The notes beneath the pieces are model-generated. The model did no database searches, was not told the origin of the DNA, and saw nothing but the letters and a program-made list of their open reading frames with translations. The translations under genes were made by a program, and so were the position numbers. From a virus, in IMG/VR virus record IMGVR_UViG_3300042508_000910: 64,000 nucleotides of DNA. One strand, given 5' to 3'. Below are positions 1-64,000 of this stretch, in pieces; position 1 is the stretch's first letter, and each line of letters opens with the position of its first letter.

Positions 1-1965
1 ATCATTTTTTTCAATAAAAACAAAATTATTTTTTGTATAAATTATATTTTGATTCCATGCTCCTTTATCGATCCAATTAGTTTGATTTATAGCTCCAGTA
101 AATGGATTATCATTCGCATCTGCAACTGGTGGTGCAGATTGTAATCCCATCACCATTTGGGAATATGATAAGTTTTTATTCGTAACGACATCATCTGTTG
201 GAGAGCAATCAAGAGAAACTTCTCCATAAATTCCAGAATGTATAGAGGTTATTCTATTTGAATATTCATATATGCACCCTTCTCCTCTATATGTAAATGG
301 ACAATTTTTAGACAACAAAATTCGTGAAGGTAATTTTACACCCTCAACATCAAGTAGGGATGATAATTCATAAACAACATTAGTAGAATCTTCTTGTACT
401 TTTCTATCTATATAAAAAATATCTGGAGTCAATTCTGTTTCATAATTTTCAATATTTTGAGTTATCATTTGGTCTTTGTATTCAATAGCTAAGTTAGCTT
501 GTGAAGAAAAAATCTGAGTTGCTCCAGTTGGCGTAGCATCTTCATAAATATAGTCTGTAGCAATAATATTAAATTTTTGAACCCCAAGATCAAAAGATTC
601 TAATCCAGTATTTGTTGCAGTAATTGTAAGCCCAGTTGAAGTAATATTTTGTATATATTTATCAAAAATAAATCCTGATTCAGACCATGCATTAAATAAA
701 ACTTTAGGAACATTAGAGAATGAAAATGGAAAGTTTATATTTAAGTCGCCCGAAGTACTTGTTGAAAAATTTTTTTCTATTCTTAATGCTGCTAATTTTA
801 TTTGCTCCTTGGAGTATGGATTAATTCCAGTATAATATCCAGTTTTTAAACTTAAATAATTCAAATCAAAATTACCATCTAAACCACTAGAAAATATTAC
901 ATTAATTCCAGTATTATATTGATCTTTAATATAATAATTTGTATTTACTCCAATACTGTCTACATTTGATTTTATAGATATAAAACTAACTATATTACCA
1001 CTATTCTCAGAAAAAGTTAAATTATATGGAATTAATTGTCCAGTTATTCCTGTATTTGAATCTATATTCAAAGAACTACAAACTAATTTTAATTTTCCTG
1101 TTTCATTTAAAAGCGTGAATTCGTTTTTATAGTCAGGAATAATAGTGGAATAATTTGAAGAATTTCCTGATATAGCAAATACATTTACAGAAAAATAATT
1201 ATCTAATAAATTAGATAGTTCTATATTTTCGTTTGTTAACAAACTAAAAAAATCTGTTGATTCTATCGAATAATTCTGTTGTTGTAATTGAATTCCTAAA
1301 GTTCTTAATCTATCATCAGTAGATATTGATGTAAAAATTTTATTTCTTGAGCCATAATTAGGTTTTGGATAATATATTAACCATTTTGACATGTCTGTTG
1401 GAGGAGGTATAGGGCTATTTGCTCTTACGGTTAATGTATCTCCATCTCTTGAAGCCCAAGGAGCTTGACTAAATTCATTAAATGGATTTACATTTCCAGC
1501 AAAATTATCTGGACTTAGATATCTAACAAAAGTTTTTCTCCTTGTGACTCTTGCCCCAACAATATCTTTAAGTTCATTAATTTGCATACGAATATATTTA
1601 TAGAAAGAATTATATTCATCATCTAAAAACTGACTTGAAAATTTTACTTTTGGCGTTGGAATTGTACCATTTGAAGTGATATCAAATTGTTCACCAAAAA
1701 CTGGAAATGGAAAATAATAATTGCCTTTCCATTTTATAATACCTCGATTTATATTAAATAAATTAAAATCATTATGAATTCTTAGAACACCATCTCTTAT
1801 TGGTCCATTAACAGTTGGATATGTAATTGTAGCTGGTTTAATTTCATTTAAATTGATTTCATATAACATAATTGGAGTTGTAGGCTCGACTTCATGAATA
1901 TGAGTATTGATCGATCTTTGAGCCTCTAACGCAGATAGGAAATATTCGCTAGCTTGTTGACTCAT
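1..1965 (-). CDS. Lambda gpL-like minor tail (tail tip) protein, 3'-truncated by window edge, with large internal insertion
   Basis: Not in ORF track. Manual translation from ATG at 1965: MSQQASEYFL...IKWKGNYYFPFP...VGARVTRRKTFVRYL...ELTPDIFYIDRK...LPSRILLSKNCPFTYRGEGCIY (gpL CxxxYRGxxCxY motif, in frame); follows gpM-like gene. Confidence 0.85.
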   Translation of the reverse strand, partial: MSQQASEYFLSALEAQRSINTHIHEVEPTTPIMLYEINLNEIKPATITYPTVNGPIRDGVLRIHNDFNLFNINRGIIKWKGNYYFPFPVFGEQFDITSNGTIPTPKVKFSSQFLDDEYNSFYKYIRMQINELKDIVGARVTRRKTFVRYLSPDNFAGNVNPFNEFSQAPWASRDGDTLTVRANSPIPPPTDMSKWLIYYPKPNYGSRNKIFTSISTDDRLRTLGIQLQQQNYSIESTDFFSLLTNENIELSNLLDNYFSVNVFAISGNSSNYSTIIPDYKNEFTLLNETGKLKLVCSSLNIDSNTGITGQLIPYNLTFSENSGNIVSFISIKSNVDSIGVNTNYYIKDQYNTGINVIFSSGLDGNFDLNYLSLKTGYYTGINPYSKEQIKLAALRIEKNFSTSTSGDLNINFPFSFSNVPKVLFNAWSESGFIFDKYIQNITSTGLTITATNTGLESFDLGVQKFNIIATDYIYEDATPTGATQIFSSQANLAIEYKDQMITQNIENYETELTPDIFYIDRKVQEDSTNVVYELSSLLDVEGVKLPSRILLSKNCPFTYRGEGCIYEYSNRITSIHSGIYGEVSLDCSPTDDVVTNKNLSYSQMVMGLQSAPPVADANDNPFTGAINQTNWIDKGAWNQNIIYTKNNFVFIEKND

Positions 1966-1970
1966 TTTTT

Positions 1971-2531
1971 TTAACCTGCAATTTCTTCAATTTTTGCTCG
2001 TATTGAATAATTTTCTTTAAATGTAAAATTAGATTCCCACTCTCTGCAAACAAATCTAGTTTTATATGTTGTGTCCGCGTAAATTCCAGGAGGGTTAAAT
2101 GCGAAAGATTTTGTTCCACCCTTTTCTTTAAGAAAGTGAACAATTGCTCTGGCTTCATGTTCTGTTCTTTGATCAAAATTAAATTGTAAAACTTTTAGAT
2201 CTGGATTAAAGCTTTTACTAATTCTTTGTTCATATCCATTTCCAAATCTTATAGTTGTAACTAATGGTTTATGCTGAACTGTTGATGTATAAGATGCAAT
2301 CCATATAAAAAATGGTATTTTTTTATTATTTTGTAAAGTAATTACTCCGCCCCAATACTCTGATCCTGATCCTGTATCTGGTTCATCAGGAGAACCTGGA
2401 CTTGAACTTTTTACATGGTCTTTTAATGCATACCAAAAATAACCATGATATTTTACTATGTCATTTTTAATAAACTGATGTCCGCCACTAATACTAGCCC
2501 AATTCTCTATATTATCATTAATAGAAGCCAT
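1971..2531 (-). CDS. Lambda gpM-like minor tail protein with N-terminal carbohydrate-binding-like module
   Basis: FGNGYEQR motif, FL...GGTKSFAFNPP, FVCREW; N-terminal DIVKYHGYFWYAL module. Confidence 0.85.
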   Translation of the reverse strand: MASINDNIENWASISGGHQFIKNDIVKYHGYFWYALKDHVKSSSPGSPDEPDTGSGSEYWGGVITLQNNKKIPFFIWIASYTSTVQHKPLVTTIRFGNGYEQRISKSFNPDLKVLQFNFDQRTEHEARAIVHFLKEKGGTKSFAFNPPGIYADTTYKTRFVCREWESNFTFKENYSIRAKIEEIAG

Positions 2532-2558
2532 ATACCTTACCTTATTCCTTTAATATAT

Positions 2559-2578
2559 TTACACCTAATGCTGTGTAA
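2559..2578. promoter_or_regulatory. Back-to-back GTGTAA promoter-like motifs for divergent tail operons
   Basis: TTACAC 2559-2564 and GTGTAA 2573-2578 in the 68-bp gap between divergent genes; same motif precedes many other genes. Confidence 0.7.
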
Positions 2579-2599
2579 TTTATAGTAAAGGTATAAGGA

Positions 2600-3406
2600 A
2601 TGTTATCTAGACTTACAAAGGAATTTAATAAGGTTTATATAGATTCTGCGCCATTAACAGGCCTTCAATCTATAGCCGCAAGCTATGAATTACCATATGA
2701 AGATCTAAAATATTTAGGTTCCAATACTAACAATTTATCTAGGGCTCCTATAGGCCTATATGTTGGAGCGTTAAGTTTAGATGCATTTTTAATTAATTAT
2801 GACCCATTTATAAAATATACAGGAGACATAGGTGCTAATCTAAAGATAGACTATAATGATAATAAATTTTTAATGAATAGTGGTTATCTGGCTGAGTATA
2901 ATTTTGAATGTGCTATAGGAACTATTCCTACAATAGCCACAAAATGGAATATCTATAATAACTTTGGAAGCGGTATTTCATCTAGTGAACCGTTCAATTT
3001 AGACAATTCACAATTAAATATAGTGAATCCTGGTGATATTTCTATTAATTTTAATGAGATAGAAAATCAAAAAATTAATCAGTTCTCTTTAAATATTAAA
3101 TCTTCTAGATTGCCAATATATGACGCTACAAATATAAGACCAGTTGATGTAAAGTTGCAATATCCATTATTAATAACAGCAGCGTTTTCTATAACATTAG
3201 ACGATTATAAAGTTAAAAATCTATTTGACTTTCCAAATAAACAGAACGTTTACAACTTTTCTGTAGACTTGAAAAAGAGTAATACAAATACAATTATTAA
3301 TACTTTTAATATGAATAACGCTCTTCTTATAAGAGAAGATTATAGCGCAGATGTTGATGGTAGTATACTATTACAATTAACATATTCGAGTACTGTCCAC
3401 AGATAG
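2600..3406 (+). CDS. Tail-tube-like structural protein (internally duplicated)
   Basis: 268 aa, beta-rich; two halves with SYELPYEDLKYLG / IKSSRLPIYDAT motifs; resembles next two ORFs. Confidence 0.55.
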   Translation: MLSRLTKEFNKVYIDSAPLTGLQSIAASYELPYEDLKYLGSNTNNLSRAPIGLYVGALSLDAFLINYDPFIKYTGDIGANLKIDYNDNKFLMNSGYLAEYNFECAIGTIPTIATKWNIYNNFGSGISSSEPFNLDNSQLNIVNPGDISINFNEIENQKINQFSLNIKSSRLPIYDATNIRPVDVKLQYPLLITAAFSITLDDYKVKNLFDFPNKQNVYNFSVDLKKSNTNTIINTFNMNNALLIREDYSADVDGSILLQLTYSSTVHR

Positions 3407-3411
3407 TGTAA
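3406..3411 (+). promoter_or_regulatory. GTGTAA promoter-like motif
   Basis: Upstream of 3439 start, followed by an AAGG-rich leader. Confidence 0.6.
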
Positions 3412-3438
3412 TTTTAATAGGTAAAAGGAGTAAGGATT

Positions 3439-4227
3439 ATGGCTAGAATATATTACGATCAATGCGAAATTAGAATTAATAATACAGGGATTTTGGCTGT
3501 TTCTGCTAATCTAAATACAGATGTCACTTTAGGACCAGTTTATACTCTAGGCAAAAGAAAACCATTTAAAAAACAGATAACTACAGGACCAAAAAATAAT
3601 ACATTTCAAATATCTTACCTTATCAATCCAACTGGCGATCCTGCATTTAACACTGTAAAAGAAATAAAAAATTTTATAGCTGCACCAGCAAATTATCCTG
3701 GAGTAACAATTGCTTTTGCTGGAGTTACTGGATATAATTGCTATCTAAATAATTATAATTTTAAAGTAGAACCAAATAATGTTGTTGTTGCACAAGCTAG
3801 TTATGTCTCATATCATAAAATAAGCGGCAACCTAAATACAAAAACTAATCCTAATACGGCATCTTCTGATAGTATTGCTCATAGTTCAAAAAGCAATATT
3901 GTTTCTGGAAAGAATTTTGGAGCAGATACTTATAATTTAACTTATACATTTGCAGCTAATCTAACTCCTGTCTATTCTTTAGGAAATGAAGATCCTGTTG
4001 AAGTTAAACCAATAAGAGCGCAAGAAACAGTTAATATGACAGAGAATCTATTCACAAAGCTTGTTTATACAGGAGAAAATATACCAATAAAAATACAAGT
4101 TTCTGGCTTACTAGATTCAAATAGTTTTGAGATTGAAATGCCAGATGCTTATGTAAATAATAGTACGATAGAATCAAATCTTGATGATATTGTTCGCACA
4201 ACTAAAACACTTATTCAATATTATTAA
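3439..4227 (+). CDS. Tail-tube-like structural protein (internally duplicated)
   Basis: 262 aa; LGPVYTLGKRKP and LTPVYSLGNEDP repeated in the two halves. Confidence 0.6.
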   Translation: MARIYYDQCEIRINNTGILAVSANLNTDVTLGPVYTLGKRKPFKKQITTGPKNNTFQISYLINPTGDPAFNTVKEIKNFIAAPANYPGVTIAFAGVTGYNCYLNNYNFKVEPNNVVVAQASYVSYHKISGNLNTKTNPNTASSDSIAHSSKSNIVSGKNFGADTYNLTYTFAANLTPVYSLGNEDPVEVKPIRAQETVNMTENLFTKLVYTGENIPIKIQVSGLLDSNSFEIEMPDAYVNNSTIESNLDDIVRTTKTLIQYY

Positions 4228-4230
4228 TTT

Positions 4231-5196
4231 ATGTTTTATAATGGAAAAAATGTTTTAGTTAAAATTAATGATGAAGCAATCCTTGCTACAGAGGCTCAAC
4301 TTTCTTATGAAGCGCAAATTGCTCCCTATTTTGAGATTGGTCAAAGATATACAAATCAAATAACTCCAGAAAATACTATACAAGGATCTTTAAATTTTTC
4401 ATATTACTTAACTGGAGAAGATCCAATTAGGAAAAATCTATATTCAAATGATCCAATAAAATTTGATTTTGGTGGCATTATACAAACTGGGTATATAAAA
4501 AATTACACAGCTAGATTAGCTCCTCATAATCCTGTTAATTGTAATGCAGATATCGTTTTCTTTAGATCTCCAAGTGGTAGTTTTAATCCATCGTACTCTA
4601 ATCAACCTATTGAAGATAATCTAGTACATATTAATGAAGTTCTTATTTCTAACTTTAACAATCAATATATAACTGGTAATTATTTATCTGCTAATTTTAC
4701 ATACTCTGCAGACATTAGGCAAGAAATATATATAGGAGATAAAGAAGAGAGGCGTGGAGTCTTTGGAGTAAAAGAGATTGTAGCGTCTATAGTATGCGAT
4801 AACTTAAACCCTTTAGTTGAAATTTCTGGACAAATGGTTGGAGTATCTTTTATTGTTAGTCCTATAGATAAACCATATATACAAAGTTATCTAGCTTCTG
4901 GATTTTTAACAAAGAAATCTTTTCAAACAAAATCAGATGATCTATTAACAACAGAAATATCAATAAGACAATACAACTTAATATCTGATGCAGTTATTTC
5001 TGGGTTTAGTCCATCTTCTGCACAAATTAATGATATAGTAACTATTAGTGGAAGTAATTTAGAATATACTGTATCTGTTTTATTTGGAAATACTCCAGCA
5101 GAAGAATTTACAATTCTAAACTCTCAAACTGTTAGAGCAAGAGTACCCAGAATGAAGAGACCATTTACTCAGCAGATTAAAATCTTAACCGCATGA
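4231..5196 (+). CDS. Tail-tube-like protein with C-terminal IPT/TIG (Ig-like) domain
   Basis: IAPYFEIG / IRQEIYIG halves; C-terminal ISGFSPSSAQINDIVTISGSNL...VRARVP is IPT/TIG-like. Confidence 0.65.
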   Translation: MFYNGKNVLVKINDEAILATEAQLSYEAQIAPYFEIGQRYTNQITPENTIQGSLNFSYYLTGEDPIRKNLYSNDPIKFDFGGIIQTGYIKNYTARLAPHNPVNCNADIVFFRSPSGSFNPSYSNQPIEDNLVHINEVLISNFNNQYITGNYLSANFTYSADIRQEIYIGDKEERRGVFGVKEIVASIVCDNLNPLVEISGQMVGVSFIVSPIDKPYIQSYLASGFLTKKSFQTKSDDLLTTEISIRQYNLISDAVISGFSPSSAQINDIVTISGSNLEYTVSVLFGNTPAEEFTILNSQTVRARVPRMKRPFTQQIKILTA

Positions 5197-5209
5197 TGGA
5201 GTAATATAT

Positions 5210-6949
5210 ATGCCATTAGTATCCTCATCACAATTTTTTCAATATATACCTGTAGCTCCAAAGATAACAAGTTTATCTTTAACGACTGGAGATATTGGAG
5301 ATACAGTAACGCTTTATGGTACGGATTTAGACTATATTGAGGATTTAATACTTTGTGGAGAAAAAGTAAATCTAAACTTAATTTCAGAATCTGAGGGAAA
5401 TTTTATTGTTCCAAACAATCTTACCACAGGTAAACTTGTAGCCTCATCTACTGATATAGTCATGTCCCAAAATGAATTAGATTTTTTACCAATATTTAAA
5501 ATAGATAATTTTGATCCAAAACAAGGTCCATTAGGAACTTTAGTAACAGTAAGTGGCAAAGTCTTAACATCGATCACGACAGGATATTTATTAGCAGAAC
5601 CTATAACGAATGATATTAATTATTATTTTTTAAATTCTAATCAAACAATAAGTTTGCCTACATATTCAGATACTGGAAATTCTGATATAGTCTTAATCCA
5701 AAATTTTAATTTAAATAAAGAAAAAAATAAATTTAATATAATTAACTACTCTCAGCCAACGATTGCTAGCGGTAGAGTTCTAGATTTAAAGTTTAAAGAA
5801 GACTTATCTCAAAAATATTATGAACAACATATATTTAATTTCCCTTTAATTAATTCAAATAATATCAAGAGTCATACAGGAGTTATCTCTACTGGAAATC
5901 TATATGTTGATGTAAATTTACAAAGCAATTTTTCAGATACAGGTTATGCCGTATTCTATTCGATGAATTATACTGGAACAGGAAATTCTAATAATTTAAA
6001 TTATAATACTCCATTCTCATATATAGATATGAAAACAATCTCAGGATTTGCTATAAATCTCTGCGATACTTTTAGTAATGATATAAAATATTATTATCTA
6101 GCCGTAAAATATGGAACTGGAGTCTATGATAGTGGAAATTATGTATGCTCTGGAATAAATCTTGCTACTGGAACAACAGATCATAACATTACATTTGATA
6201 ATGATAAACTATATCCACCTTTTATTTTAACAAGTTTAGAAGGATTAACAAATTCTGGTAGTGCATTATCTCAAAGAAGAGCTTCAATTGGATTAACTTA
6301 TATAGATTCAAATCTATACGAATTAAATAATAATAATTTCTATCTAAATCTACCTAGTGGTAGTTTAAATCTATCAGGTACAGGAATGATGAAGATAAAC
6401 TATTTAAATTTTGATAACATAAATACAAATTTAAATACTTTTGTTTTAGAAGGTTCTGGATCTTACTATGAAAAAATATATTTATTTACAGGTGATGAAA
6501 ACTCATTTAAAGAAAGGGTACAGGTAAATAATCTTCAAATTATTAATAAGAATACTTTGCAATTTAATATTCCTAATACCGATTATTATATAAATGGAGA
6601 ATTAATTTTAGTTAATTCTATAGGTTTAGAAAAAATATCTTTAGATTCATTTAGAGAAGCTCCATTAGCTACAGGATTAAAATATAGTAATCGATACAAA
6701 GGAGATTATATAATAATAAGTGGTTTAAGCTTTAAGAAGTCAATTCTTATTGATGGTACAGGATACAATGGTGTTACTGTAAGATTTAGATATCTAGAAG
6801 ATTTATATAAACAGAAAAATAATGATTTTAGTATGAATTGTACATTATTAGATGTAAATACATTAACAGGTATTTTGCCGTTAGATAATCTATCTAGTGG
6901 TAGGTATATGGTGCAAATATTAGATGAAAAAGGAAATATATACGAATGA
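5210..6949 (+). CDS. Virion structural protein with IPT/TIG repeats
   Basis: PKITSLS...GDTVTLYGTDL, FDPKQGPLGTLVTVSG; GGAG SD at 5198-5201. Confidence 0.7.
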   Translation: MPLVSSSQFFQYIPVAPKITSLSLTTGDIGDTVTLYGTDLDYIEDLILCGEKVNLNLISESEGNFIVPNNLTTGKLVASSTDIVMSQNELDFLPIFKIDNFDPKQGPLGTLVTVSGKVLTSITTGYLLAEPITNDINYYFLNSNQTISLPTYSDTGNSDIVLIQNFNLNKEKNKFNIINYSQPTIASGRVLDLKFKEDLSQKYYEQHIFNFPLINSNNIKSHTGVISTGNLYVDVNLQSNFSDTGYAVFYSMNYTGTGNSNNLNYNTPFSYIDMKTISGFAINLCDTFSNDIKYYYLAVKYGTGVYDSGNYVCSGINLATGTTDHNITFDNDKLYPPFILTSLEGLTNSGSALSQRRASIGLTYIDSNLYELNNNNFYLNLPSGSLNLSGTGMMKINYLNFDNINTNLNTFVLEGSGSYYEKIYLFTGDENSFKERVQVNNLQIINKNTLQFNIPNTDYYINGELILVNSIGLEKISLDSFREAPLATGLKYSNRYKGDYIIISGLSFKKSILIDGTGYNGVTVRFRYLEDLYKQKNNDFSMNCTLLDVNTLTGILPLDNLSSGRYMVQILDEKGNIYE

Positions 6950-9900
6950 GTTTAATCTTACAGATTAATCAATCAGCACCTTTTATACAAAGTCCTAGTA
7001 TAGTTTACGCTGTTACTGGTGAGAAAATAATACTATCTGGTATTGAATTTAAAAAAGGTATTATACAAGTCTCTGGAGAAAATATTTATAATTCGAATGA
7101 TTATTTTAATGTATATGGACGAAGATTAGAAGATGTTAGTGGAATTGATAATACATTATATTTAGATGTTGTTGGTTTCACTATATCAACAGGAGTAACA
7201 AAGACGAAATATGATCTTTCTGTATTCAATCTTGAAGGAAAATCTACAAATACTGTTCAATTAAATGTATTAGATCAACCTAGCATTGTTGGAATCGAAA
7301 AGACAGGCGCATTTCCAGACGAATTTGTAAGAATAAGTGGAACTAATTTTTATCCCGCACCAAATTTATTCTTTATTGATTCGAGAAATAATAAAATTAT
7401 TCCAACAGAGCAAAAGACTGGATTATATAAAATAACAGGATATGAATTGTTAAATAATGGCACTGGTTATAATGTTGGTGAAAAGATATATATCGATTCA
7501 ACATATCATAAACTATTTGATATTAATTCAAGTGGTATATTAGAAGTTCAATCCACTGGCATAAGTGGATCTATAGCATTTCTAAACATATTTGATTCTG
7601 GATCATTTACAATTATACCAACTGGTTTTATTTTACAATCTCAAACTGGAAATGGAAGAGATGCAAATATAATTTTAAATTATGAGAAATTTGAATATAC
7701 TGGATTCAATCAATTTATAGAATTTAAAATACCAAGAAATATAACTAAAAATCAAGCTATTTTTGTAGAAAATTTAAAATACAAAGCGCCTACAGATTTA
7801 ACTATTAATTCTATAAGCATCTCTAAGACTGGTTTCCAAGTCCTTGGTAGTCCTAAAATTTATAGCATAGATCCAATAACTGGATATAATCAAGAATCTT
7901 ACATAAGAATAAGCGGAGATAATTTAACATTTGTAACTGGTTTAAACCTGGGTCCATTAAAGAATATAAATTTTAATTACGATGGAGAAAATTTAGTTTT
8001 TCAAATTCCATATCTAGCAGAGAATAATAAAGTCAATGTTATTACAAATTTTGGAGAAGATAGTTCAGATGAATTATTACAAATTTTATATAGACCATTA
8101 GATCCTACTGGATTTAATCCTAATGATATATTATTGTCTGGAGGATCAGTATCTATATCTGGTAAAAATTTACATAGAATAAATTATATTAATCTTGGTC
8201 AGCAAAATATTAATCGAGAAAAGATTACAGTAAATTATCTCACTGGATCTACTCACCAGGCTTCTTTTATTTTACCAAATAATTATATAACAAATGAGAT
8301 ATATGCTTATTCTCTTGATTATCCAAATTCTGGAACAAAGATTGTATCTCCAGATACAAATGATAAATTAATAGCATCAGTAAGATTAAATACTGATCTT
8401 ATCAATATAAGATATCTTTCTGGGGTACAAGCAGCAAAATATCTTGATGAAGTAGAAATTTATAGCCCAATTGCATATTCTGGAGATTATGGAAACCTAA
8501 CTAATTCAGAAATATTTTTTAATACACCAACTGGTAAAATAAATATAACTGGAGACTATAGCGTAAGTGGAATAAAGATAGATAATACTTCAACTGGTAT
8601 TAAAATAAGAATACCAAGAGAAATTCAAAATCCAAGATCTCAAATTAAGATCAAAAGAAATAAATTTAATGATGAATATTTATTACCAGCTAATAAAAGT
8701 TTTGATATTCTTCCAACTATATCATTTAATAGTCCATCAAATACTAATTATAATAATTTAGGCGAAGTTATTATCTCTGGAATTAATGCAACAAATGTTA
8801 ATCAAGTATTTTTTAGCGGGAATGCTGGAACTAAAAATATATTCGGATTTAAAGATGTTGAAAAAATAAAAATAGATATTCTAGAAAAAAATATTAGCGG
8901 AATCTCAAGTGGTATTGGTCCAGATTATACATATATTAGAGCTAAACTTGGTGGAGATTTTCAAGGAACAGGTAAATTATTCTTATTTAATAATTACTAT
9001 GATACTGGAATTGGATATGAAAATTCTATATTATCTGATGCAGTTTCTGTCTCTGCTATTGAAGGATTTAGACCACCAAATTCTACTATATTTACAAGTC
9101 CTAGTTATATAAGTTCACCAATAGACGAACCATTTTTCTATAAAATTCAAACAAATTCTAGAGCAACATCTTTCTCAATTAGCGCTACAACATTATCTGG
9201 TGTTGATGATGGTGCAATTTTTCCTCCAGGAATAAATACAACTCTAAATTCATCTAATCAAATTTTTGGTACACCAAGTAGTGGTGGTATTTATTATATA
9301 AAGATAAGAGCGCTTGATGGAGATTTCCCTAATGAAGGAATGATTCTAAATGCTGCATTTGGTTATTCTGGAAGATCTTTAACTGGTCCTGGCATTACAT
9401 ATAGAGGAGAATGGTCTACAGGAATTGGATATGTTGGAAATAATTTAAGAAGAGATGTTGTAAAATATAGTTTTGGCGGTGTTAACTATTGGTATGCAGC
9501 AACTACTAATATAGATTCTGCTCCTAGTGGAACAAGTCCAGATTGGATACCATTCACTAATGAGTTTAGCGCCACTGCAACTCAAATATTACTAGCAGAA
9601 AGATCTAATATAACTAGCGAATTAAATATCGGCCAAGCAGGTATTCCTTCTGGTTTTATAAAAAGTGCTAATGATATTAATTCTAATGAAGGAAGTGGAT
9701 TCTATTTAGGTTATGATAATAGTTATAATGCTGGTCTTCCAAAGTTTAGAGTTGGCAATAGTGGTGGATATATAAAGTTTGATGGATTAGGTTTAGATAT
9801 ATTTGGCCCGTTATCTGGCGTTTTAACAACGTCAAGAAATGTAAGAAATACAGATAATACTGTAGGTTCAGAATATTCTCTCTCTGTTGGATTTAACAAT

Positions 9901-12900
9901 AGAATAGAAACAGGTGCGAATAATTCAATTGCTATTGGATCAAATAATTTAATTCATGAAAATACTCCTAATTCATTTATATTTGGAGAGAATAATATTG
10001 TTACTGGGGGAAGAAGAATCGCTATATCTGCGGGATCTAGAAATATCATCTCTGGAGATAAAAATTATGAATCTTTAGATTCAGTAATTGTTGGAGGAGT
10101 AAATAATACTTTATATGGATCTTATTCTAATATTGTTGGAGGTAAAAATAATTTTATAGATAGTGTGACTTCTGGATATAGTGCAATATCAAATCAACTT
10201 TTTGATGTGCCTGTTACTGGGACTACTGGTGCAGGTATTCAAAATATAAATATTGAAATACCAAAACCAAGAAATTCAGCAAATTATGCAATATTAAATT
10301 CACAAGAATATACTGAATCGCTTACTGGAGCAAATGGCTCTCAAATTATAAGTGGTAACTTTAAAAAGAGTGGTAATTTTCTTATTCCGCTTCCAAATCA
10401 ATTTTATTTTAACTTATCTGGAAGAAGAAATTTTGATTATAGCGTTTATTATGATAATAAACTTACATATGAAACAGGAATATATACTGGATTAGTTAGT
10501 GGTAGATTGACTGGAATTATTACTGGATTTTTAATTCAAACATTAAGTTATGCGTATAATCCAGACCTTGGATCTAATCATTATGGATCTTTTAATGGGA
10601 TAGGATTAGGAGCTGGATTTATTAGCGCTCGATTAAGTGGATCAGATTATTACGGAAGAAGAACTGGAATATATACAACTTTAACGAGTGGGAATATAAC
10701 TATGTATGGAGCTTTGTTGCCAGATGGCACTTTTGCTCATAGCGGATTAACAGGATTGTGGAATGGATCAAATTACGGATCTTCACTACAAAGATTATTT
10801 TATCTTACAGATATTAATAGCGGAACAACAGGAAATGGAAATACTCAAATTAAAGATCTATATGGCGGAACCACATTAATAAGTAAAAGCGGCGTATTTG
10901 GTAGTTTATTTAATACTGGTGGGTTTAATACTTCTAGAATTTTAAGCACAAATAATACTGCTCAATTTATTTCTGGAAATGGTAATATAGCTATAGGATA
11001 TACTTTACCATATACAAATAGTTTTTATACAAATTACAAAAACACTTATTATCATGATTTTGTTAATTTAGATGCAGAATTTATTGGTTATTATAATGGG
11101 GCAAATAAAGGTATTGGTAATTATTTTTATTTTTACGCTCCCAGTGGTAATCCACCAATAGGAAGATTTGGAAATAGTTCTGGAGTAGGTTATGTTGTTG
11201 ACTTTAATGAAAAAGATGGCAAAGTACAAATTTTTTGGAATACTGGTCTTTTAACTGAAAGCGCTATATTACCAGCTCTAAGTGCTTCGTCTACTTCAAT
11301 TAATAGTTGGCCTATAACAGGGAGAATAAATTTTCATACAGGAGTATTTAATGTTTTATTAAATAATCAACTTGTTATAGATAATTATAAAGATAATGAT
11401 TTCTTATATAGAAATAAAGATTCTAAAGGATTTGGTTTAGGAGCCTATACTGGTTCTGGTTTTGGTGGTAATCATGCTATAAGAAACTTTAATTTCTCGG
11501 TTGGATTAAATCCATACAATGAAGATTATGATACTCCTTCTAAATGCGTTAAAGCTCGTGGTCATGTTATTTATCCAAATACTTTTACGGAGGAAAGTTA
11601 TGGTGGAATTGATTATTCATTTGGATTTAATAATACAGGAATTTGGTATCGTGGATTTACAGGAGAATTTGAGTTCAAATTAAATTCAAAAATTTCTGAT
11701 ATAAGAAATTCTACTTTAATGTTTTATTGGAATGCTCCAAGAATGAATATGTTAAATACTGGATCAGAACCTGATCTTTGGTGGGATTATCCAAAATTAT
11801 GGATTTCTGGGGCAACTGGTCAAAACGCTCAATTATGGCTGCAATATCAAGGAAATACAAGTACAAACTGGTTAAGTAATACACAATATATTTCTGGTTA
11901 TTCTCCATATGGATTTAATAGTTTAGATTTTGTACAAAATAACTATTCTGGAATTAGACCATTCCAAGTAAATAAATGGAACAAGATTAGATACGAACAA
12001 ACTTCTGCTCCTATTGGAGATCCAAATGGATATCTTAGTAGTTTTGGAAATCCTTTCCCAGGTCATAATATAAGAATATATGTTAATAATATTTTACGCA
12101 TATCAGGTATTACCGCTGCGTATACTCCATATATTGATGCGAGTAATAGTGGGCTTCATCATCATATGGGCTTTAGATTATTTCCTAATTTTAATGAATT
12201 TGCTCTTGATACTAATCAACGAGAAGTCTTTATTAAAAATTTTAGATTTACTGGAACTAATAGCGTAACTGTAAATGATATTTTAGATACTCAAGATAAA
12301 CCTAGTGGAAATTTAATATATAATACAAATCTAGTAAGAACAACTTATCCAAGTCGCGATTATGGATATTATTTAACAGAATTTGGTTATGATAATTTTT
12401 ATAAAAATGATGCAAGAGTTATTACAGGTTATAGTGGAATTGGTTCAAGATTTCAATTTGGTCCTGGACAAATTCAAAAACCTTTTAGCGGAATTATTGA
12501 CATTAATAATTTGTATACAAACTCGATTATAAACACTGGAGGAATTAGTGTGACTAATTCTTTTGTAATTAGAGAGCAAAAAACGACAAAAATAAGAAAC
12601 CTATCTAGCTCATATTATGGTGTTCTACCAGCTAAAGTAGAAACAAATGCAAAATATATTGAAATAGATTTAGGTTCTGGTCATGCAATAGAAGCTCATA
12701 TGACCTCTGGTCAAGCAGATTTTACTATCTCTGCTTGGGTGTATCCTCAAGTACAAAAAACTCCTTGGTTACCAAACGGAGCAGATATAACTGGAAATAG
12801 ATCTAATTTAAAAACTTTAATAGCATTTGTACAGGAAACTGGTACAGGAGTATTAAAAATTGCAAATCCTAATTGGACTTGGGGATTATTTGTTGGGGCT

Positions 12901-15696
12901 GTAGAAACAACTGGATATGGAGATAACTCTTTTGGATATGCAACGGATTTGCCTTATCCTTATGGGTCACAAAGAATATCGTTAGATACAAGACCAGGAG
13001 TTGCTGGCGATCCTTATTCAAATACTGGAGCTTTTTTATTTGGATCTTTTGACGGAATGACCTCGTCTGGTACATTATGTTCTAATGAAGTAGGTTATGT
13101 GCCAAATCATACTCTTGGAAGATTGTGGACCACTGGTACATCTTTCAGAGGTGTAAGTCCTTCAATATTTACAGGAGAAAGTCCATTTAATTTTGTCCCT
13201 ACACCAACTTATGGTGTTTTAAGTGAAATGAGATTAATACCTAATCAGTGGAATCATGTTGCATTTTCTTATGATGCCACTAAAAGTTATTATTATAATA
13301 ATACAAGAAATATAAGATATTATATAAATGGTAATCTTGTAACATCTGGACGTAAGAACTTTAGCGCAAGAGCTTCTAAAGGTGATGCCACTTCATATTA
13401 TGGAAACTTCAACAAAATATATATTGGAGCTATGCCAGTTTTAAGTGGAGTAAGAAGAGAACTAGTATCGCATGCATTTCAAGGTTATATTGGTGAAGTA
13501 AGAATTGATGACTATGCAATTACTGGAGAATCCTTTAATGTTCAAGGATTTATAGATGAGTTTAGAAGACCTTTATTACATGTAAAACCATCTGGATCAA
13601 ATATATTTATATCTGATAATTCAAATTTAAAATATAATAAAAAACATTTGTCTACAAATTATGTTACTGGATATGTAGACTATTTAGCTAATTTTACTCA
13701 AAACTTTATAACAGGAAGATATTATCCTCCAACAACTTTTGGTATGAGTAGTTGGATAAATTCTGTAAGTGAAAATGTTTATTCTGGAACTTTTGCGTCA
13801 GCATCTGGAAGAAATTCAATAGAAAATAATAAAAGGCTTCAATTTAAAGTGTTATTAAACTCTTTAAATACTTCTACAAATACGGGAATTAATGTTAACT
13901 TTGTAAATAAATTTAATACTGGTGTTGTTAACAATTTTAATTATATCGTGCTTCCTAGCTATATTCAAACTGGAAATATATATAATAATTTTTCTAAGAC
14001 TGGATTTAAGATAAATAATTTTACAAGCAGTGGATTTAGAGTCAAAATAGATAATACATTATCATTAGATACAACAGGCATGTTTTTTGTTGCACAAACT
14101 GGTGCTTTTCGTGGAATAGATGGTAATTCTGGAAAATTTATAGAAATAAATTCACTATATTTAAGTGGCGCTAATAATCTTACTGGTGATCAATTCTTTA
14201 ATGATTATACAGGATGGATTAGGATACCAAGGCTACTTAATGTAGATTATATTAATTATAATAAACCAAGATTTTTTGGTAATGTATATACTCAAAGTGG
14301 CTCGGATATAATTGATTCACAATATTCATATATATATCGTATAGGAGAGGTATCAGGAGCCGCACAATATCGTCAATATTTTTATTCTCCAGCAGCTAGT
14401 ATTGCTTTTTCTTCACCAGATACATATCTTCCTTTTAGTGGTGGTGGTATGTATAGTCCTCCAGAATCTAATATTAATTTATTTGATATAATAACTGGAG
14501 GTACAGGAATGCCTATACCATTTTATCCAACAGCTTATCAGATAAAGATTTTGAAAGATGATTATTACAATATAGAATATGCTGCTACATTTGATAAAAT
14601 AAGTGGTCCAGATGTTTCAAAATCTGTTTCATTTAGATTACAAAAAAGCGTAAATACTGGTTCAAATTGGTTCACAGTTCAAGAAAAAATATATACTGAT
14701 TCCCATATATATTCTATGCATAATACTGGAATTGATTATGCATCATCTGGAGATTTATATAGAGTAAATGTAAATGTATTTTATGATCCAACTGGGACAA
14801 ATAATGAGATTTATAGTTCTCTCATAAGTATTTCACGACAAGAAGATTTTGATAATAGAAGAAACATTTATGTTAAACTAAATAATCCAAATATTGATTC
14901 ATATGCTATTAATAAAAATAGAATGCTAACTGGTCTAAAGATAGATTATATATTAACAGATGAAGACATTGATTATTCTACATTAAGAGAATTATTGGGT
15001 GAAGGAGCATTTGGTAGAGTTTCTCTATTGGGTTTCGAAGATGTAGGTAGTTCTTCTATATTCGGTGGAACAGGAAATTATATTAAAGGTTTAGTAAATA
15101 CAATTGGTGGAGGTATAAATAACTCTATTATTGGAGATTACAATACTATCCCAGGTGGAAGATCAAATACTATTATAGACACTCCTCCTGGCAACTTACC
15201 TCCACAAGCATTGTTTTCTACTATTCTTGGTGGTAATTTCAATACAATATCTGGCAATGTTGTTGACGGAGTAATTTTAGGAGGCGAAACAAATCTAATT
15301 ATGAACTCCGCAAGAGACACTGCGGAGGAAATTACGGCAACATCTATTATAGGTGGAAAAAATAATGTCATTTCTGGATCTTATTCGACTATATTAGGTG
15401 GATTTAATAATATAGTTAGCGGAGCGTTTGGTTATGGATTAGGAAGAAATGTATTTAACACTAAAAGTGGATCTATGGTTTTATCAGACGCAACATCAAA
15501 TCAATTAAAGCCTAGTTTCAATGAAAATAGTTTAACGTTATTTTTTACAAATGGCATGTATATAACTGGCGTTGATACTGGTTCAAATAGAGCGCCAATC
15601 ATATTCGCTCTTAATTCATTACCAACAAGCAGTGGTCTTGTTCCAGTTGGTGGATTGTATAGAAGTGGTGATTTTATTAAAATCAGACTTTCTTAA
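6946..15696 (+). CDS. Giant tail fibre/adhesin (IPT/TIG repeats, Ig-like, YadA-like GGxxN repeats, ConA/LamG domains)
   Basis: 2916 aa; VRISGTNF, IRISGDNL, VSISGKNL repeats; GITYRGEW module; IVGGKNN repeats; FTISAWVYP...NQWNHVAFSYD...YYING...FQGYIGEVRI LamG motif. Confidence 0.8.
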   Translation: MSLILQINQSAPFIQSPSIVYAVTGEKIILSGIEFKKGIIQVSGENIYNSNDYFNVYGRRLEDVSGIDNTLYLDVVGFTISTGVTKTKYDLSVFNLEGKSTNTVQLNVLDQPSIVGIEKTGAFPDEFVRISGTNFYPAPNLFFIDSRNNKIIPTEQKTGLYKITGYELLNNGTGYNVGEKIYIDSTYHKLFDINSSGILEVQSTGISGSIAFLNIFDSGSFTIIPTGFILQSQTGNGRDANIILNYEKFEYTGFNQFIEFKIPRNITKNQAIFVENLKYKAPTDLTINSISISKTGFQVLGSPKIYSIDPITGYNQESYIRISGDNLTFVTGLNLGPLKNINFNYDGENLVFQIPYLAENNKVNVITNFGEDSSDELLQILYRPLDPTGFNPNDILLSGGSVSISGKNLHRINYINLGQQNINREKITVNYLTGSTHQASFILPNNYITNEIYAYSLDYPNSGTKIVSPDTNDKLIASVRLNTDLINIRYLSGVQAAKYLDEVEIYSPIAYSGDYGNLTNSEIFFNTPTGKINITGDYSVSGIKIDNTSTGIKIRIPREIQNPRSQIKIKRNKFNDEYLLPANKSFDILPTISFNSPSNTNYNNLGEVIISGINATNVNQVFFSGNAGTKNIFGFKDVEKIKIDILEKNISGISSGIGPDYTYIRAKLGGDFQGTGKLFLFNNYYDTGIGYENSILSDAVSVSAIEGFRPPNSTIFTSPSYISSPIDEPFFYKIQTNSRATSFSISATTLSGVDDGAIFPPGINTTLNSSNQIFGTPSSGGIYYIKIRALDGDFPNEGMILNAAFGYSGRSLTGPGITYRGEWSTGIGYVGNNLRRDVVKYSFGGVNYWYAATTNIDSAPSGTSPDWIPFTNEFSATATQILLAERSNITSELNIGQAGIPSGFIKSANDINSNEGSGFYLGYDNSYNAGLPKFRVGNSGGYIKFDGLGLDIFGPLSGVLTTSRNVRNTDNTVGSEYSLSVGFNNRIETGANNSIAIGSNNLIHENTPNSFIFGENNIVTGGRRIAISAGSRNIISGDKNYESLDSVIVGGVNNTLYGSYSNIVGGKNNFIDSVTSGYSAISNQLFDVPVTGTTGAGIQNINIEIPKPRNSANYAILNSQEYTESLTGANGSQIISGNFKKSGNFLIPLPNQFYFNLSGRRNFDYSVYYDNKLTYETGIYTGLVSGRLTGIITGFLIQTLSYAYNPDLGSNHYGSFNGIGLGAGFISARLSGSDYYGRRTGIYTTLTSGNITMYGALLPDGTFAHSGLTGLWNGSNYGSSLQRLFYLTDINSGTTGNGNTQIKDLYGGTTLISKSGVFGSLFNTGGFNTSRILSTNNTAQFISGNGNIAIGYTLPYTNSFYTNYKNTYYHDFVNLDAEFIGYYNGANKGIGNYFYFYAPSGNPPIGRFGNSSGVGYVVDFNEKDGKVQIFWNTGLLTESAILPALSASSTSINSWPITGRINFHTGVFNVLLNNQLVIDNYKDNDFLYRNKDSKGFGLGAYTGSGFGGNHAIRNFNFSVGLNPYNEDYDTPSKCVKARGHVIYPNTFTEESYGGIDYSFGFNNTGIWYRGFTGEFEFKLNSKISDIRNSTLMFYWNAPRMNMLNTGSEPDLWWDYPKLWISGATGQNAQLWLQYQGNTSTNWLSNTQYISGYSPYGFNSLDFVQNNYSGIRPFQVNKWNKIRYEQTSAPIGDPNGYLSSFGNPFPGHNIRIYVNNILRISGITAAYTPYIDASNSGLHHHMGFRLFPNFNEFALDTNQREVFIKNFRFTGTNSVTVNDILDTQDKPSGNLIYNTNLVRTTYPSRDYGYYLTEFGYDNFYKNDARVITGYSGIGSRFQFGPGQIQKPFSGIIDINNLYTNSIINTGGISVTNSFVIREQKTTKIRNLSSSYYGVLPAKVETNAKYIEIDLGSGHAIEAHMTSGQADFTISAWVYPQVQKTPWLPNGADITGNRSNLKTLIAFVQETGTGVLKIANPNWTWGLFVGAVETTGYGDNSFGYATDLPYPYGSQRISLDTRPGVAGDPYSNTGAFLFGSFDGMTSSGTLCSNEVGYVPNHTLGRLWTTGTSFRGVSPSIFTGESPFNFVPTPTYGVLSEMRLIPNQWNHVAFSYDATKSYYYNNTRNIRYYINGNLVTSGRKNFSARASKGDATSYYGNFNKIYIGAMPVLSGVRRELVSHAFQGYIGEVRIDDYAITGESFNVQGFIDEFRRPLLHVKPSGSNIFISDNSNLKYNKKHLSTNYVTGYVDYLANFTQNFITGRYYPPTTFGMSSWINSVSENVYSGTFASASGRNSIENNKRLQFKVLLNSLNTSTNTGINVNFVNKFNTGVVNNFNYIVLPSYIQTGNIYNNFSKTGFKINNFTSSGFRVKIDNTLSLDTTGMFFVAQTGAFRGIDGNSGKFIEINSLYLSGANNLTGDQFFNDYTGWIRIPRLLNVDYINYNKPRFFGNVYTQSGSDIIDSQYSYIYRIGEVSGAAQYRQYFYSPAASIAFSSPDTYLPFSGGGMYSPPESNINLFDIITGGTGMPIPFYPTAYQIKILKDDYYNIEYAATFDKISGPDVSKSVSFRLQKSVNTGSNWFTVQEKIYTDSHIYSMHNTGIDYASSGDLYRVNVNVFYDPTGTNNEIYSSLISISRQEDFDNRRNIYVKLNNPNIDSYAINKNRMLTGLKIDYILTDEDIDYSTLRELLGEGAFGRVSLLGFEDVGSSSIFGGTGNYIKGLVNTIGGGINNSIIGDYNTIPGGRSNTIIDTPPGNLPPQALFSTILGGNFNTISGNVVDGVILGGETNLIMNSARDTAEEITATSIIGGKNNVISGSYSTILGGFNNIVSGAFGYGLGRNVFNTKSGSMVLSDATSNQLKPSFNENSLTLFFTNGMYITGVDTGSNRAPIIFALNSLPTSSGLVPVGGLYRSGDFIKIRLS

Positions 15697-16471
15697 GTCT
15701 TTCTATTAATTCAAATACTTTACTTTTTGGTATATCTTTAATAAAATTAAAGCTTTCTGCTCCATCGAATTTTTCTTTAATCAATTTCTTCTTTAAGGTA
15801 TCGAAAGAAATATTTTTATCTTGCATTATTTTTTCCAATAAAACAGTTGGATTCATTGGATTTTCTTTTTCTGTATCTTCTTTTGCTACTAGCCCTAATT
15901 TGGCATCTCCTAATTCTTCTTGTGATACAATATTGATCTTTAAGAAATTACGAACACAACGAACAAATGCTCTATTTTCCGCTATAGCTGCAAGAAAATA
16001 ACGAGCAAAATCTTTAGTATTTACAAGAGATGCATCTGCAAGAGCTTCAAATGTCACAGGACGATTTCCTGTCTCATAATTAGGTATCCAAGTAATCTTA
16101 CAAGATGTTGCGAAATAATTATCGGTAGCAGTTACTACATTATATTCAACACTAGTAAATCCTCTAATTTGAGCTAGCTCCTTAATTCCACCAAGAAGTA
16201 TTAAAAGATCTTTATCTTCCAGTTTTGAAACATCTGTCTCTTGTGTTCTTTGACGATTTGGGACAAGATATTGTGTTTTAACCATTGCTCTCCAATTGAT
16301 AGAGCCATCATCATTAAAAATATAATTTATATTATCGTTTTCTAGTAAGCCAAAGCTATTTCTTATAAAGAGTTTTGGAGGAATAATCCTTGGTTCTTGT
16401 ATAAGAACATTTGCTGCAATAGAGTCTATTTTATTCAACTCTGAACTATTGATTGAGATTGATTCTTCCAT
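15683..16471 (-). CDS. Putative single-strand annealing protein (Rad52-like)
   Basis: LLILLGGIKELAQIRG...FEALADAS...AAIAENRAFVRCVRNFL resembles phage SSAP core; replication context. Confidence 0.45.
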   Translation of the reverse strand: MEESISINSSELNKIDSIAANVLIQEPRIIPPKLFIRNSFGLLENDNINYIFNDDGSINWRAMVKTQYLVPNRQRTQETDVSKLEDKDLLILLGGIKELAQIRGFTSVEYNVVTATDNYFATSCKITWIPNYETGNRPVTFEALADASLVNTKDFARYFLAAIAENRAFVRCVRNFLKINIVSQEELGDAKLGLVAKEDTEKENPMNPTVLLEKIMQDKNISFDTLKKKLIKEKFDGAESFNFIKDIPKSKVFELIERLKKV

Positions 16472-16477
16472 TATTGA

Positions 16478-16506
16478 ATTGTAATATATATTTAATCTTT
16501 TGTCAA
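16478..16506 (-). promoter_or_regulatory. sigma70-type promoter TTGACA-N17-TACAAT
   Basis: -10 lies 6 nt before ATG at 16471 (leaderless geometry). Confidence 0.7.
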
Positions 16507-17661
16507 CTCAAATATGTATAAATGTTTTGCTTCTTCCCAAAAATCTTCATGATCAATAATTTTTATTGGTTTACCTTGGAATGGTATATTTAATTTATAT
16601 GCAGCTTTAGAATTGTATGTATTACCATTACTTAATGTATATTTATTAGATTTATAATAAATATCATTTAAATTATTTAAATTTAATTTTAAATCATTTT
16701 TACATGTCTTTGGATTAACCATTATTTGTGCAACATCTAAATAACTTAACTTTAGAGAATTTACAAAGTTTTCATTTAGAAATGTAGACAATATAAATGG
16801 TCTTGCTAGTTTTTTAAGATTTTTAGCAAATTCTACATCGTGATTTTCATCTATATTATAGATTATTTGATCTATATTACCCTTAAAAGTATTCAATATA
16901 TTATAATCTATTTTCTTATCAGTTATAATTGAGCATCTATTTCTCTTAAGCTGTTCTGCTAAATTTCTCTCGTTAAATTCATAATCCATTCTAATAATTA
17001 AAGATTCGATACCAAATTGTGATATATTCTCTATTACTTGATTTGGAACAGATTCTATTAGCGTTCTATTATAATTCTCTCCTAAAAATATTGTTTTAAT
17101 TTTATTTGACTCTAGATTTAGATACTCTAAAACAGAATTAGCTATATCTGCTGGATTAATTTTATTTATTGTTTTTGGATTTTCTACTGCTGAATAACTT
17201 GGTTTTCTGCTCCTATCAACTTCAAATATTTTAATATTTTCCTTAGAGCTAAAATAAGGTCCAGCATTTTCTGGGCGACTATTAGAATATAAACAGACTA
17301 TTTTTTTATCAAAATGACTTGCGATATGTACGCCAAAACTATCTACTCCTAGATGTAAAATTCCTTTATTTATTAAATATGCGGCTTGACCTATTGATGT
17401 TTTACCTTGAAGATGATAACAATTTTGAATTGGTTTTTCATCTTTTCCACCAATTTGTACTATATGAATATTATGTTCTTGTAATTTAAAGAATAATTGG
17501 TCTATTACCTCTTGCCAATAATCGTAGCTTTTTGCATCATACTTACTATAAGGTTGAAATGATATGTATTTTTCAAATGGAACTGGGCAATACTTTTGAT
17601 ATATATATGGTTTATCAATTTTTAATCCACAATTTAGAGCGTATGTTTCAATTAGGTGCAT
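16492..17661 (-). CDS. GT9-like glycosyltransferase C-terminal lobe plus extra domain
   Basis: IVQIGG...LGVDSFGVHIASHFDKKIVCLYS, typical of heptosyltransferase-like C-lobe. Confidence 0.75.
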   Translation of the reverse strand: MHLIETYALNCGLKIDKPYIYQKYCPVPFEKYISFQPYSKYDAKSYDYWQEVIDQLFFKLQEHNIHIVQIGGKDEKPIQNCYHLQGKTSIGQAAYLINKGILHLGVDSFGVHIASHFDKKIVCLYSNSRPENAGPYFSSKENIKIFEVDRSRKPSYSAVENPKTINKINPADIANSVLEYLNLESNKIKTIFLGENYNRTLIESVPNQVIENISQFGIESLIIRMDYEFNERNLAEQLKRNRCSIITDKKIDYNILNTFKGNIDQIIYNIDENHDVEFAKNLKKLARPFILSTFLNENFVNSLKLSYLDVAQIMVNPKTCKNDLKLNLNNLNDIYYKSNKYTLSNGNTYNSKAAYKLNIPFQGKPIKIIDHEDFWEEAKHLYIFELTKD

Positions 17662-19564
17662 ATTTAAAGTCCTTATAAGCTATATTTGTTTTACCATTAT
17701 GAAGGTATGTTAAAAATCTTTGAGTTTGAGAATATGGTAAAAATGCTATTTCAAAAAATCCATTATGATCTCCACCACCTTCTAGCCATATTAAACTGTC
17801 CATTTGTGGAACGTATTGTATAATTTTATCTACATATGGATTAGCTTCTAAAACATCAAAATATTCCTGTTTTGTAGCAACATAGAATTTATAGTTTGGA
17901 TATTGTTCTTTGATAGATTTGAAAAGGCTTGTTGACAAGAATATATCTCCTATACTTTCTGGCATAACATATAACAATCTTTTAGATTCATCGTCTTTAT
18001 CCAATAAATCCTCAAAAGATATTTTTTTAGATTCTTTATTTTTCTCATTGGCTACATGTCTAAAATAGTTTTCTACATCTGCTCTGCTTTTACCTTTAGA
18101 TAGTTCATCTAACCAATATCTAACACCATCATCATTATTCTCTACTTGCATTTTTAATATATGTTTATACATATATTTTAACCATTCTAAATTCTCTTTT
18201 ATATCTGGGACTTGATGATATGGGTCTTTTTCTTCAAATTTAAAATTAATACTTTTATCAATTGTTTTGCAAGAGTCTATAAAAGATTCTATGGTTTTTC
18301 CAATGCTCTCTACGGAATAATTATTAATTGTCCATTGTCTAGCTTTATTGCCAAAATCTTTTCTTTCTTCAATTGACATTGAATAAACTATTTGTAATTT
18401 ATCAGCTATGGACTTTGGTAAAGTAGAAGCTTTAATAAATTCTGTTCCATGCTCTCTATACTCTGCCCATTCTAATGGCAAACTATAGGCTTCTTTTTGA
18501 CACATTTCTTCTCCACATGAGTAATTAGTGACTAATGTGATTAGTTCGGCTAGTTTTGCTTCTTGTATTGGAATCTCTTGACCACCGCTCGTAAATGGAT
18601 GACAATACACATCCATTAAATTATAGATTTGATTTAATTCTTCCTCTGTTACACCTATGCCTACATTAGTTGTAATCTGTGACTTTGCAGATCTGCAGTA
18701 TTTACAGTCCAAATCTTGACCAGTGAAATTTTTTACTTCATATTCTCCGCAAGCTCTGCATATATATGTTGTATATATTTCTCTAGGATCAATACCATAT
18801 TCTTGGGCTAGTTTCATTATATTCCAGCCTTCTCCAAAATGAGTGTGAAGTAGCAAGCCACTATTTTTTACATTATTTTCTTTCTTCCACAATGCATATC
18901 CTTCTAAAAGATTCGGAACACTCTTTCTTAATTGATTTCTAAATACAAATCCGACTATAAATTTATTCTTGTCTATATTAAACTTATTTCTTAACTCAAG
19001 TCGTTTTTCATCTGATAATCTATAGAAATTAGAAGTATCTAAAGCTCCATGAACAGTTTTTACATGATTATGGCCTAGTTTATGCAAAGCTTGAGTTGCG
19101 AAATCACTCCAAATCCAGTAATTCTTTACTTTTGGAGAACACTTAACTGCTGAATCTAATATAGGCAAGGAATCGAGAGTTGTCCATATTACAGAATTGA
19201 TTTTATTGAACCAAGGTTTATCTATAGCAAAATCTACGCCCCATATATCTTGCACCGCAATATAAACATCTGGTCTTTCATTTTCAATAACCTCATCTAA
19301 CAAATGTGCTCCATAACTTGCCATTCTAGCTAGATGAGGATCTCTATTCAGTTTTTCTATCTCTTGTTGGTTATCTGGTAATGATCCAAGACTTTTCCAT
19401 GGTGTTCTTTCTAATTGTGGGTTACCTTTTTGCATTCCACAGCAATAATGCACAATATCATATTTGCCAGTACTATATAAATATTTTAAGATAGCTTTGG
19501 CATTTCTTCCAAAGCCAGTCTTTGCTAAACTAAAGTCTGATTGAAAAACTATTTTTTTACGCAT
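17648..19564 (-). CDS. GT4 glycosyltransferase with Zn-ribbon insert, DUF4214-like domain and GT9 N-lobe
   Basis: TGFGRNA, RNQLRKS, PFTSGGQEIPIQEA; CRAC...CKYC; YKHIL...GVRYWLDELSKGKSRADV; PESIGDIFLST...NPYVDKII. Confidence 0.8.
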   Translation of the reverse strand: MRKKIVFQSDFSLAKTGFGRNAKAILKYLYSTGKYDIVHYCCGMQKGNPQLERTPWKSLGSLPDNQQEIEKLNRDPHLARMASYGAHLLDEVIENERPDVYIAVQDIWGVDFAIDKPWFNKINSVIWTTLDSLPILDSAVKCSPKVKNYWIWSDFATQALHKLGHNHVKTVHGALDTSNFYRLSDEKRLELRNKFNIDKNKFIVGFVFRNQLRKSVPNLLEGYALWKKENNVKNSGLLLHTHFGEGWNIMKLAQEYGIDPREIYTTYICRACGEYEVKNFTGQDLDCKYCRSAKSQITTNVGIGVTEEELNQIYNLMDVYCHPFTSGGQEIPIQEAKLAELITLVTNYSCGEEMCQKEAYSLPLEWAEYREHGTEFIKASTLPKSIADKLQIVYSMSIEERKDFGNKARQWTINNYSVESIGKTIESFIDSCKTIDKSINFKFEEKDPYHQVPDIKENLEWLKYMYKHILKMQVENNDDGVRYWLDELSKGKSRADVENYFRHVANEKNKESKKISFEDLLDKDDESKRLLYVMPESIGDIFLSTSLFKSIKEQYPNYKFYVATKQEYFDVLEANPYVDKIIQYVPQMDSLIWLEGGGDHNGFFEIAFLPYSQTQRFLTYLHNGKTNIAYKDFKYAPN

Positions 19565-19571
19565 TTATATA

Positions 19572-20150
19572 TTACCAAAGATCATCTTCGTCATTTGAAA
19601 GCTCTGAATCTTCAGCATCTTCTACATCTTTAGATTTCTTATTCTCTAAGGCTTTAGATTTGGCATTTTTTAATTTTTTAATTTCTTCACTTCTTTCTGT
19701 TGAGAAGATATGACCTAATCCAAATTTAATATATTCTGCAACAAGTCTTGCTTCAGCGAAAGTAAATCCTATTAGGAAACTTACTGCTGGTTGAGTTGTT
19801 TGAGTCTTAGAATTCTTTATAACATTCAAGCTATAGCCTATCTGTTTATCTTCCCTTATATATGGCGAAAATTTAATTCCTAGTTTTTGATTCTCTGAAT
19901 TATGAAAGAAATCTGTGGTTCTATTATTTTCTAATGCATCTAGAATCCCACAGGCTTCTATTTTAGATAATTTTACTACTACCTTCTTTTCTGGATTTTG
20001 AGCATTCTCTGAGAAACTTCCGATCTTCTTTTGATCGTTCCATGATGCTTGTTTAATTAAATTTAAATAAAAATTACCATCTAAATTATTAAATGAAAAG
20101 CTGCAAGCTGTACCTGTATTTCTAGGTGTGGGTTTATAAATTTGTATCAT
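19572..20150 (-). CDS. Putative ssDNA-binding protein (Whirly/PC4-like) with acidic tail
   Basis: Two repeated beta-beta-beta-alpha units (QIYK..., DFFH...), acidic C-terminus EDDLW, adjacent to dnaE. Confidence 0.5.
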   Translation of the reverse strand: MIQIYKPTPRNTGTACSFSFNNLDGNFYLNLIKQASWNDQKKIGSFSENAQNPEKKVVVKLSKIEACGILDALENNRTTDFFHNSENQKLGIKFSPYIREDKQIGYSLNVIKNSKTQTTQPAVSFLIGFTFAEARLVAEYIKFGLGHIFSTERSEEIKKLKNAKSKALENKKSKDVEDAEDSELSNDEDDLW

Positions 20151-20157
20151 ATATTAT

Positions 20158-20186
20158 ATATTATCACCATTAAGTAGATAAATCAA
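20158..20186 (-). promoter_or_regulatory. sigma70-type promoter TTGATT-N17-TAATAT with extended TG
   Basis: 7 nt before ATG at 20150. Confidence 0.45.
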
Positions 20187-20187
20187 G

Positions 20188-22728
20188 TTATTTTTCTTTA
20201 ATTTCTCCAAGTTTCATAAATATCTTATGATCTTGAATAGCTATTAAGTCTGCAAAAACTGAATCTTCACTCTTTTTCCTTCCTCGAACAATTACTATAT
20301 TATTTTCGTCTGGTAATACATTATTCATTTCTTTACATTCTTCAATCTTATCGTTAAATATGAGAGCATTAATACTAGATGTTTCATCTTGAATATTAAG
20401 TCTTAGATATCTTGTCTTTTTACTGTTATTTGCCACGCCTAAATATTGGTCTTTAATAACCCCGATAAATAAAACTGGCAATCCTTCTGGAGCCTCATTA
20501 ACTTCTCTAATATTAAGAAGATCTGGCTTTTGATCAGAAAAAATATCTTTTAATGTTGTATTATATGTATAACCTAATAGTTTATTTTCATAATACCAAT
20601 TTGCAAATCTTTCGTTTTTACTATTCTGCTCGTAAATCTTCTTATATGGTGTGTACGCTTTCCTAATTGTCTCTAGTCTAGAGTCTTTAATTATGTTCTT
20701 GCCTTTCTCGTCTTTAGTAGAATTAAGAAATTTAATTATCTTAAATAGATCGTAATCAAATTTCTCTCCATACATCATTGCATATTTTTGTTCATTTTGA
20801 TTAAGTATATTCCAAAGTTGAGCTTCTAAAACCACTTTACTTCTTGATTGTTTAAAGTTTTCTAAAGCTCCAGCTTGTATTAGCGGGGACAATACTCTAA
20901 TAGATAGTTTAGCTTGTTGGGCAGATTTGAATACATCAAATTTTGTAGCATACTTATTCCTAAAATTATTAAGTCTTTCAATTGATTTATCTGATATACC
21001 CTTAATTGATAAAAGGCCGAATCTAATATCTTTATCTTCCACGCTAAAATCCATTTCAGACTTTACTATATGCGGTGGTAATAATTTAATATTAAATAGA
21101 TCCATCTCTTTATGAATTTTAGATATTTCTGCAATAGGATCTGGTTCGAACCTAGTCATCTTTAGCAAAGATAAAAAGAATTCTTTGGGGTATTTAAATT
21201 TTAAATAGATTGTAATTGCTGCCAAAGCTGCATAACTTTGACTATGACTTGCATTAAAAGAATAGTTTGCAGAATCTTCTAAGATCTTCCAAAGAACTTC
21301 TCCAACTTCTTTTGGTAGATTATTTTTTGTACATTTCTTTTCAATCTTTTCTTTCCAAGCTTTAATTTCTTCTACCTTTTTCTTTCCTACAATTCTTCTT
21401 AGAATTTCTGCCTCGTCTAATGTAAATCCTATCTTATGTGCCATTTGCATAAGCTGTTCTTGATAAAGAGCTACGCCCCCAGTTCTCTTTAGAATATCAT
21501 CAAAAAATGGATGAATCGATTGAAAGTCTCCAGTTTCTACATATTTAGCGTATTGATCTACGAATTGCAAAGCTCCAGGTCTAGCAAGAGCTAATACTCC
21601 ACTCAATTCTTCTGAGTTTCTAGGCTTAACTTTTTTACAAACTTTAAAATTAGTATCTGCTTCAATTTGAAAAAGACCATGTGGACTTTTAAGGTCTTGC
21701 AATTGTTGGTAAATAAAATTATCTTCTATATCAATATCTTCAATATTTTTATTGATCATGCTACATACATCATAGACTACGGATACGCTTCTTAAACCTA
21801 ATAAGTCTAGCTTAACATTAAATTGACTAATATCATTCATATCAAATGCGCTTACAGGCTCTTTGTCAGATGATAACTCTAATGGACAAGCATCGGAAAG
21901 TGGACTATGAGAAATTTGGACTCCAGATGGATGTACGCCTTTATTTTTAATAAGATTGCGAAGCTTTAGAGCTATATTATATATCTCTGAATTTTCATCA
22001 CACCATTCTTTAAACTTTTCTACCTCTGTATAAGCGTCAGCAATATCTTTAACTTGACCGAAAACCTTTGGAATTAAAGAGCTTACTCCAGTCATTTCAG
22101 TCTCACTTTTTTCATCAACAATCTTACCGCACTCTTTAATTAATAGCTTTCCACTCAAAGTATTAAATGTAAGAATCTTGCTTATTCTATTAGGGAATAT
22201 TTCATTAAGGAAATCTATAACTTTATGTCTATTATAATAACAAATATCCAAATCTACGTCACACATTAAACTGCCGTCTAGATACGTTATTCCATCAACA
22301 ACCTGCTTTTTAGCTCGAATCTTAGATATAAATCTTTCAAAATAAAGGTTATGTTTAATTGGGTCAATCTTTGTCACCCCAATAAGATATAAAATAAGAC
22401 TTCCTGCTGCACTTCCTCGACCTAGACCAGTTGGTATTTTATTCTCTTTGCAATAATCAATAACAAGCCAAACTAAAATAATATAATCAATAAAGCCTAA
22501 ATCTTCTATAATCTCAAATTCATGATCGAGTCTCTTTTTGTATTCTTTGCTTTGTGGTAAATTTGAATAAGCAAGCTTTTTTAAGAATTCTGTATTTGAT
22601 GCATCTTCTGATAAACCTAGATTTCTTTTATGATCTACCTTTACTTTAAATTCTGGTAGTCTTACTCCATACAAAGGCAAATCAATCTTATCGAATGAAT
22701 TAACAAAATCAGAACTCTTCGTCATCAT
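20188..22728 (-). CDS. dnaE: DNA polymerase III alpha catalytic core (no PHP domain)
   Basis: GLGRGSAAGSL, FERF, CDVDLD, GVHPSG, KLDLLGL, YQEQLM, YSFNASH, IRFGLLSIKG, C-terminal OB fold. Confidence 0.95.
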   Translation of the reverse strand: MMTKSSDFVNSFDKIDLPLYGVRLPEFKVKVDHKRNLGLSEDASNTEFLKKLAYSNLPQSKEYKKRLDHEFEIIEDLGFIDYIILVWLVIDYCKENKIPTGLGRGSAAGSLILYLIGVTKIDPIKHNLYFERFISKIRAKKQVVDGITYLDGSLMCDVDLDICYYNRHKVIDFLNEIFPNRISKILTFNTLSGKLLIKECGKIVDEKSETEMTGVSSLIPKVFGQVKDIADAYTEVEKFKEWCDENSEIYNIALKLRNLIKNKGVHPSGVQISHSPLSDACPLELSSDKEPVSAFDMNDISQFNVKLDLLGLRSVSVVYDVCSMINKNIEDIDIEDNFIYQQLQDLKSPHGLFQIEADTNFKVCKKVKPRNSEELSGVLALARPGALQFVDQYAKYVETGDFQSIHPFFDDILKRTGGVALYQEQLMQMAHKIGFTLDEAEILRRIVGKKKVEEIKAWKEKIEKKCTKNNLPKEVGEVLWKILEDSANYSFNASHSQSYAALAAITIYLKFKYPKEFFLSLLKMTRFEPDPIAEISKIHKEMDLFNIKLLPPHIVKSEMDFSVEDKDIRFGLLSIKGISDKSIERLNNFRNKYATKFDVFKSAQQAKLSIRVLSPLIQAGALENFKQSRSKVVLEAQLWNILNQNEQKYAMMYGEKFDYDLFKIIKFLNSTKDEKGKNIIKDSRLETIRKAYTPYKKIYEQNSKNERFANWYYENKLLGYTYNTTLKDIFSDQKPDLLNIREVNEAPEGLPVLFIGVIKDQYLGVANNSKKTRYLRLNIQDETSSINALIFNDKIEECKEMNNVLPDENNIVIVRGRKKSEDSVFADLIAIQDHKIFMKLGEIKEK

Positions 22729-22957
22729 TTTTCTTCTTACGCTTTTTCCTAGATTTATTAATAGATTTATCTAAATTTTGTTGAAATTCGGTTAGGCCTT
22801 CTTTTAAGGCGGCGAAAGATTTTTCTTCGTTATTTAATGAATAGAATACATCTGCTTTACTATTAGTCTTGCCGTGTTGTAAAGTTATTAAAAGATAATC
22901 AATATTCTCTTTTTCAAACTTATTCAATATATCGTATATAAAATCCATTGATGCCAT
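22709..22957 (-). CDS. Small hypothetical protein with basic tail (82 aa; start revised from 23029)
   Basis: ATG at 22957 lies 9 nt after a promoter -10; the longer ORF overlaps the upstream gene. Confidence 0.6.
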   Translation of the reverse strand: MASMDFIYDILNKFEKENIDYLLITLQHGKTNSKADVFYSLNNEEKSFAALKEGLTEFQQNLDKSINKSRKKRKKKNDDEEF

Positions 22958-22966
22958 AATAAAAGT

Positions 22967-22995
22967 ATTATATGTGTTTATTGTTCTAAATGCAA
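22967..22995 (-). promoter_or_regulatory. sigma70-type promoter TTGCAT-N17-TATAAT
   Basis: Would drive the 82-aa gene and the dnaE core. Confidence 0.65.
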
Positions 22996-23637
22996 TCAAA
23001 TATTTACCATGTATTTGATTTTGTTCCAAACCTTAAAATTTAACTCCAAATCTGAGAGTGCGTTATGTAGTGAATCATAATCGTGTTGTATATCTAAATC
23101 TTTTCCAGCTGCAGTTAAATTTGTTCTCACATTTTTGACTTTAGTATGATAAAGTTTGTACATATATTCTGGCAGACTTTCTTTTTTAGAATCGAATGAG
23201 TTTGAGGTTTTAATACCTTTATATAGAAGATTTGTATCAATAGATTTTTTAATAAAATCAAAAGGCTTTAAACCCATAAATTTATAATATTCACTTAACA
23301 TATAAAGATCAAATCCTAAGATATTATGCCCAACAATATAATCCGCTTTTTCTAACCAATCTTGCATTGTTGGAAAAAATGCTTCTGGTGATATACCATG
23401 TTTTTCGATATTCTTTGGATCATATCTTGTTATTCTTGCCGCATCTTTACTTACTTTAAGATGAGTATTCCATTTTAAATAGACATCTTTAGAATCAATA
23501 ATTCTATCTCCTTGACATTTAAGCATAGCTATTTGCCAAGGTCTATTATGACAATAATTTAAACATAAATTAAATGTCTCACAATCTATAAAAACTAATG
23601 TTTTATTCTTATCGAATCTTAGTAGATGTTCATCCAT
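22996..23637 (-). CDS. DEDDh 3'-5' exonuclease (DnaQ/epsilon-like)
   Basis: FIDCET, VGHNILGFD, LHNALSD (ExoI/II/III motifs). Confidence 0.9.
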   Translation of the reverse strand: MDEHLLRFDKNKTLVFIDCETFNLCLNYCHNRPWQIAMLKCQGDRIIDSKDVYLKWNTHLKVSKDAARITRYDPKNIEKHGISPEAFFPTMQDWLEKADYIVGHNILGFDLYMLSEYYKFMGLKPFDFIKKSIDTNLLYKGIKTSNSFDSKKESLPEYMYKLYHTKVKNVRTNLTAAGKDLDIQHDYDSLHNALSDLELNFKVWNKIKYMVNI

Positions 23638-24181
23638 TGTTATATCCTATATCTTTGAATGGGTCTTCAATTTCTAAATCTTTTTTATATTTTTCATATA
23701 ATTCGTATGGCATCTCTTTATCTCTAATATTATAGTGCCATTCTAAATGTTCAACCTTATTTTGAAAGATCCATTCACCATTATTCTCTGTTAAGTTGTA
23801 TAAATGAAACTTTCTAATGCAATCTGAAAAAGCCACAATATATACTGGGCATCTAAGTAGCTCTGCAATATCAACGCTAATAGCTCTTTGTTTATCCCTT
23901 ATACAATATCTATAAATAATAGAATCAAAATAATTTTGTGAAGGAGTCCATATGTAATTATCTATCCTTGTTAACTCTAATACTGCAACAGGGATATTTT
24001 TATGATTCTTTATTTTAAGACATATTAAATCTTGATCTATTGCATAAAGTCCATTTTGTTCGTATAAAAATTTTCTATAATCAATAGTTCTATCTTCATT
24101 ATCTGCTCTTTGACGGACTTTTGATCCGTATTCATTAACTATTTTTTCTATTGTTTTCATTTTTTGTTTTGTTCTAGCCAA
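23630..24181 (-). CDS. Hypothetical protein, PD-(D/E)XK-like fold
   Basis: AIDQDLI...PVAVLELT...QR...AELLRCPVYIVAF pattern. Confidence 0.45.
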   Translation of the reverse strand: MARTKQKMKTIEKIVNEYGSKVRQRADNEDRTIDYRKFLYEQNGLYAIDQDLICLKIKNHKNIPVAVLELTRIDNYIWTPSQNYFDSIIYRYCIRDKQRAISVDIAELLRCPVYIVAFSDCIRKFHLYNLTENNGEWIFQNKVEHLEWHYNIRDKEMPYELYEKYKKDLEIEDPFKDIGYNNG

Positions 24182-24918
24182 CTTTCAAGACAAAATTCAT
24201 CACTAGACATATGCTCTATCTCTGGCTTATTTAGGGTGGTTCTATTGTTAATACATCTGAACGTTAAAAAGCTTTTAAAATCTTTTTTATTCTTATAGTA
24301 AATACTCTTTGTTCGTAGAATATCAAGATTATTTAATTTAGCAAACTCTATCATTTTATCTTTAACCAAAGGATCAAATATAAGAGAATTATCTTCTATA
24401 AAAACTGTTGGCTTATAGTTCTCTATAAATGGAACACATTGATAACCTTTTAGAGTGTTATTGAAGATAAAATTATCATAAAATGGTATAGCAATTTTTA
24501 TATTTTCATTAAAACATTCTTTTAAAGAATTCATATCTAATCTTGGCGTATAATAAAAACCTTCTACGCTTGCTTTTGTCCATAACTTAATAAGAGTTTT
24601 ATATCCTTCGTTTCCATTAGCGAATATAATTAATTTGTGATGTTTCTTAAGCTCATCTTCATTTTTATTATTTATATTATCACAGAATATAAATTTAATG
24701 CCAAATATTAGATCAATATTATTTGCTTTCAAATTTTTGAAAGCCTGAAGAAAACCGCTAAAACAATCTTCTACAAGAAATACCTTTTTTAACTTACAAT
24801 CTCTTGCTATCTGTATTATAGAATCTGGTTCGTTTTCTTCAGAGGTCTCTTCTTCAAGAGTTAATATACTTTTTCCTATTGAAAAGTGACTCTTAAAAAG
24901 AGGTATTACGTTGTGCAT
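24157..24918 (-). CDS. Stand-alone PHP domain of DNA polymerase III alpha
   Basis: KSHFSIGKSIL, LIIFANGNEGYKTLIKL...GFYYTPRLD matches the DnaE N-terminus; metal ligands degenerate. Confidence 0.85.
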   Translation of the reverse strand: MHNVIPLFKSHFSIGKSILTLEEETSEENEPDSIIQIARDCKLKKVFLVEDCFSGFLQAFKNLKANNIDLIFGIKFIFCDNINNKNEDELKKHHKLIIFANGNEGYKTLIKLWTKASVEGFYYTPRLDMNSLKECFNENIKIAIPFYDNFIFNNTLKGYQCVPFIENYKPTVFIEDNSLIFDPLVKDKMIEFAKLNNLDILRTKSIYYKNKKDFKSFLTFRCINNRTTLNKPEIEHMSSDEFCLESWLEQNKK

Positions 24919-24924
24919 TTCTTA

Positions 24925-24953
24925 TTTATACTATATTCTATTTTATATGTCAA
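24925..24953 (-). promoter_or_regulatory. sigma70-type promoter TTGACA-N17-TATAAA
   Basis: 6 nt before ATG at 24918; -35 overlaps the TGA stop of the upstream gene. Confidence 0.65.
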
Positions 24954-25942
24954 GATAAATCATCAAAATCATCTTTAGCTTTCGGAGACATTTCTTCTAG
25001 TATATCTTCAGATGATTTATTAATTGAAACATTATTAAATCTTGGACATCCTGCATATTTTCTTTTTTCTATTTTAAATCCTTTAACATCTTTAAAATTG
25101 CCATCAAAATTAGATTCAATAATTTCATTCTTTTCGTTTAATTTAACATGATATTCAAAAGAGTCTTTATATGGACATTTCCAATTTCCAACTCCACACA
25201 TCCATTTGCTTTTTGGATTATCTAGAGCGAAATTAGATTCTGCGCTTTTTATATCAAAATTATTAACATGAGCATTAACGTATTCAAGATAATGTTCAAA
25301 TCCTTTGATTTGATTATCGTCAAATTGAAGCTCTTGAATTGGTTGTTTTGGAAATCTTAAGAAGAGGAACTTTACAACTGGCTTTAATTTGGGCCATAGC
25401 TTTTTACTTGCTAGACTATACATCATAGCTTGAATATTAGCTTCTAGATCATCCCCTCTAAATTTAGCTTTTGAGCTTTTGTAATCAACTATTACCATTT
25501 TATCTTTTGTTTTAATAGGCTTATCAATAAACCCCTTAACATGATATTTTGGGTTATCGCTCTTTATCTCAAAAGCATATTCTGGTGCAACAATTTTACC
25601 TTCTTCACCATAAAAATCATGCTTTAATCCTACGAGAATCATCTCATCCAATACTTCAAAATTTGATATATTTAATGGGGCTTGGTTCATTAACTTAATT
25701 ACTAGTCGTTCTATAGCCTTACTACCTTTAATAGAATTCTTTTTAATAATTGAATTAAAATGTTTTTTATGTTTCTTATTTAAAAGCAATTCAAATATCT
25801 TATGACATACTGTTCCTCTCAATGCTCCGTCATTTTGAGTCTGAGGGATTTTAGTATGATAGTTATTCCAATAAACCCAAGAACAAGTTTCTAGGGTTTT
25901 AATCCTTGAAGCTGATAATATTTTTAAAGATTTGTTTTCCAT
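24950..25942 (-). CDS. PD-(D/E)XK exonuclease, AddB/RecB/Cas4-like
   Basis: LSASRIKTLETC, GTVCH, KGFID, IVDYKSS, QAMMY; C-terminal Cys residues. Confidence 0.85.
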   Translation of the reverse strand: MENKSLKILSASRIKTLETCSWVYWNNYHTKIPQTQNDGALRGTVCHKIFELLLNKKHKKHFNSIIKKNSIKGSKAIERLVIKLMNQAPLNISNFEVLDEMILVGLKHDFYGEEGKIVAPEYAFEIKSDNPKYHVKGFIDKPIKTKDKMVIVDYKSSKAKFRGDDLEANIQAMMYSLASKKLWPKLKPVVKFLFLRFPKQPIQELQFDDNQIKGFEHYLEYVNAHVNNFDIKSAESNFALDNPKSKWMCGVGNWKCPYKDSFEYHVKLNEKNEIIESNFDGNFKDVKGFKIEKRKYAGCPRFNNVSINKSSEDILEEMSPKAKDDFDDLS

Positions 25943-26832
25943 TGTAAAATCTCTTCCTTTTTCATCTCTCCAAAATCTTTCTTTGTTGGTAATCTGATTT
26001 CAATATGATGTTTATCAAAATGTTTTAATAATTTATCTTTAGCTTTTTCTGCAGCCATATTTCCAGCGTTATTATTTTGACTATCATTATTAAAAGATAT
26101 GTAAATTTTATTTGGGTTTAATATTAGCAATGTATTGAGTATGCTTATGCTTAAATTTAATCCAAAAGTAACTATAGTATTCTTTACTCCAGCATCCCAT
26201 AAACTTAGCATATCTCCTATGCTTTCAATTAGAAAGATATCTTTTGAGTTGTTTAAAATATCATAGTTTACTTGAGTAGGATATATCCAGTTACTTTTAT
26301 CTCCCACTAGTTTCCATTTTGGACTCATTTTTTCATTTCGATTTAGAATATCTCTTCCTGCAACGCCTATTAATTGTCCATCTTTATTAAAAATTGGAAA
26401 TACATATCTACCTTTCATCCTACCTTCTGTTAAAATACCGCCTTCAAAAATATTAGTTGTTTCATCGCTAATGTTTCTTTTATGCCAAAATGAATTATCT
26501 TTTACAAGTTTAGATAGAATATCTTTTGGATAGCATTTTACTTGTTTTATCTCTGGCTTCTTATAAACTGTATAGGTATTTGTATTTGGTAATTTTTGGT
26601 TAATCCATTCTTTAGCTTCAGAATTATTTGGTAAATTTAAAGTCATTCTAACTAGATCTTGAAGGTTGCCAGTTATATTCTCTTTATAATCAACCCATTT
26701 GCCACTATCTTTATAGATAACTAGAACATTTTCATTATCTGAATCTCTATATAGGGGTTTTGTTCGATACTCTTTTGAGTATTCTTTTAAAGAGTAACCT
26801 AAATTAGATAAAATTTCTCTTATGTTTTCCAT
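25924..26832 (-). CDS. DnaG-type TOPRIM primase (divergent)
   Basis: RYVFPIFN...GVAGRD...PKWK, LIESIGD, KKDFGEM. Confidence 0.8.
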   Translation of the reverse strand: MENIREILSNLGYSLKEYSKEYRTKPLYRDSDNENVLVIYKDSGKWVDYKENITGNLQDLVRMTLNLPNNSEAKEWINQKLPNTNTYTVYKKPEIKQVKCYPKDILSKLVKDNSFWHKRNISDETTNIFEGGILTEGRMKGRYVFPIFNKDGQLIGVAGRDILNRNEKMSPKWKLVGDKSNWIYPTQVNYDILNNSKDIFLIESIGDMLSLWDAGVKNTIVTFGLNLSISILNTLLILNPNKIYISFNNDSQNNNAGNMAAEKAKDKLLKHFDKHHIEIRLPTKKDFGEMKKEEILQWKTNL

Positions 26833-27476
26833 TGTAAAGCTTCGCTAATAGTTGGAAATTCTTTAATAAAGATTTTCTTACATCTATCTGCAATAATTCT
26901 GTGTTCTTTTTGAGTATTCTGCTCAGTCCTTAAATCTAGATAATGTATCCAACTTCTAAGTGAGCCTTTCATATACATTGTAGTTTCTGTAGTTAACGGA
27001 AGTATCATTCTAGCCACTTCTTTTGCTACTCCATTCTCTATCATAGTCTCGTAGCAATGTTGTGATAGTGAAGCGGATTCTGCAATTAAATTACTTATAT
27101 TCTCATATGCTGGATGATTAACCGACATGAGATTTTCTCCTACTTGTCTATTTTTATCTCCTTGCATTCTTAATTCTATATCTTCAAATTGCGTTGCTAA
27201 ACTATATCTTTGACTAAACTCTTGAAATGAAAAAGAGCGATGTCTAAGTATTTGTGCGGCGATAGCTCTGCTAGTTTTAATCTCAACAGTCATATCCACC
27301 ATCTCAAATGGAGACCAATGCTTGTGTTTAATTAAAAATCCTAATAGTTTAGGCGCAGTTTCAGTATTTATTTGATTAGAAGGATTACTTACTCTTGCAC
27401 AATAAGCGACTAAATCTTCTGCGTTATCTATTCCATCTATGTATGGTTGAGTAATTGATATTAATTTAACATTCAT
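26820..27476 (-). CDS. thyX: Flavin-dependent thymidylate synthase
   Basis: HWSPFE, RHRSFSFQEFSQRY, EVARMILP, TQKEHR. Confidence 0.95.
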   Translation of the reverse strand: MNVKLISITQPYIDGIDNAEDLVAYCARVSNPSNQINTETAPKLLGFLIKHKHWSPFEMVDMTVEIKTSRAIAAQILRHRSFSFQEFSQRYSLATQFEDIELRMQGDKNRQVGENLMSVNHPAYENISNLIAESASLSQHCYETMIENGVAKEVARMILPLTTETTMYMKGSLRSWIHYLDLRTEQNTQKEHRIIADRCKKIFIKEFPTISEALQWKT

Positions 27477-28963
27477 AATAATTCTCCATCTTCATTTGAT
27501 CCTCCTTGATCAAACTCTAATCTTTCGTTTTCTGCATCAACTATTTCTCTTAAAGTTCCTCTTTCTTCTACATTAAAATTACCAACTTCAAAATTAATAT
27601 AGTTATTAAAATACTTAAATTCATTCTCTCCAGTTCTTCTACGAACTAGATCATGATGTCCTGTGCCTTCTCTTCCTTGGAAGCGCGTTTTAATTGCTAT
27701 TAATTTATGTGTTCCAAATTGTTCGCCATCTGTTTGAATTTCGTCTTGAGTTTTTCTTCTAAAGATACCTACAAAAGAAGCAAACCATTGCATACGATCT
27801 GATAGCGATATCGCAGAACTATCATCTGTTACTTGGCTTGCATTTCTATTAAAATTTTCTCCAGTTCTATTTAATTGCATTGCGGTTATAACTGGACATT
27901 TAATTTCTTCTGAGATTCTTTTTAGTTTATCAATCTTTTCTCCGATAGCTTGATGTTCTGCCCAATTTTGGCTAACCTTTTCACCAGTTAGTTTAATATA
28001 ATCATAAGCTATAAGCGCCTGATTGCCTCTGCCAACTTTAGTATAATACCATCTACGAATAATAGAAGCTACTTCATCAACATTCTTATTTGCCACATGA
28101 TAATGATAATGTGTCATCCCTTTGACTTTTGGCCATGCATCACGCACTTTTTGAATCATTTCTGGATTCTTTCTCCAATTTCCAGTTTCAATAAACCATA
28201 GTGGAACTCCAGATATACTAGCTACAAGTCTCATTTGAGTATCTAAAGTACTCATTTCTGTATCAAGAATTAGAGCCTTTGTATTTTTATTACAAGTATT
28301 AGCAGTTTTATAGCATATATCATTTAACCATGTACTCTTACCTTGGCCAGGTCTACTTACTATAGAATAAATATTCCCCTGTTTTAAGCCTCCATATAGA
28401 TTATTAAAATTGTTATATGGAGTTCTTAAGCCAGTCTCTTCTCTTGGATTATTACCTATCTCTTCGATAATATTCTCCATCTCTTCAAATAGATTAACTG
28501 GTTCTCCTTCTAGATAATACTGAGTGACTTTATTATTATAAATCTCGTCTACTTTAGATACTATTGCATCAATACCATCTTCTGCATTTTCTTTAACATA
28601 TTTCTTTACGTTCTCTGCGGTTTCAAAAAGTTCTCTTCTTACTTTTATCTTACTTAATTCCTTGCATGCATTTAAAGTTCCTTGAGGATTAATTTGAGTT
28701 AATGCAAGTGCGTCAATATAAGAAAATATATCAATTTCATCTTTGAAAGATATACCAAGATTTTTAATCTTTTGAGCTAAAAGAACTTTATCTATTTTAT
28801 TATTTTTATTAAGCTCGTCTTTTATACAAGAGAAAATAGTGCTATGAACATCATTAAAAAAGTCTTTTTCAGAAATAAATCTTGATACATCAAAAAATAC
28901 TTCTGGATTCCTAATTAATCCACCAAGAACATGACGTTCAACTTGAACTGAATATATGGGCAT
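27473..28963 (-). CDS. dnaB: Replicative DNA helicase
   Basis: SRPGQGKST, DTEM, YDYIKL, AMQLNR, KTRF. Confidence 0.92.
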   Translation of the reverse strand: MPIYSVQVERHVLGGLIRNPEVFFDVSRFISEKDFFNDVHSTIFSCIKDELNKNNKIDKVLLAQKIKNLGISFKDEIDIFSYIDALALTQINPQGTLNACKELSKIKVRRELFETAENVKKYVKENAEDGIDAIVSKVDEIYNNKVTQYYLEGEPVNLFEEMENIIEEIGNNPREETGLRTPYNNFNNLYGGLKQGNIYSIVSRPGQGKSTWLNDICYKTANTCNKNTKALILDTEMSTLDTQMRLVASISGVPLWFIETGNWRKNPEMIQKVRDAWPKVKGMTHYHYHVANKNVDEVASIIRRWYYTKVGRGNQALIAYDYIKLTGEKVSQNWAEHQAIGEKIDKLKRISEEIKCPVITAMQLNRTGENFNRNASQVTDDSSAISLSDRMQWFASFVGIFRRKTQDEIQTDGEQFGTHKLIAIKTRFQGREGTGHHDLVRRRTGENEFKYFNNYINFEVGNFNVEERGTLREIVDAENERLEFDQGGSNEDGELL

Positions 28964-28969
28964 ACAAGA

Positions 28970-28998
28970 ATTCTAGTATATATTTGACTTTTAGTCAA
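28970..28998 (-). promoter_or_regulatory. sigma70-type promoter TTGACT-N17-TAGAAT with overlapping TTGAC-N5-GTCAA palindrome
   Basis: 6 nt before the dnaB ATG; palindrome at 28984-28998. Confidence 0.7.
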
Positions 28999-29247
28999 CT
29001 ATTCTTTTTTCTTGCGTTTCTTTTTACCAATATCAGCAATATTTTGTATTGTGCATTCAATATTTAAAGAATTTATAGCTTCTGTCCAATAATTCACATA
29101 TTGTTGTAATGCCATAGCATTTAATTGATTATCGAACTTTGTCATTACTTGAGGATCGCCTTCTCCATTAAAATTAAATAAAATAAATCCGCCAAACGAA
29201 TTCTCATTTAATGCTTCCAGTAACGACTTGGGAAAATCTTTCTGCAC
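28999..29247 (-). CDS. Small hypothetical protein with basic tail (82 aa)
   Basis: GTG start 8 nt after GTGTAA motif (29256-29261). Confidence 0.65.
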   Translation of the reverse strand: MQKDFPKSLLEALNENSFGGFILFNFNGEGDPQVMTKFDNQLNAMALQQYVNYWTEAINSLNIECTIQNIADIGKKKRKKKE

Positions 29248-29260
29248 ATAAAAATTTACA

Positions 29261-29680
29261 CTAAAATATGTTAATATCGAAATTTTGAGAAAAGAAATTG
29301 GGTGATAGATTTTTTAAATCTTTTTCATATATTTCAATCAATTTAAAATTATTTTTTTCTAGCCATTGAGCTTTTTTACAATCTCTTTTTATGCTTTGAA
29401 GATAATTCATTCTTGAATTTGCATGAAAAAATTCGTTAAAGCTTTCGTGTTGTTCGCCATTTATCTCTACTGCGATTCGTTTTGTTGCATTTAATAAATC
29501 CACTTTCATTAAAGATCCGTAAACTGGAAATTCTTCATAGACAATATGATTTTTCCAATACTGCTGAAAGAATTTTTTTACATTAAATTGTATTTTGCTA
29601 CGACTAGGCTTATCCCAATTAACTAAATACTTTGAGACATTTTTATTTACAAGCTTGCCATTTAAGCTATACAACCTCAT
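29261..29680 (-). CDS. Vsr/DUF559-like endonuclease
   Basis: EEFPV...KVDLL...IAVEINGEQH...RDCKK...NNFKLIEI. Confidence 0.8.
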   Translation of the reverse strand: MRLYSLNGKLVNKNVSKYLVNWDKPSRSKIQFNVKKFFQQYWKNHIVYEEFPVYGSLMKVDLLNATKRIAVEINGEQHESFNEFFHANSRMNYLQSIKRDCKKAQWLEKNNFKLIEIYEKDLKNLSPNFFSQNFDINIF

Positions 29681-30819
29681 GAAGGAATAAGTTTTTTATA
29701 TTTATCAAAAAGATAATCTGTAATTTTAGGATTCTCTTCCAGATACTTTCTAAAGTTATCCATTCCTTGATGCTGTTTGGATAATTCTAATCCAGCATCT
29801 TTTAATTCTTTTATGAGATCATCTCCAACTGTAATCCATGCGCCTTTAGCTGTAACAAATTGCCAAGCAATTAGCTGATCAATAATCTCATACTCTCTCC
29901 AAATAGATGTTCCATTTTTACGTCCATATTTGATAGGATATTCTACTTTATGATTTGTAGTTTCATTCGTAGACTTTTTAATGATTAACTTTGCCGTATG
30001 ACCAATGATTTTATTTTTGACTGGGTCATACTTTTCGTTTGGCTTTTCGAGAATAAGATCTTTATTAAAGCGTGGTTCAAATTCTAATATCCAATTTGCA
30101 AAATGCAATAAAGCATTTCCTCCTGTAGCTGTAGTTTGTCTAATATCTTTATTAGCAGCATATGGGTCAAGTTTAATATCTGACCTTACTTGACTAATAA
30201 ATATAGCCATATGACCTCTTTTGGCTAGAGCGATTGACATCTTTTTCATGAGGACAGAAGATATTACTGCTCCTCCTGCTACTTTAGTTGCATCTGATAA
30301 AGTTTTAACAGAATCATTCTTTGGCATGAGTCCATCTACAGAATCTAAAATAAAAAGATATCTTTTATTTTCTGGATTATTTTTGACAAGATCTAGCATA
30401 AGTTCAGATACTGTCTCAAATATATTAGATTCAAATACAAAACAATTGCCATCTTTCCATTGATCTGGATTTGTAACATATTCAACACCAGATCTCTCTT
30501 GAATCTCTTTAGATAATCTTCCTTCTGCTTTGATTAATATGCCTCTTGCATTTGGAACTGTTTTTAAAAAGTTCTTCATAACCTCTAAAGCTTCAGAAGT
30601 TTTTCCTCCTTCATTCATTCCTAGAAATCTATGTAATCCTGGACAAAATCCGCCACCCATTACAAAATCAAGATTTAAACTACCAGAAGAAACTTTATAA
30701 TAAGTCTCTTCCTCAAAGTTATAATGATCTTCTTTGTTATCCTTTAAAAAGGCTTTAAGCCTATCATTTGATATAGGCCCTTGACTAACTTCTTCTGTTA
30801 CTGTTTTTGTTCTAGCCAT
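29677..30819 (-). CDS. recA: RecA/UvsX-like recombinase
   Basis: SSGSLNLD, GMNEGGKTS Walker A, ILDSVD, FISQVR, GGNALLHFA. Confidence 0.9.
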   Translation of the reverse strand: MARTKTVTEEVSQGPISNDRLKAFLKDNKEDHYNFEEETYYKVSSGSLNLDFVMGGGFCPGLHRFLGMNEGGKTSEALEVMKNFLKTVPNARGILIKAEGRLSKEIQERSGVEYVTNPDQWKDGNCFVFESNIFETVSELMLDLVKNNPENKRYLFILDSVDGLMPKNDSVKTLSDATKVAGGAVISSVLMKKMSIALAKRGHMAIFISQVRSDIKLDPYAANKDIRQTTATGGNALLHFANWILEFEPRFNKDLILEKPNEKYDPVKNKIIGHTAKLIIKKSTNETTNHKVEYPIKYGRKNGTSIWREYEIIDQLIAWQFVTAKGAWITVGDDLIKELKDAGLELSKQHQGMDNFRKYLEENPKITDYLFDKYKKLIPS

Positions 30820-31150
30820 TTAAAAACTCCTTTAATGTTTTTATTTTTTTTACTACAATTTTATCATTCCCTATTTTGTTATCTTCTAAATTATAGGTAT
30901 TTTTTGATTCATTGTCAAGTATAAATGATTGTTTTTGGTTTAATAGGTATTTTTTACCATCAAAAGAAAGCAACCAATCTAAAGATTTAAGGTTTTTTGA
31001 TTTTACCTTGAACCAGAAGCTGGAATTTGGTTCGAATTTTATTAATTTTTTCGCTTGACTTATTTCGTAACCCCAAGGTATATTCTTTGATTTTACGAAT
31101 TTTTTCACGATAAAACAACACAATTTGTGTCCAGATAAGGTGTTTCTCAT
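30812..31150 (-). CDS. Hypothetical protein (start revised to ATG 31150)
   Basis: Basic 112-aa ORF ending KTLKEFLNG, coupled to recA. Confidence 0.55.
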   Translation of the reverse strand: MRNTLSGHKLCCFIVKKFVKSKNIPWGYEISQAKKLIKFEPNSSFWFKVKSKNLKSLDWLLSFDGKKYLLNQKQSFILDNESKNTYNLEDNKIGNDKIVVKKIKTLKEFLNG

Positions 31151-32015
31151 AGTCAAATAAGAGTTTATCATACTTTTTAAGATTTTTCAATACATATTTT
31201 GGACAATTATTTCTATTCAATAAAACTCTAGAAAAAGATTCTCCAGAATTTAAATCGTTTGACTTTCCATTTTTTATATTATCTTCTATTAAAATGGCAT
31301 CATTATTTGGCCATTTATTATTTTCCTGATGAGAATAAGAGGATATTTTATATAAAATATCTTGAATATCTTTATAAAAATATGAATAATGCCATCCTGC
31401 ATCGTTTAGTATAAAACATTCATCTTTAGGAGTTTTTGTTCTAAGATTTTGCATAGTTGATATATTATTTTTTTGAGTAATAATTGGGCTAGTTGATTTA
31501 TTTGTGCCATTCATTTTATTATCAAATTTATAGAAATAATTATCTAAACTTAAACGTATATACTTTCTATTATTTTTATATATTTCATAAAAAGCATCTA
31601 TAACCTTACTTTTCCTAGGAATTTCATCTAAATCACTTAAAATAATTAAATCTTTTTCTGAACTATTTATTGGAAGAAATGGCAAATTAAGACCTTCCAT
31701 TATTTTATTTCTTTGAAATGTTTCAGTTTCCCATGGATTTGGAGATCTGATAAAATCATTGTTCTGGATATATATTATTTTATGATTAAATTTTTTTATT
31801 TTTTCTTTGTCTAAGATAAATCCTTTTCCATTTTTTGTAAATGTGCTACTTGATTCAACAATAACAAAAAAATCAACAACAGAATTTAATTCATTTAGTC
31901 TAACTTCTAAAAGATCGTTTTCATTAAAAAATAAAAAACAATCATATATTTTAACAGAATTTCTATTGTTTTTAAAAAAATGATATTTTTTTACTTGTTC
32001 TAATAAATTTATCAC
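30987..32015 (-). CDS. GT17-like beta-1,4-N-acetylglucosaminyltransferase
   Basis: IYDCFLFFNENDLLEVRL, VES..TF, ETFQRN, LSDLDEIP, AGWHYSY, KISSYSHQE. Confidence 0.85.
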   Translation of the reverse strand: MINLLEQVKKYHFFKNNRNSVKIYDCFLFFNENDLLEVRLNELNSVVDFFVIVESSSTFTKNGKGFILDKEKIKKFNHKIIYIQNNDFIRSPNPWETETFQRNKIMEGLNLPFLPINSSEKDLIILSDLDEIPRKSKVIDAFYEIYKNNRKYIRLSLDNYFYKFDNKMNGTNKSTSPIITQKNNISTMQNLRTKTPKDECFILNDAGWHYSYFYKDIQDILYKISSYSHQENNKWPNNDAILIEDNIKNGKSNDLNSGESFSRVLLNRNNCPKYVLKNLKKYDKLLFDYEKHLIWTQIVLFYREKIRKIKEYTLGLRNKSSEKINKIRTKFQLLVQGKIKKP

Positions 32016-32022
32016 GTAATAT

Positions 32023-33075
32023 TTACACGTTAGATTTTATATCTGATTCTACCATTCTTTTTACAAGATTGTCAAAAGATATTTTTGGCGCCCAATTTAA
32101 TTCTTTTCTCGCCTCCGAAGAATCTCCCAAAAGTAAATTAACTTCTGCAGGTCTATAAAATTTAGGATTCACGATCACAAGTGGTATAAAATTTCCATCT
32201 TCTTTTTTAAGATAAAAAGCTTCATCTTCGTCTCTTCCATCTCCAGTATAAATCCAATGCCCTTCTATATTTATTGTTCGAAACGCTTTTTCAATGAATT
32301 CTCTAATGCTATGCGTTTCATTGGAGGATAAAATATATTCTTTAGGTTTTTCTTGATTTAACATTAACCAAATACCTTCTATAAAATCCTCCGCATGACT
32401 CCAGTCTCTTTTTGCATCAAGATTTCCTAATTCAATAGGGCTAAATTCTTTATTATTTTTAATTGAATGATATATTTTTGCAACACCTTTAGTAATTTTT
32501 CTTGTAACAAATTCTTCTCCTCTGCGTTCACTTTCATGATTGTATAGAATAGAATGAATTGCATATAAATTGTAAGAATCTCTATAGACTTTGGTAATAT
32601 GCCTTGCCGCTGCTTTAGCTGCACCATATGGGCTTCTAGGACGAATTGGATGTTTAAGATCTTGTGGACTATATAATACATCACCCATTTCTTCACTAGA
32701 TCCTGCAGAATAAAATCTACATTCTGGTGAGTATTTTCTTATTGCCTCTAAACATCTAAGAACTCCTACGGCGGTTGCATCAAAAGTTTGTAAAGGTATT
32801 TGCCAACTACTTCCAACGAAAGATTGCGCTGCAAAATTTACAAAAAAATCTGGTTTTATTTCTTTAACTATTTCATCTATAGAATTGCTATCAGAAAGAT
32901 CAGCTATTAGCATTTTAAATCTGGAATTATTTAAATTATGTTTAATATTTTCTAAATTTGGGTTAGAACTTCTTCTTCTAACTCCATAAACCATATAGTC
33001 TGTATTATTAAGCATATAGTCTACCATATATGAACCATCTTGACCTGTAACACCTGTTATAATAATTTTCTTCAT
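32023..33075 (-). CDS. gmd: GDP-mannose 4,6-dehydratase
   Basis: ITGVTGQDGSY, AAQSFV, PRSPYGAAK, NHESERRGEEFVTRKI, LGNLDAKRDW, YRPAEV. Confidence 0.95.
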   Translation of the reverse strand: MKKIIITGVTGQDGSYMVDYMLNNTDYMVYGVRRRSSNPNLENIKHNLNNSRFKMLIADLSDSNSIDEIVKEIKPDFFVNFAAQSFVGSSWQIPLQTFDATAVGVLRCLEAIRKYSPECRFYSAGSSEEMGDVLYSPQDLKHPIRPRSPYGAAKAAARHITKVYRDSYNLYAIHSILYNHESERRGEEFVTRKITKGVAKIYHSIKNNKEFSPIELGNLDAKRDWSHAEDFIEGIWLMLNQEKPKEYILSSNETHSIREFIEKAFRTINIEGHWIYTGDGRDEDEAFYLKKEDGNFIPLVIVNPKFYRPAEVNLLLGDSSEARKELNWAPKISFDNLVKRMVESDIKSNV

Positions 33076-34244
33076 AATTTATTAAGTCCTTTTGTTAAAA
33101 ATAAAATCTGTTCTTTTTTTAGATTTGAATATAAGCCTACATAAAATCCAAAATTATGAATATATGTTGAATTTGGATAGTCCTTAGTCTTATCGAAAAA
33201 ATCTTTGTAGCAAGTTTGATATCCTAAATACCCAGATATAATTGGTCTATACTCTATCTTATTAATTCTGCAGAATTCAATTGCTCTATAATATAAATCT
33301 TTATCATTCTTCTTAATTATAATTGGTAAACAAAATGGAACGTCTTCTTGTAGCTCTCGTTCCTCTGGAAGAAAAAATTTATTTAAATTTAAATTAGATT
33401 TATATATATCATATAGTTCTTTTCTTCTAAAGGTATATTTTTTAATTCTCTTAAAATCTAATTCGCCTATATAAGCATTTAGATCTGTATTTCTAAAATT
33501 ATTTCCTAGAGAATAGAAATCAAATAGTGAGTCTACTTTGGGGTTGATGTATTCTTTATTATTAATGCCATATGTTAAGAGACTCCTTGTCATTCCGTGA
33601 TTTCTATTCATTAAAAAGTATTCATATTCTTTTTGAGAGTTTGTAAAGATAAATCCTCCTTCTATTGATTGTAATTGATGACCAAAATAAGTTGATGTAG
33701 AAGATGTAAAGTAACTAGATATATTTTTACTATTATAGCTACCTAGCGTATTTTCACAATTATCCATCATGATGTTAATATTAAATTTTTTCTGCAACAT
33801 TTTATAGAAATCAATATCAATTGAGTAACCTATTAAGGATGTTGGAAATATGCAAGCGATTTTTTTATGATTGCTTTTGACAAAATCTAAAAGCTTCTTT
33901 TTATCTAGAGAAAAATTATCTAAAGATATATCAATAAATTTTGGGGTCATGCCTTCTCTAATCCAAGGAGAACAAGAAGTTTGCCACGTTGTTGATGGAA
34001 AGATTACAATTTTCTTTGTTTTAGTATAAATATTATCTTTGATATACATTGACATTAAAGTATTAGCTGTAGATCCGCTTGAAACAAATACGGCATATTT
34101 TACGCCTATAAAATTTGCCATGTTTTTTTCAAATGATTTTACATGAATATCTTGTGTCCATCTATTTTTTGGATTAATGATAAAACTAGATATTTTTAAT
34201 CTATCTAAAAATGTAAAATTATTAATATTAAGTGGCCAATTCAT
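33072..34244 (-). CDS. DegT/DnrJ-family PLP enzyme, ColD-type GDP-4-keto-6-deoxymannose 3-dehydratase
   Basis: VSSGSTAN, DNCE, STYFGHQLQSIEGG (His at the usual catalytic Lys position). Confidence 0.75.
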   Translation of the reverse strand: MNWPLNINNFTFLDRLKISSFIINPKNRWTQDIHVKSFEKNMANFIGVKYAVFVSSGSTANTLMSMYIKDNIYTKTKKIVIFPSTTWQTSCSPWIREGMTPKFIDISLDNFSLDKKKLLDFVKSNHKKIACIFPTSLIGYSIDIDFYKMLQKKFNINIMMDNCENTLGSYNSKNISSYFTSSTSTYFGHQLQSIEGGFIFTNSQKEYEYFLMNRNHGMTRSLLTYGINNKEYINPKVDSLFDFYSLGNNFRNTDLNAYIGELDFKRIKKYTFRRKELYDIYKSNLNLNKFFLPEERELQEDVPFCLPIIIKKNDKDLYYRAIEFCRINKIEYRPIISGYLGYQTCYKDFFDKTKDYPNSTYIHNFGFYVGLYSNLKKEQILFLTKGLNKL

Positions 34245-35277
34245 GTTGATTTAGATGTTTAACTAAGTTTTCTGCGGTATATTTCCACTTCCATTTATCT
34301 ATAATAGCAGTTCTTGTATCTATTTTTCCATAAAAATTCCAATTAGAATATATATTCTTTAAAAGATCAGCATATTTCTCAATATCAAAATCATAAAATC
34401 TAGGTTCCTCTGAATAACCAAATGAACCATAACAATTTAAAAGTCCCCAATAATTAACTAATTCATTTAATTTATCACCAATATTTATTTCATTAGACGG
34501 TTTCAATAAAATTCCATAATCTCTATTAATTAAAACATTAGTCGGTTCAAAATCTCCTGTAACACACAGACAGTTGCAGGCTGACATTTCGTGCAATGGA
34601 AAACCCCACGAAGTCATTCTCAATAAGTTTAATCCTACATGAGAGGAAGAATACATATCTCTTATTTCTTGCCTTGTTAATCTTTTGGTAATATATTCAA
34701 TGTTAGATCCTTTATTTTTAAGCTCTTGTATTCTAGTCTTTAGAGTATCTACATTAGTATTTGTATCTTTTATTATAAGTCTAACATTCTTATTGTTTTG
34801 AAATGCTATATGAAATGCTTGAAGCGTTAAGTCTAGACCAGATCTAACGTTACTGCTATTTACATGTATAAATGTAAATATATTATCTTTCGGTAAAGTC
34901 TGATGCCAAAAATCAGTATCACATCCGCAGTGTAATGTTTGACAGTTTATTCCTTCTTTTAAATATAAATTAGTAATCTGATTGCTCATTCCAAAAATAA
35001 TTTTGTTTTGATCTTTTAACATTTGAATATGAAAATTTGTAATTTTATTTATTGTTTCCCAAACAGTTATATAGAATGATTTTTTATCTTTATATTGTTG
35101 ATGAAAATTTAAACTAGATGGGAATCCTATATATTTTGCAGAATCTTGATCAGAATAAAATCCAATTTCTTTAAGTCCTTGATTTAGTCCATAATTAATT
35201 ACAGAGAATGATCCATGATTATCTTTAAAAGTTGGGTCTGAGTAAAATCTTGGATCTTCTTCAAATAAATGTATCAT
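34228..35277 (-). CDS. GT4-like glycosyltransferase
   Basis: TVWET, GCDTDFW, RSGLD, TSWGFPLHEMSAC. Confidence 0.75.
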   Translation of the reverse strand: MIHLFEEDPRFYSDPTFKDNHGSFSVINYGLNQGLKEIGFYSDQDSAKYIGFPSSLNFHQQYKDKKSFYITVWETINKITNFHIQMLKDQNKIIFGMSNQITNLYLKEGINCQTLHCGCDTDFWHQTLPKDNIFTFIHVNSSNVRSGLDLTLQAFHIAFQNNKNVRLIIKDTNTNVDTLKTRIQELKNKGSNIEYITKRLTRQEIRDMYSSSHVGLNLLRMTSWGFPLHEMSACNCLCVTGDFEPTNVLINRDYGILLKPSNEINIGDKLNELVNYWGLLNCYGSFGYSEEPRFYDFDIEKYADLLKNIYSNWNFYGKIDTRTAIIDKWKWKYTAENLVKHLNQHELAT

Positions 35278-35281
35278 ATTT

Positions 35282-36301
35282 TTAATTTAGTATTTGATTA
35301 ATAATATTATATAAGCTTATGGCACTTTTTTCCCATGTAAATTTTTGCGCCGAAATCGATCCATAAATACTAATTTTATTTCTTAAATCATTGTCATCTA
35401 AAAGCTGTCTCATTGAATGTCTAACGCTTTCTTTTACTGGTATGGCCCAATAAGGTTGTTTTGGATGCATTGATGGATCAAATAAATGATTTCTTAATCC
35501 TATAGAATTTAAATAATTAATATCAAAGTTTGTAAATGGCTCTAGATTAAATTTAACATGTATAGCAGAAAAATCATGAGTTGTATAATCTCTAGGTCCA
35601 GCATATGGAATAACGATTAAAGGAGTTCCAGTACTCATACATTCAATAGTCCTTAAATTCCATGTGCTAGTTTTATTTAAACAGATTGCTATATCTGCTT
35701 CATAATAAATATCTTTTTCTTGTTCAAAATTTTCAAGATGTCTATCATCGTGAACAATCTCTACATTAAATTCTCTTGCTTTTTCTTGAATCCATGTCTT
35801 GAAAGTTGAGCTTGATTCTCTATCTCTTATGTAAAGTTTTACTGATTTTGTATTTTTAAATTCTTCACAAAAATTTTCCACAATCAATTCTAGTCCTCCT
35901 CTTGAATTGGATTCCCCAATCCCTAATATAGTAAATTTATCTTTCTTATATTTTTCTTTGAATTTCCAAATATCTGAATCTACCCCTAAATTAAAATAAT
36001 CGCATAAATTTTTTGGATATCCTGCTTCTAATATAAAATTAAGATTATCTTTTGACACACCAAATATTGGTATTGGATGAACATTATTAAATATAAAATG
36101 TGGAAATATTAATTCATAAACAATAATCATTGCATCTGGATTATGCCCATGTTTATTGCCTATACAATCATAAACTATTTTATAACCATCTTTAGAATAA
36201 ATTCCTAGTTTTTCTGCAGATTTATTTAAATTAGAGATAATAATATCACTACTTCTATAAGGTCTATTATTTGGATCTCCTAAAACTTGAATTTTTTTCA
36301 T
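35282..36301 (-). CDS. GT4-like glycosyltransferase
   Basis: LGVDSDIW, RGGLE, TWNLRTIECMSTGTP, FTWEKSA; resembles previous ORF. Confidence 0.75.
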   Translation of the reverse strand: MKKIQVLGDPNNRPYRSSDIIISNLNKSAEKLGIYSKDGYKIVYDCIGNKHGHNPDAMIIVYELIFPHFIFNNVHPIPIFGVSKDNLNFILEAGYPKNLCDYFNLGVDSDIWKFKEKYKKDKFTILGIGESNSRGGLELIVENFCEEFKNTKSVKLYIRDRESSSTFKTWIQEKAREFNVEIVHDDRHLENFEQEKDIYYEADIAICLNKTSTWNLRTIECMSTGTPLIVIPYAGPRDYTTHDFSAIHVKFNLEPFTNFDINYLNSIGLRNHLFDPSMHPKQPYWAIPVKESVRHSMRQLLDDNDLRNKISIYGSISAQKFTWEKSAISLYNIINQILN

Positions 36302-37062
36302 TTATATGGATTTAAATCATTAAAATATTTTACTCTGTCTTCTCTGCTTGTAGCTGGTAAATGTACAATAAAGTCTTCTGATTTAACATCATTCCAATAT
36401 GCATTCATTTTATTATGCGGAAGAATATTAATTCTAGAAGAATCAATTTCATTATTTAAAAGAAAATGATGAAATGCTCTTTGATCCCACCAATTAGAAC
36501 AATCAAAATGAAAATCTTTCTTAGCTAATAAAAATTCTAAAAATGATACAGAATCTTTGCATTTTTTAATTAGAAACGTTCCAAGACATGGACCATTAAC
36601 ATTACAAACTGACAGCCAAAGAAATGGATCATTTTTTACTTTTAATATTTTATTAGCTCTTTCTAGAGCTGGCATAGAAGAACAATTTATATTTTCATTA
36701 GAATGAATCAACACGCATTCATCAAGACTATCTAAAGATAAGATATTTTCAATTCTTATATTCTTATTGTGTATAAAAGCGTCTGCATCCATCCATAAGA
36801 CATATTCATAATCATAATCTTGTAAAATTCTAGATATTATATATATTTTGTCCCAAGAAATTGGCAAGTTAATAAAGCCTTTTCTCTTATAAAGAAAATC
36901 ATAATTATTTTCTTTGCAATATCTTAATTTATTTTGTAATGTTAAATCTCCAATATATTGATGATTATCATCATAAGCTGTATAAACTAAAATTTTTTTT
37001 ATAGTATCTTCTGGTGTAAAAATACAAAAATTTAGATTTTGATCTAATTTATTCATTTGCAT
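36298..37062 (-). CDS. GT34-like (GMA12/MNN10) glycosyltransferase
   Basis: NKLRYCKENNYD, SWDKI, VLWMDADA, WWDQRA, DFIVHLP. Confidence 0.8.
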   Translation of the reverse strand: MQMNKLDQNLNFCIFTPEDTIKKILVYTAYDDNHQYIGDLTLQNKLRYCKENNYDFLYKRKGFINLPISWDKIYIISRILQDYDYEYVLWMDADAFIHNKNIRIENILSLDSLDECVLIHSNENINCSSMPALERANKILKVKNDPFLWLSVCNVNGPCLGTFLIKKCKDSVSFLEFLLAKKDFHFDCSNWWDQRAFHHFLLNNEIDSSRINILPHNKMNAYWNDVKSEDFIVHLPATSREDRVKYFNDLNPYK

Positions 37063-37867
37063 CTTTTAAAGATCTTAAAATCATCCCTATTCTAAAACTT
37101 AAATTTAAATTAGTTTTTAATTGATTATCAAAATATTTTTCTAACATTATTTTTAACGATTTTCCATCTCTTTGATCTTCCCAATAAATTTTTATATCAT
37201 TATTTAAAAACTCAAATTTGTTTATTCTTTTCTCGTATTGATTTCCAAAATTTGCATAAATTCTATTACTATTATAAGATAATTGCATTGAATAATTTTT
37301 ATTATCGTCTAAATGAAAACCATTTAAACTCAAAATCTCTGGATCAAAAATGTAAAATAATACCGACATTACATGACAACCATAGTCCCATAAAGCTGTA
37401 TAATCTTTTCTAAATGGGCCTTGACCAGCATTTACAATTGTAAAATGATTAAAATTATTATTTATATGACTTTTAACTTGATCTAGCGTAGGATTAAATA
37501 AATTAATATAATTTGTATAAAAAATATTTTTATTTTTACCTATTAATTCGTAAATTTCTTCATATTCTTTATTATTAAACATGCATGGTTTTTCGCATAT
37601 AACATTTTTACCTTTTTCTAATGCATATTTAGATATATTAAAATGATCTTTTGGATGAGTAGCTATAATTACTGTATCAACTTGATCGGTTATAGCATTT
37701 TTATAATTATCAGTCCATTCTGCTATTCTAAGCGACTCATCAAGATTATCAAAAGTATCTCTACTCAACGAACTTAAATATTTAATATTAATATTTTTAA
37801 ATTCTTTTAAATTTTTAATATAATTCTTGCCCCATTTTCCAATTCCTATAATAGATACATTATTCAT
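37049..37867 (-). CDS. Gfo/Idh/MocA-family oxidoreductase
   Basis: IIGIGKWG, IATHPKDH, VICEKP, WDYGCH. Confidence 0.85.
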   Translation of the reverse strand: MNNVSIIGIGKWGKNYIKNLKEFKNINIKYLSSLSRDTFDNLDESLRIAEWTDNYKNAITDQVDTVIIATHPKDHFNISKYALEKGKNVICEKPCMFNNKEYEEIYELIGKNKNIFYTNYINLFNPTLDQVKSHINNNFNHFTIVNAGQGPFRKDYTALWDYGCHVMSVLFYIFDPEILSLNGFHLDDNKNYSMQLSYNSNRIYANFGNQYEKRINKFEFLNNDIKIYWEDQRDGKSLKIMLEKYFDNQLKTNLNLSFRIGMILRSLKDANE

Positions 37868-37916
37868 AATTTTATTAAAATGGCATCTTTATTATTATTT
37901 ATAATATCTTACAAAT

Positions 37917-38975
37917 TTAAGATTTATAATTTTCTTTTGCCCAATTAAAAAATTTATAGATTCCCGTTTCTAGATCAACCGTTGGAATATATTCTAATTC
38001 TTTTTTAGCTTTAGATATGTCTGGACATCTTCTATGTGGTTCTGTGCTTGGATAGTTATTGGGATATGGTATTTCTATTATGTCACCAGAATAATTCGTT
38101 ATTTTTTTAACAAGTCTTGCTAAATCTGGTATTGTAATTTCTGGAGTATCACATCCAATATTATATATTTCACCAGCTCTGCCTTTTATTAAAACTTTTA
38201 AAAATCCAATTATTGCGTCTGTTATAAAACAAAAAGTTCTAGTGTTGTTATTGTTTCCATAAACTTTTAATGGTTGATTATTTAAAACTCCTTTAATAAA
38301 ATTTGGTAAAACTCTTGTATCAGACTGATGAGCATATGAATATACATTAAATGGTCTAATTACTTTGACATTAACATCATGATGAGTATAAAATATATAA
38401 CTTAAAGTTTCTACAACCATTTTTCCTATATCATAACAGCTTCTAGTGTCCATTGATGGACATGAACCAATAAAAGTCTCTGGTGTTGGTATTTGATCAT
38501 CTGGAGGCGTTCCGTAGACCTCTGAAGATGAAAAAGTTATAATAGACTCTACTGAATGTTGGTATGCAAGTTCTAATACATTTAAAATTCCAGAGTAGCT
38601 TACATCTAAAGTTTCTAATGGGTATTTTTTATATACGGCTGGTGCTGCAATTCCTGCTGCAGCAATTATATAATCTATTTTTACGGAATTTTTTAATTTG
38701 GTTTTTAAAGGCTGAGTGATATCATGTCGAATGATTTCTATATTAGGATCATCGTATATTTTTTCATCTATATCGCTTCCAACAATATAATTATCAACAG
38801 ATATTATCTTAGCTGGTTTCTTTAAAATATTTTTATTTATAAATTGAAAGAAAGCTAAAAAATTTCTACCTAAAAAACCAGATCCTCCAGTTATTAATAT
38901 AGTTTTTCCTTCAAAACGAAAAATATCGTTTTTAAGACCATTTGCAATATCTAGAAGATCTTGTTCTGGAATCAT
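37917..38975 (-). CDS. NAD-dependent epimerase/dehydratase (UDP-glucuronate decarboxylase-like)
   Basis: TGGSGFLG, HDIT, SSSEVYG, RSCYDIGK, TRTFCFITD, RRCPDISKA. Confidence 0.85.
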   Translation of the reverse strand: MIPEQDLLDIANGLKNDIFRFEGKTILITGGSGFLGRNFLAFFQFINKNILKKPAKIISVDNYIVGSDIDEKIYDDPNIEIIRHDITQPLKTKLKNSVKIDYIIAAAGIAAPAVYKKYPLETLDVSYSGILNVLELAYQHSVESIITFSSSEVYGTPPDDQIPTPETFIGSCPSMDTRSCYDIGKMVVETLSYIFYTHHDVNVKVIRPFNVYSYAHQSDTRVLPNFIKGVLNNQPLKVYGNNNNTRTFCFITDAIIGFLKVLIKGRAGEIYNIGCDTPEITIPDLARLVKKITNYSGDIIEIPYPNNYPSTEPHRRCPDISKAKKELEYIPTVDLETGIYKFFNWAKENYKS

Positions 38976-39370
38976 TTATTATATAAATCCTTTAGACTAT
39001 AGTCAACTCTAGTAGTATCATTTTCATAGTTGGCACTTGTTCTACTTAATGTACTATAACAATGAAATACTGTTTCTACTGGGAAATACATTTCATGCAC
39101 AACATTTGGTGGAGTATAAAATAACTCCCCCTCTTTAATAATTTCCATTGTTATTTTATCTGGATTATCTATTGGTTGTTCAAAATAGTGAATTTCGCCT
39201 TTTGTAACAAGACAATAATGTGAATCTGCTTTATGCCAATGTTTGGCTCTCGTACTATTTGGTTCGCTAGATATAATTGAAACGCTATTAATAGTCTGAT
39301 TTTCTAAAATCATATCTATTGATCCTCTTGCGTCTTTATATGATGGTCCTAGATTAATTTTGGTTTGCAT
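38972..39370 (-). CDS. Cupin, NDP-sugar epimerase/isomerase-like (start revised to 39370)
   Basis: DARGSI, RAKHWHK, PPNVVH. Confidence 0.75.
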   Translation of the reverse strand: MQTKINLGPSYKDARGSIDMILENQTINSVSIISSEPNSTRAKHWHKADSHYCLVTKGEIHYFEQPIDNPDKITMEIIKEGELFYTPPNVVHEMYFPVETVFHCYSTLSRTSANYENDTTRVDYSLKDLYNK

Positions 39371-40280
39371 TTCTTGGGTTCTCCTTAAGATATTTATTAT
39401 TCCATGTTGGAGAGCATACAAATGTTTGTCCTTCTGGCACAATCATTCCATTGACTCCTCCTCCACATATATGTTCTGATATACTATAATCACATATACT
39501 TAAAAATGGAAAATTCTTTGATAAATCTATATTATTTAATTCTAAATTCATTTCTCCGTATTTTGATACCGTACTACTCATCCATCCGTCAGATGCATTT
39601 TTTCTGGTATCATGTGAGACATTTTTATTAAAAGCTCTATCCATTCTCCTCCAAAAGTCATTATATTGTATTTTTTTGGATTGTTCAAGATTTTTAATAA
39701 CTTGTTTGAGCCTTTTCCAATGAAGAATCGTGCAACCGCAAGAATTGCTTACTCCTTGGACTTTAATTAATCCAGATTTAGTATTTAAATCAAAAGGAAT
39801 ATAGAGATTATTTCTACTTTTCAAATCCTCACTAAAACATTCCTTCATTATATCTGGAAATGTTTCATGTGTCTTTTTCCTATCATACATATCTGGGTGA
39901 TCTGTGCCAGCTATTGCTATAGTATTTTCAGAAGCCTCGAAAACATCTACACAGTCTCTTAGCCAATCTTTTCTCCACACATAATCAGATTCTAGTATAC
40001 AAGCTATATCCAAATCATCATTTTGATGCATTAAATTGTATACTCTTTCAAAAGAATATCCTATTCCATAGTTTTTACCATGCAGAAGTAAATTAATAGG
40101 AAATTTATCAGAATATTTTAATGAAAAATCTAATAAGGCTTGCTGCATATTAGGCAAAGATCCATCGTCTATAATCCAAGCTTCATTTGGCTTAATACTT
40201 GTATTATTTATAGCCGAATATATTGATTCTCCTAAGATTTTAGGTCTATTGTATGTTAAAAAATAGAATGCAATATTCAT
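39354..40280 (-). CDS. GT2/GT-A glycosyltransferase
   Basis: LTYNRP, IIDDGS, ILESD, EHICGGG. Confidence 0.75.
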   Translation of the reverse strand: MNIAFYFLTYNRPKILGESIYSAINNTSIKPNEAWIIDDGSLPNMQQALLDFSLKYSDKFPINLLLHGKNYGIGYSFERVYNLMHQNDDLDIACILESDYVWRKDWLRDCVDVFEASENTIAIAGTDHPDMYDRKKTHETFPDIMKECFSEDLKSRNNLYIPFDLNTKSGLIKVQGVSNSCGCTILHWKRLKQVIKNLEQSKKIQYNDFWRRMDRAFNKNVSHDTRKNASDGWMSSTVSKYGEMNLELNNIDLSKNFPFLSICDYSISEHICGGGVNGMIVPEGQTFVCSPTWNNKYLKENPRNANQN

Positions 40281-41503
40281 ATAATTTTTAATTGTGGCAT
40301 AGGAATAATAAATTTTCCTTTATATTGTTTATTATTGTTTATAATTGCTTCTGCCATATTCCATACAGAAATAATACAATAATCTGTAGGATTTTCATAA
40401 AAATAATCTCTATTAACTATAGGTATCTTCTTACTTGGAGAAAATTTACCTTGTTTTAAGGGAGAATCATCAACAACATAGTCTATAATTGTAGCGTCTA
40501 GTTCAAAGAATTTGCTAAATAAGGCAAATTTAGCTGGACATCCATAGCAAGAAATCCTGCCGCCTTTAGATTTGATATCTTTTATAAAACTTTGTAAATC
40601 ATTCTTTAAAACATTTAATTTATGTAAAAAATCTTCATAAGTTTTATTTGAATATAGATTAAAATCTTTTTCATTTTGAACAAATTTTAGAACATTCTCT
40701 GATGTCTTATATATTTGATTCTGAATCTTTTTTGCATATATTCTAAATGATCCGCCTTGAGTATTTACTCTTTTTATATCAAAAATTTCCATTTTATAAG
40801 AAGCTAAATACTTAATTAATGGTATAATGCCATAATATTGCAAATGCTCATGATAAACTTGATCAAAATATAAACCCTTTATTGTATCATAAAGATATGC
40901 ATTTTCAAAAATAAATACCCCATCATCTGCTAAACAATGGACTATCCCATCCATCATAGAATCTAACTGGTCAACATGTGCAAATACATTATTCGCACAG
41001 ATAATATCTATTGCTCCGAATTTATTTTTAATTTTAGTTGCGCTTTCAATATTGAAAAAATCTGTTATAATATTAGCATTTTGAATTGATTTCGCTCTTT
41101 CAGATATGTTTTCTGCTGGATCAATTCCTATTAGCTTGCCAAATTTAATATTATCAAACTCCTTCAAGAGGATTCCGTCATTTGAACCTATTTCTAATAT
41201 ATTAGCATCATTTTTATAAAAACGACTTTTGATATCTTCGGCATATTCACTAAAATGTTTTATGAGAGATGGTGAATCTGAGCTTGAGTATAAATAATTA
41301 GAGAATAATATCTTTGGATCAATTGTTTCTTTTAATTGTACATGGCCACAGTTAGAACATTTTATAACAGTCAATGGATATAAATTTTCATTTTCATCTT
41401 GAGTTTTTGGATAAGAATTAGCTAAAGGACTTAATCCAAAATCGATAACAGTTTGAACATGCTCTTCCTTGCAAAGACGGCAATTATTAATATTTTTGTA
41501 CAT
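40277..41503 (-). CDS. NDP-hexose C-methyltransferase (SAM-dependent, Zn-binding)
   Basis: CRLC...PLAN...CSNCGHVQL, LEIGSNDG, NNVFAH, FDQVYHEH, GGSFR, YGCPAK, DDSPLKQG. Confidence 0.9.
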   Translation of the reverse strand: MYKNINNCRLCKEEHVQTVIDFGLSPLANSYPKTQDENENLYPLTVIKCSNCGHVQLKETIDPKILFSNYLYSSSDSPSLIKHFSEYAEDIKSRFYKNDANILEIGSNDGILLKEFDNIKFGKLIGIDPAENISERAKSIQNANIITDFFNIESATKIKNKFGAIDIICANNVFAHVDQLDSMMDGIVHCLADDGVFIFENAYLYDTIKGLYFDQVYHEHLQYYGIIPLIKYLASYKMEIFDIKRVNTQGGSFRIYAKKIQNQIYKTSENVLKFVQNEKDFNLYSNKTYEDFLHKLNVLKNDLQSFIKDIKSKGGRISCYGCPAKFALFSKFFELDATIIDYVVDDSPLKQGKFSPSKKIPIVNRDYFYENPTDYCIISVWNMAEAIINNNKQYKGKFIIPMPQLKII

Positions 41504-41523
41504 ATTTAATGATATTATTAATT

Positions 41524-41552
41524 ATTATATAATTTAAAATTTCTATTTTCAA
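41524..41552 (-). promoter_or_regulatory. sigma70-type promoter TTGAAA-N17-TATAAT
   Basis: Intergenic, upstream of the C-methyltransferase. Confidence 0.55.
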
Positions 41553-41562
41553 TTAAAATATC

Positions 41563-42390
41563 TTATCTAATATTTTTATATAAATTATATATATCTAATT
41601 CAGAATTTATTACGGCTTGATGAGCGTATGGTTCTGCTCCAAGGTGTATGGAATATGCATATGAAGGCGAAAATGCATAAATTTTTATATTTTTATTATA
41701 TATTTTGTAAGCTTTATCAAAAGCATCCTCTGGATGCAGAAACTTAAAATATTCTTCCCATTTGCTTTTAATAATTCTGCAAATATTTATAAGATCTTCT
41801 GTCTTATTTACTCTTGGTTGAAAATTATACCAATATCTACCTTTATATATCTCTTGAGAAAGATCTGGCACTTCGATTTCGTGACGAATAAACCACTCCA
41901 CAGGATCTGTTGGTATTTCATTGTGGCTAAGTCTTAAAAAATGTATTCCTTCTAGATTTGGATCATTTTCTAATTCAGAAATACTTTTTTCTATATAAAA
42001 ATCTAAAGAATGTTGTTTGATAATTATTGGCGAGTCGTCTTCTAGAACAAAAACGTATTTAGATAATTTTGAAGAATTTTCTATAAAAAAAGAACAGATA
42101 TCATGTGCAATTCCGCCTATAAATTTTTGTCTATTAATATATCTATCATCATCTTGTATGTTATGGTTATCTTTTATGATAAATATTTGAAACCCATATC
42201 CTGAAAAAAAATTAATAATGTTATTTGCATTATCTAAATCATTTTCAAAAATCTTTAAACTGAGAAATTTATTCTTAAAGATCTTGTCTTCATTATTATT
42301 AAATAAATGACGTATTGTTATTTTATAGTCATCATATCTTCCATATCTATTTTTAGAGCTAATAAAGACGCAAAGATCAATATCAGACAT
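41563..42390 (-). CDS. Putative GT-A glycosyltransferase
   Basis: YVFVLEDD, YNFQP, YSIHLG; cluster context. Confidence 0.6.
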   Translation of the reverse strand: MSDIDLCVFISSKNRYGRYDDYKITIRHLFNNNEDKIFKNKFLSLKIFENDLDNANNIINFFSGYGFQIFIIKDNHNIQDDDRYINRQKFIGGIAHDICSFFIENSSKLSKYVFVLEDDSPIIIKQHSLDFYIEKSISELENDPNLEGIHFLRLSHNEIPTDPVEWFIRHEIEVPDLSQEIYKGRYWYNFQPRVNKTEDLINICRIIKSKWEEYFKFLHPEDAFDKAYKIYNKNIKIYAFSPSYAYSIHLGAEPYAHQAVINSELDIYNLYKNIR

Positions 42391-42416
42391 TGTATGTTGC
42401 TCCTTTATTTAATGAT

Positions 42417-43202
42417 CTATTTTTCATCTTTATTGAGTACTGGCTTTGGTAAATTAAATTTAGAATAAAACTCTTCATTTAATTTTAATTTATCATTATC
42501 TTCATCCCAAGCGTAGGAACAAACTCCGTATCTTAAACTTTGAAAATTTAGTTTTCTTTTCAAATATTCTTTTGATCCAACCCAGCTATAATGTTTTGGA
42601 AATATTAAATTTTTTGGTATAGTTAAATGTGATCGATCAACATCCTTAGAATTATCATCAAAATCTACAAGGTCATCTTTATAAAAACTTTTTAGTCTTG
42701 GATTTTTCTTAGTAAACCATATTCTTGGAACAATAAAATCGTCTACCCACGTATTATAATCTATACAATAATTTTTAAAATTAACTTTAAAATAATATAC
42801 TAAATCATTATTTTTAATATACCTAATCATTTTCTTTATTTCATTTAAATCCCAAATTTCATCAACATTTACCATTATTAAAAGATCAATGTCATATTTT
42901 TTTAATTCTAAGAAATTATTTGTCCACATCTGATATTCTTTCTGTGGTGTATCATATATGATCAAATCATCTATTATGCCTGATTCTTTTTGCTCTTTAA
43001 TCAACTCCAATGTTCCATCTGTGGAATAAATTGGAAATCCTAAATTATAAGTTTCTTCAAAACATCCGTGTCCAAAGCATATTTTAATATCTTCAATTTC
43101 TGGTATTATAGTTTTATCTTTCTTTAATTCATTCCAAGATAAGAAACACTTTTCTACTAGCTCCTTTGAATCATATCCTATAGATGATATTCCAATTTTC
43201 AT
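42417..43202 (-). CDS. Putative GT2-like glycosyltransferase
   Basis: STDGTLELI, VNVDEIW, PRIW, KHYSWV. Confidence 0.65.
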   Translation of the reverse strand: MKIGISSIGYDSKELVEKCFLSWNELKKDKTIIPEIEDIKICFGHGCFEETYNLGFPIYSTDGTLELIKEQKESGIIDDLIIYDTPQKEYQMWTNNFLELKKYDIDLLIMVNVDEIWDLNEIKKMIRYIKNNDLVYYFKVNFKNYCIDYNTWVDDFIVPRIWFTKKNPRLKSFYKDDLVDFDDNSKDVDRSHLTIPKNLIFPKHYSWVGSKEYLKRKLNFQSLRYGVCSYAWDEDNDKLKLNEEFYSKFNLPKPVLNKDEK

Positions 43203-44143
43203 ACAATTACATCCTTTACATTCCTATTATTGATAATAACTGCTTCGTGCGCCCTATCTTTAAGTTCTTTAGCAATTTTTGTAATCGTACCCTCAAACTC
43301 GAAATCAAAATTTGTTATAAATTTATCAGATGATATTGCGAAGTCATATACTTTAGAATGAAGTTTCTTATTAATATTTTCTTCTTTTGTTGGCTCACCA
43401 TCTATAATGGATAATTTTACATCTTCAAAAACTTCGGCTACTTTTCTGCCAATTATATCTACTGTAGAATTAAAAGAGGCTAAATTATAAACTCCCCTTA
43501 AATCTCTTTCATTAAGAATTATTTTTTCAATAGCTCTGCATAAATCGCCAATGTATAAAATTGGTCTTTTAATCATGGGATTGAACACTCTGATCTCTCC
43601 TTTTGTTATTGCACTATTTACCATCGAATTTATCATTATGTCGTTCCTAATATTTCGAGAAAATCCATTTACTGTACCAAATCTCAATCCATAATATTCA
43701 ACATTATCAAATATTTTTGCATAATAGTCTATTTCGGCTTTTGAAAGATCGTAAAAACTTCCAGCGACATATTCTTGACATTCTTCAGTTACTACATTTC
43801 TATTAACGTTTCCATATACGCTTGAGCTACTAGCATAAATAAACTTTTGATTAGGATTAATCTTTAAAAGAAGCTCTATAAAATATTCAACATTATTTTT
43901 AAATGCTCCTAACATATTATCTTCACACATTTTTACGCTTGAATGTCCAGCAAGTAATACTATATCTGTAAACTGTGATAGATATTCTTTGCTCAAATCT
44001 TTAAAATTTATTCTAAAGTTTTTAATGTTAGGGTTACCAAATATCTCTAAATCAACAGATTCAACATTGTATTTACCATTTAAATATGTAAAAAGACTAC
44101 TTCCTATATAGCCACAACCACCAATAATTAATATTTTTTTCAT
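43199..44143 (-). CDS. NAD-dependent epimerase/dehydratase (SDR)
   Basis: IGGCGYIGS, YASSSSVYG, YDLSK, LRFGTVNG. Confidence 0.85.
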   Translation of the reverse strand: MKKILIIGGCGYIGSSLFTYLNGKYNVESVDLEIFGNPNIKNFRINFKDLSKEYLSQFTDIVLLAGHSSVKMCEDNMLGAFKNNVEYFIELLLKINPNQKFIYASSSSVYGNVNRNVVTEECQEYVAGSFYDLSKAEIDYYAKIFDNVEYYGLRFGTVNGFSRNIRNDIMINSMVNSAITKGEIRVFNPMIKRPILYIGDLCRAIEKIILNERDLRGVYNLASFNSTVDIIGRKVAEVFEDVKLSIIDGEPTKEENINKKLHSKVYDFAISSDKFITNFDFEFEGTITKIAKELKDRAHEAVIINNRNVKDVIV

Positions 44144-45045
44144 TAAAATTTAAAGTAAAAGATGTCTTTCCAATTATTATATCCTTTATTTATTAAATCT
44201 AAAAGAATTTTTCTATCAATCATTGTTGTTTGTGGGATAGTAATATTATTATATACAACCTTCGCTATGCTTTCTTTATCAAGATATATTGGTAAACACT
44301 CTTCAAAATCTTCTTTCCAGCGTATCATCCATGGAATTCTGCCATATTGAGGATCAAGTACTAGTCTTGGCAAACCTAATTGATAGGCGATATGACTTGG
44401 GCCATTACATGTAAATACTCCATAGACACTTTTAGTAAGATAATCTAAAGAATCTTCAAAGGATGGATCTTCATGTATAAAAACATTTGGTGGAAAATTA
44501 ATTGAAAAATCACCTAGATTATCAATTTTTTTATCCCAACTTTTTATCATAGGAAAATATATAATATATTGTGGTAGATATTCTGCTATAGATTTTAATA
44601 GGCCTGGAATATCATTATAAACATATCCTTCTGTGGTGCTACATAAACCGCAATATATTATGTTTTCTTTTTTAGAAAAGTGTTTTGTTAATGTCTTAGT
44701 TTTTTTAATTAATTGAGGATTAAGGCCATAATCTTCATATTTAAATGCTAAAGGATGTTTAAATAATAAATCTGGAACATTATATGTTATATCAGATCCA
44801 TATTTGTTTTTTACTTCGTTTAAGATTAAATCATCTTTTAATAATGCATTATCATTTGCATATTTTTCGTCTATTTGCTTTAATTCAAATTCATTTCCAA
44901 AAATATACCATAAAGGTTTATAAACATCATTTCGTGTTGATATTAGATTTTTATGAGGTATATTTTTTTGATTTAAAAGATATGAAATTTGAAGGGATAA
45001 TATGCAATCTCCAAGTCCATGTCCACCGATATTAACTAATCTCAT
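44143..45045 (-). CDS. GT9-like glycosyltransferase
   Basis: GHGLGDCIL, CNGPSHIAYQLGLP. Confidence 0.65.
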   Translation of the reverse strand: MRLVNIGGHGLGDCILSLQISYLLNQKNIPHKNLISTRNDVYKPLWYIFGNEFELKQIDEKYANDNALLKDDLILNEVKNKYGSDITYNVPDLLFKHPLAFKYEDYGLNPQLIKKTKTLTKHFSKKENIIYCGLCSTTEGYVYNDIPGLLKSIAEYLPQYIIYFPMIKSWDKKIDNLGDFSINFPPNVFIHEDPSFEDSLDYLTKSVYGVFTCNGPSHIAYQLGLPRLVLDPQYGRIPWMIRWKEDFEECLPIYLDKESIAKVVYNNITIPQTTMIDRKILLDLINKGYNNWKDIFYFKF

Positions 45046-45904
45046 ATTTCATGATACTTTCTTCCAAGGCTTCAACAATATGTCTCATATTAAAACCAGT
45101 CTTTAAGATCTTTGAATTGTCTAATACGCAATTTGATCTTGGTGTTTTTGCTGCTGTAGAATAAAAATCTTCATCATTATCAAAAAATATAAATTTCTTA
45201 TTAGATATATATTTATTTATTAACTTTGCAACAAATTTTGTATCTATAGATCCTGTATTGGTTAGATTATATATTCCTGTTTCACATTCGCTCTCAGGCA
45301 AGTAAAAACATCCTTTAACAAATTCATCTGTGTGAGATAGCGAATTGACAGCGTTCAATGCCTTTTCATAGTTTAATAATTTAGTTATATAGTTTTTCCT
45401 ATTAGAGATTTCGTTAAATGGTATTCTTAATCTACATACATATACTTTTTTGTCATTTTTTAAAAATTTTTCTGCTTCAGCTTTAACTCCGCTATAATAA
45501 GAGCATGGAAGCGAATCAAAGCAAAAATTTGGCTTATCTTCTTCTGTAAAACCTTTGCCATTATTGTCTCCATTATAAATACAGCCGCTTGATATATGTA
45601 TCCATTTTAAATTAAGTTCATTTGCTATAATAGATATGTTTTGAGGTATTTTATAATTTTTGTCTTTACATTCTTCTTTATTTGTTTCACATCCATCTAC
45701 ATTAGGATATCCAGTATAACCAGCGCAATTTATAATTAGATCGGGCTTGATTTCTCTAGTAATCTTAAATAGATTATCTTTATCTAGCAGATCGCATTTT
45801 TCTCTATCAATCGATATAAAATCTATAGATCTGGTATTAAAATAATTTTTGAAAGCTTGTCCAATATAACCTTTTGATCCCAATAAAACTATTTTATTAA
45901 GCAT
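45032..45904 (-). CDS. rmlD: dTDP-4-dehydrorhamnose reductase-like
   Basis: LGSKGYIG, INCAGYTG..NVDGCE, HISSGCIY, YSGVK, PRSNCVLD. Confidence 0.75.
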   Translation of the reverse strand: MLNKIVLLGSKGYIGQAFKNYFNTRSIDFISIDREKCDLLDKDNLFKITREIKPDLIINCAGYTGYPNVDGCETNKEECKDKNYKIPQNISIIANELNLKWIHISSGCIYNGDNNGKGFTEEDKPNFCFDSLPCSYYSGVKAEAEKFLKNDKKVYVCRLRIPFNEISNRKNYITKLLNYEKALNAVNSLSHTDEFVKGCFYLPESECETGIYNLTNTGSIDTKFVAKLINKYISNKKFIFFDNDEDFYSTAAKTPRSNCVLDNSKILKTGFNMRHIVEALEESIMKYEIS

Positions 45905-45911
45905 AACATAT

Positions 45912-45940
45912 ATTATATGTTATATTTTAAAATATGTCAA
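45912..45940 (-). promoter_or_regulatory. Consensus sigma70 promoter TTGACA-N17-TATAAT
   Basis: 7 nt before ATG at 45904, at the head of the glyco cluster. Confidence 0.8.
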
Positions 45941-46239
45941 GATAAATTGTGTTCTTTTTTAGTAGACTCTGGAATAGCTGCAACAAATTCTGGACCTTTA
46001 CTTTTGGCTTTACGATAAAGTTTTTTAATAAAAGCGTCATAACTCATACCTTTTTTCATGCGTCCAAAATTACTAATTGCATCGCGAACATCTTGTGGGC
46101 TTACTATTGGAAAAGAGCGATCTTCTGGAAAAAGGAAATCACTATCTTTTAATTCGCTTCTTTTTGTGCCTTTATAAGTTTTTTGATAGGCTTCACTTAG
46201 AGTAATATCTAATTCGTATGATTTAACTTTTTTGTTCAT
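45937..46239 (-). CDS. Small basic protein, DUF6582-like (probable head-associated)
   Basis: RSELKDSDFLFPEDRSFPI...VRDAISNFGR. Confidence 0.55.
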   Translation of the reverse strand: MNKKVKSYELDITLSEAYQKTYKGTKRSELKDSDFLFPEDRSFPIVSPQDVRDAISNFGRMKKGMSYDAFIKKLYRKAKSKGPEFVAAIPESTKKEHNLS

Positions 46240-46675
46240 CTTTTTTTTCTTCGACTTTGACTTCTGTAACTGGTGCTTCTATTACTGGCTCTGCTGGTGC
46301 TGTAACAGCTGTATGAGTTGGTTCGACTATTGGTGCTTCTACTTTAATCTCTGGAGCAGGAGCTTCTATTTTTTGCTCTATTACAGGGCTAATATTTTGT
46401 ACTTTTTCTTCAATTACTGGTTGCGATTTGGCTTGTTTTTCTGCTTCTTCTCTAGCTTTTTTGTCTTTAATCTCTTTAATTTTATCTGAAAAATCAATTT
46501 CGATGCCTTGTCTGTCTGCTTTTGCTTTCTTCTTTGGGGTATTAAATGTATTGAGACAGATTGCAACTTTTTGCTTTTGAGGTCTATTAGTGCGCTCCTC
46601 TTTGCTTAGAAAGTCCATGCAACGCCCCATATAATCATTCTGTTTTTCGTTGTCTTTTGGTTGGGGCATTGGCAT
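46223..46675 (-). CDS. Hypothetical head-associated protein with PEVK-rich tail
   Basis: MPMPQP...YMGRCM...QKVAIC microdomain; GTGTAA 10 nt upstream. Confidence 0.6.
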   Translation of the reverse strand: MPMPQPKDNEKQNDYMGRCMDFLSKEERTNRPQKQKVAICLNTFNTPKKKAKADRQGIEIDFSDKIKEIKDKKAREEAEKQAKSQPVIEEKVQNISPVIEQKIEAPAPEIKVEAPIVEPTHTAVTAPAEPVIEAPVTEVKVEEKKDEQKS

Positions 46676-46685
46676 ATACTATATA

Positions 46686-46711
46686 TTACACATGTTTTTA
46701 ATAGAGTGTAA
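46686..46711. promoter_or_regulatory. Back-to-back GTGTAA motifs
   Basis: TTACAC 46686-46691 and GTGTAA 46706-46711. Confidence 0.65.
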
Positions 46712-46719
46712 TTGAAAAT

Positions 46720-46794
46720 ATGAGTATTGCTTCTTGGTTAATCTGTGGTGCGGTTTTAATTTATATACTTTATTTAAAAGAGAGAATTAAATAA
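46720..46794 (+). CDS. 24-aa single-TM micropeptide MSIASWLICGAVLIYILYLKERIK
   Basis: Below the ORF-track cutoff; ATG 8 nt after GTGTAA; hydrophobic helix plus basic tail; abuts the convergent gene. Confidence 0.55.
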   Translation: MSIASWLICGAVLIYILYLKERIK

Positions 46795-47514
46795 TTAATA
46801 AATTGCATACTTTGAGTTGAGATAATTTTCAATCTTTGTTATGTCTTCTGCAGATATCAAATTGTCATAAATAATAATTTCACTAACATAAACATTAGCA
46901 GGCTGACCTGTGCTTCCATCATTGCCAATGTATAAAGCTGATCGGCTAACAAATCCTTCACCATCTGATTCAGTTAAGTTGTTTTGTCCATTAAGCCTAA
47001 ATTCATAGCTTATACCATCGTTTGATATACTGGCTATAACAGCCGCTGTATTTGCAGAGATTGTTGTGTTGGCTGGTATTTCTATACTAAAATAGCTTCC
47101 CCAAGTATTTCCTAAAACTGCACTATATAAGCTACCACCAGTAGCCTCAAGAATTGCGGCATACTGACTTGGCTGGGAGGCCAATGTTTTGATAACGGCA
47201 TAAATTGTTTTAGCTGTGACAATATTTGTTCCATCAAGTCTTCCTCCATCAAACTTTATAGCTGGTTTACCGTTGATGACATTATTTTCGAAAACAGGGT
47301 TCGTTGTCGTAACAGAAAGATTATTGTTCTGACCACTTTGATCTGCCCATGCTGTTACATTTGAGCCAGAAAGAGAAACTCCAGCATCAGCTTTGAGCCA
47401 AAGTTTTAATCCATTAAGTGGGATTGGTAGTTCTGGTGTTGCTATATTTTTAGGAATGTATAAATTTATTCCTCTCCTAAAAGAACCTAATTGTCTTGTA
47501 CCTTTAACTATCAT
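46795..47514 (-). CDS. ConA/LamG-like virion protein
   Basis: LKLWLKADAG...VTAWADQSG...INGKPAIKFDG...SEIIIYD...IENYLNSKY. Confidence 0.75.
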   Translation of the reverse strand: MIVKGTRQLGSFRRGINLYIPKNIATPELPIPLNGLKLWLKADAGVSLSGSNVTAWADQSGQNNNLSVTTTNPVFENNVINGKPAIKFDGGRLDGTNIVTAKTIYAVIKTLASQPSQYAAILEATGGSLYSAVLGNTWGSYFSIEIPANTTISANTAAVIASISNDGISYEFRLNGQNNLTESDGEGFVSRSALYIGNDGSTGQPANVYVSEIIIYDNLISAEDITKIENYLNSKYAIY

Positions 47515-47530
47515 TTAAGTAAATTACACC

Positions 47531-47806
47531 TTATTTATCGAGATAATCTTTAATGTCTTTTATCAATTGTTTTCTTTTTCGGCGTTCTAGAGCGGTAATA
47601 TAAAGAGCTAAAGAGATCGGAAAAAAGATCCTAAGAAAAAATCCCAAATGATGCTCTTTAGTAAGAAGATCAAAATGATTAAGGTAAAGATCGCTGAGTC
47701 CGTAAATTGTAAACAAAATAGCTGGAATAAAAACAATAAAAAAGAACTTCTCGTAATATTCAAGATTATTCCACCAATCTTTTAATTTTTTGATAATATC
47801 CAACAT
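47531..47806 (-). CDS. Two-TM membrane protein
   Basis: Two hydrophobic segments, basic C-terminus. Confidence 0.6.
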   Translation of the reverse strand: MLDIIKKLKDWWNNLEYYEKFFFIVFIPAILFTIYGLSDLYLNHFDLLTKEHHLGFFLRIFFPISLALYITALERRKRKQLIKDIKDYLDK

Positions 47807-47967
47807 ATAAAGAAGATTACAGCCAAGACAGAGAACCAGAGAATGTTTCTTTTCTTATTTTGCCTCTTATGATATTTCCAAAATTCAGCTATAAATTGTT
47901 CTGTATTATTACAAGATGGCGCTATTAATTTGACATCTCTTATTAATTTATTTACTCTCTTATCCAT
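47782..47967 (-). CDS. Small C-terminally anchored membrane protein
   Basis: 61 aa; KKR followed by hydrophobic helix; overlap-coupled to neighbours. Confidence 0.5.
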   Translation of the reverse strand: MDKRVNKLIRDVKLIAPSCNNTEQFIAEFWKYHKRQNKKRNILWFSVLAVIFFICWILSKN

Positions 47968-48512
47968 GCTTTAGTTCTTTCTGCATCATCATCTATTAAT
48001 ATGCTATTGAAAACTATAGCTTTATATTTTTCTTCTATCCATTTGGTGATTCTTATTTGATATTCTGCTCTATTACCAGCAAGACCAACTGGCATTGTAC
48101 CATAATTACTATCGTAAACCCAAAGCATACCTTTGTGCTCAAAAACACAGATTGCATGTCCTCTATGTTGAGGTATGGAGACTTTATATTCTATTAGAGT
48201 TTTATCGAAAATAACTGAAACATTATTTAGCTCATCTGTATAGTGAAATTGAAAAGCAAAAATTTGAGCCCATGTATTTTCTTGAGATAATAGATAGTTG
48301 GCGTTAGATGCGAATACAACAGAATCAACAAAACAAGAATTAGGAATTTTTGATATGCTATGAGTCCTAGCTAAATTAAAACCTATATTAAGAAAGTAAT
48401 AAGCAATAGCTATATTTATAATTAAAACTAAAGTTAGTTTACTTTTCCAACCGAACCAATTTAATATCCTTTTCAATACCAATAAGACTTTATTCTTAGG
48501 CTTTTCGTTCAA
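47952..48512 (-). CDS. Membrane-anchored papain/transglutaminase-like Cys peptidase
   Basis: N-terminal TM; PNSCFVDS...GHAICVF...WVYDSN (Cys-His-Asp). Confidence 0.55.
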   Translation of the reverse strand: MNEKPKNKVLLVLKRILNWFGWKSKLTLVLIINIAIAYYFLNIGFNLARTHSISKIPNSCFVDSVVFASNANYLLSQENTWAQIFAFQFHYTDELNNVSVIFDKTLIEYKVSIPQHRGHAICVFEHKGMLWVYDSNYGTMPVGLAGNRAEYQIRITKWIEEKYKAIVFNSILIDDDAERTKAWIRE

Positions 48513-48513
48513 A

Positions 48514-48879
48514 CTATTTTGTTCTGTAATTGATCTCGTATGTTTTATTCTTTCTATTTAAGACTTTAAAGGCTGCCATAGATTCTTCTTTTATATCTTG
48601 CTCTGATATAATCCAAAATTTACACCAAGCTTCTTCTTCAATTGGTCCTTGTATAAGTTCGCATCTTGGTTGATCACCCTCTAAATAATAAAAAACACAA
48701 TGATAGCATTCTTGGCCTTGATTTTTAAATGGGTTATTTGCTGAGTCTATATATTGAATACCATTTGCGCCTGATCCGCGATCAAAATAACCATATGTTT
48801 GAAGATTAGTTATAACTTTAAGATAAAGATCTTTTTGTCTTTCGTTAAGTTTTGGAAAGATTAAGCCTTCGTTTGCCAT
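48514..48879 (-). CDS. HiPIP-like four-Cys domain protein
   Basis: CYHCVFY...CELIQGPI...WCKFW. Confidence 0.65.
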   Translation of the reverse strand: MANEGLIFPKLNERQKDLYLKVITNLQTYGYFDRGSGANGIQYIDSANNPFKNQGQECYHCVFYYLEGDQPRCELIQGPIEEEAWCKFWIISEQDIKEESMAAFKVLNRKNKTYEINYRTK

Positions 48880-48883
48880 AGAA

Positions 48884-50164
48884 TTATTTCTTATTTTTAT
48901 AATCCTCTAGACAGGATTTAAATTTAGCTTTATCATTACCTTGCTTTGTAGGAATACACTGTTTTAAAAATTCATTAAATTTTTGACCTTCTGTAGCCAT
49001 CATCTTTTTATATTCGTCATCTTCTTCATATCCGCAATTTGAGCCTTTATTTTCACAATATTGTTTTTGACTAAAACCTTTTGGATTATTGCAGTCTATA
49101 CTTCTTTTATATTTTATGCTCCATTTTGCTTCAATTTTTTGTAATTGAATCTCTGTCTTACCAAGCATGTCGCCCTTTTTCCATGTAGCACCATCATTTG
49201 TGCATTCATAAACTACTGCATATCCCATATCTTCTGGAAGATCGCGAATCTCTTTGACTATTCCTTCGCTGCCATAATGTTTACATTGAGCATTGATATT
49301 TTTTACTTTATCTCCAACTTTAAACATAGTAGATGATTCTATTTCTTCTATTTCCATCTCTTCTGGCTCTTCGTTCTCTTTATTGAACATTACATAATTG
49401 TGAATTGTAATCATATAATCTTCTGCGAGAATTGCCATTTGTTGTAAAAATGGTTCAGTAAGATTCTCTTTTACCATTGGGTCGTTTAGTTTGTCTATTA
49501 CATTCTTTGAATGTTGGTAAATAGAATTAATTGAACCTACTATCATTCCATAAAAATCTTCTTTATAATCTTCAAATTCGTCTTCAATATCTTCTACTTC
49601 TTCTGCTTGAGCGAGTGTTTGATCCATTTTTAATAATTCAGATTGATCAAATTCTGTTTCGCCATCCCATTCATATTCTTCATTTAAATAATCACTAGCT
49701 TGAGCTTTTTTAAGAGCTTCTTGAGTTGGACGATCTTTAGAGCCTTCTGGTGCGGGGCGATAATTTTTACCCATTCTTTTCTTTTTTTGTTGAATATTAT
49801 ACCAAAGACCTTTGTTTTTAGCTTGAATATCAATATCTATTCCGATTTCTTCTTGTGAATTTTCGCTAGCTGCAACTTTTTTGCTTGGATGCCATGACCA
49901 TTGACAGCTCCAATATCGAGCGCGAAATTTTGGGCCAGGATTATCGCAATTATGTCTAGCCCTAAACGACTTTCTTCTGACTGGATCTGATCTTTTTATA
50001 GATAAGTTTGGATCACCAAATTTAACCATTACTATATTACCCTTATCATTTTTTACATAAACGCCAAACTTCTTTTTGCTTCCTTGAGGAAGACGGAATG
50101 GTTTATTAAGTGGAGCTTTACCCTTTTTGGCTGCTTTTAATTGCTCTGTAAAATCTATTTCCAT
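48884..50164 (-). CDS. Modular head-associated protein (string of basic microdomains, acidic linkers)
   Basis: KKFGVYVKN...VKFGD...RRKSFRARHNC...YWSC; GLWYNIQQKKKR; FKVGDKV; KWSIKYKRSIDCNNPKGFSQKQYC. Confidence 0.65.
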   Translation of the reverse strand: MEIDFTEQLKAAKKGKAPLNKPFRLPQGSKKKFGVYVKNDKGNIVMVKFGDPNLSIKRSDPVRRKSFRARHNCDNPGPKFRARYWSCQWSWHPSKKVAASENSQEEIGIDIDIQAKNKGLWYNIQQKKKRMGKNYRPAPEGSKDRPTQEALKKAQASDYLNEEYEWDGETEFDQSELLKMDQTLAQAEEVEDIEDEFEDYKEDFYGMIVGSINSIYQHSKNVIDKLNDPMVKENLTEPFLQQMAILAEDYMITIHNYVMFNKENEEPEEMEIEEIESSTMFKVGDKVKNINAQCKHYGSEGIVKEIRDLPEDMGYAVVYECTNDGATWKKGDMLGKTEIQLQKIEAKWSIKYKRSIDCNNPKGFSQKQYCENKGSNCGYEEDDEYKKMMATEGQKFNEFLKQCIPTKQGNDKAKFKSCLEDYKNKK

Positions 50165-50182
50165 ATACCCATGTATTACACC

Positions 50183-50977
50183 TTATAGACCCAATTTATT
50201 AACCATTAATTGTATTTTATTCCTAAACTTTTCGTCATTCTTGGCGCTCATACAATGAGTATATTGCTTTTCTCTTGCTTGTTCATTATTAGGCCATCCA
50301 TTAGGAAATAACATTTCAACTTTTTTATCATAATGTTTAGCGCATACTGCAAGATAATATTGCTCTGCTATTACAGCTTTATGCCAATGATTATAGAATC
50401 CTCTATAATTTAACCAAAAATCTTTGTTTTTTGGATCTAAAATTAATTCTAAAGCAGAGTTACTATAATTATATAAAAATTCAAGATCATTTCCACCTAT
50501 AACTCCAACATTAATCCCATCTATTGCGTCAACTTTTCCTGCAATATGTAAATTTGGACAATTAGCTTTAAATCTTTCTATCTCATACCAATGATAAGAA
50601 CCTTCTTCAATGCATTGAGCAAAAACATCTGCTTTTTTTAGTCTATCTTCTAAACCTTTCCAAAGTATAACATCATAATCTACATGAACGAAAGGGTCGC
50701 CTTTTTTTGCTATTAATTTATAAGCTAATAATTTATTAATGCTCCAAGTCTCGCCATATTCTTTTGGCAGATCATTAAATTCTATTGCTACTGATGAAAA
50801 TTTAATATCTTTAAAATAAGGTAAACTAGCATCGTCTGTTATAAAATGAACTTCACCAAAATTTTGTTTTAAAAAATAAGCACAAACTTTATGCATGTTT
50901 ATTGTAAACTGATCTGGGATTTTTCTATATCCCCCAGACCAATAACTCATGTATGGTTTCATGCTATAATGTCTCAA
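50183..50977 (-). CDS. DUF6734-like putative GT-A transferase
   Basis: WSINKLLAY, PFVHVDYDV (DxD), INVGVIGG, AEQYYL. Confidence 0.6.
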   Translation of the reverse strand: MRHYSMKPYMSYWSGGYRKIPDQFTINMHKVCAYFLKQNFGEVHFITDDASLPYFKDIKFSSVAIEFNDLPKEYGETWSINKLLAYKLIAKKGDPFVHVDYDVILWKGLEDRLKKADVFAQCIEEGSYHWYEIERFKANCPNLHIAGKVDAIDGINVGVIGGNDLEFLYNYSNSALELILDPKNKDFWLNYRGFYNHWHKAVIAEQYYLAVCAKHYDKKVEMLFPNGWPNNEQAREKQYTHCMSAKNDEKFRNKIQLMVNKLGL

Positions 50978-53291
50978 ACATTGTATCGTTATATTCAGTA
51001 ATTTTTCCAGAAATTAAAGCTTGTATATCTGGATGCTTTAGATTTGGTCCTCCAACGCATTGATTACTTATACTTAAGTAAGGCGTTAATGAAGGTGTGC
51101 TACTTTGGCAATAGGCGCATGATGCAATATACCAATGCGCAGAGGCTAAGATTGGTTGATTATTCTTAGCAAATATAAATATTGGATTTGAGCTATCGCC
51201 TCCAACAAGCTGTTCGCCTTTTAGCTTTGTTGTTAATATATATTTATTTGATAAGGTTGAGCCTAATCCACAAGTTACTTCAGCTAAAACTATTGCTGGT
51301 AATTCTTTATCTTGAGCATCTGCTGCTATACTCCAAGCTCCTGTAATATTTTTATTAGATGCTGGCAATGGATAGTATTTTCCACTTGGTAAATCAGAGC
51401 TTAACCTATAAATTTTTAGATCACAATTTTGATTATTTGGATTAATATTAAATGCTGCTTCTATAGTTACTGTCGTACCATCAAAATCTATGCTAGATCC
51501 AACTGTGGCTGGTGCATGTTGATTTCCAATTCCCCATCTTGGTGATATTGCTGTCACAATTCCACCTGCGCCTTTACCTTTTATTATATTAAAACCTGTT
51601 GGTTGCCATGGATTTCCAGAGTATTGATATTTACCATAATCAGCTGTTGCAATAGATGGTACGCTATCTTGGTCATAATTGCTTGATCCAAAATAGTTTT
51701 CTTCGTACCATTCCCAACTATCATAATCGGGATCTGTCCATCCTAAATTTACCTGAGTTCCAGTAAGAGCATAACTGTCTTTTATCTCTTTAAAACTATT
51801 AACCGAAAGATTATTTAATGAAAAATTATTAAAAGTTTTTGTATCGGGATTGTATTTTGCCAATCCATCGTATTGATTTATAATATAGATTTCTTTTTGT
51901 TCTATTCCTCCCTGGCTAGTTGTTATATCTTTCGCTTGAAATGGACTAGTTGGGTCTACACCAAATCCACTAATTTTAATTAGTTTACCGCTATTCGTTT
52001 GAGGATCTCCGCTCAACATATAAACTTGATTATAATTATCTCTAACAAATGTTTTGCCTTCGGCATAACTTATAGGGTATTTCTCTGAATACACAATATC
52101 TCTAATATTCTGATTTGCAGAAAAGACTATGTTTTCTGCGGAGATCGCAATCCTTCCTCTTTCTTTATAGCCTTTTATATAAGGACTTGAGCTATCATAT
52201 ATATATACTGTATGGGCTGGATTTGGAGCGCTTGCAAATTTTACATTTGTATCAATTGCGTCTTGATTTCCGTAATTATTGCTTCCGTAATAATAAGCCA
52301 TATTGCCACTGGTTAAAAGTATTGATACATTTCCATTTGCTGCTATTTGTTTTATGTCTGTAGAAAAAGTAAAATTTAATTGATTTAATTGATTATCGCC
52401 CCAATATTTAATTGTTCCATCTTTTTTCAAAAGAAGAGCATGATTAAGTCCAAATTGTAAATCTTTTATCTCTCCAGAGATATCGTCTAAATATTTTTTA
52501 ATATTCAAACCTTGTGGATTATCTATCCCACCCAAAGATTGTTGTATTTCCCATGTTATTAAATTATTTGATAGGAGGAGGGTCGCTGCTCCATTTTCTA
52601 CTCTTAAATTCCAAGTATTGGTAGCTGCATTCCACTCAATCCAATTCTCATTTGTTAAATCTCCATTTGGATAGAATTTTCCAGTTTGAAATACTGCATT
52701 TCTTATATATTTGCCATTATAGTTCCCAGCGCCAGTGAGAGTAACCTCTGAGGTGAAATTTTTAATATAATTAATATTATCATTTGCGCCAGATAATAAT
52801 AAAGTTCCATCTGTTTTTAAAAGACCTAAATGATAGGTTGTCTCACTAAAACTGCTTGGTCCACTAAAAATTTTATCTATTTGTGGATAATTTTTTGTTA
52901 AATATTGATTATAATTAATGTTATTTTCTATCTGTAAGTCTACTGGAATTTGTTCAAAATTTGATGAAGTAAAATTTATTTTACCAAAATTATCACTTTT
53001 TATTATACCATTTAATACTATCCATTCTCCAGTAGGTGTCTCAGAAGTTAGGTTAATTATATTATTTGTATCGTCACTTTTATACCAACCAGTAAGTGGT
53101 AATTTATTGTCATTATAATCGATATCATGATAGTATGTACCTAAAGCTTGTAAAGTATTTCTATAAACATATTTATTAAGAGTCTTATCTAACCAAATTG
53201 CTCTACAATCTCCGCACCCTCCATTATAATATAAATATGTTCTATTATCGTCATTTAATGTTGTGCCATAATTTCTTTTTACTGATATCAT
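50964..53291 (-). CDS. Virion protein with RCC1-like repeats and C-terminal trypsin-like protease
   Basis: GLNHALLLKKDGTIKYWGDN; AISPRWGIGNQH...CDL...GGDSSNP. Confidence 0.65.
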   Translation of the reverse strand: MISVKRNYGTTLNDDNRTYLYYNGGCGDCRAIWLDKTLNKYVYRNTLQALGTYYHDIDYNDNKLPLTGWYKSDDTNNIINLTSETPTGEWIVLNGIIKSDNFGKINFTSSNFEQIPVDLQIENNINYNQYLTKNYPQIDKIFSGPSSFSETTYHLGLLKTDGTLLLSGANDNINYIKNFTSEVTLTGAGNYNGKYIRNAVFQTGKFYPNGDLTNENWIEWNAATNTWNLRVENGAATLLLSNNLITWEIQQSLGGIDNPQGLNIKKYLDDISGEIKDLQFGLNHALLLKKDGTIKYWGDNQLNQLNFTFSTDIKQIAANGNVSILLTSGNMAYYYGSNNYGNQDAIDTNVKFASAPNPAHTVYIYDSSSPYIKGYKERGRIAISAENIVFSANQNIRDIVYSEKYPISYAEGKTFVRDNYNQVYMLSGDPQTNSGKLIKISGFGVDPTSPFQAKDITTSQGGIEQKEIYIINQYDGLAKYNPDTKTFNNFSLNNLSVNSFKEIKDSYALTGTQVNLGWTDPDYDSWEWYEENYFGSSNYDQDSVPSIATADYGKYQYSGNPWQPTGFNIIKGKGAGGIVTAISPRWGIGNQHAPATVGSSIDFDGTTVTIEAAFNINPNNQNCDLKIYRLSSDLPSGKYYPLPASNKNITGAWSIAADAQDKELPAIVLAEVTCGLGSTLSNKYILTTKLKGEQLVGGDSSNPIFIFAKNNQPILASAHWYIASCAYCQSSTPSLTPYLSISNQCVGGPNLKHPDIQALISGKITEYNDTMFETL

Positions 53292-53303
53292 CGTAAATTC
53301 TCC

Positions 53304-54305
53304 TTATAGTTGATCTGGTCCAAATATTACTGAACTTACAAATGCATTAAATAAAGCATCATCTACAATATCTATGCCAATAGAATTCCCTCCACTACTT
53401 CCATCACTACCACTTCCTCCTAAGAATTCATCTACTAGATCTGTCCCGATAGAATTGCCTCCACTACTTCCATCGCTACCACTTCCGCCTAAGAATTGAT
53501 CTACGAGATCTGTACCGATAGAGTTACCTGTTCCATCTGCGCTACCTCCTGATCCACCACTTCCAGATCCACTTCCACTTGAAGTTATAGTTTTTACTTT
53601 TAATTCTATTGATGTCTTATATAAAACATCTGGACGATACCATTTTTTAGTTGGAAAATTATTTCCAGTATAGTTGTTGTAATAGACTATATCATTAAGA
53701 TTATCATAAAGAATCCAGATGTCGTTTCTCTTATATTTAAGATAATTTTTTCTATATTCTCCACCAATTGTAATTCCATTAGAAGTATAGGTTTTATAAT
53801 ATCCTCTTGAATCTGTAGTATTTTCTAATTGACTTGAGATTCTTAAATAATCTATAGCATTTTGTCCTTTGAAAATTATAAATCTATTATTAAAATAACT
53901 ATTAACAGCATTAGGACCAAAAAAGTAAGACATACTATCTATATTCCCATCAAGATTATAATATATTGAATTATTAAAAGAAATTTGTTTATTGTATAAT
54001 GAGATAACTGGTTCATAGTCTTCATCTGACTCTGAAGTTAAGGCGGCTGCAACTTTTTGTTCAATTTTTTGTACAACAATAGAGTTTACTTTTTTTTCTG
54101 ATTTCTTGACTTTCTCTTCTATTTTTTTTATTTTAGTTAATATTTTTTGTTCTTTTTCTAAGATAAGTTCAGCATTATTTATTGGATCTAGTTGTAGATT
54201 AGTTTTTTCCGTAGTTAGAGCGGCTGCTTCAGCAAGAGTCTTTTTAATTTCAGTTACTTTTGAAACTATCCTACTAACAAATGATCTTTTACTAGCGCGA
54301 GCCAT
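53304..54305 (-). CDS. Hypothetical protein with N-terminal coiled coil and C-terminal Gly/Ser repeats
   Basis: 333-aa ORF, coupled spacing to neighbours. Confidence 0.65.
   Translation of the reverse strand: MARASKRSFVSRIVSKVTEIKKTLAEAAALTTEKTNLQLDPINNAELILEKEQKILTKIKKIEEKVKKSEKKVNSIVVQKIEQKVAAALTSESDEDYEPVISLYNKQISFNNSIYYNLDGNIDSMSYFFGPNAVNSYFNNRFIIFKGQNAIDYLRISSQLENTTDSRGYYKTYTSNGITIGGEYRKNYLKYKRNDIWILYDNLNDIVYYNNYTGNNFPTKKWYRPDVLYKTSIELKVKTITSSGSGSGSGGSGGSADGTGNSIGTDLVDQFLGGSGSDGSSGGNSIGTDLVDEFLGGSGSDGSSGGNSIGIDIVDDALFNAFVSSVIFGPDQL
53360..53530 (-). repeat. 69-bp (23-aa) tandem repeat GNSIGTDLVD(Q/E)FLGGSGSDGSSG, about 2.5 copies
   Basis: Visible in DNA and protein, with mostly synonymous differences between copies. 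Confidence 0.85.
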
Positions 54306-54317
54306 ATTCTGGCTCCA

Positions 54318-54815
54318 TTAACTTCTTTCCCAGCTAATATAGTTTGGGGTTACTCCAGAAACACTAACTACGCCAGTATAAGCTTGGTCAGAAAGACTTC
54401 CGCCATCACCAGCATTAGAAGCTGTATTTGCAGCTAATACAAAATTAAATGAAGAACTACTTGCATTTGTTCCATATTTTACATAAAGAGCGCCAGTAGC
54501 AAGATTTTGAACAAACAATTCTAAACGATTTTCGTTAGCAAGTAAAATTGCACCATTTGAACCGCTTACTGTACTATTAGATATTGAAGAACTCTGAATA
54601 GGTGATGTAGAAACATTATCAAGATTTTTATCTAAATTAGCTTGATAGACTGTCATTCCAGAAGGAATATTTGCTCCTGTTACAAGGAAAGCATTCAGAA
54701 GAGTCTCTATTCCATCAATTTTACTAAAATCGATAGCTTGAAAGCCGCTAATTTCACTGTTATATACTAAAGATATTCTTTTTTCGGATGGATCATTTAT
54801 ATTAATATTTGCCAT
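54318..54815 (-). CDS. Virion decoration-like protein
   Basis: ILLANENRLELFVQN...LYVKYG...YTGVVS; N-terminus shared with next gene; GTGTAA at 54826-54831. Confidence 0.6.
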   Translation of the reverse strand: MANININDPSEKRISLVYNSEISGFQAIDFSKIDGIETLLNAFLVTGANIPSGMTVYQANLDKNLDNVSTSPIQSSSISNSTVSGSNGAILLANENRLELFVQNLATGALYVKYGTNASSSSFNFVLAANTASNAGDGGSLSDQAYTGVVSVSGVTPNYISWERS

Positions 54816-54846
54816 AATACTAATATTACACTAAAAATATTATAAA

Positions 54847-56232
54847 TTATCTAGTTTCTCGCCATTGTAAACTTGCAAAAGTATTGCTTGCTCCACCACC
54901 AATTCCAGATCCAATTATAACAAAAACATTACTATTTGTGCTATCAATATTTTGACTAATATAACCTCTTTTTGCGCTTGATAAAGTTTGTATTTGAGAT
55001 TGAGAACTAAATTTTCCTGCTCCTTGGCCTCCAGCAATACAATATGCAGCATCTACTAACATACCACTAGTAAAATTAACACTTGTTGCACTAATATTAT
55101 ATTGAACAACGCTTTCATCGTTTGCACTTATCCAAGTTCCACCAACTATTTGACCCGTGCTTGGAATTCTCCAAAGTTCATAAGTTATTGCTTCTGTTGC
55201 GGTATAAATATTAGCCATGTTTGGTCTAACAACGCTTCGATTTGGTTTGCCATAATATCCAGTTTTTAGTGCTATTGCGACTAGCGGAAGTTGGCTAGTT
55301 GTAGGCACTGATCTTGCTGTAAGATTTCTTGCTGAAAAATCTACTCCTGCTTCATTGTATCCACCTTCACTCATTACTGTAGCGCAAATTTGATCCATAG
55401 TATCTGTTCCAACTGCTACAGCATAATTTCTAATTTCACATCTAACTGGAAGATTTGGGTTACTCCAATAAACAGTTGGTTTGTTGTTGCTATTATAAAA
55501 TTCATGAGCAATAACTGATTCACCATTATGTACAAATCCAGCTCGTAGTCTTCCTACTCCTAGCCATTGAAAATCTGCTGTGAATAATTGTGTTTTTGTT
55601 CGGTCTAAATTAAATTGAGAAATTCCACTTCCATTACATTTATCTATATTCCAATTGTTTTGGGTTATTCTTTCTTCTGATACAACTCCCGAAACATCGT
55701 TTCTTAAAACAAGAGCTAGTGTTCCATCTCCACTTTGTTCAAAAAATATTCCGTTGCGTTCATCAAAAAGACCAATTCTTTTATTTGTACCAGCTCTATA
55801 TCCTGTAAAATTAAAACTTTGAAAAGTTAATTGACTTTTTCCTGGCATGTAGTGATGATACATTCTGCTTTGGTGAATTGTAAAATCATTAGCTCCAGTT
55901 CCAACTTGGAGCACTGCTTTTGCTTGATTGATATTAAATGTTGTATTAGAATTTGTACCACTAGTTTTAGTTAATAATTCTGTTTCTTCTCCGTAAACGT
56001 GAGAATAATCCGCAAGAGTAAATGGATTTGAAATTCTTTGGCGGCCAAATGCGTCTATTTGAGCAGATTGTGCTGAAAAATTAGTTACATTAACATTAAT
56101 ACCACTATTTAAAATTCCTTCTATATTATCTATTTTACTAAAATCAAGAGCTTGGAAAGCACCGCTATCACTATTGTAAACAAGAGATATTCTTTTCTCT
56201 GATGGATCTGGAATTAGAACATTATTAACCAT
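54847..56232 (-). CDS. Virion structural protein (DAFGR-type, lectin-like)
   Basis: DAFGRQRISNPFTL, YMPGKSQ, DFQWLGVGR, NLPVRCEI; GTGTAA at 56244-56249. Confidence 0.65.
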   Translation of the reverse strand: MVNNVLIPDPSEKRISLVYNSDSGAFQALDFSKIDNIEGILNSGINVNVTNFSAQSAQIDAFGRQRISNPFTLADYSHVYGEETELLTKTSGTNSNTTFNINQAKAVLQVGTGANDFTIHQSRMYHHYMPGKSQLTFQSFNFTGYRAGTNKRIGLFDERNGIFFEQSGDGTLALVLRNDVSGVVSEERITQNNWNIDKCNGSGISQFNLDRTKTQLFTADFQWLGVGRLRAGFVHNGESVIAHEFYNSNNKPTVYWSNPNLPVRCEIRNYAVAVGTDTMDQICATVMSEGGYNEAGVDFSARNLTARSVPTTSQLPLVAIALKTGYYGKPNRSVVRPNMANIYTATEAITYELWRIPSTGQIVGGTWISANDESVVQYNISATSVNFTSGMLVDAAYCIAGGQGAGKFSSQSQIQTLSSAKRGYISQNIDSTNSNVFVIIGSGIGGGASNTFASLQWRETR

Positions 56233-56304
56233 TTGATAATAAATTACACTAAATTAAAAATTTAATTACACTATTATAGTATATATCCCTTAAGAGATAT
56301 ACCT

Positions 56305-56721
56305 TGGACCCGAGAGGAGTTGAACCTCTGTCTTTTAAAAAGTTAAATTAAAATACTACAAGTTTAGCCTATTCCGTTGTTTCGCAATAGTGTCGAACAG
56401 GCAATCGGGCTATTGCTATTTATTTAATTCTAGATCTGGCCTTGGTCAAATCTAGCCATTATAATCAATTTAAAAATCAAATAAAAAGGATTTAAACTGA
56501 TACATCTAAATACCCACTAGTCTAGTAGATGTGTCGTAGATAGCAGGTCGCAGGTTTTAGGCTGCGATTAGGGAGTCCTTCTTGTGAGAAACTCTCAAGG
56601 AGAAACTACCCTTTAACTTAGCTGGTTTGGCAGTTAAGTATTTTAAAGTTGTTTAAAGAGTCCACTTTAACTCTACTTGCATTCTAATTCCAATTTTTAA
56701 AATCGATACCAGTACGGGCCC
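56305..56721 (-). ncRNA. ssrA: tmRNA
   Basis: 5' GGGCCCG pairs with 3' CGGGUCC-A (G3:U wobble); T-arm AGAGG-UUCAACU-CCUCU; internal ORF 56631-56557 AKPAKLKGSFSLRVSHKKDSLIAA*; CCA not encoded. Confidence 0.92.
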
Positions 56722-56745
56722 AATGAGAAAGAACTATAAATCGTC

Positions 56746-56751
56746 TTACAC
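56746..56751 (-). promoter_or_regulatory. GTGTAA motif upstream of tmRNA
   Basis: 24 nt before the predicted mature 5' end. Confidence 0.55.
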
Positions 56752-56754
56752 AGA

Positions 56755-56970
56755 TTATACTTTACTTAAAAGTTTTTTGCAATCTTTTTTATATATAAAT
56801 ATAAATTTTAATCTAACTCCGTTTACATCTGAACTTAAATATTGTTGAGCTAAACAAGGATATTCGTCAGGACAATAATTTGTGTCAATATCTTTTTCAT
56901 CAATATTATAATTTAAGGCTTTTTGCTTTTTATATTTATTCCAGCCATTTTCATTTTTTATTACTTCCAT
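56755..56970 (-). CDS. Small hypothetical protein (start revised to 56970)
   Basis: ATG shortly after TATAAT of a TTGAAT-N16-TATAAT promoter; PDEYPCL motif. Confidence 0.55.
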   Translation of the reverse strand: MEVIKNENGWNKYKKQKALNYNIDEKDIDTNYCPDEYPCLAQQYLSSDVNGVRLKFIFIYKKDCKKLLSKV

Positions 56971-56990
56971 AAAAAAATTATATAAAAAAA

Positions 56991-57019
56991 TTGACAAAAT
57001 TCAAAGATCTTTGTATTAT
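56991..57019 (+). promoter_or_regulatory. sigma70-type promoter TTGACA-N17-TATTAT
   Basis: Points into a structured, apparently non-coding region. Confidence 0.7.
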
Positions 57020-57024
57020 AAGCT

Positions 57025-57330
57025 ATTGACATAGCCTTCTTATTATAGGCAATTTTGATAGTTTTATAGAAAACTGTTTAGTACATGGTTTCAAGAGATA
57101 GCAACGCTGTGAAGACTTGCGACTATGAAAACCCTCATTGTGCATTATATGGCTTTGAGGTTAATGTGTGGATGTATGGGACGGCAGTATGTACAGGGAG
57201 TAAGCCACCTCGCCCCTATAAGTGCCGTAGTCTGTTTCCTCGCAAGAGGAAAATGGGAGTTAAAAGAAAAGTAGAGATCTTGTACTAGGCACAACCTCAA
57301 TATAAAAAATCTGAGGGAAAGTCTTCTATG
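57025..57330 (+). ncRNA. Unassigned structured RNA with pseudoknot
   Basis: GC-richer than surroundings; 15-bp closing stem, GNRA hairpin, several internal stems, 8-bp crossing helix; G-U pairs favour the + strand. Confidence 0.65.
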
Positions 57331-57366
57331 GGATATTAAAGAAAAGTTAATAATTAAGATAAGATA

Positions 57367-57882
57367 CTAATACCAAACTTCATTATGAATTCTTCTCAAT
57401 ACTCTAATCCAATTCTTTAGGTTATAAGATATATCATCTCTTTCTGCAATCTCAAAACCATTCTTAGCTATATTATAATAAATACTTTCTGATGGATATG
57501 ATCTTCTCAACTTCTCTAAACTCTTATAGAAAAAGCCAAGAAATACTGTGACAGATTTTGCTGTATCTTCATTTAATTCTAATTGAAAGAAATATTTATT
57601 CTGAAGTGGATATTCTATGAGATTATAAAAATTGCTACTTACAGCTTCTGATATATATTCCTTCTCTTCAAAAGAACATTTTATATCTTTACTATATTTT
57701 ACTATTGTAAGCTCTGTGAATACTGGGAAACTAATATCTACTATACCATTTATATCTTCTTCTGTAACTTTATTTATTATTTCTGGTAAGCAATCTGGAT
57801 CTTGTATAAGCAAAAAGGTTTTTTCTGGTGATAAACCTAGCTTCTTTGCAAAAAAATCTATATCCCTCTCTGAAACCGTCAC
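57367..57882 (-). CDS. Hypothetical protein
   Basis: 171 aa; GTG start 8 nt after ATGTAA variant motif. Confidence 0.65.
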   Translation of the reverse strand: MTVSERDIDFFAKKLGLSPEKTFLLIQDPDCLPEIINKVTEEDINGIVDISFPVFTELTIVKYSKDIKCSFEEKEYISEAVSSNFYNLIEYPLQNKYFFQLELNEDTAKSVTVFLGFFYKSLEKLRRSYPSESIYYNIAKNGFEIAERDDISYNLKNWIRVLRRIHNEVWY

Positions 57883-57896
57883 AAGACTAATTACAT

Positions 57897-58232
57897 TTAA
57901 TTTTTATCTTTGGATATGTGTTTTTGTATATAGTCGAAATTTCTATCTAGTTTATTATCTATTCTTTCTATTGCATGCTCTAAAGAGTCTTGAGTAGCAT
58001 AAGTTGTGCTAACTTTTAGTGCTAAATCAGATATTTCTTGTTGATATTTTCTGCTTTCAGCTTCAACTTCTTTTCTTAATGTTATAAAATCTGTAAATGT
58101 TTTATCATTTAACTCTTTAATTAAATTTTCTTGCTTATCAAACAATGAGAATACTCTAGTAAATAACCATCCACCCAGAAAAGAAAGGGCTCCCAAAACG
58201 ATATTAAATAGGAATATTGGATCGATATTCAC
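57897..58232 (-). CDS. N-terminal TM plus coiled-coil protein (holin/lysis-accessory-like)
   Basis: FLFNIVLGALSFLGGWLF...IDNKLDR; GTGTAA at 58241-58246. Confidence 0.6.
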   Translation of the reverse strand: MNIDPIFLFNIVLGALSFLGGWLFTRVFSLFDKQENLIKELNDKTFTDFITLRKEVEAESRKYQQEISDLALKVSTTYATQDSLEHAIERIDNKLDRNFDYIQKHISKDKN

Positions 58233-58261
58233 ACATATATTTACACTTTTTAGAATAAATA

Positions 58262-59326
58262 TTATAGCTTTAAATTATCAAAATCATCGTCAGATATGTC
58301 TGTTTTTCTTGCGCCTATTTTATATGTTGAAATTTCTGTTTCTTGTGGTGCAACTTGAACTTTGCTACTGTCGAGATAGCTATCTAACCAGCCAGCGATA
58401 GGATTATCTTTTTGATTGAATATCTTTTTATATCCTAATGATCTCAAGCGAGCATCACAAAGCCATTTTGAATATCCACCTAGAACTTCAGCATTTAAAC
58501 CTAATAGAGAGCCATTACTAAAAAGATATTCCGCCCATTCAATCTCATTCTTAGCGGCTTGTTCATAAAACGCATATATTTTATCTTCACTTTTTTTGAC
58601 TATAGAAGTAAAACCTTCTTTATCTTCTTCCTTAAGAATCTTTAGAAGATTTTGAGTAGTAGCAAAATGTAAAGCTTCATCTCTTTGAATAAACTTGATG
58701 ATTTTAGCATTTCCTTCCATTTTACCACGATATCCAAAATAGAAAGAGCAGGCGAATGAGACGTAAAATACAAGACCTTCCATTACATTAACAGAAAGAA
58801 TACAATCAAATATCTTTTGTTTTAAGTCTTTCTTATCATCATCGCCAAGAATTTTATCAAAATTATTTCTAATTAACTCGGCACGAGATACGATTTCTTT
58901 ATCTTCCATGATGCTATCGAAAAATTTACTAGCATCTGGATGTACATTATTTAATAGATATGAATAAGAGTAACTGTGAATACCCTCAAATCTTTGCCAA
59001 GTATTCATACATATTTCAAGCTCTGGATTGCTTACATAATCTTTAAGAGAATGTATACTTCTCGAAAGCATGCTATCACCAAGAGTTTGGAATTTTAGAT
59101 TAGTGTCAAATACAAATCTTTCTTGACCAGCAAGCTCTTTATAATCGCTACGATCTTTATTAAGAGCGATTTCATGAGGCCACCAGAAAAATTCTTCTTG
59201 CTTCTTAAACAATTCAAAGAAAATAGGATATTTAAAACGATCATATCTTTGAAGATTAAGATCTTCTCCAAAGAATAGAGGTTGTTTTGTATAATCTATA
59301 TTTTTTAAATTTAAAACACTTTTCAT
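58262..59326 (-). CDS. nrdB: Ribonucleotide reductase class Ia beta subunit
   Basis: FFWWPHEI, QTLGDS, FEGIHSYSY, EGLVFYVSF, RDEALH, VAPQETEISTY. Confidence 0.95.
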   Translation of the reverse strand: MKSVLNLKNIDYTKQPLFFGEDLNLQRYDRFKYPIFFELFKKQEEFFWWPHEIALNKDRSDYKELAGQERFVFDTNLKFQTLGDSMLSRSIHSLKDYVSNPELEICMNTWQRFEGIHSYSYSYLLNNVHPDASKFFDSIMEDKEIVSRAELIRNNFDKILGDDDKKDLKQKIFDCILSVNVMEGLVFYVSFACSFYFGYRGKMEGNAKIIKFIQRDEALHFATTQNLLKILKEEDKEGFTSIVKKSEDKIYAFYEQAAKNEIEWAEYLFSNGSLLGLNAEVLGGYSKWLCDARLRSLGYKKIFNQKDNPIAGWLDSYLDSSKVQVAPQETEISTYKIGARKTDISDDDFDNLKL

Positions 59327-59329
59327 AGG

Positions 59330-61591
59330 TTATAATTTACACGCTCCAGAAGAACAATCACGATCTTCTTTTTGATTCATTAATTGTTCTTTATCTCCAT
59401 CATCAGTATTATTGTAATAAAGACTGATTAAGCCTAAAGAATATGCAAGCATTATTTCTTTCATAACTTTTGCATCAGGAAGAACATTGTTTTCATAATG
59501 AGAATAGTTATAGTATACATTAGTTGATATGGCCATGTCAATGTATTTTTGAATTATAGCGTTTACTTTTAGTAGACCAGAATTATCTTTAAAATCATAA
59601 GCTAATTCATAATTACCATCATACTTTCCTACTCCTGGAACTAATACTGGAAGTTTACCCATTTTACTCATTTTATAAGTAATTAAACTACGAATAGGTT
59701 CAACTCCATTTGTTGAAGATTGAATTACGGAACTACTCTCACAAGGCATGCATGCAGAAAGAGTAGAATGTCTTAAACCAAATTCTTTTATTTCTTTTCT
59801 TAGTTTTTCCCAATCAAGAGACAATTTTCTTTTACATAATTCATCTACTTTATCTTTGTAAGTATCAATAGGTAAAATGCCTTTTGAATATTTTGTCCTA
59901 TCAAACTTCTCGCACTTACCCTTTTCTTTAGCAAGTTCTAGGCTTGACTTTAAAAGATAGTATTGAAAATGCTCCATCCACTCATCTAATACAGGCAAGC
60001 ATTTATCTGAATTATATTTTAATTCACTCTTAGCGAAAAAAGCTGCAAGATTAGTTATTCCAACACCAAGACTACGACGTTTTTTAGCAAAATTTTCAGC
60101 AGCAATATTAAAGTAATCTTGAATTTCAATGATTTCATCAAGAAATCTTACGATAAGATCGCAAGTCTTTTCAAGATCTTGCCAGTTTTTTATTTCTAAC
60201 ATATTCACTGCTGAAAGAATACACATTCCAATTTCGCCTTCTTTATCATTATAATCATTTAGTGGAATAGTTGGATGTATAACTTCTGTACAAAGATTAC
60301 TCATTGTAACTTTATCCAACCAAGCGCCATGATTGTTAGCATGGTCTACATTAAGAATATATATTCTACCAGTTTCAACTCGTTCTTTAATAATTAGAGA
60401 GAATAATTTACGAGCAGATACTTTCTTTTTAATTTTTAATTTTTTAGATTCACATTCTTTATATATCTTATCAAAATCTTTTGTACCCCAAGCTTCATAT
60501 AATTCTGGTACTTCTGCTGTATTAAATAGAGTAATTTCTTCGTCCTTAAGAACTCTATCATAGAACAACTTACTCATTCCAACTGTATAGTCTAACTTTC
60601 TTACTCTATTATCATCTGTTCCAGCATTATTCTTTAATACTACAATATCTTCTATTTCATAATGCCACCATTGTATATTGCATGTTGCACTTCCACCTCT
60701 TAACCCATTTTGTTGCCAAGCTTTTACGCTACTTTCATATATTTTTAGAAATGGAATTAAGCCAGTATGAACAACTTCACCATTCTTAATAGGCGATCCT
60801 ATAGCTCTAACTTTTGAGACATCAATACCTATTCCACAACGATTTGCTGTAGCCATACTTACTGCAGTTGCACTAGCGGTAATACTTTCTTTACTATCAT
60901 CAACACCAATTAAACAACAACTTGCGTAATTTTTAGTAGATGTCCTAACTCCTGCCATTACTGGAGTTGGTAAATTAATCTTGTGCTTGCTAATAGCATC
61001 ATAAAATTTACGAACATAATTTAAACGTGTCTCTTTTGGATAATTTATAAAAGCATAAGCAGCAATTAATACATAAGCAAATTGTGGAGTCTCATATATT
61101 AAACCGTTTGTTCTATTTTTTATTAAATATTTATCGCATAATTGTTTAATACCAGCATATGTAAAATTATAATCTCTATCGTGATCTATAAATTCGCCTA
61201 TTTTATTTAGCTCATCTTCATCATACTTTTCTAATAGTATTGAATCATAGATTTTATTTTTTATGTTATTTTGTATAAATTCTAAAAGTCTTGGAGCATG
61301 TTTACCTTTCCAAACTTCTTTTCTCAATTGATAATTTAAAAGACGACTTGCAACATATTGGTAATTTGGACTAGATATTGATATTAAATTTGCTGCACTT
61401 TCTATTAGTAGTTTATGGATTTCTTTCGTTGTAATCCCTTCATGCATATTGATATTAGCATTGATTTCTATATCTGTTAGACTTACTCCAGAGTAACCAT
61501 CTATTGCCCATTTGATTACTTTATTAATTTTTTCTATGTTAAATTTTTCAGTTGATCCATTGCGTTTTTTGACGAGTAAGTTTTTATTCAT
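59330..61591 (-). CDS. nrdA: Ribonucleotide reductase class Ia alpha subunit with ATP cone
   Basis: VKKRNG, PTPVMAG, ASCCLI, SNLCTE, MPCESSS...NGVEP, SLYY, CSSGAC. Confidence 0.97.
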   Translation of the reverse strand: MNKNLLVKKRNGSTEKFNIEKINKVIKWAIDGYSGVSLTDIEINANINMHEGITTKEIHKLLIESAANLISISSPNYQYVASRLLNYQLRKEVWKGKHAPRLLEFIQNNIKNKIYDSILLEKYDEDELNKIGEFIDHDRDYNFTYAGIKQLCDKYLIKNRTNGLIYETPQFAYVLIAAYAFINYPKETRLNYVRKFYDAISKHKINLPTPVMAGVRTSTKNYASCCLIGVDDSKESITASATAVSMATANRCGIGIDVSKVRAIGSPIKNGEVVHTGLIPFLKIYESSVKAWQQNGLRGGSATCNIQWWHYEIEDIVVLKNNAGTDDNRVRKLDYTVGMSKLFYDRVLKDEEITLFNTAEVPELYEAWGTKDFDKIYKECESKKLKIKKKVSARKLFSLIIKERVETGRIYILNVDHANNHGAWLDKVTMSNLCTEVIHPTIPLNDYNDKEGEIGMCILSAVNMLEIKNWQDLEKTCDLIVRFLDEIIEIQDYFNIAAENFAKKRRSLGVGITNLAAFFAKSELKYNSDKCLPVLDEWMEHFQYYLLKSSLELAKEKGKCEKFDRTKYSKGILPIDTYKDKVDELCKRKLSLDWEKLRKEIKEFGLRHSTLSACMPCESSSVIQSSTNGVEPIRSLITYKMSKMGKLPVLVPGVGKYDGNYELAYDFKDNSGLLKVNAIIQKYIDMAISTNVYYNYSHYENNVLPDAKVMKEIMLAYSLGLISLYYNNTDDGDKEQLMNQKEDRDCSSGACKL

Positions 61592-61697
61592 ATAGAGAAG
61601 TAAAATCTATATTACATCTTTCTTTAAGAAAAGAAAAGAAAAAAAATAAAAGTTATAAACAAAAAAACTTTTTAATTTTTTATGTGTAGAATAAAAA

Positions 61698-61703
61698 GTG
61701 TAA
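61698..61703 (+). promoter_or_regulatory. GTGTAA motif
   Basis: 9 nt before ATG at 61713. Confidence 0.6.
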
Positions 61704-61712
61704 TATATAAAA

Positions 61713-62153
61713 ATGAATTCAGCAGAAAAAATCAATAAAATTTTAGATAGTAATAATATAGAATACAGAGATGTTGTTCATAAATTTATAAATATATATG
61801 AACACAATAAGAGTACAGCATATTTTTACATGGATGAATTTGGATTAATAGGCGCTATAGATATAAATCATTATGAGTTATACGGTCTTCATAATTTTAT
61901 TAATAATTTTCCAGAAATAAATAACGTTTCTACTCAGAATAAAGAATACATTGTTCACTGTATGATAAGTAAAAATAAAGAAGTTTTAGGGAATTTAATA
62001 AAAGGATTTGTAGAAAATAAAAAACCAAATAATATTTATTTTTTTAATATTAAATCAGGTACTTATAAAAAATGGTCTTCAGATTATCTAAATAAATTAA
62101 TAAGTCTTTATGCAACAAAATCTACAAATAATTTAGATTCTACTATTTCTTAA
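61713..62153 (+). CDS. Hypothetical protein
   Basis: 146-aa ORF with its own GTGTAA motif. Confidence 0.6.
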   Translation: MNSAEKINKILDSNNIEYRDVVHKFINIYEHNKSTAYFYMDEFGLIGAIDINHYELYGLHNFINNFPEINNVSTQNKEYIVHCMISKNKEVLGNLIKGFVENKKPNNIYFFNIKSGTYKKWSSDYLNKLISLYATKSTNNLDSTIS

Positions 62154-64000
62154 TATACCAGCAATATAACTATCTACTTGATGATTAGAAGCGATTTCAA
62201 GAGTTTCTTTAATATTATCTTGATTCTTATCTACTGGACTCTCAACATAACTAGAAGCAGTTTCAATCCATTGTTCAACATTTTCATTTGCGATAATCAT
62301 CTTAGTGATATCATCAATAATAGATTTTTGCTGTTTATTTAGTCTTTTAATGTTAAACTTTTGTTTGACTAGATCTGATACATGTTCCTCTAGTTTAGAA
62401 GCAAGAGCGAAATTTTCAGATACTTTTTTAGCACTAAACTCGGCTCTAGATTGTTGACCAGTTCCAATTGGACTTACATTCTTTGTGGATTGAGGGGTAC
62501 TAGAACCAGTTGGTCTTCCAGCTTGAGGTTGGCTACCACCAATTAGTGGTGTATAATAGCCTTGATCTCTTAATTCTTTATATTTAATTTGACTCTCTAA
62601 TGAAGCTTCTGGATCTGGAAGGCGACCAGTTTCAATTGCTGTAAGACCCTCTTCTGGAGTAAGAACGCCAAGTTCAACAAGACGATTATAAACTCTAGCA
62701 TATTGAATATCATCCTTAAGGTCAATATCTTCAAAATATGGAGTAGGATAATTTTTAAATCCTAAACTTTTACTTATCCTTACGATTTCTGGAAATAAAA
62801 ATTCATTTATAAATGCTTCACGAGCTTGTTTTAGTCTTTCTATAAAGACTTGGACCTTAATACTCTGATTAGCAAATTTTTCATCACCAATAAGAATATT
62901 GTTTAGACCAATTTGAATATCGCGATCAATTACTTCATACTTTTTAGGGTCAAGAAGATCAGCGATTGCAGGAATAACAAACTCTGCTTTTGTTGTATAA
63001 TCTGCAATTAATACTCTACCAACACTTTCATTTTGGAATAAAGTTTGCATTGCTTCAAGATTTTTTTGATTAACGCCACCTTTATCTGGATCTGTTCCCA
63101 TTGTAACAAGAAGAATAGCTTGTTGAGTAGTTCTTGTAACTGCCATATCCATTTTACGCATCTCTGCTTTAGCATTTATATCTTCAAGGACAGGATATCC
63201 CATTGGTACAGAAAATGGCTCGTAATCTTGCTTCTTATAAAAAACTGCAACAAGTCTAGCTGTATCTAATGGCATTACTGCACTATTAGTTTTCTTTTTT
63301 ATATTTTCTTTTACATCATCAGGAAGAGCATCATAAACTTCTTGATCTTCTTGAGTTCTTGGATTCCTTAATCTTTCTAATTCATAATCGCTAAGAACTT
63401 TATAAAACTTATTAGAAACAAAACTTATATTCCCACCAATTTGGATATCAGCAGGATTAATAATTATGTAACGAGCAGGAAGAATAACAGAAGCTGCTTT
63501 GCTTACTCCAAATGTCTGAGTAATTTTAATTAAATCATCTTCTTTAATATTAGTATCAAAACGATATATAAATACATTACCAGAGCGATAGTATTCACGG
63601 AAAAACTTATCTTGAAAACTCCAAAGATTAATTTTATCAAATAGTGCTTCAAAGAAGTCTCTGCTCTTTTGACTACCGCCCTTAAAGTAGATTTTACTAG
63701 AACTAAATTCAGTCATAAGATCAATTGTATTTCTGAATATAGCAAAATTATAATAGCATTTTTGACAAAGAATAACTGCATCTCTAACATCCATGTTAGA
63801 TGCACTATAGATATTTGTTGTTGATCTATTAAATGGAATTAGTCCATTAGAGATATTAGCATATTTATCAGTACGCTCTATTGTTCCAGCTCTATTTCTG
63901 CGAGCTTTATCACTACTAGCCTTAATCTCTTTAAATCCAGAACCCGCCATAAGGGGTTCAGTACTAGTTGTAAAGTTAGTCAATTTTGGGTTATTTTCGT
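62133..64000 (-). CDS. Portal protein, 5'-truncated by window edge
   Basis: IFRNTIDLMTEF, REYYRSGNVF, INPADI, ILLVTMG, VLIADYT; frame stays open upstream of TTG 63983 to the window end. Confidence 0.75.
   Translation of the reverse strand, partial: ENNPKLTNFTTSTEPLMAGSGFKEIKASSDKARRNRAGTIERTDKYANISNGLIPFNRSTTNIYSASNMDVRDAVILCQKCYYNFAIFRNTIDLMTEFSSSKIYFKGGSQKSRDFFEALFDKINLWSFQDKFFREYYRSGNVFIYRFDTNIKEDDLIKITQTFGVSKAASVILPARYIIINPADIQIGGNISFVSNKFYKVLSDYELERLRNPRTQEDQEVYDALPDDVKENIKKKTNSAVMPLDTARLVAVFYKKQDYEPFSVPMGYPVLEDINAKAEMRKMDMAVTRTTQQAILLVTMGTDPDKGGVNQKNLEAMQTLFQNESVGRVLIADYTTKAEFVIPAIADLLDPKKYEVIDRDIQIGLNNILIGDEKFANQSIKVQVFIERLKQAREAFINEFLFPEIVRISKSLGFKNYPTPYFEDIDLKDDIQYARVYNRLVELGVLTPEEGLTAIETGRLPDPEASLESQIKYKELRDQGYYTPLIGGSQPQAGRPTGSSTPQSTKNVSPIGTGQQSRAEFSAKKVSENFALASKLEEHVSDLVKQKFNIKRLNKQQKSIIDDITKMIIANENVEQWIETASSYVESPVDKNQDNIKETLEIASNHQVDSYIAGILRNSRI

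Follow-up and report, generated by a model that had tools for sequence, protein, structure and literature searches.

Comparative sequence analysis confirmed that a 64,000-nucleotide stretch of viral DNA (IMG/VR virus record IMGVR_UViG_3300042508_000910; hereinafter, the window) carries on its plus strand, at positions 57029-57348, a predicted stand-alone, promoter-driven gene for a non-coding RNA (ncRNA) with a multiply knotted fold. The carrier is a large, AT-rich, uncultured freshwater (lake) phage, and the RNA family, which is absent from Rfam, is a new class of phage RNA. Two features of this RNA are unusual, namely, a single loop with two covarying docking sites and two purine-rich boxes that are kept letter-identical.

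Genomic context of the ncRNA gene

The window is an AT-rich, phage-like sequence (about 29% GC), and the related IMG/VR records are 132-172 kb long, one of them rated 100% complete. Every large open reading frame (ORF) between 15.7 and 64 kb is on the minus strand, and in clades A and B of the family (see below), the ncRNA gene is the only plus-strand element within a 48-kb block of minus-strand genes (Table 1). Conservation among the relatives begins at an invariant ACAUAG (57029) and stops abruptly past the second of the two purine-rich boxes (57348). An earlier reading of the window, made from the sequence only, had placed an RNA at 57025-57330; the recognition of an element of about 300 nt beside the tmRNA stands, but the exact ends do not. 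The GC content rises to 45-52% at 57100-57300, compared to 25-30% in the flanks. The promoter that this reading had proposed, TTGACA-N17-TATTAT, agrees with 11 of the 12 consensus positions and is the best site in the region; in all three clades, TTGACA and a TAnnAT hexamer are found at a constant distance upstream of the 5' ACAUAG. A search for an intrinsic terminator downstream of the ncRNA gene found none, and we infer the transcript and its ends from the promoter and the edges of conservation.

The arrangement of the neighboring genes differs among the clades. In clades A and B, the ncRNA gene is divergent from a small ORF and the tmRNA gene, with the promoters back to back; in clade C, the tmRNA is located 6-16 kb away from the ncRNA, and the small ORF stays with the tmRNA rather than with the ncRNA. 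The ncRNA gene always adjoins the ribonucleotide reductase (nrd) cluster, but its orientation relative to this cluster flips between clades: the two are convergent in clades A and B, whereas in clade C the ncRNA gene is co-directional with nrdA and lies 140 nt upstream of it. No RNA-linked protein gene traveling with the ncRNA was found in the neighborhoods of the relatives. The lack of such a gene, together with the flipped nrd orientation, points to an independent, trans-acting gene and speaks against roles as a leader, antisense unit or origin.

Table 1. Coordinates of the ncRNA gene, its structural elements and its neighbors in the window. Percentages of paired positions are somewhat inflated because the alignments were fitted to the models.
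Feature	Position	Strand	Remarks
Virion structural protein gene	54847-56232	-	
One-piece tmRNA	56304-56721	-	110.5 bits; Rfam and ARAGORN
Predicted sigma-70-type promoter of ncRNA	56991-57019	+	-35 at 56991-96, 17-nt spacer, -10 at 57014-19
Predicted ncRNA gene, about 320 nt	57029-57348	+	covariance models R1/R2, GC spike, G-U pairs, no conserved ORF
H1 hairpin	57034-37 / 57047-50	+	4 pairs, 100% paired, 3 changed on both sides
H2 hairpin	57058-57077	+	5 model pairs, 96-98% paired, 4-5 changed on both sides
H3 closing stem	57078-57092 / 57274-57288	+	9 model pairs in three segments, 97.8-100% paired
H4/H4b stem-loop	57098-57126	+	57098-101 / 57123-26 and 57105-07 / 57119-21; loop carries X
X, loop segment with two alternative partners, Y and Z	57111-57118	+	
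H5 hairpin	57133-57160	+	5 pairs, 95-96% paired, 3-4 changed on both sides; large conserved loop
H6 pseudoknot	57168-57173 / 57203-57208	+	6 pairs, 97.8% paired, 2 changed on both sides
H7	57181-86 / 57223-28	+	7 pairs, 3 changed on both sides; encloses H8 and the 3' strand of H6
H8	57192-201 / 57212-220	+	inner H8: 5 pairs, 99.6% paired, 4 changed on both sides
Y, first partner of X	57229-57233	+	pairs with 57113-57117
H9 hairpin	57234-57253	+	5 pairs, all changed on both sides; GCAA loop in the window
Box M1	57254-57272	+	19 nt, predicted single-stranded, purine-rich, nearly invariant
H10 hairpin	57295-57316	+	8 model pairs, 95% paired, 5-6 changed on both sides
Z, second partner of X	57319-57326	+	pairing with X crosses H3 and H4
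Box M2	57329-57347	+	second box copy; 3' tail; conservation ends directly after it
nrdB and nrdA, ribonucleotide reductase genes	58262-61591	-	

Relatives and distribution of the family

With the 171-aa product of a neighboring ORF as the query, 35 IMG/VR loci were retrieved, and in 27 of these, a homologous RNA stretch is located directly beside the ORF. A pattern search for the boxes added further loci, and nhmmer then yielded about 85 matches in more than 80 IMG/VR loci. Among these matches, there are 49 distinct full-length sequences that fall into three clades, of which A includes the window, B accounts for the majority, and C is the most divergent. Further members are carried by 17 contigs from JGI lake metagenomes and match the models end to end. 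In four phage records, the ncRNA is present in exactly one copy per record. The ncRNA is more conserved at the sequence level than its protein neighbors: within clade B, it is 94% identical, compared to 68-87% identity for the adjacent 171-aa protein.

Two specific RNA patterns did not match in 185,579 bacterial and archaeal genomes and, as far as exact patterns tell, the family appears to be limited to phages. A wider two-box pattern run across viral contigs produced, beyond the known loci, only chance matches, and a blastn search of INPHARED with the ncRNA gave no match. Four close relatives by the 171-aa protein (L003, L008, L018 and L021; records G005-G008), in which the tmRNA lies several kb off, lack an ncRNA copy in fragments that are 14-54% complete; in these phages, the ncRNA is either optional or located off the contigs.

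Comparison with known RNA families

In agreement with the sequence-only reading, the RNA could not be assigned to any known class. Rfam searched with the window at the gathering score returned no family for the ncRNA, and at E<=10 the locus (56700-57700) gave no relevant family, with RNase P, group I intron, tmRNA and riboswitch all missing from the results. The models of the large RNAs ROOL and GOLLD do not match at either the gathering score or E<=10, and the Polynucleobacter-1 motif (RF01718) matches neither the window nor the locus. The lack of a strong Rfam match, the abundance of covariation (see below) and the lack of conservation of ORF 57085-57288 all agree with the novelty and the RNA nature of the element.

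Several classes were considered individually and rejected. For tmRNA (RF00023), Rfam and ARAGORN call only the neighbor at 56304-56721; the ncRNA starts with ACAUAG and contains neither a CCA end nor a tag frame. A faint likeness to P7/P9 of group I introns had been perceived from the sequence; the group I model (RF00028) does not match at E<=10, the order of the helices differs, and the ncRNA is transcribed from a promoter of its own and is not flanked by exons. A riboswitch or another cis leader (for example, cobalamin or 2'-dG) does not fit the convergent arrangement in clades A and B, or clade C, the only one in which the ncRNA lies upstream of nrdA and where nrdA retains its own promoter; no riboswitch model matches. 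For a circularly permuted RNase P, the elements from P5 to P18 would all need to be missing or moved. In four related records, including one rated complete, no genes for SmpB, RnpA or reverse transcriptase were detected, so that the ncRNA is not a retron, and both a phage RNase P protein and a phage SmpB are lacking.

Precedents among phage RNAs include species 1 and 2 (rnaC and rnaD) of the large lytic phage T4, which are stable, promoter-driven RNAs of unknown function encoded in the tRNA region; unlike these tRNA-like molecules of about 140 nt, the ncRNA is much larger. We found no description of the ncRNA in searchable catalogues and papers. The csRNA catalogue of IMG/VR holds models of at most 151 nt (PMC10690425), and the subject of the Melnitz paper (PMC9004378) is a different RNA, namely, a two-piece tmRNA with a glutamine riboswitch.

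A conserved, multiply knotted fold

The window copy taken alone has a weak folding signal (minimum free energy z-score of -1.34 for the plus strand and -2.37 for the minus strand), so that the case for the fold rests on comparison with relatives. Two covariance models were built from the clade-B alignment (A3), one of the nested helices (R1) and one in which the pseudoknots are written as nested pairs (R2), and 46 distinct sequences were aligned to each of these with end-to-end matches. In the 46 sequences, the 59 nested pairs of R1 are 96.7% paired, compared to 31-49% in slid controls, a percentage that, like the others given here, is somewhat inflated because the models guided the alignments (A4 and A5). 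Changes on both sides were detected in 41 of the 59 pairs, and the covariation score of R1 was 0.412, compared to 0.04-0.07 for the slid controls; none of 500 shuffles reached this value. Because the double changes are many and occur in every helix, the predicted fold is secure despite the model fitting. At many positions, G-U pairs are found in most of the sequences, which is consistent with a fold of the plus strand only.

In the predicted fold, a pair of hairpins at the 5' end is followed by a long stem that closes off a core of several helices, within which there is one pseudoknot, and by a hairpin at the 3' end; in the other pseudoknot, a loop segment of one of the core hairpins (X) pairs with Z, which is located in the 3' region. 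All complementary segments on which the sequence-only reading had built its model exist, and covariation supports the closing stem (H3), hairpins H2, H5, H9 and H10, helix H7 and the pseudoknot between X and Z. Two of the proposed helices fared differently. The ATAGC/GCTGT pairing is not conserved, and the relatives retain instead the two short helices of H4/H4b; the pairing of GACT (57121) with AGTC is not conserved either, and the version that covaries is that between X and Y. Hairpin H1, the H6 pseudoknot, helix H8 and the 3' box had not been noticed.

The helices differ in detail between the clades. All 9 model pairs of H3 show changes on both sides, and this stem comprises 15 bp in the clade of the window and 9 bp in clade B; H2 also varies in length between clades. 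One pair of H4 changes from A-U to G-C in clade C, and the H4b pair that closes the X loop is C-G in 25 and U-A in 21 sequences, with zero exceptions. In H6, which crosses H7, the 3' strand is located in the loop of H8. In each clade, the H5 loop (57138-57155 in the window and its equivalents in L011 and L059) contains a 6-nt self-complementary word, the place and letters of which differ between clades; this word hints at a symmetric kissing loop.

A loop with two partners, a duplicated module and twin boxes

The X loop has two conserved partners that exclude each other. The pairing of X with Z comprises 7 pairs that are 99.4% paired, 4 of them with two-sided changes, some of which fall within clade C alone. 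The pairing of X with Y comprises 5 pairs that are 98.3% paired, compared to 38-57% when slid, with 2 changed on both sides, although this covariation is mostly one clade-level change and, for that reason, X:Y could be a relic of duplication rather than a functional state. The energy of the X:Y duplex is -5.3 to -11.1 kcal/mol and that of X:Z, the stronger of the two, -9.9 to -12.5 kcal/mol; Y is transcribed about 90 nt before Z.

Each of the two partners of X is accompanied by a copy of the same box: M2 directly follows Z, and M1 follows Y via hairpin H9. The stems of H5 and H10, which precede Y and Z, respectively, are letter-identical in the window. Given that Y and Z each come with the same box and a like-stemmed hairpin, we infer that the ncRNA carries a tandem duplication of a module with three parts: a hairpin, a segment complementary to X and a purine-rich box of 19 nt. 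Only one letter of the boxes varies, and it is C in both copies in 52 of 67 distinct sequences and U in both in the remaining 15, with no mixed case (0 of 67); this letter has flipped separately at least three times and tracks one pair of H10. No column of the ncRNA alignment makes a Watson-Crick pair with the variable letter, complements of the box are not enriched within the window, and no reader of the boxes was found.

Possible functions of the ncRNA

We consider it moderately probable that the ncRNA is a trans-acting scaffold with a duplicated module, in which X docks on either module and the twin boxes have a common reader. The RNA would act in trans as a folded scaffold, with X forming the weaker pairing with Y first and the stronger one with Z last, such that the RNA either refolds during transcription, the docking of X being a guide of co-transcriptional folding, or toggles between two states. 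The two identical, single-stranded boxes would be read by one common partner, for which the candidates are a pyrimidine-rich nucleic acid and a factor that binds single-stranded RNA either as a dimer or through two sites; this partner would probably belong to the sphere of translation and RNA turnover that is served by the neighboring tmRNA. With regard to the phage tmRNA itself, RNAduplex on the full-length RNAs yielded only meaningless long duplexes, and the short complementarities to the tag region or the T-arm of the tmRNA that were seen by eye are not kept between clades. The ribozyme, decoy and replication-primer roles put forward in the sequence-only reading are conjectural. Large RNAs with so much conserved tertiary structure are rare, and the few that have been solved are ribozymes, riboswitches and self-assembling cages. 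A size of about 320 nt suits structure determination, and the family is abundant in phage metagenomes from lakes. Demonstration of a box reader, a switch or an assembly would provide a function for a new class of phage RNA and could explain why phages that lack SmpB pair this ncRNA with a tmRNA of their own.

The two partners of X are also compatible with a different, in our opinion unlikely, explanation, namely, that the ncRNA is an ornate, self-assembling RNA, copies of which would join through loop-loop and loop-strand pairings, with one of the X partners or the self-complementary word of the H5 loop as the intermolecular bridge. In the ornate RNAs ROOL, GOLLD and OLE, pairings initially detected through covariation turned out to bridge separate molecules, and kissing loops of the symmetric kind are present; ROOL/GOLLD-type RNAs are located near phage tRNA islands (PMC12286853). 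Like ROOL and GOLLD, which come from phages and prophages (PMC12286853), the ncRNA is phage-encoded beside a tmRNA/tRNA island, stand-alone and multiply pseudoknotted, with no linked or known protein partner, and the precedent implies that covarying long-range pairings need not be intramolecular. The incompatibility of the two covarying pairings of X within one molecule and the presence of the 6-nt word in every clade fit this possibility. However, the ncRNA is much smaller than ROOL or GOLLD (about 320 nt, compared to roughly 580 and 800 nt or more) and differs in the layout of the helices; twin identical boxes and a duplicated docking module are undescribed for those RNAs, and their Rfam models do not match. 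The loop palindromes are short and possibly due to chance. Each chain contains a single X, so that Y and Z could not be satisfied together, even in an oligomer.

A catalytic function appears improbable. The boldest version of this explanation, which elaborates on a resemblance to RNase P that had been suspected from the sequence, is an RNA-processing enzyme with a rearranged RNase P-like core, in which H3 would correspond to P2, H10 to P3, the GUAA/GGAA linker to J3/4, and the X:Z pairing to P4; such a ribozyme would mature the phage tmRNA or tRNAs. Catalytic RNAs typically have large, intricate folds in which many unpaired nucleotides are invariant, as is the case here, the size of the ncRNA is similar to that of bacterial RNase P RNA (RF00010), and the adjacent tmRNA is a potential substrate that needs 5' maturation. 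In RNase P, the strands follow the order P2-J2/4-P4 ... P2-P3-J3/4-P4. The order in the ncRNA is a closing-stem strand, a linker, X, the other closing-stem strand, a hairpin, an A-rich linker and Z, which would coincide with the RNase P order if the chain were opened after P4; in both RNAs, the partner of a strand located just inside the closing helix is found past a hairpin and an A-rich linker, and the word GGAAAGUC precedes Z in the window. However, this CR-I-like word (57313-57322) is at the 3' end, which is the wrong side, instead of near the 5' end, with its partner (57111-18) upstream, and the X:Z helix is continuous, without a bulged U. The RF00010 model (RNase P type A) yields no match at E<=10 in any of four related phage records, although it scores above the cut-off in 8 of 14 control genomes; no RNase P family and no known self-cleaving motif in Rfam matches the locus at E<=10. 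By-eye comparison of the helix maps recognized no counterparts of P5-P18, the specificity domain (P7-P14, CR-II/III) or the P15 loop for the tRNA 3' end. The likeness comes down to one 8-mer and a generic pseudoknot topology. We give very little credence to the fully specified form of this idea, namely, a new catalytic RNA with a chain rearranged in a non-circular manner, such that X:Z, the hairpin before it and the A-rich linker restore the P2-P3-P4 active-site core of RNase P; the task of this RNA would be maturation of the phage tmRNA and tRNAs, and the boxes would hold either the substrate or a host protein.

There is little chance, in our estimation, that the ncRNA acts in cis, either as a primer or R-loop RNA at a replication origin or as a leader or antisense element that controls read-through into nrd. 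The constant proximity of the nrd cluster is suggestive, as are the lack of a terminator and the alternative pairings of X, which resemble an expression platform. Purine-rich sequences such as the boxes would form stable RNA-DNA hybrids, and a T-rich tract complementary to the boxes is present at 61630-61653. Nevertheless, the orientation relative to nrd flips between clades, which leaves no conserved sense or antisense role, and conservation ends with the RNA, without reaching the downstream DNA. The sequence-only reading had also contemplated an origin, but the GC skew only tracks gene direction, with no switch near 57 kb, and there is one copy per genome. The T-rich tract, considered as a target of the boxes, is in promoter DNA, upstream of the nrdA start site and of the conserved extended -10 promoter that nrdA keeps, and we judge the complementarity to be a coincidence. 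Finally, we see almost no chance that the locus, instead of being an RNA gene, encodes a small protein or represents a conserved site on the DNA: apart from the window, only the closest relative (L002) has the 67-codon ORF 57085-57288 open, and in the other clade members the open frames are different or missing, such that no frame is conserved; the substitutions follow base pairs rather than codons, and the predicted product has no Pfam or PHROG match.

Additional observations on the neighboring genes

The small ORF between the tmRNA and the ncRNA (80 codons, 56755-56997 on the minus strand; probably starting at Met10, with the ATG at 56970) immediately precedes the tmRNA and is read in the same direction. 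Its product, a small conserved protein with Cys residues, is 37-81% identical in 26 loci and has no Pfam or PHROG family. In clade C, its homologue is found beside the tmRNA and not beside the ncRNA (L022, 7144-7335). This protein is a candidate for a tmRNA-linked factor in phages without SmpB. A promoter-like sequence, TTGAAT-16-TATAAT (56977-57004, minus strand), is back to back with the promoter of the ncRNA, and the start predicted from it coincides with the ATG at 56970; accordingly, the mRNA from which the small ORF is translated may be leaderless and extend into the tmRNA. The phage tmRNA (56304-56721 on the minus strand in the window; records G001-G008) encodes an unusually long tag of 24 residues, the sequence of which varies by clade, with A-A or V-A retained at the C-terminus.

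The layout of the region upstream of nrdA (61592-61700 on the minus strand of the window; L007, L025, L041, L059 and others) is common to all clades and comprises an ACAC-containing word, a T-rich tract with isolated C residues, and an extended -10 element (TGTAATAT) about 25 nt before the start codon. In two relatives, ARAGORN predicted a tRNA-Ser with the unusual anticodon ACT (L047, 11504-11592; L093, 8391-8479).
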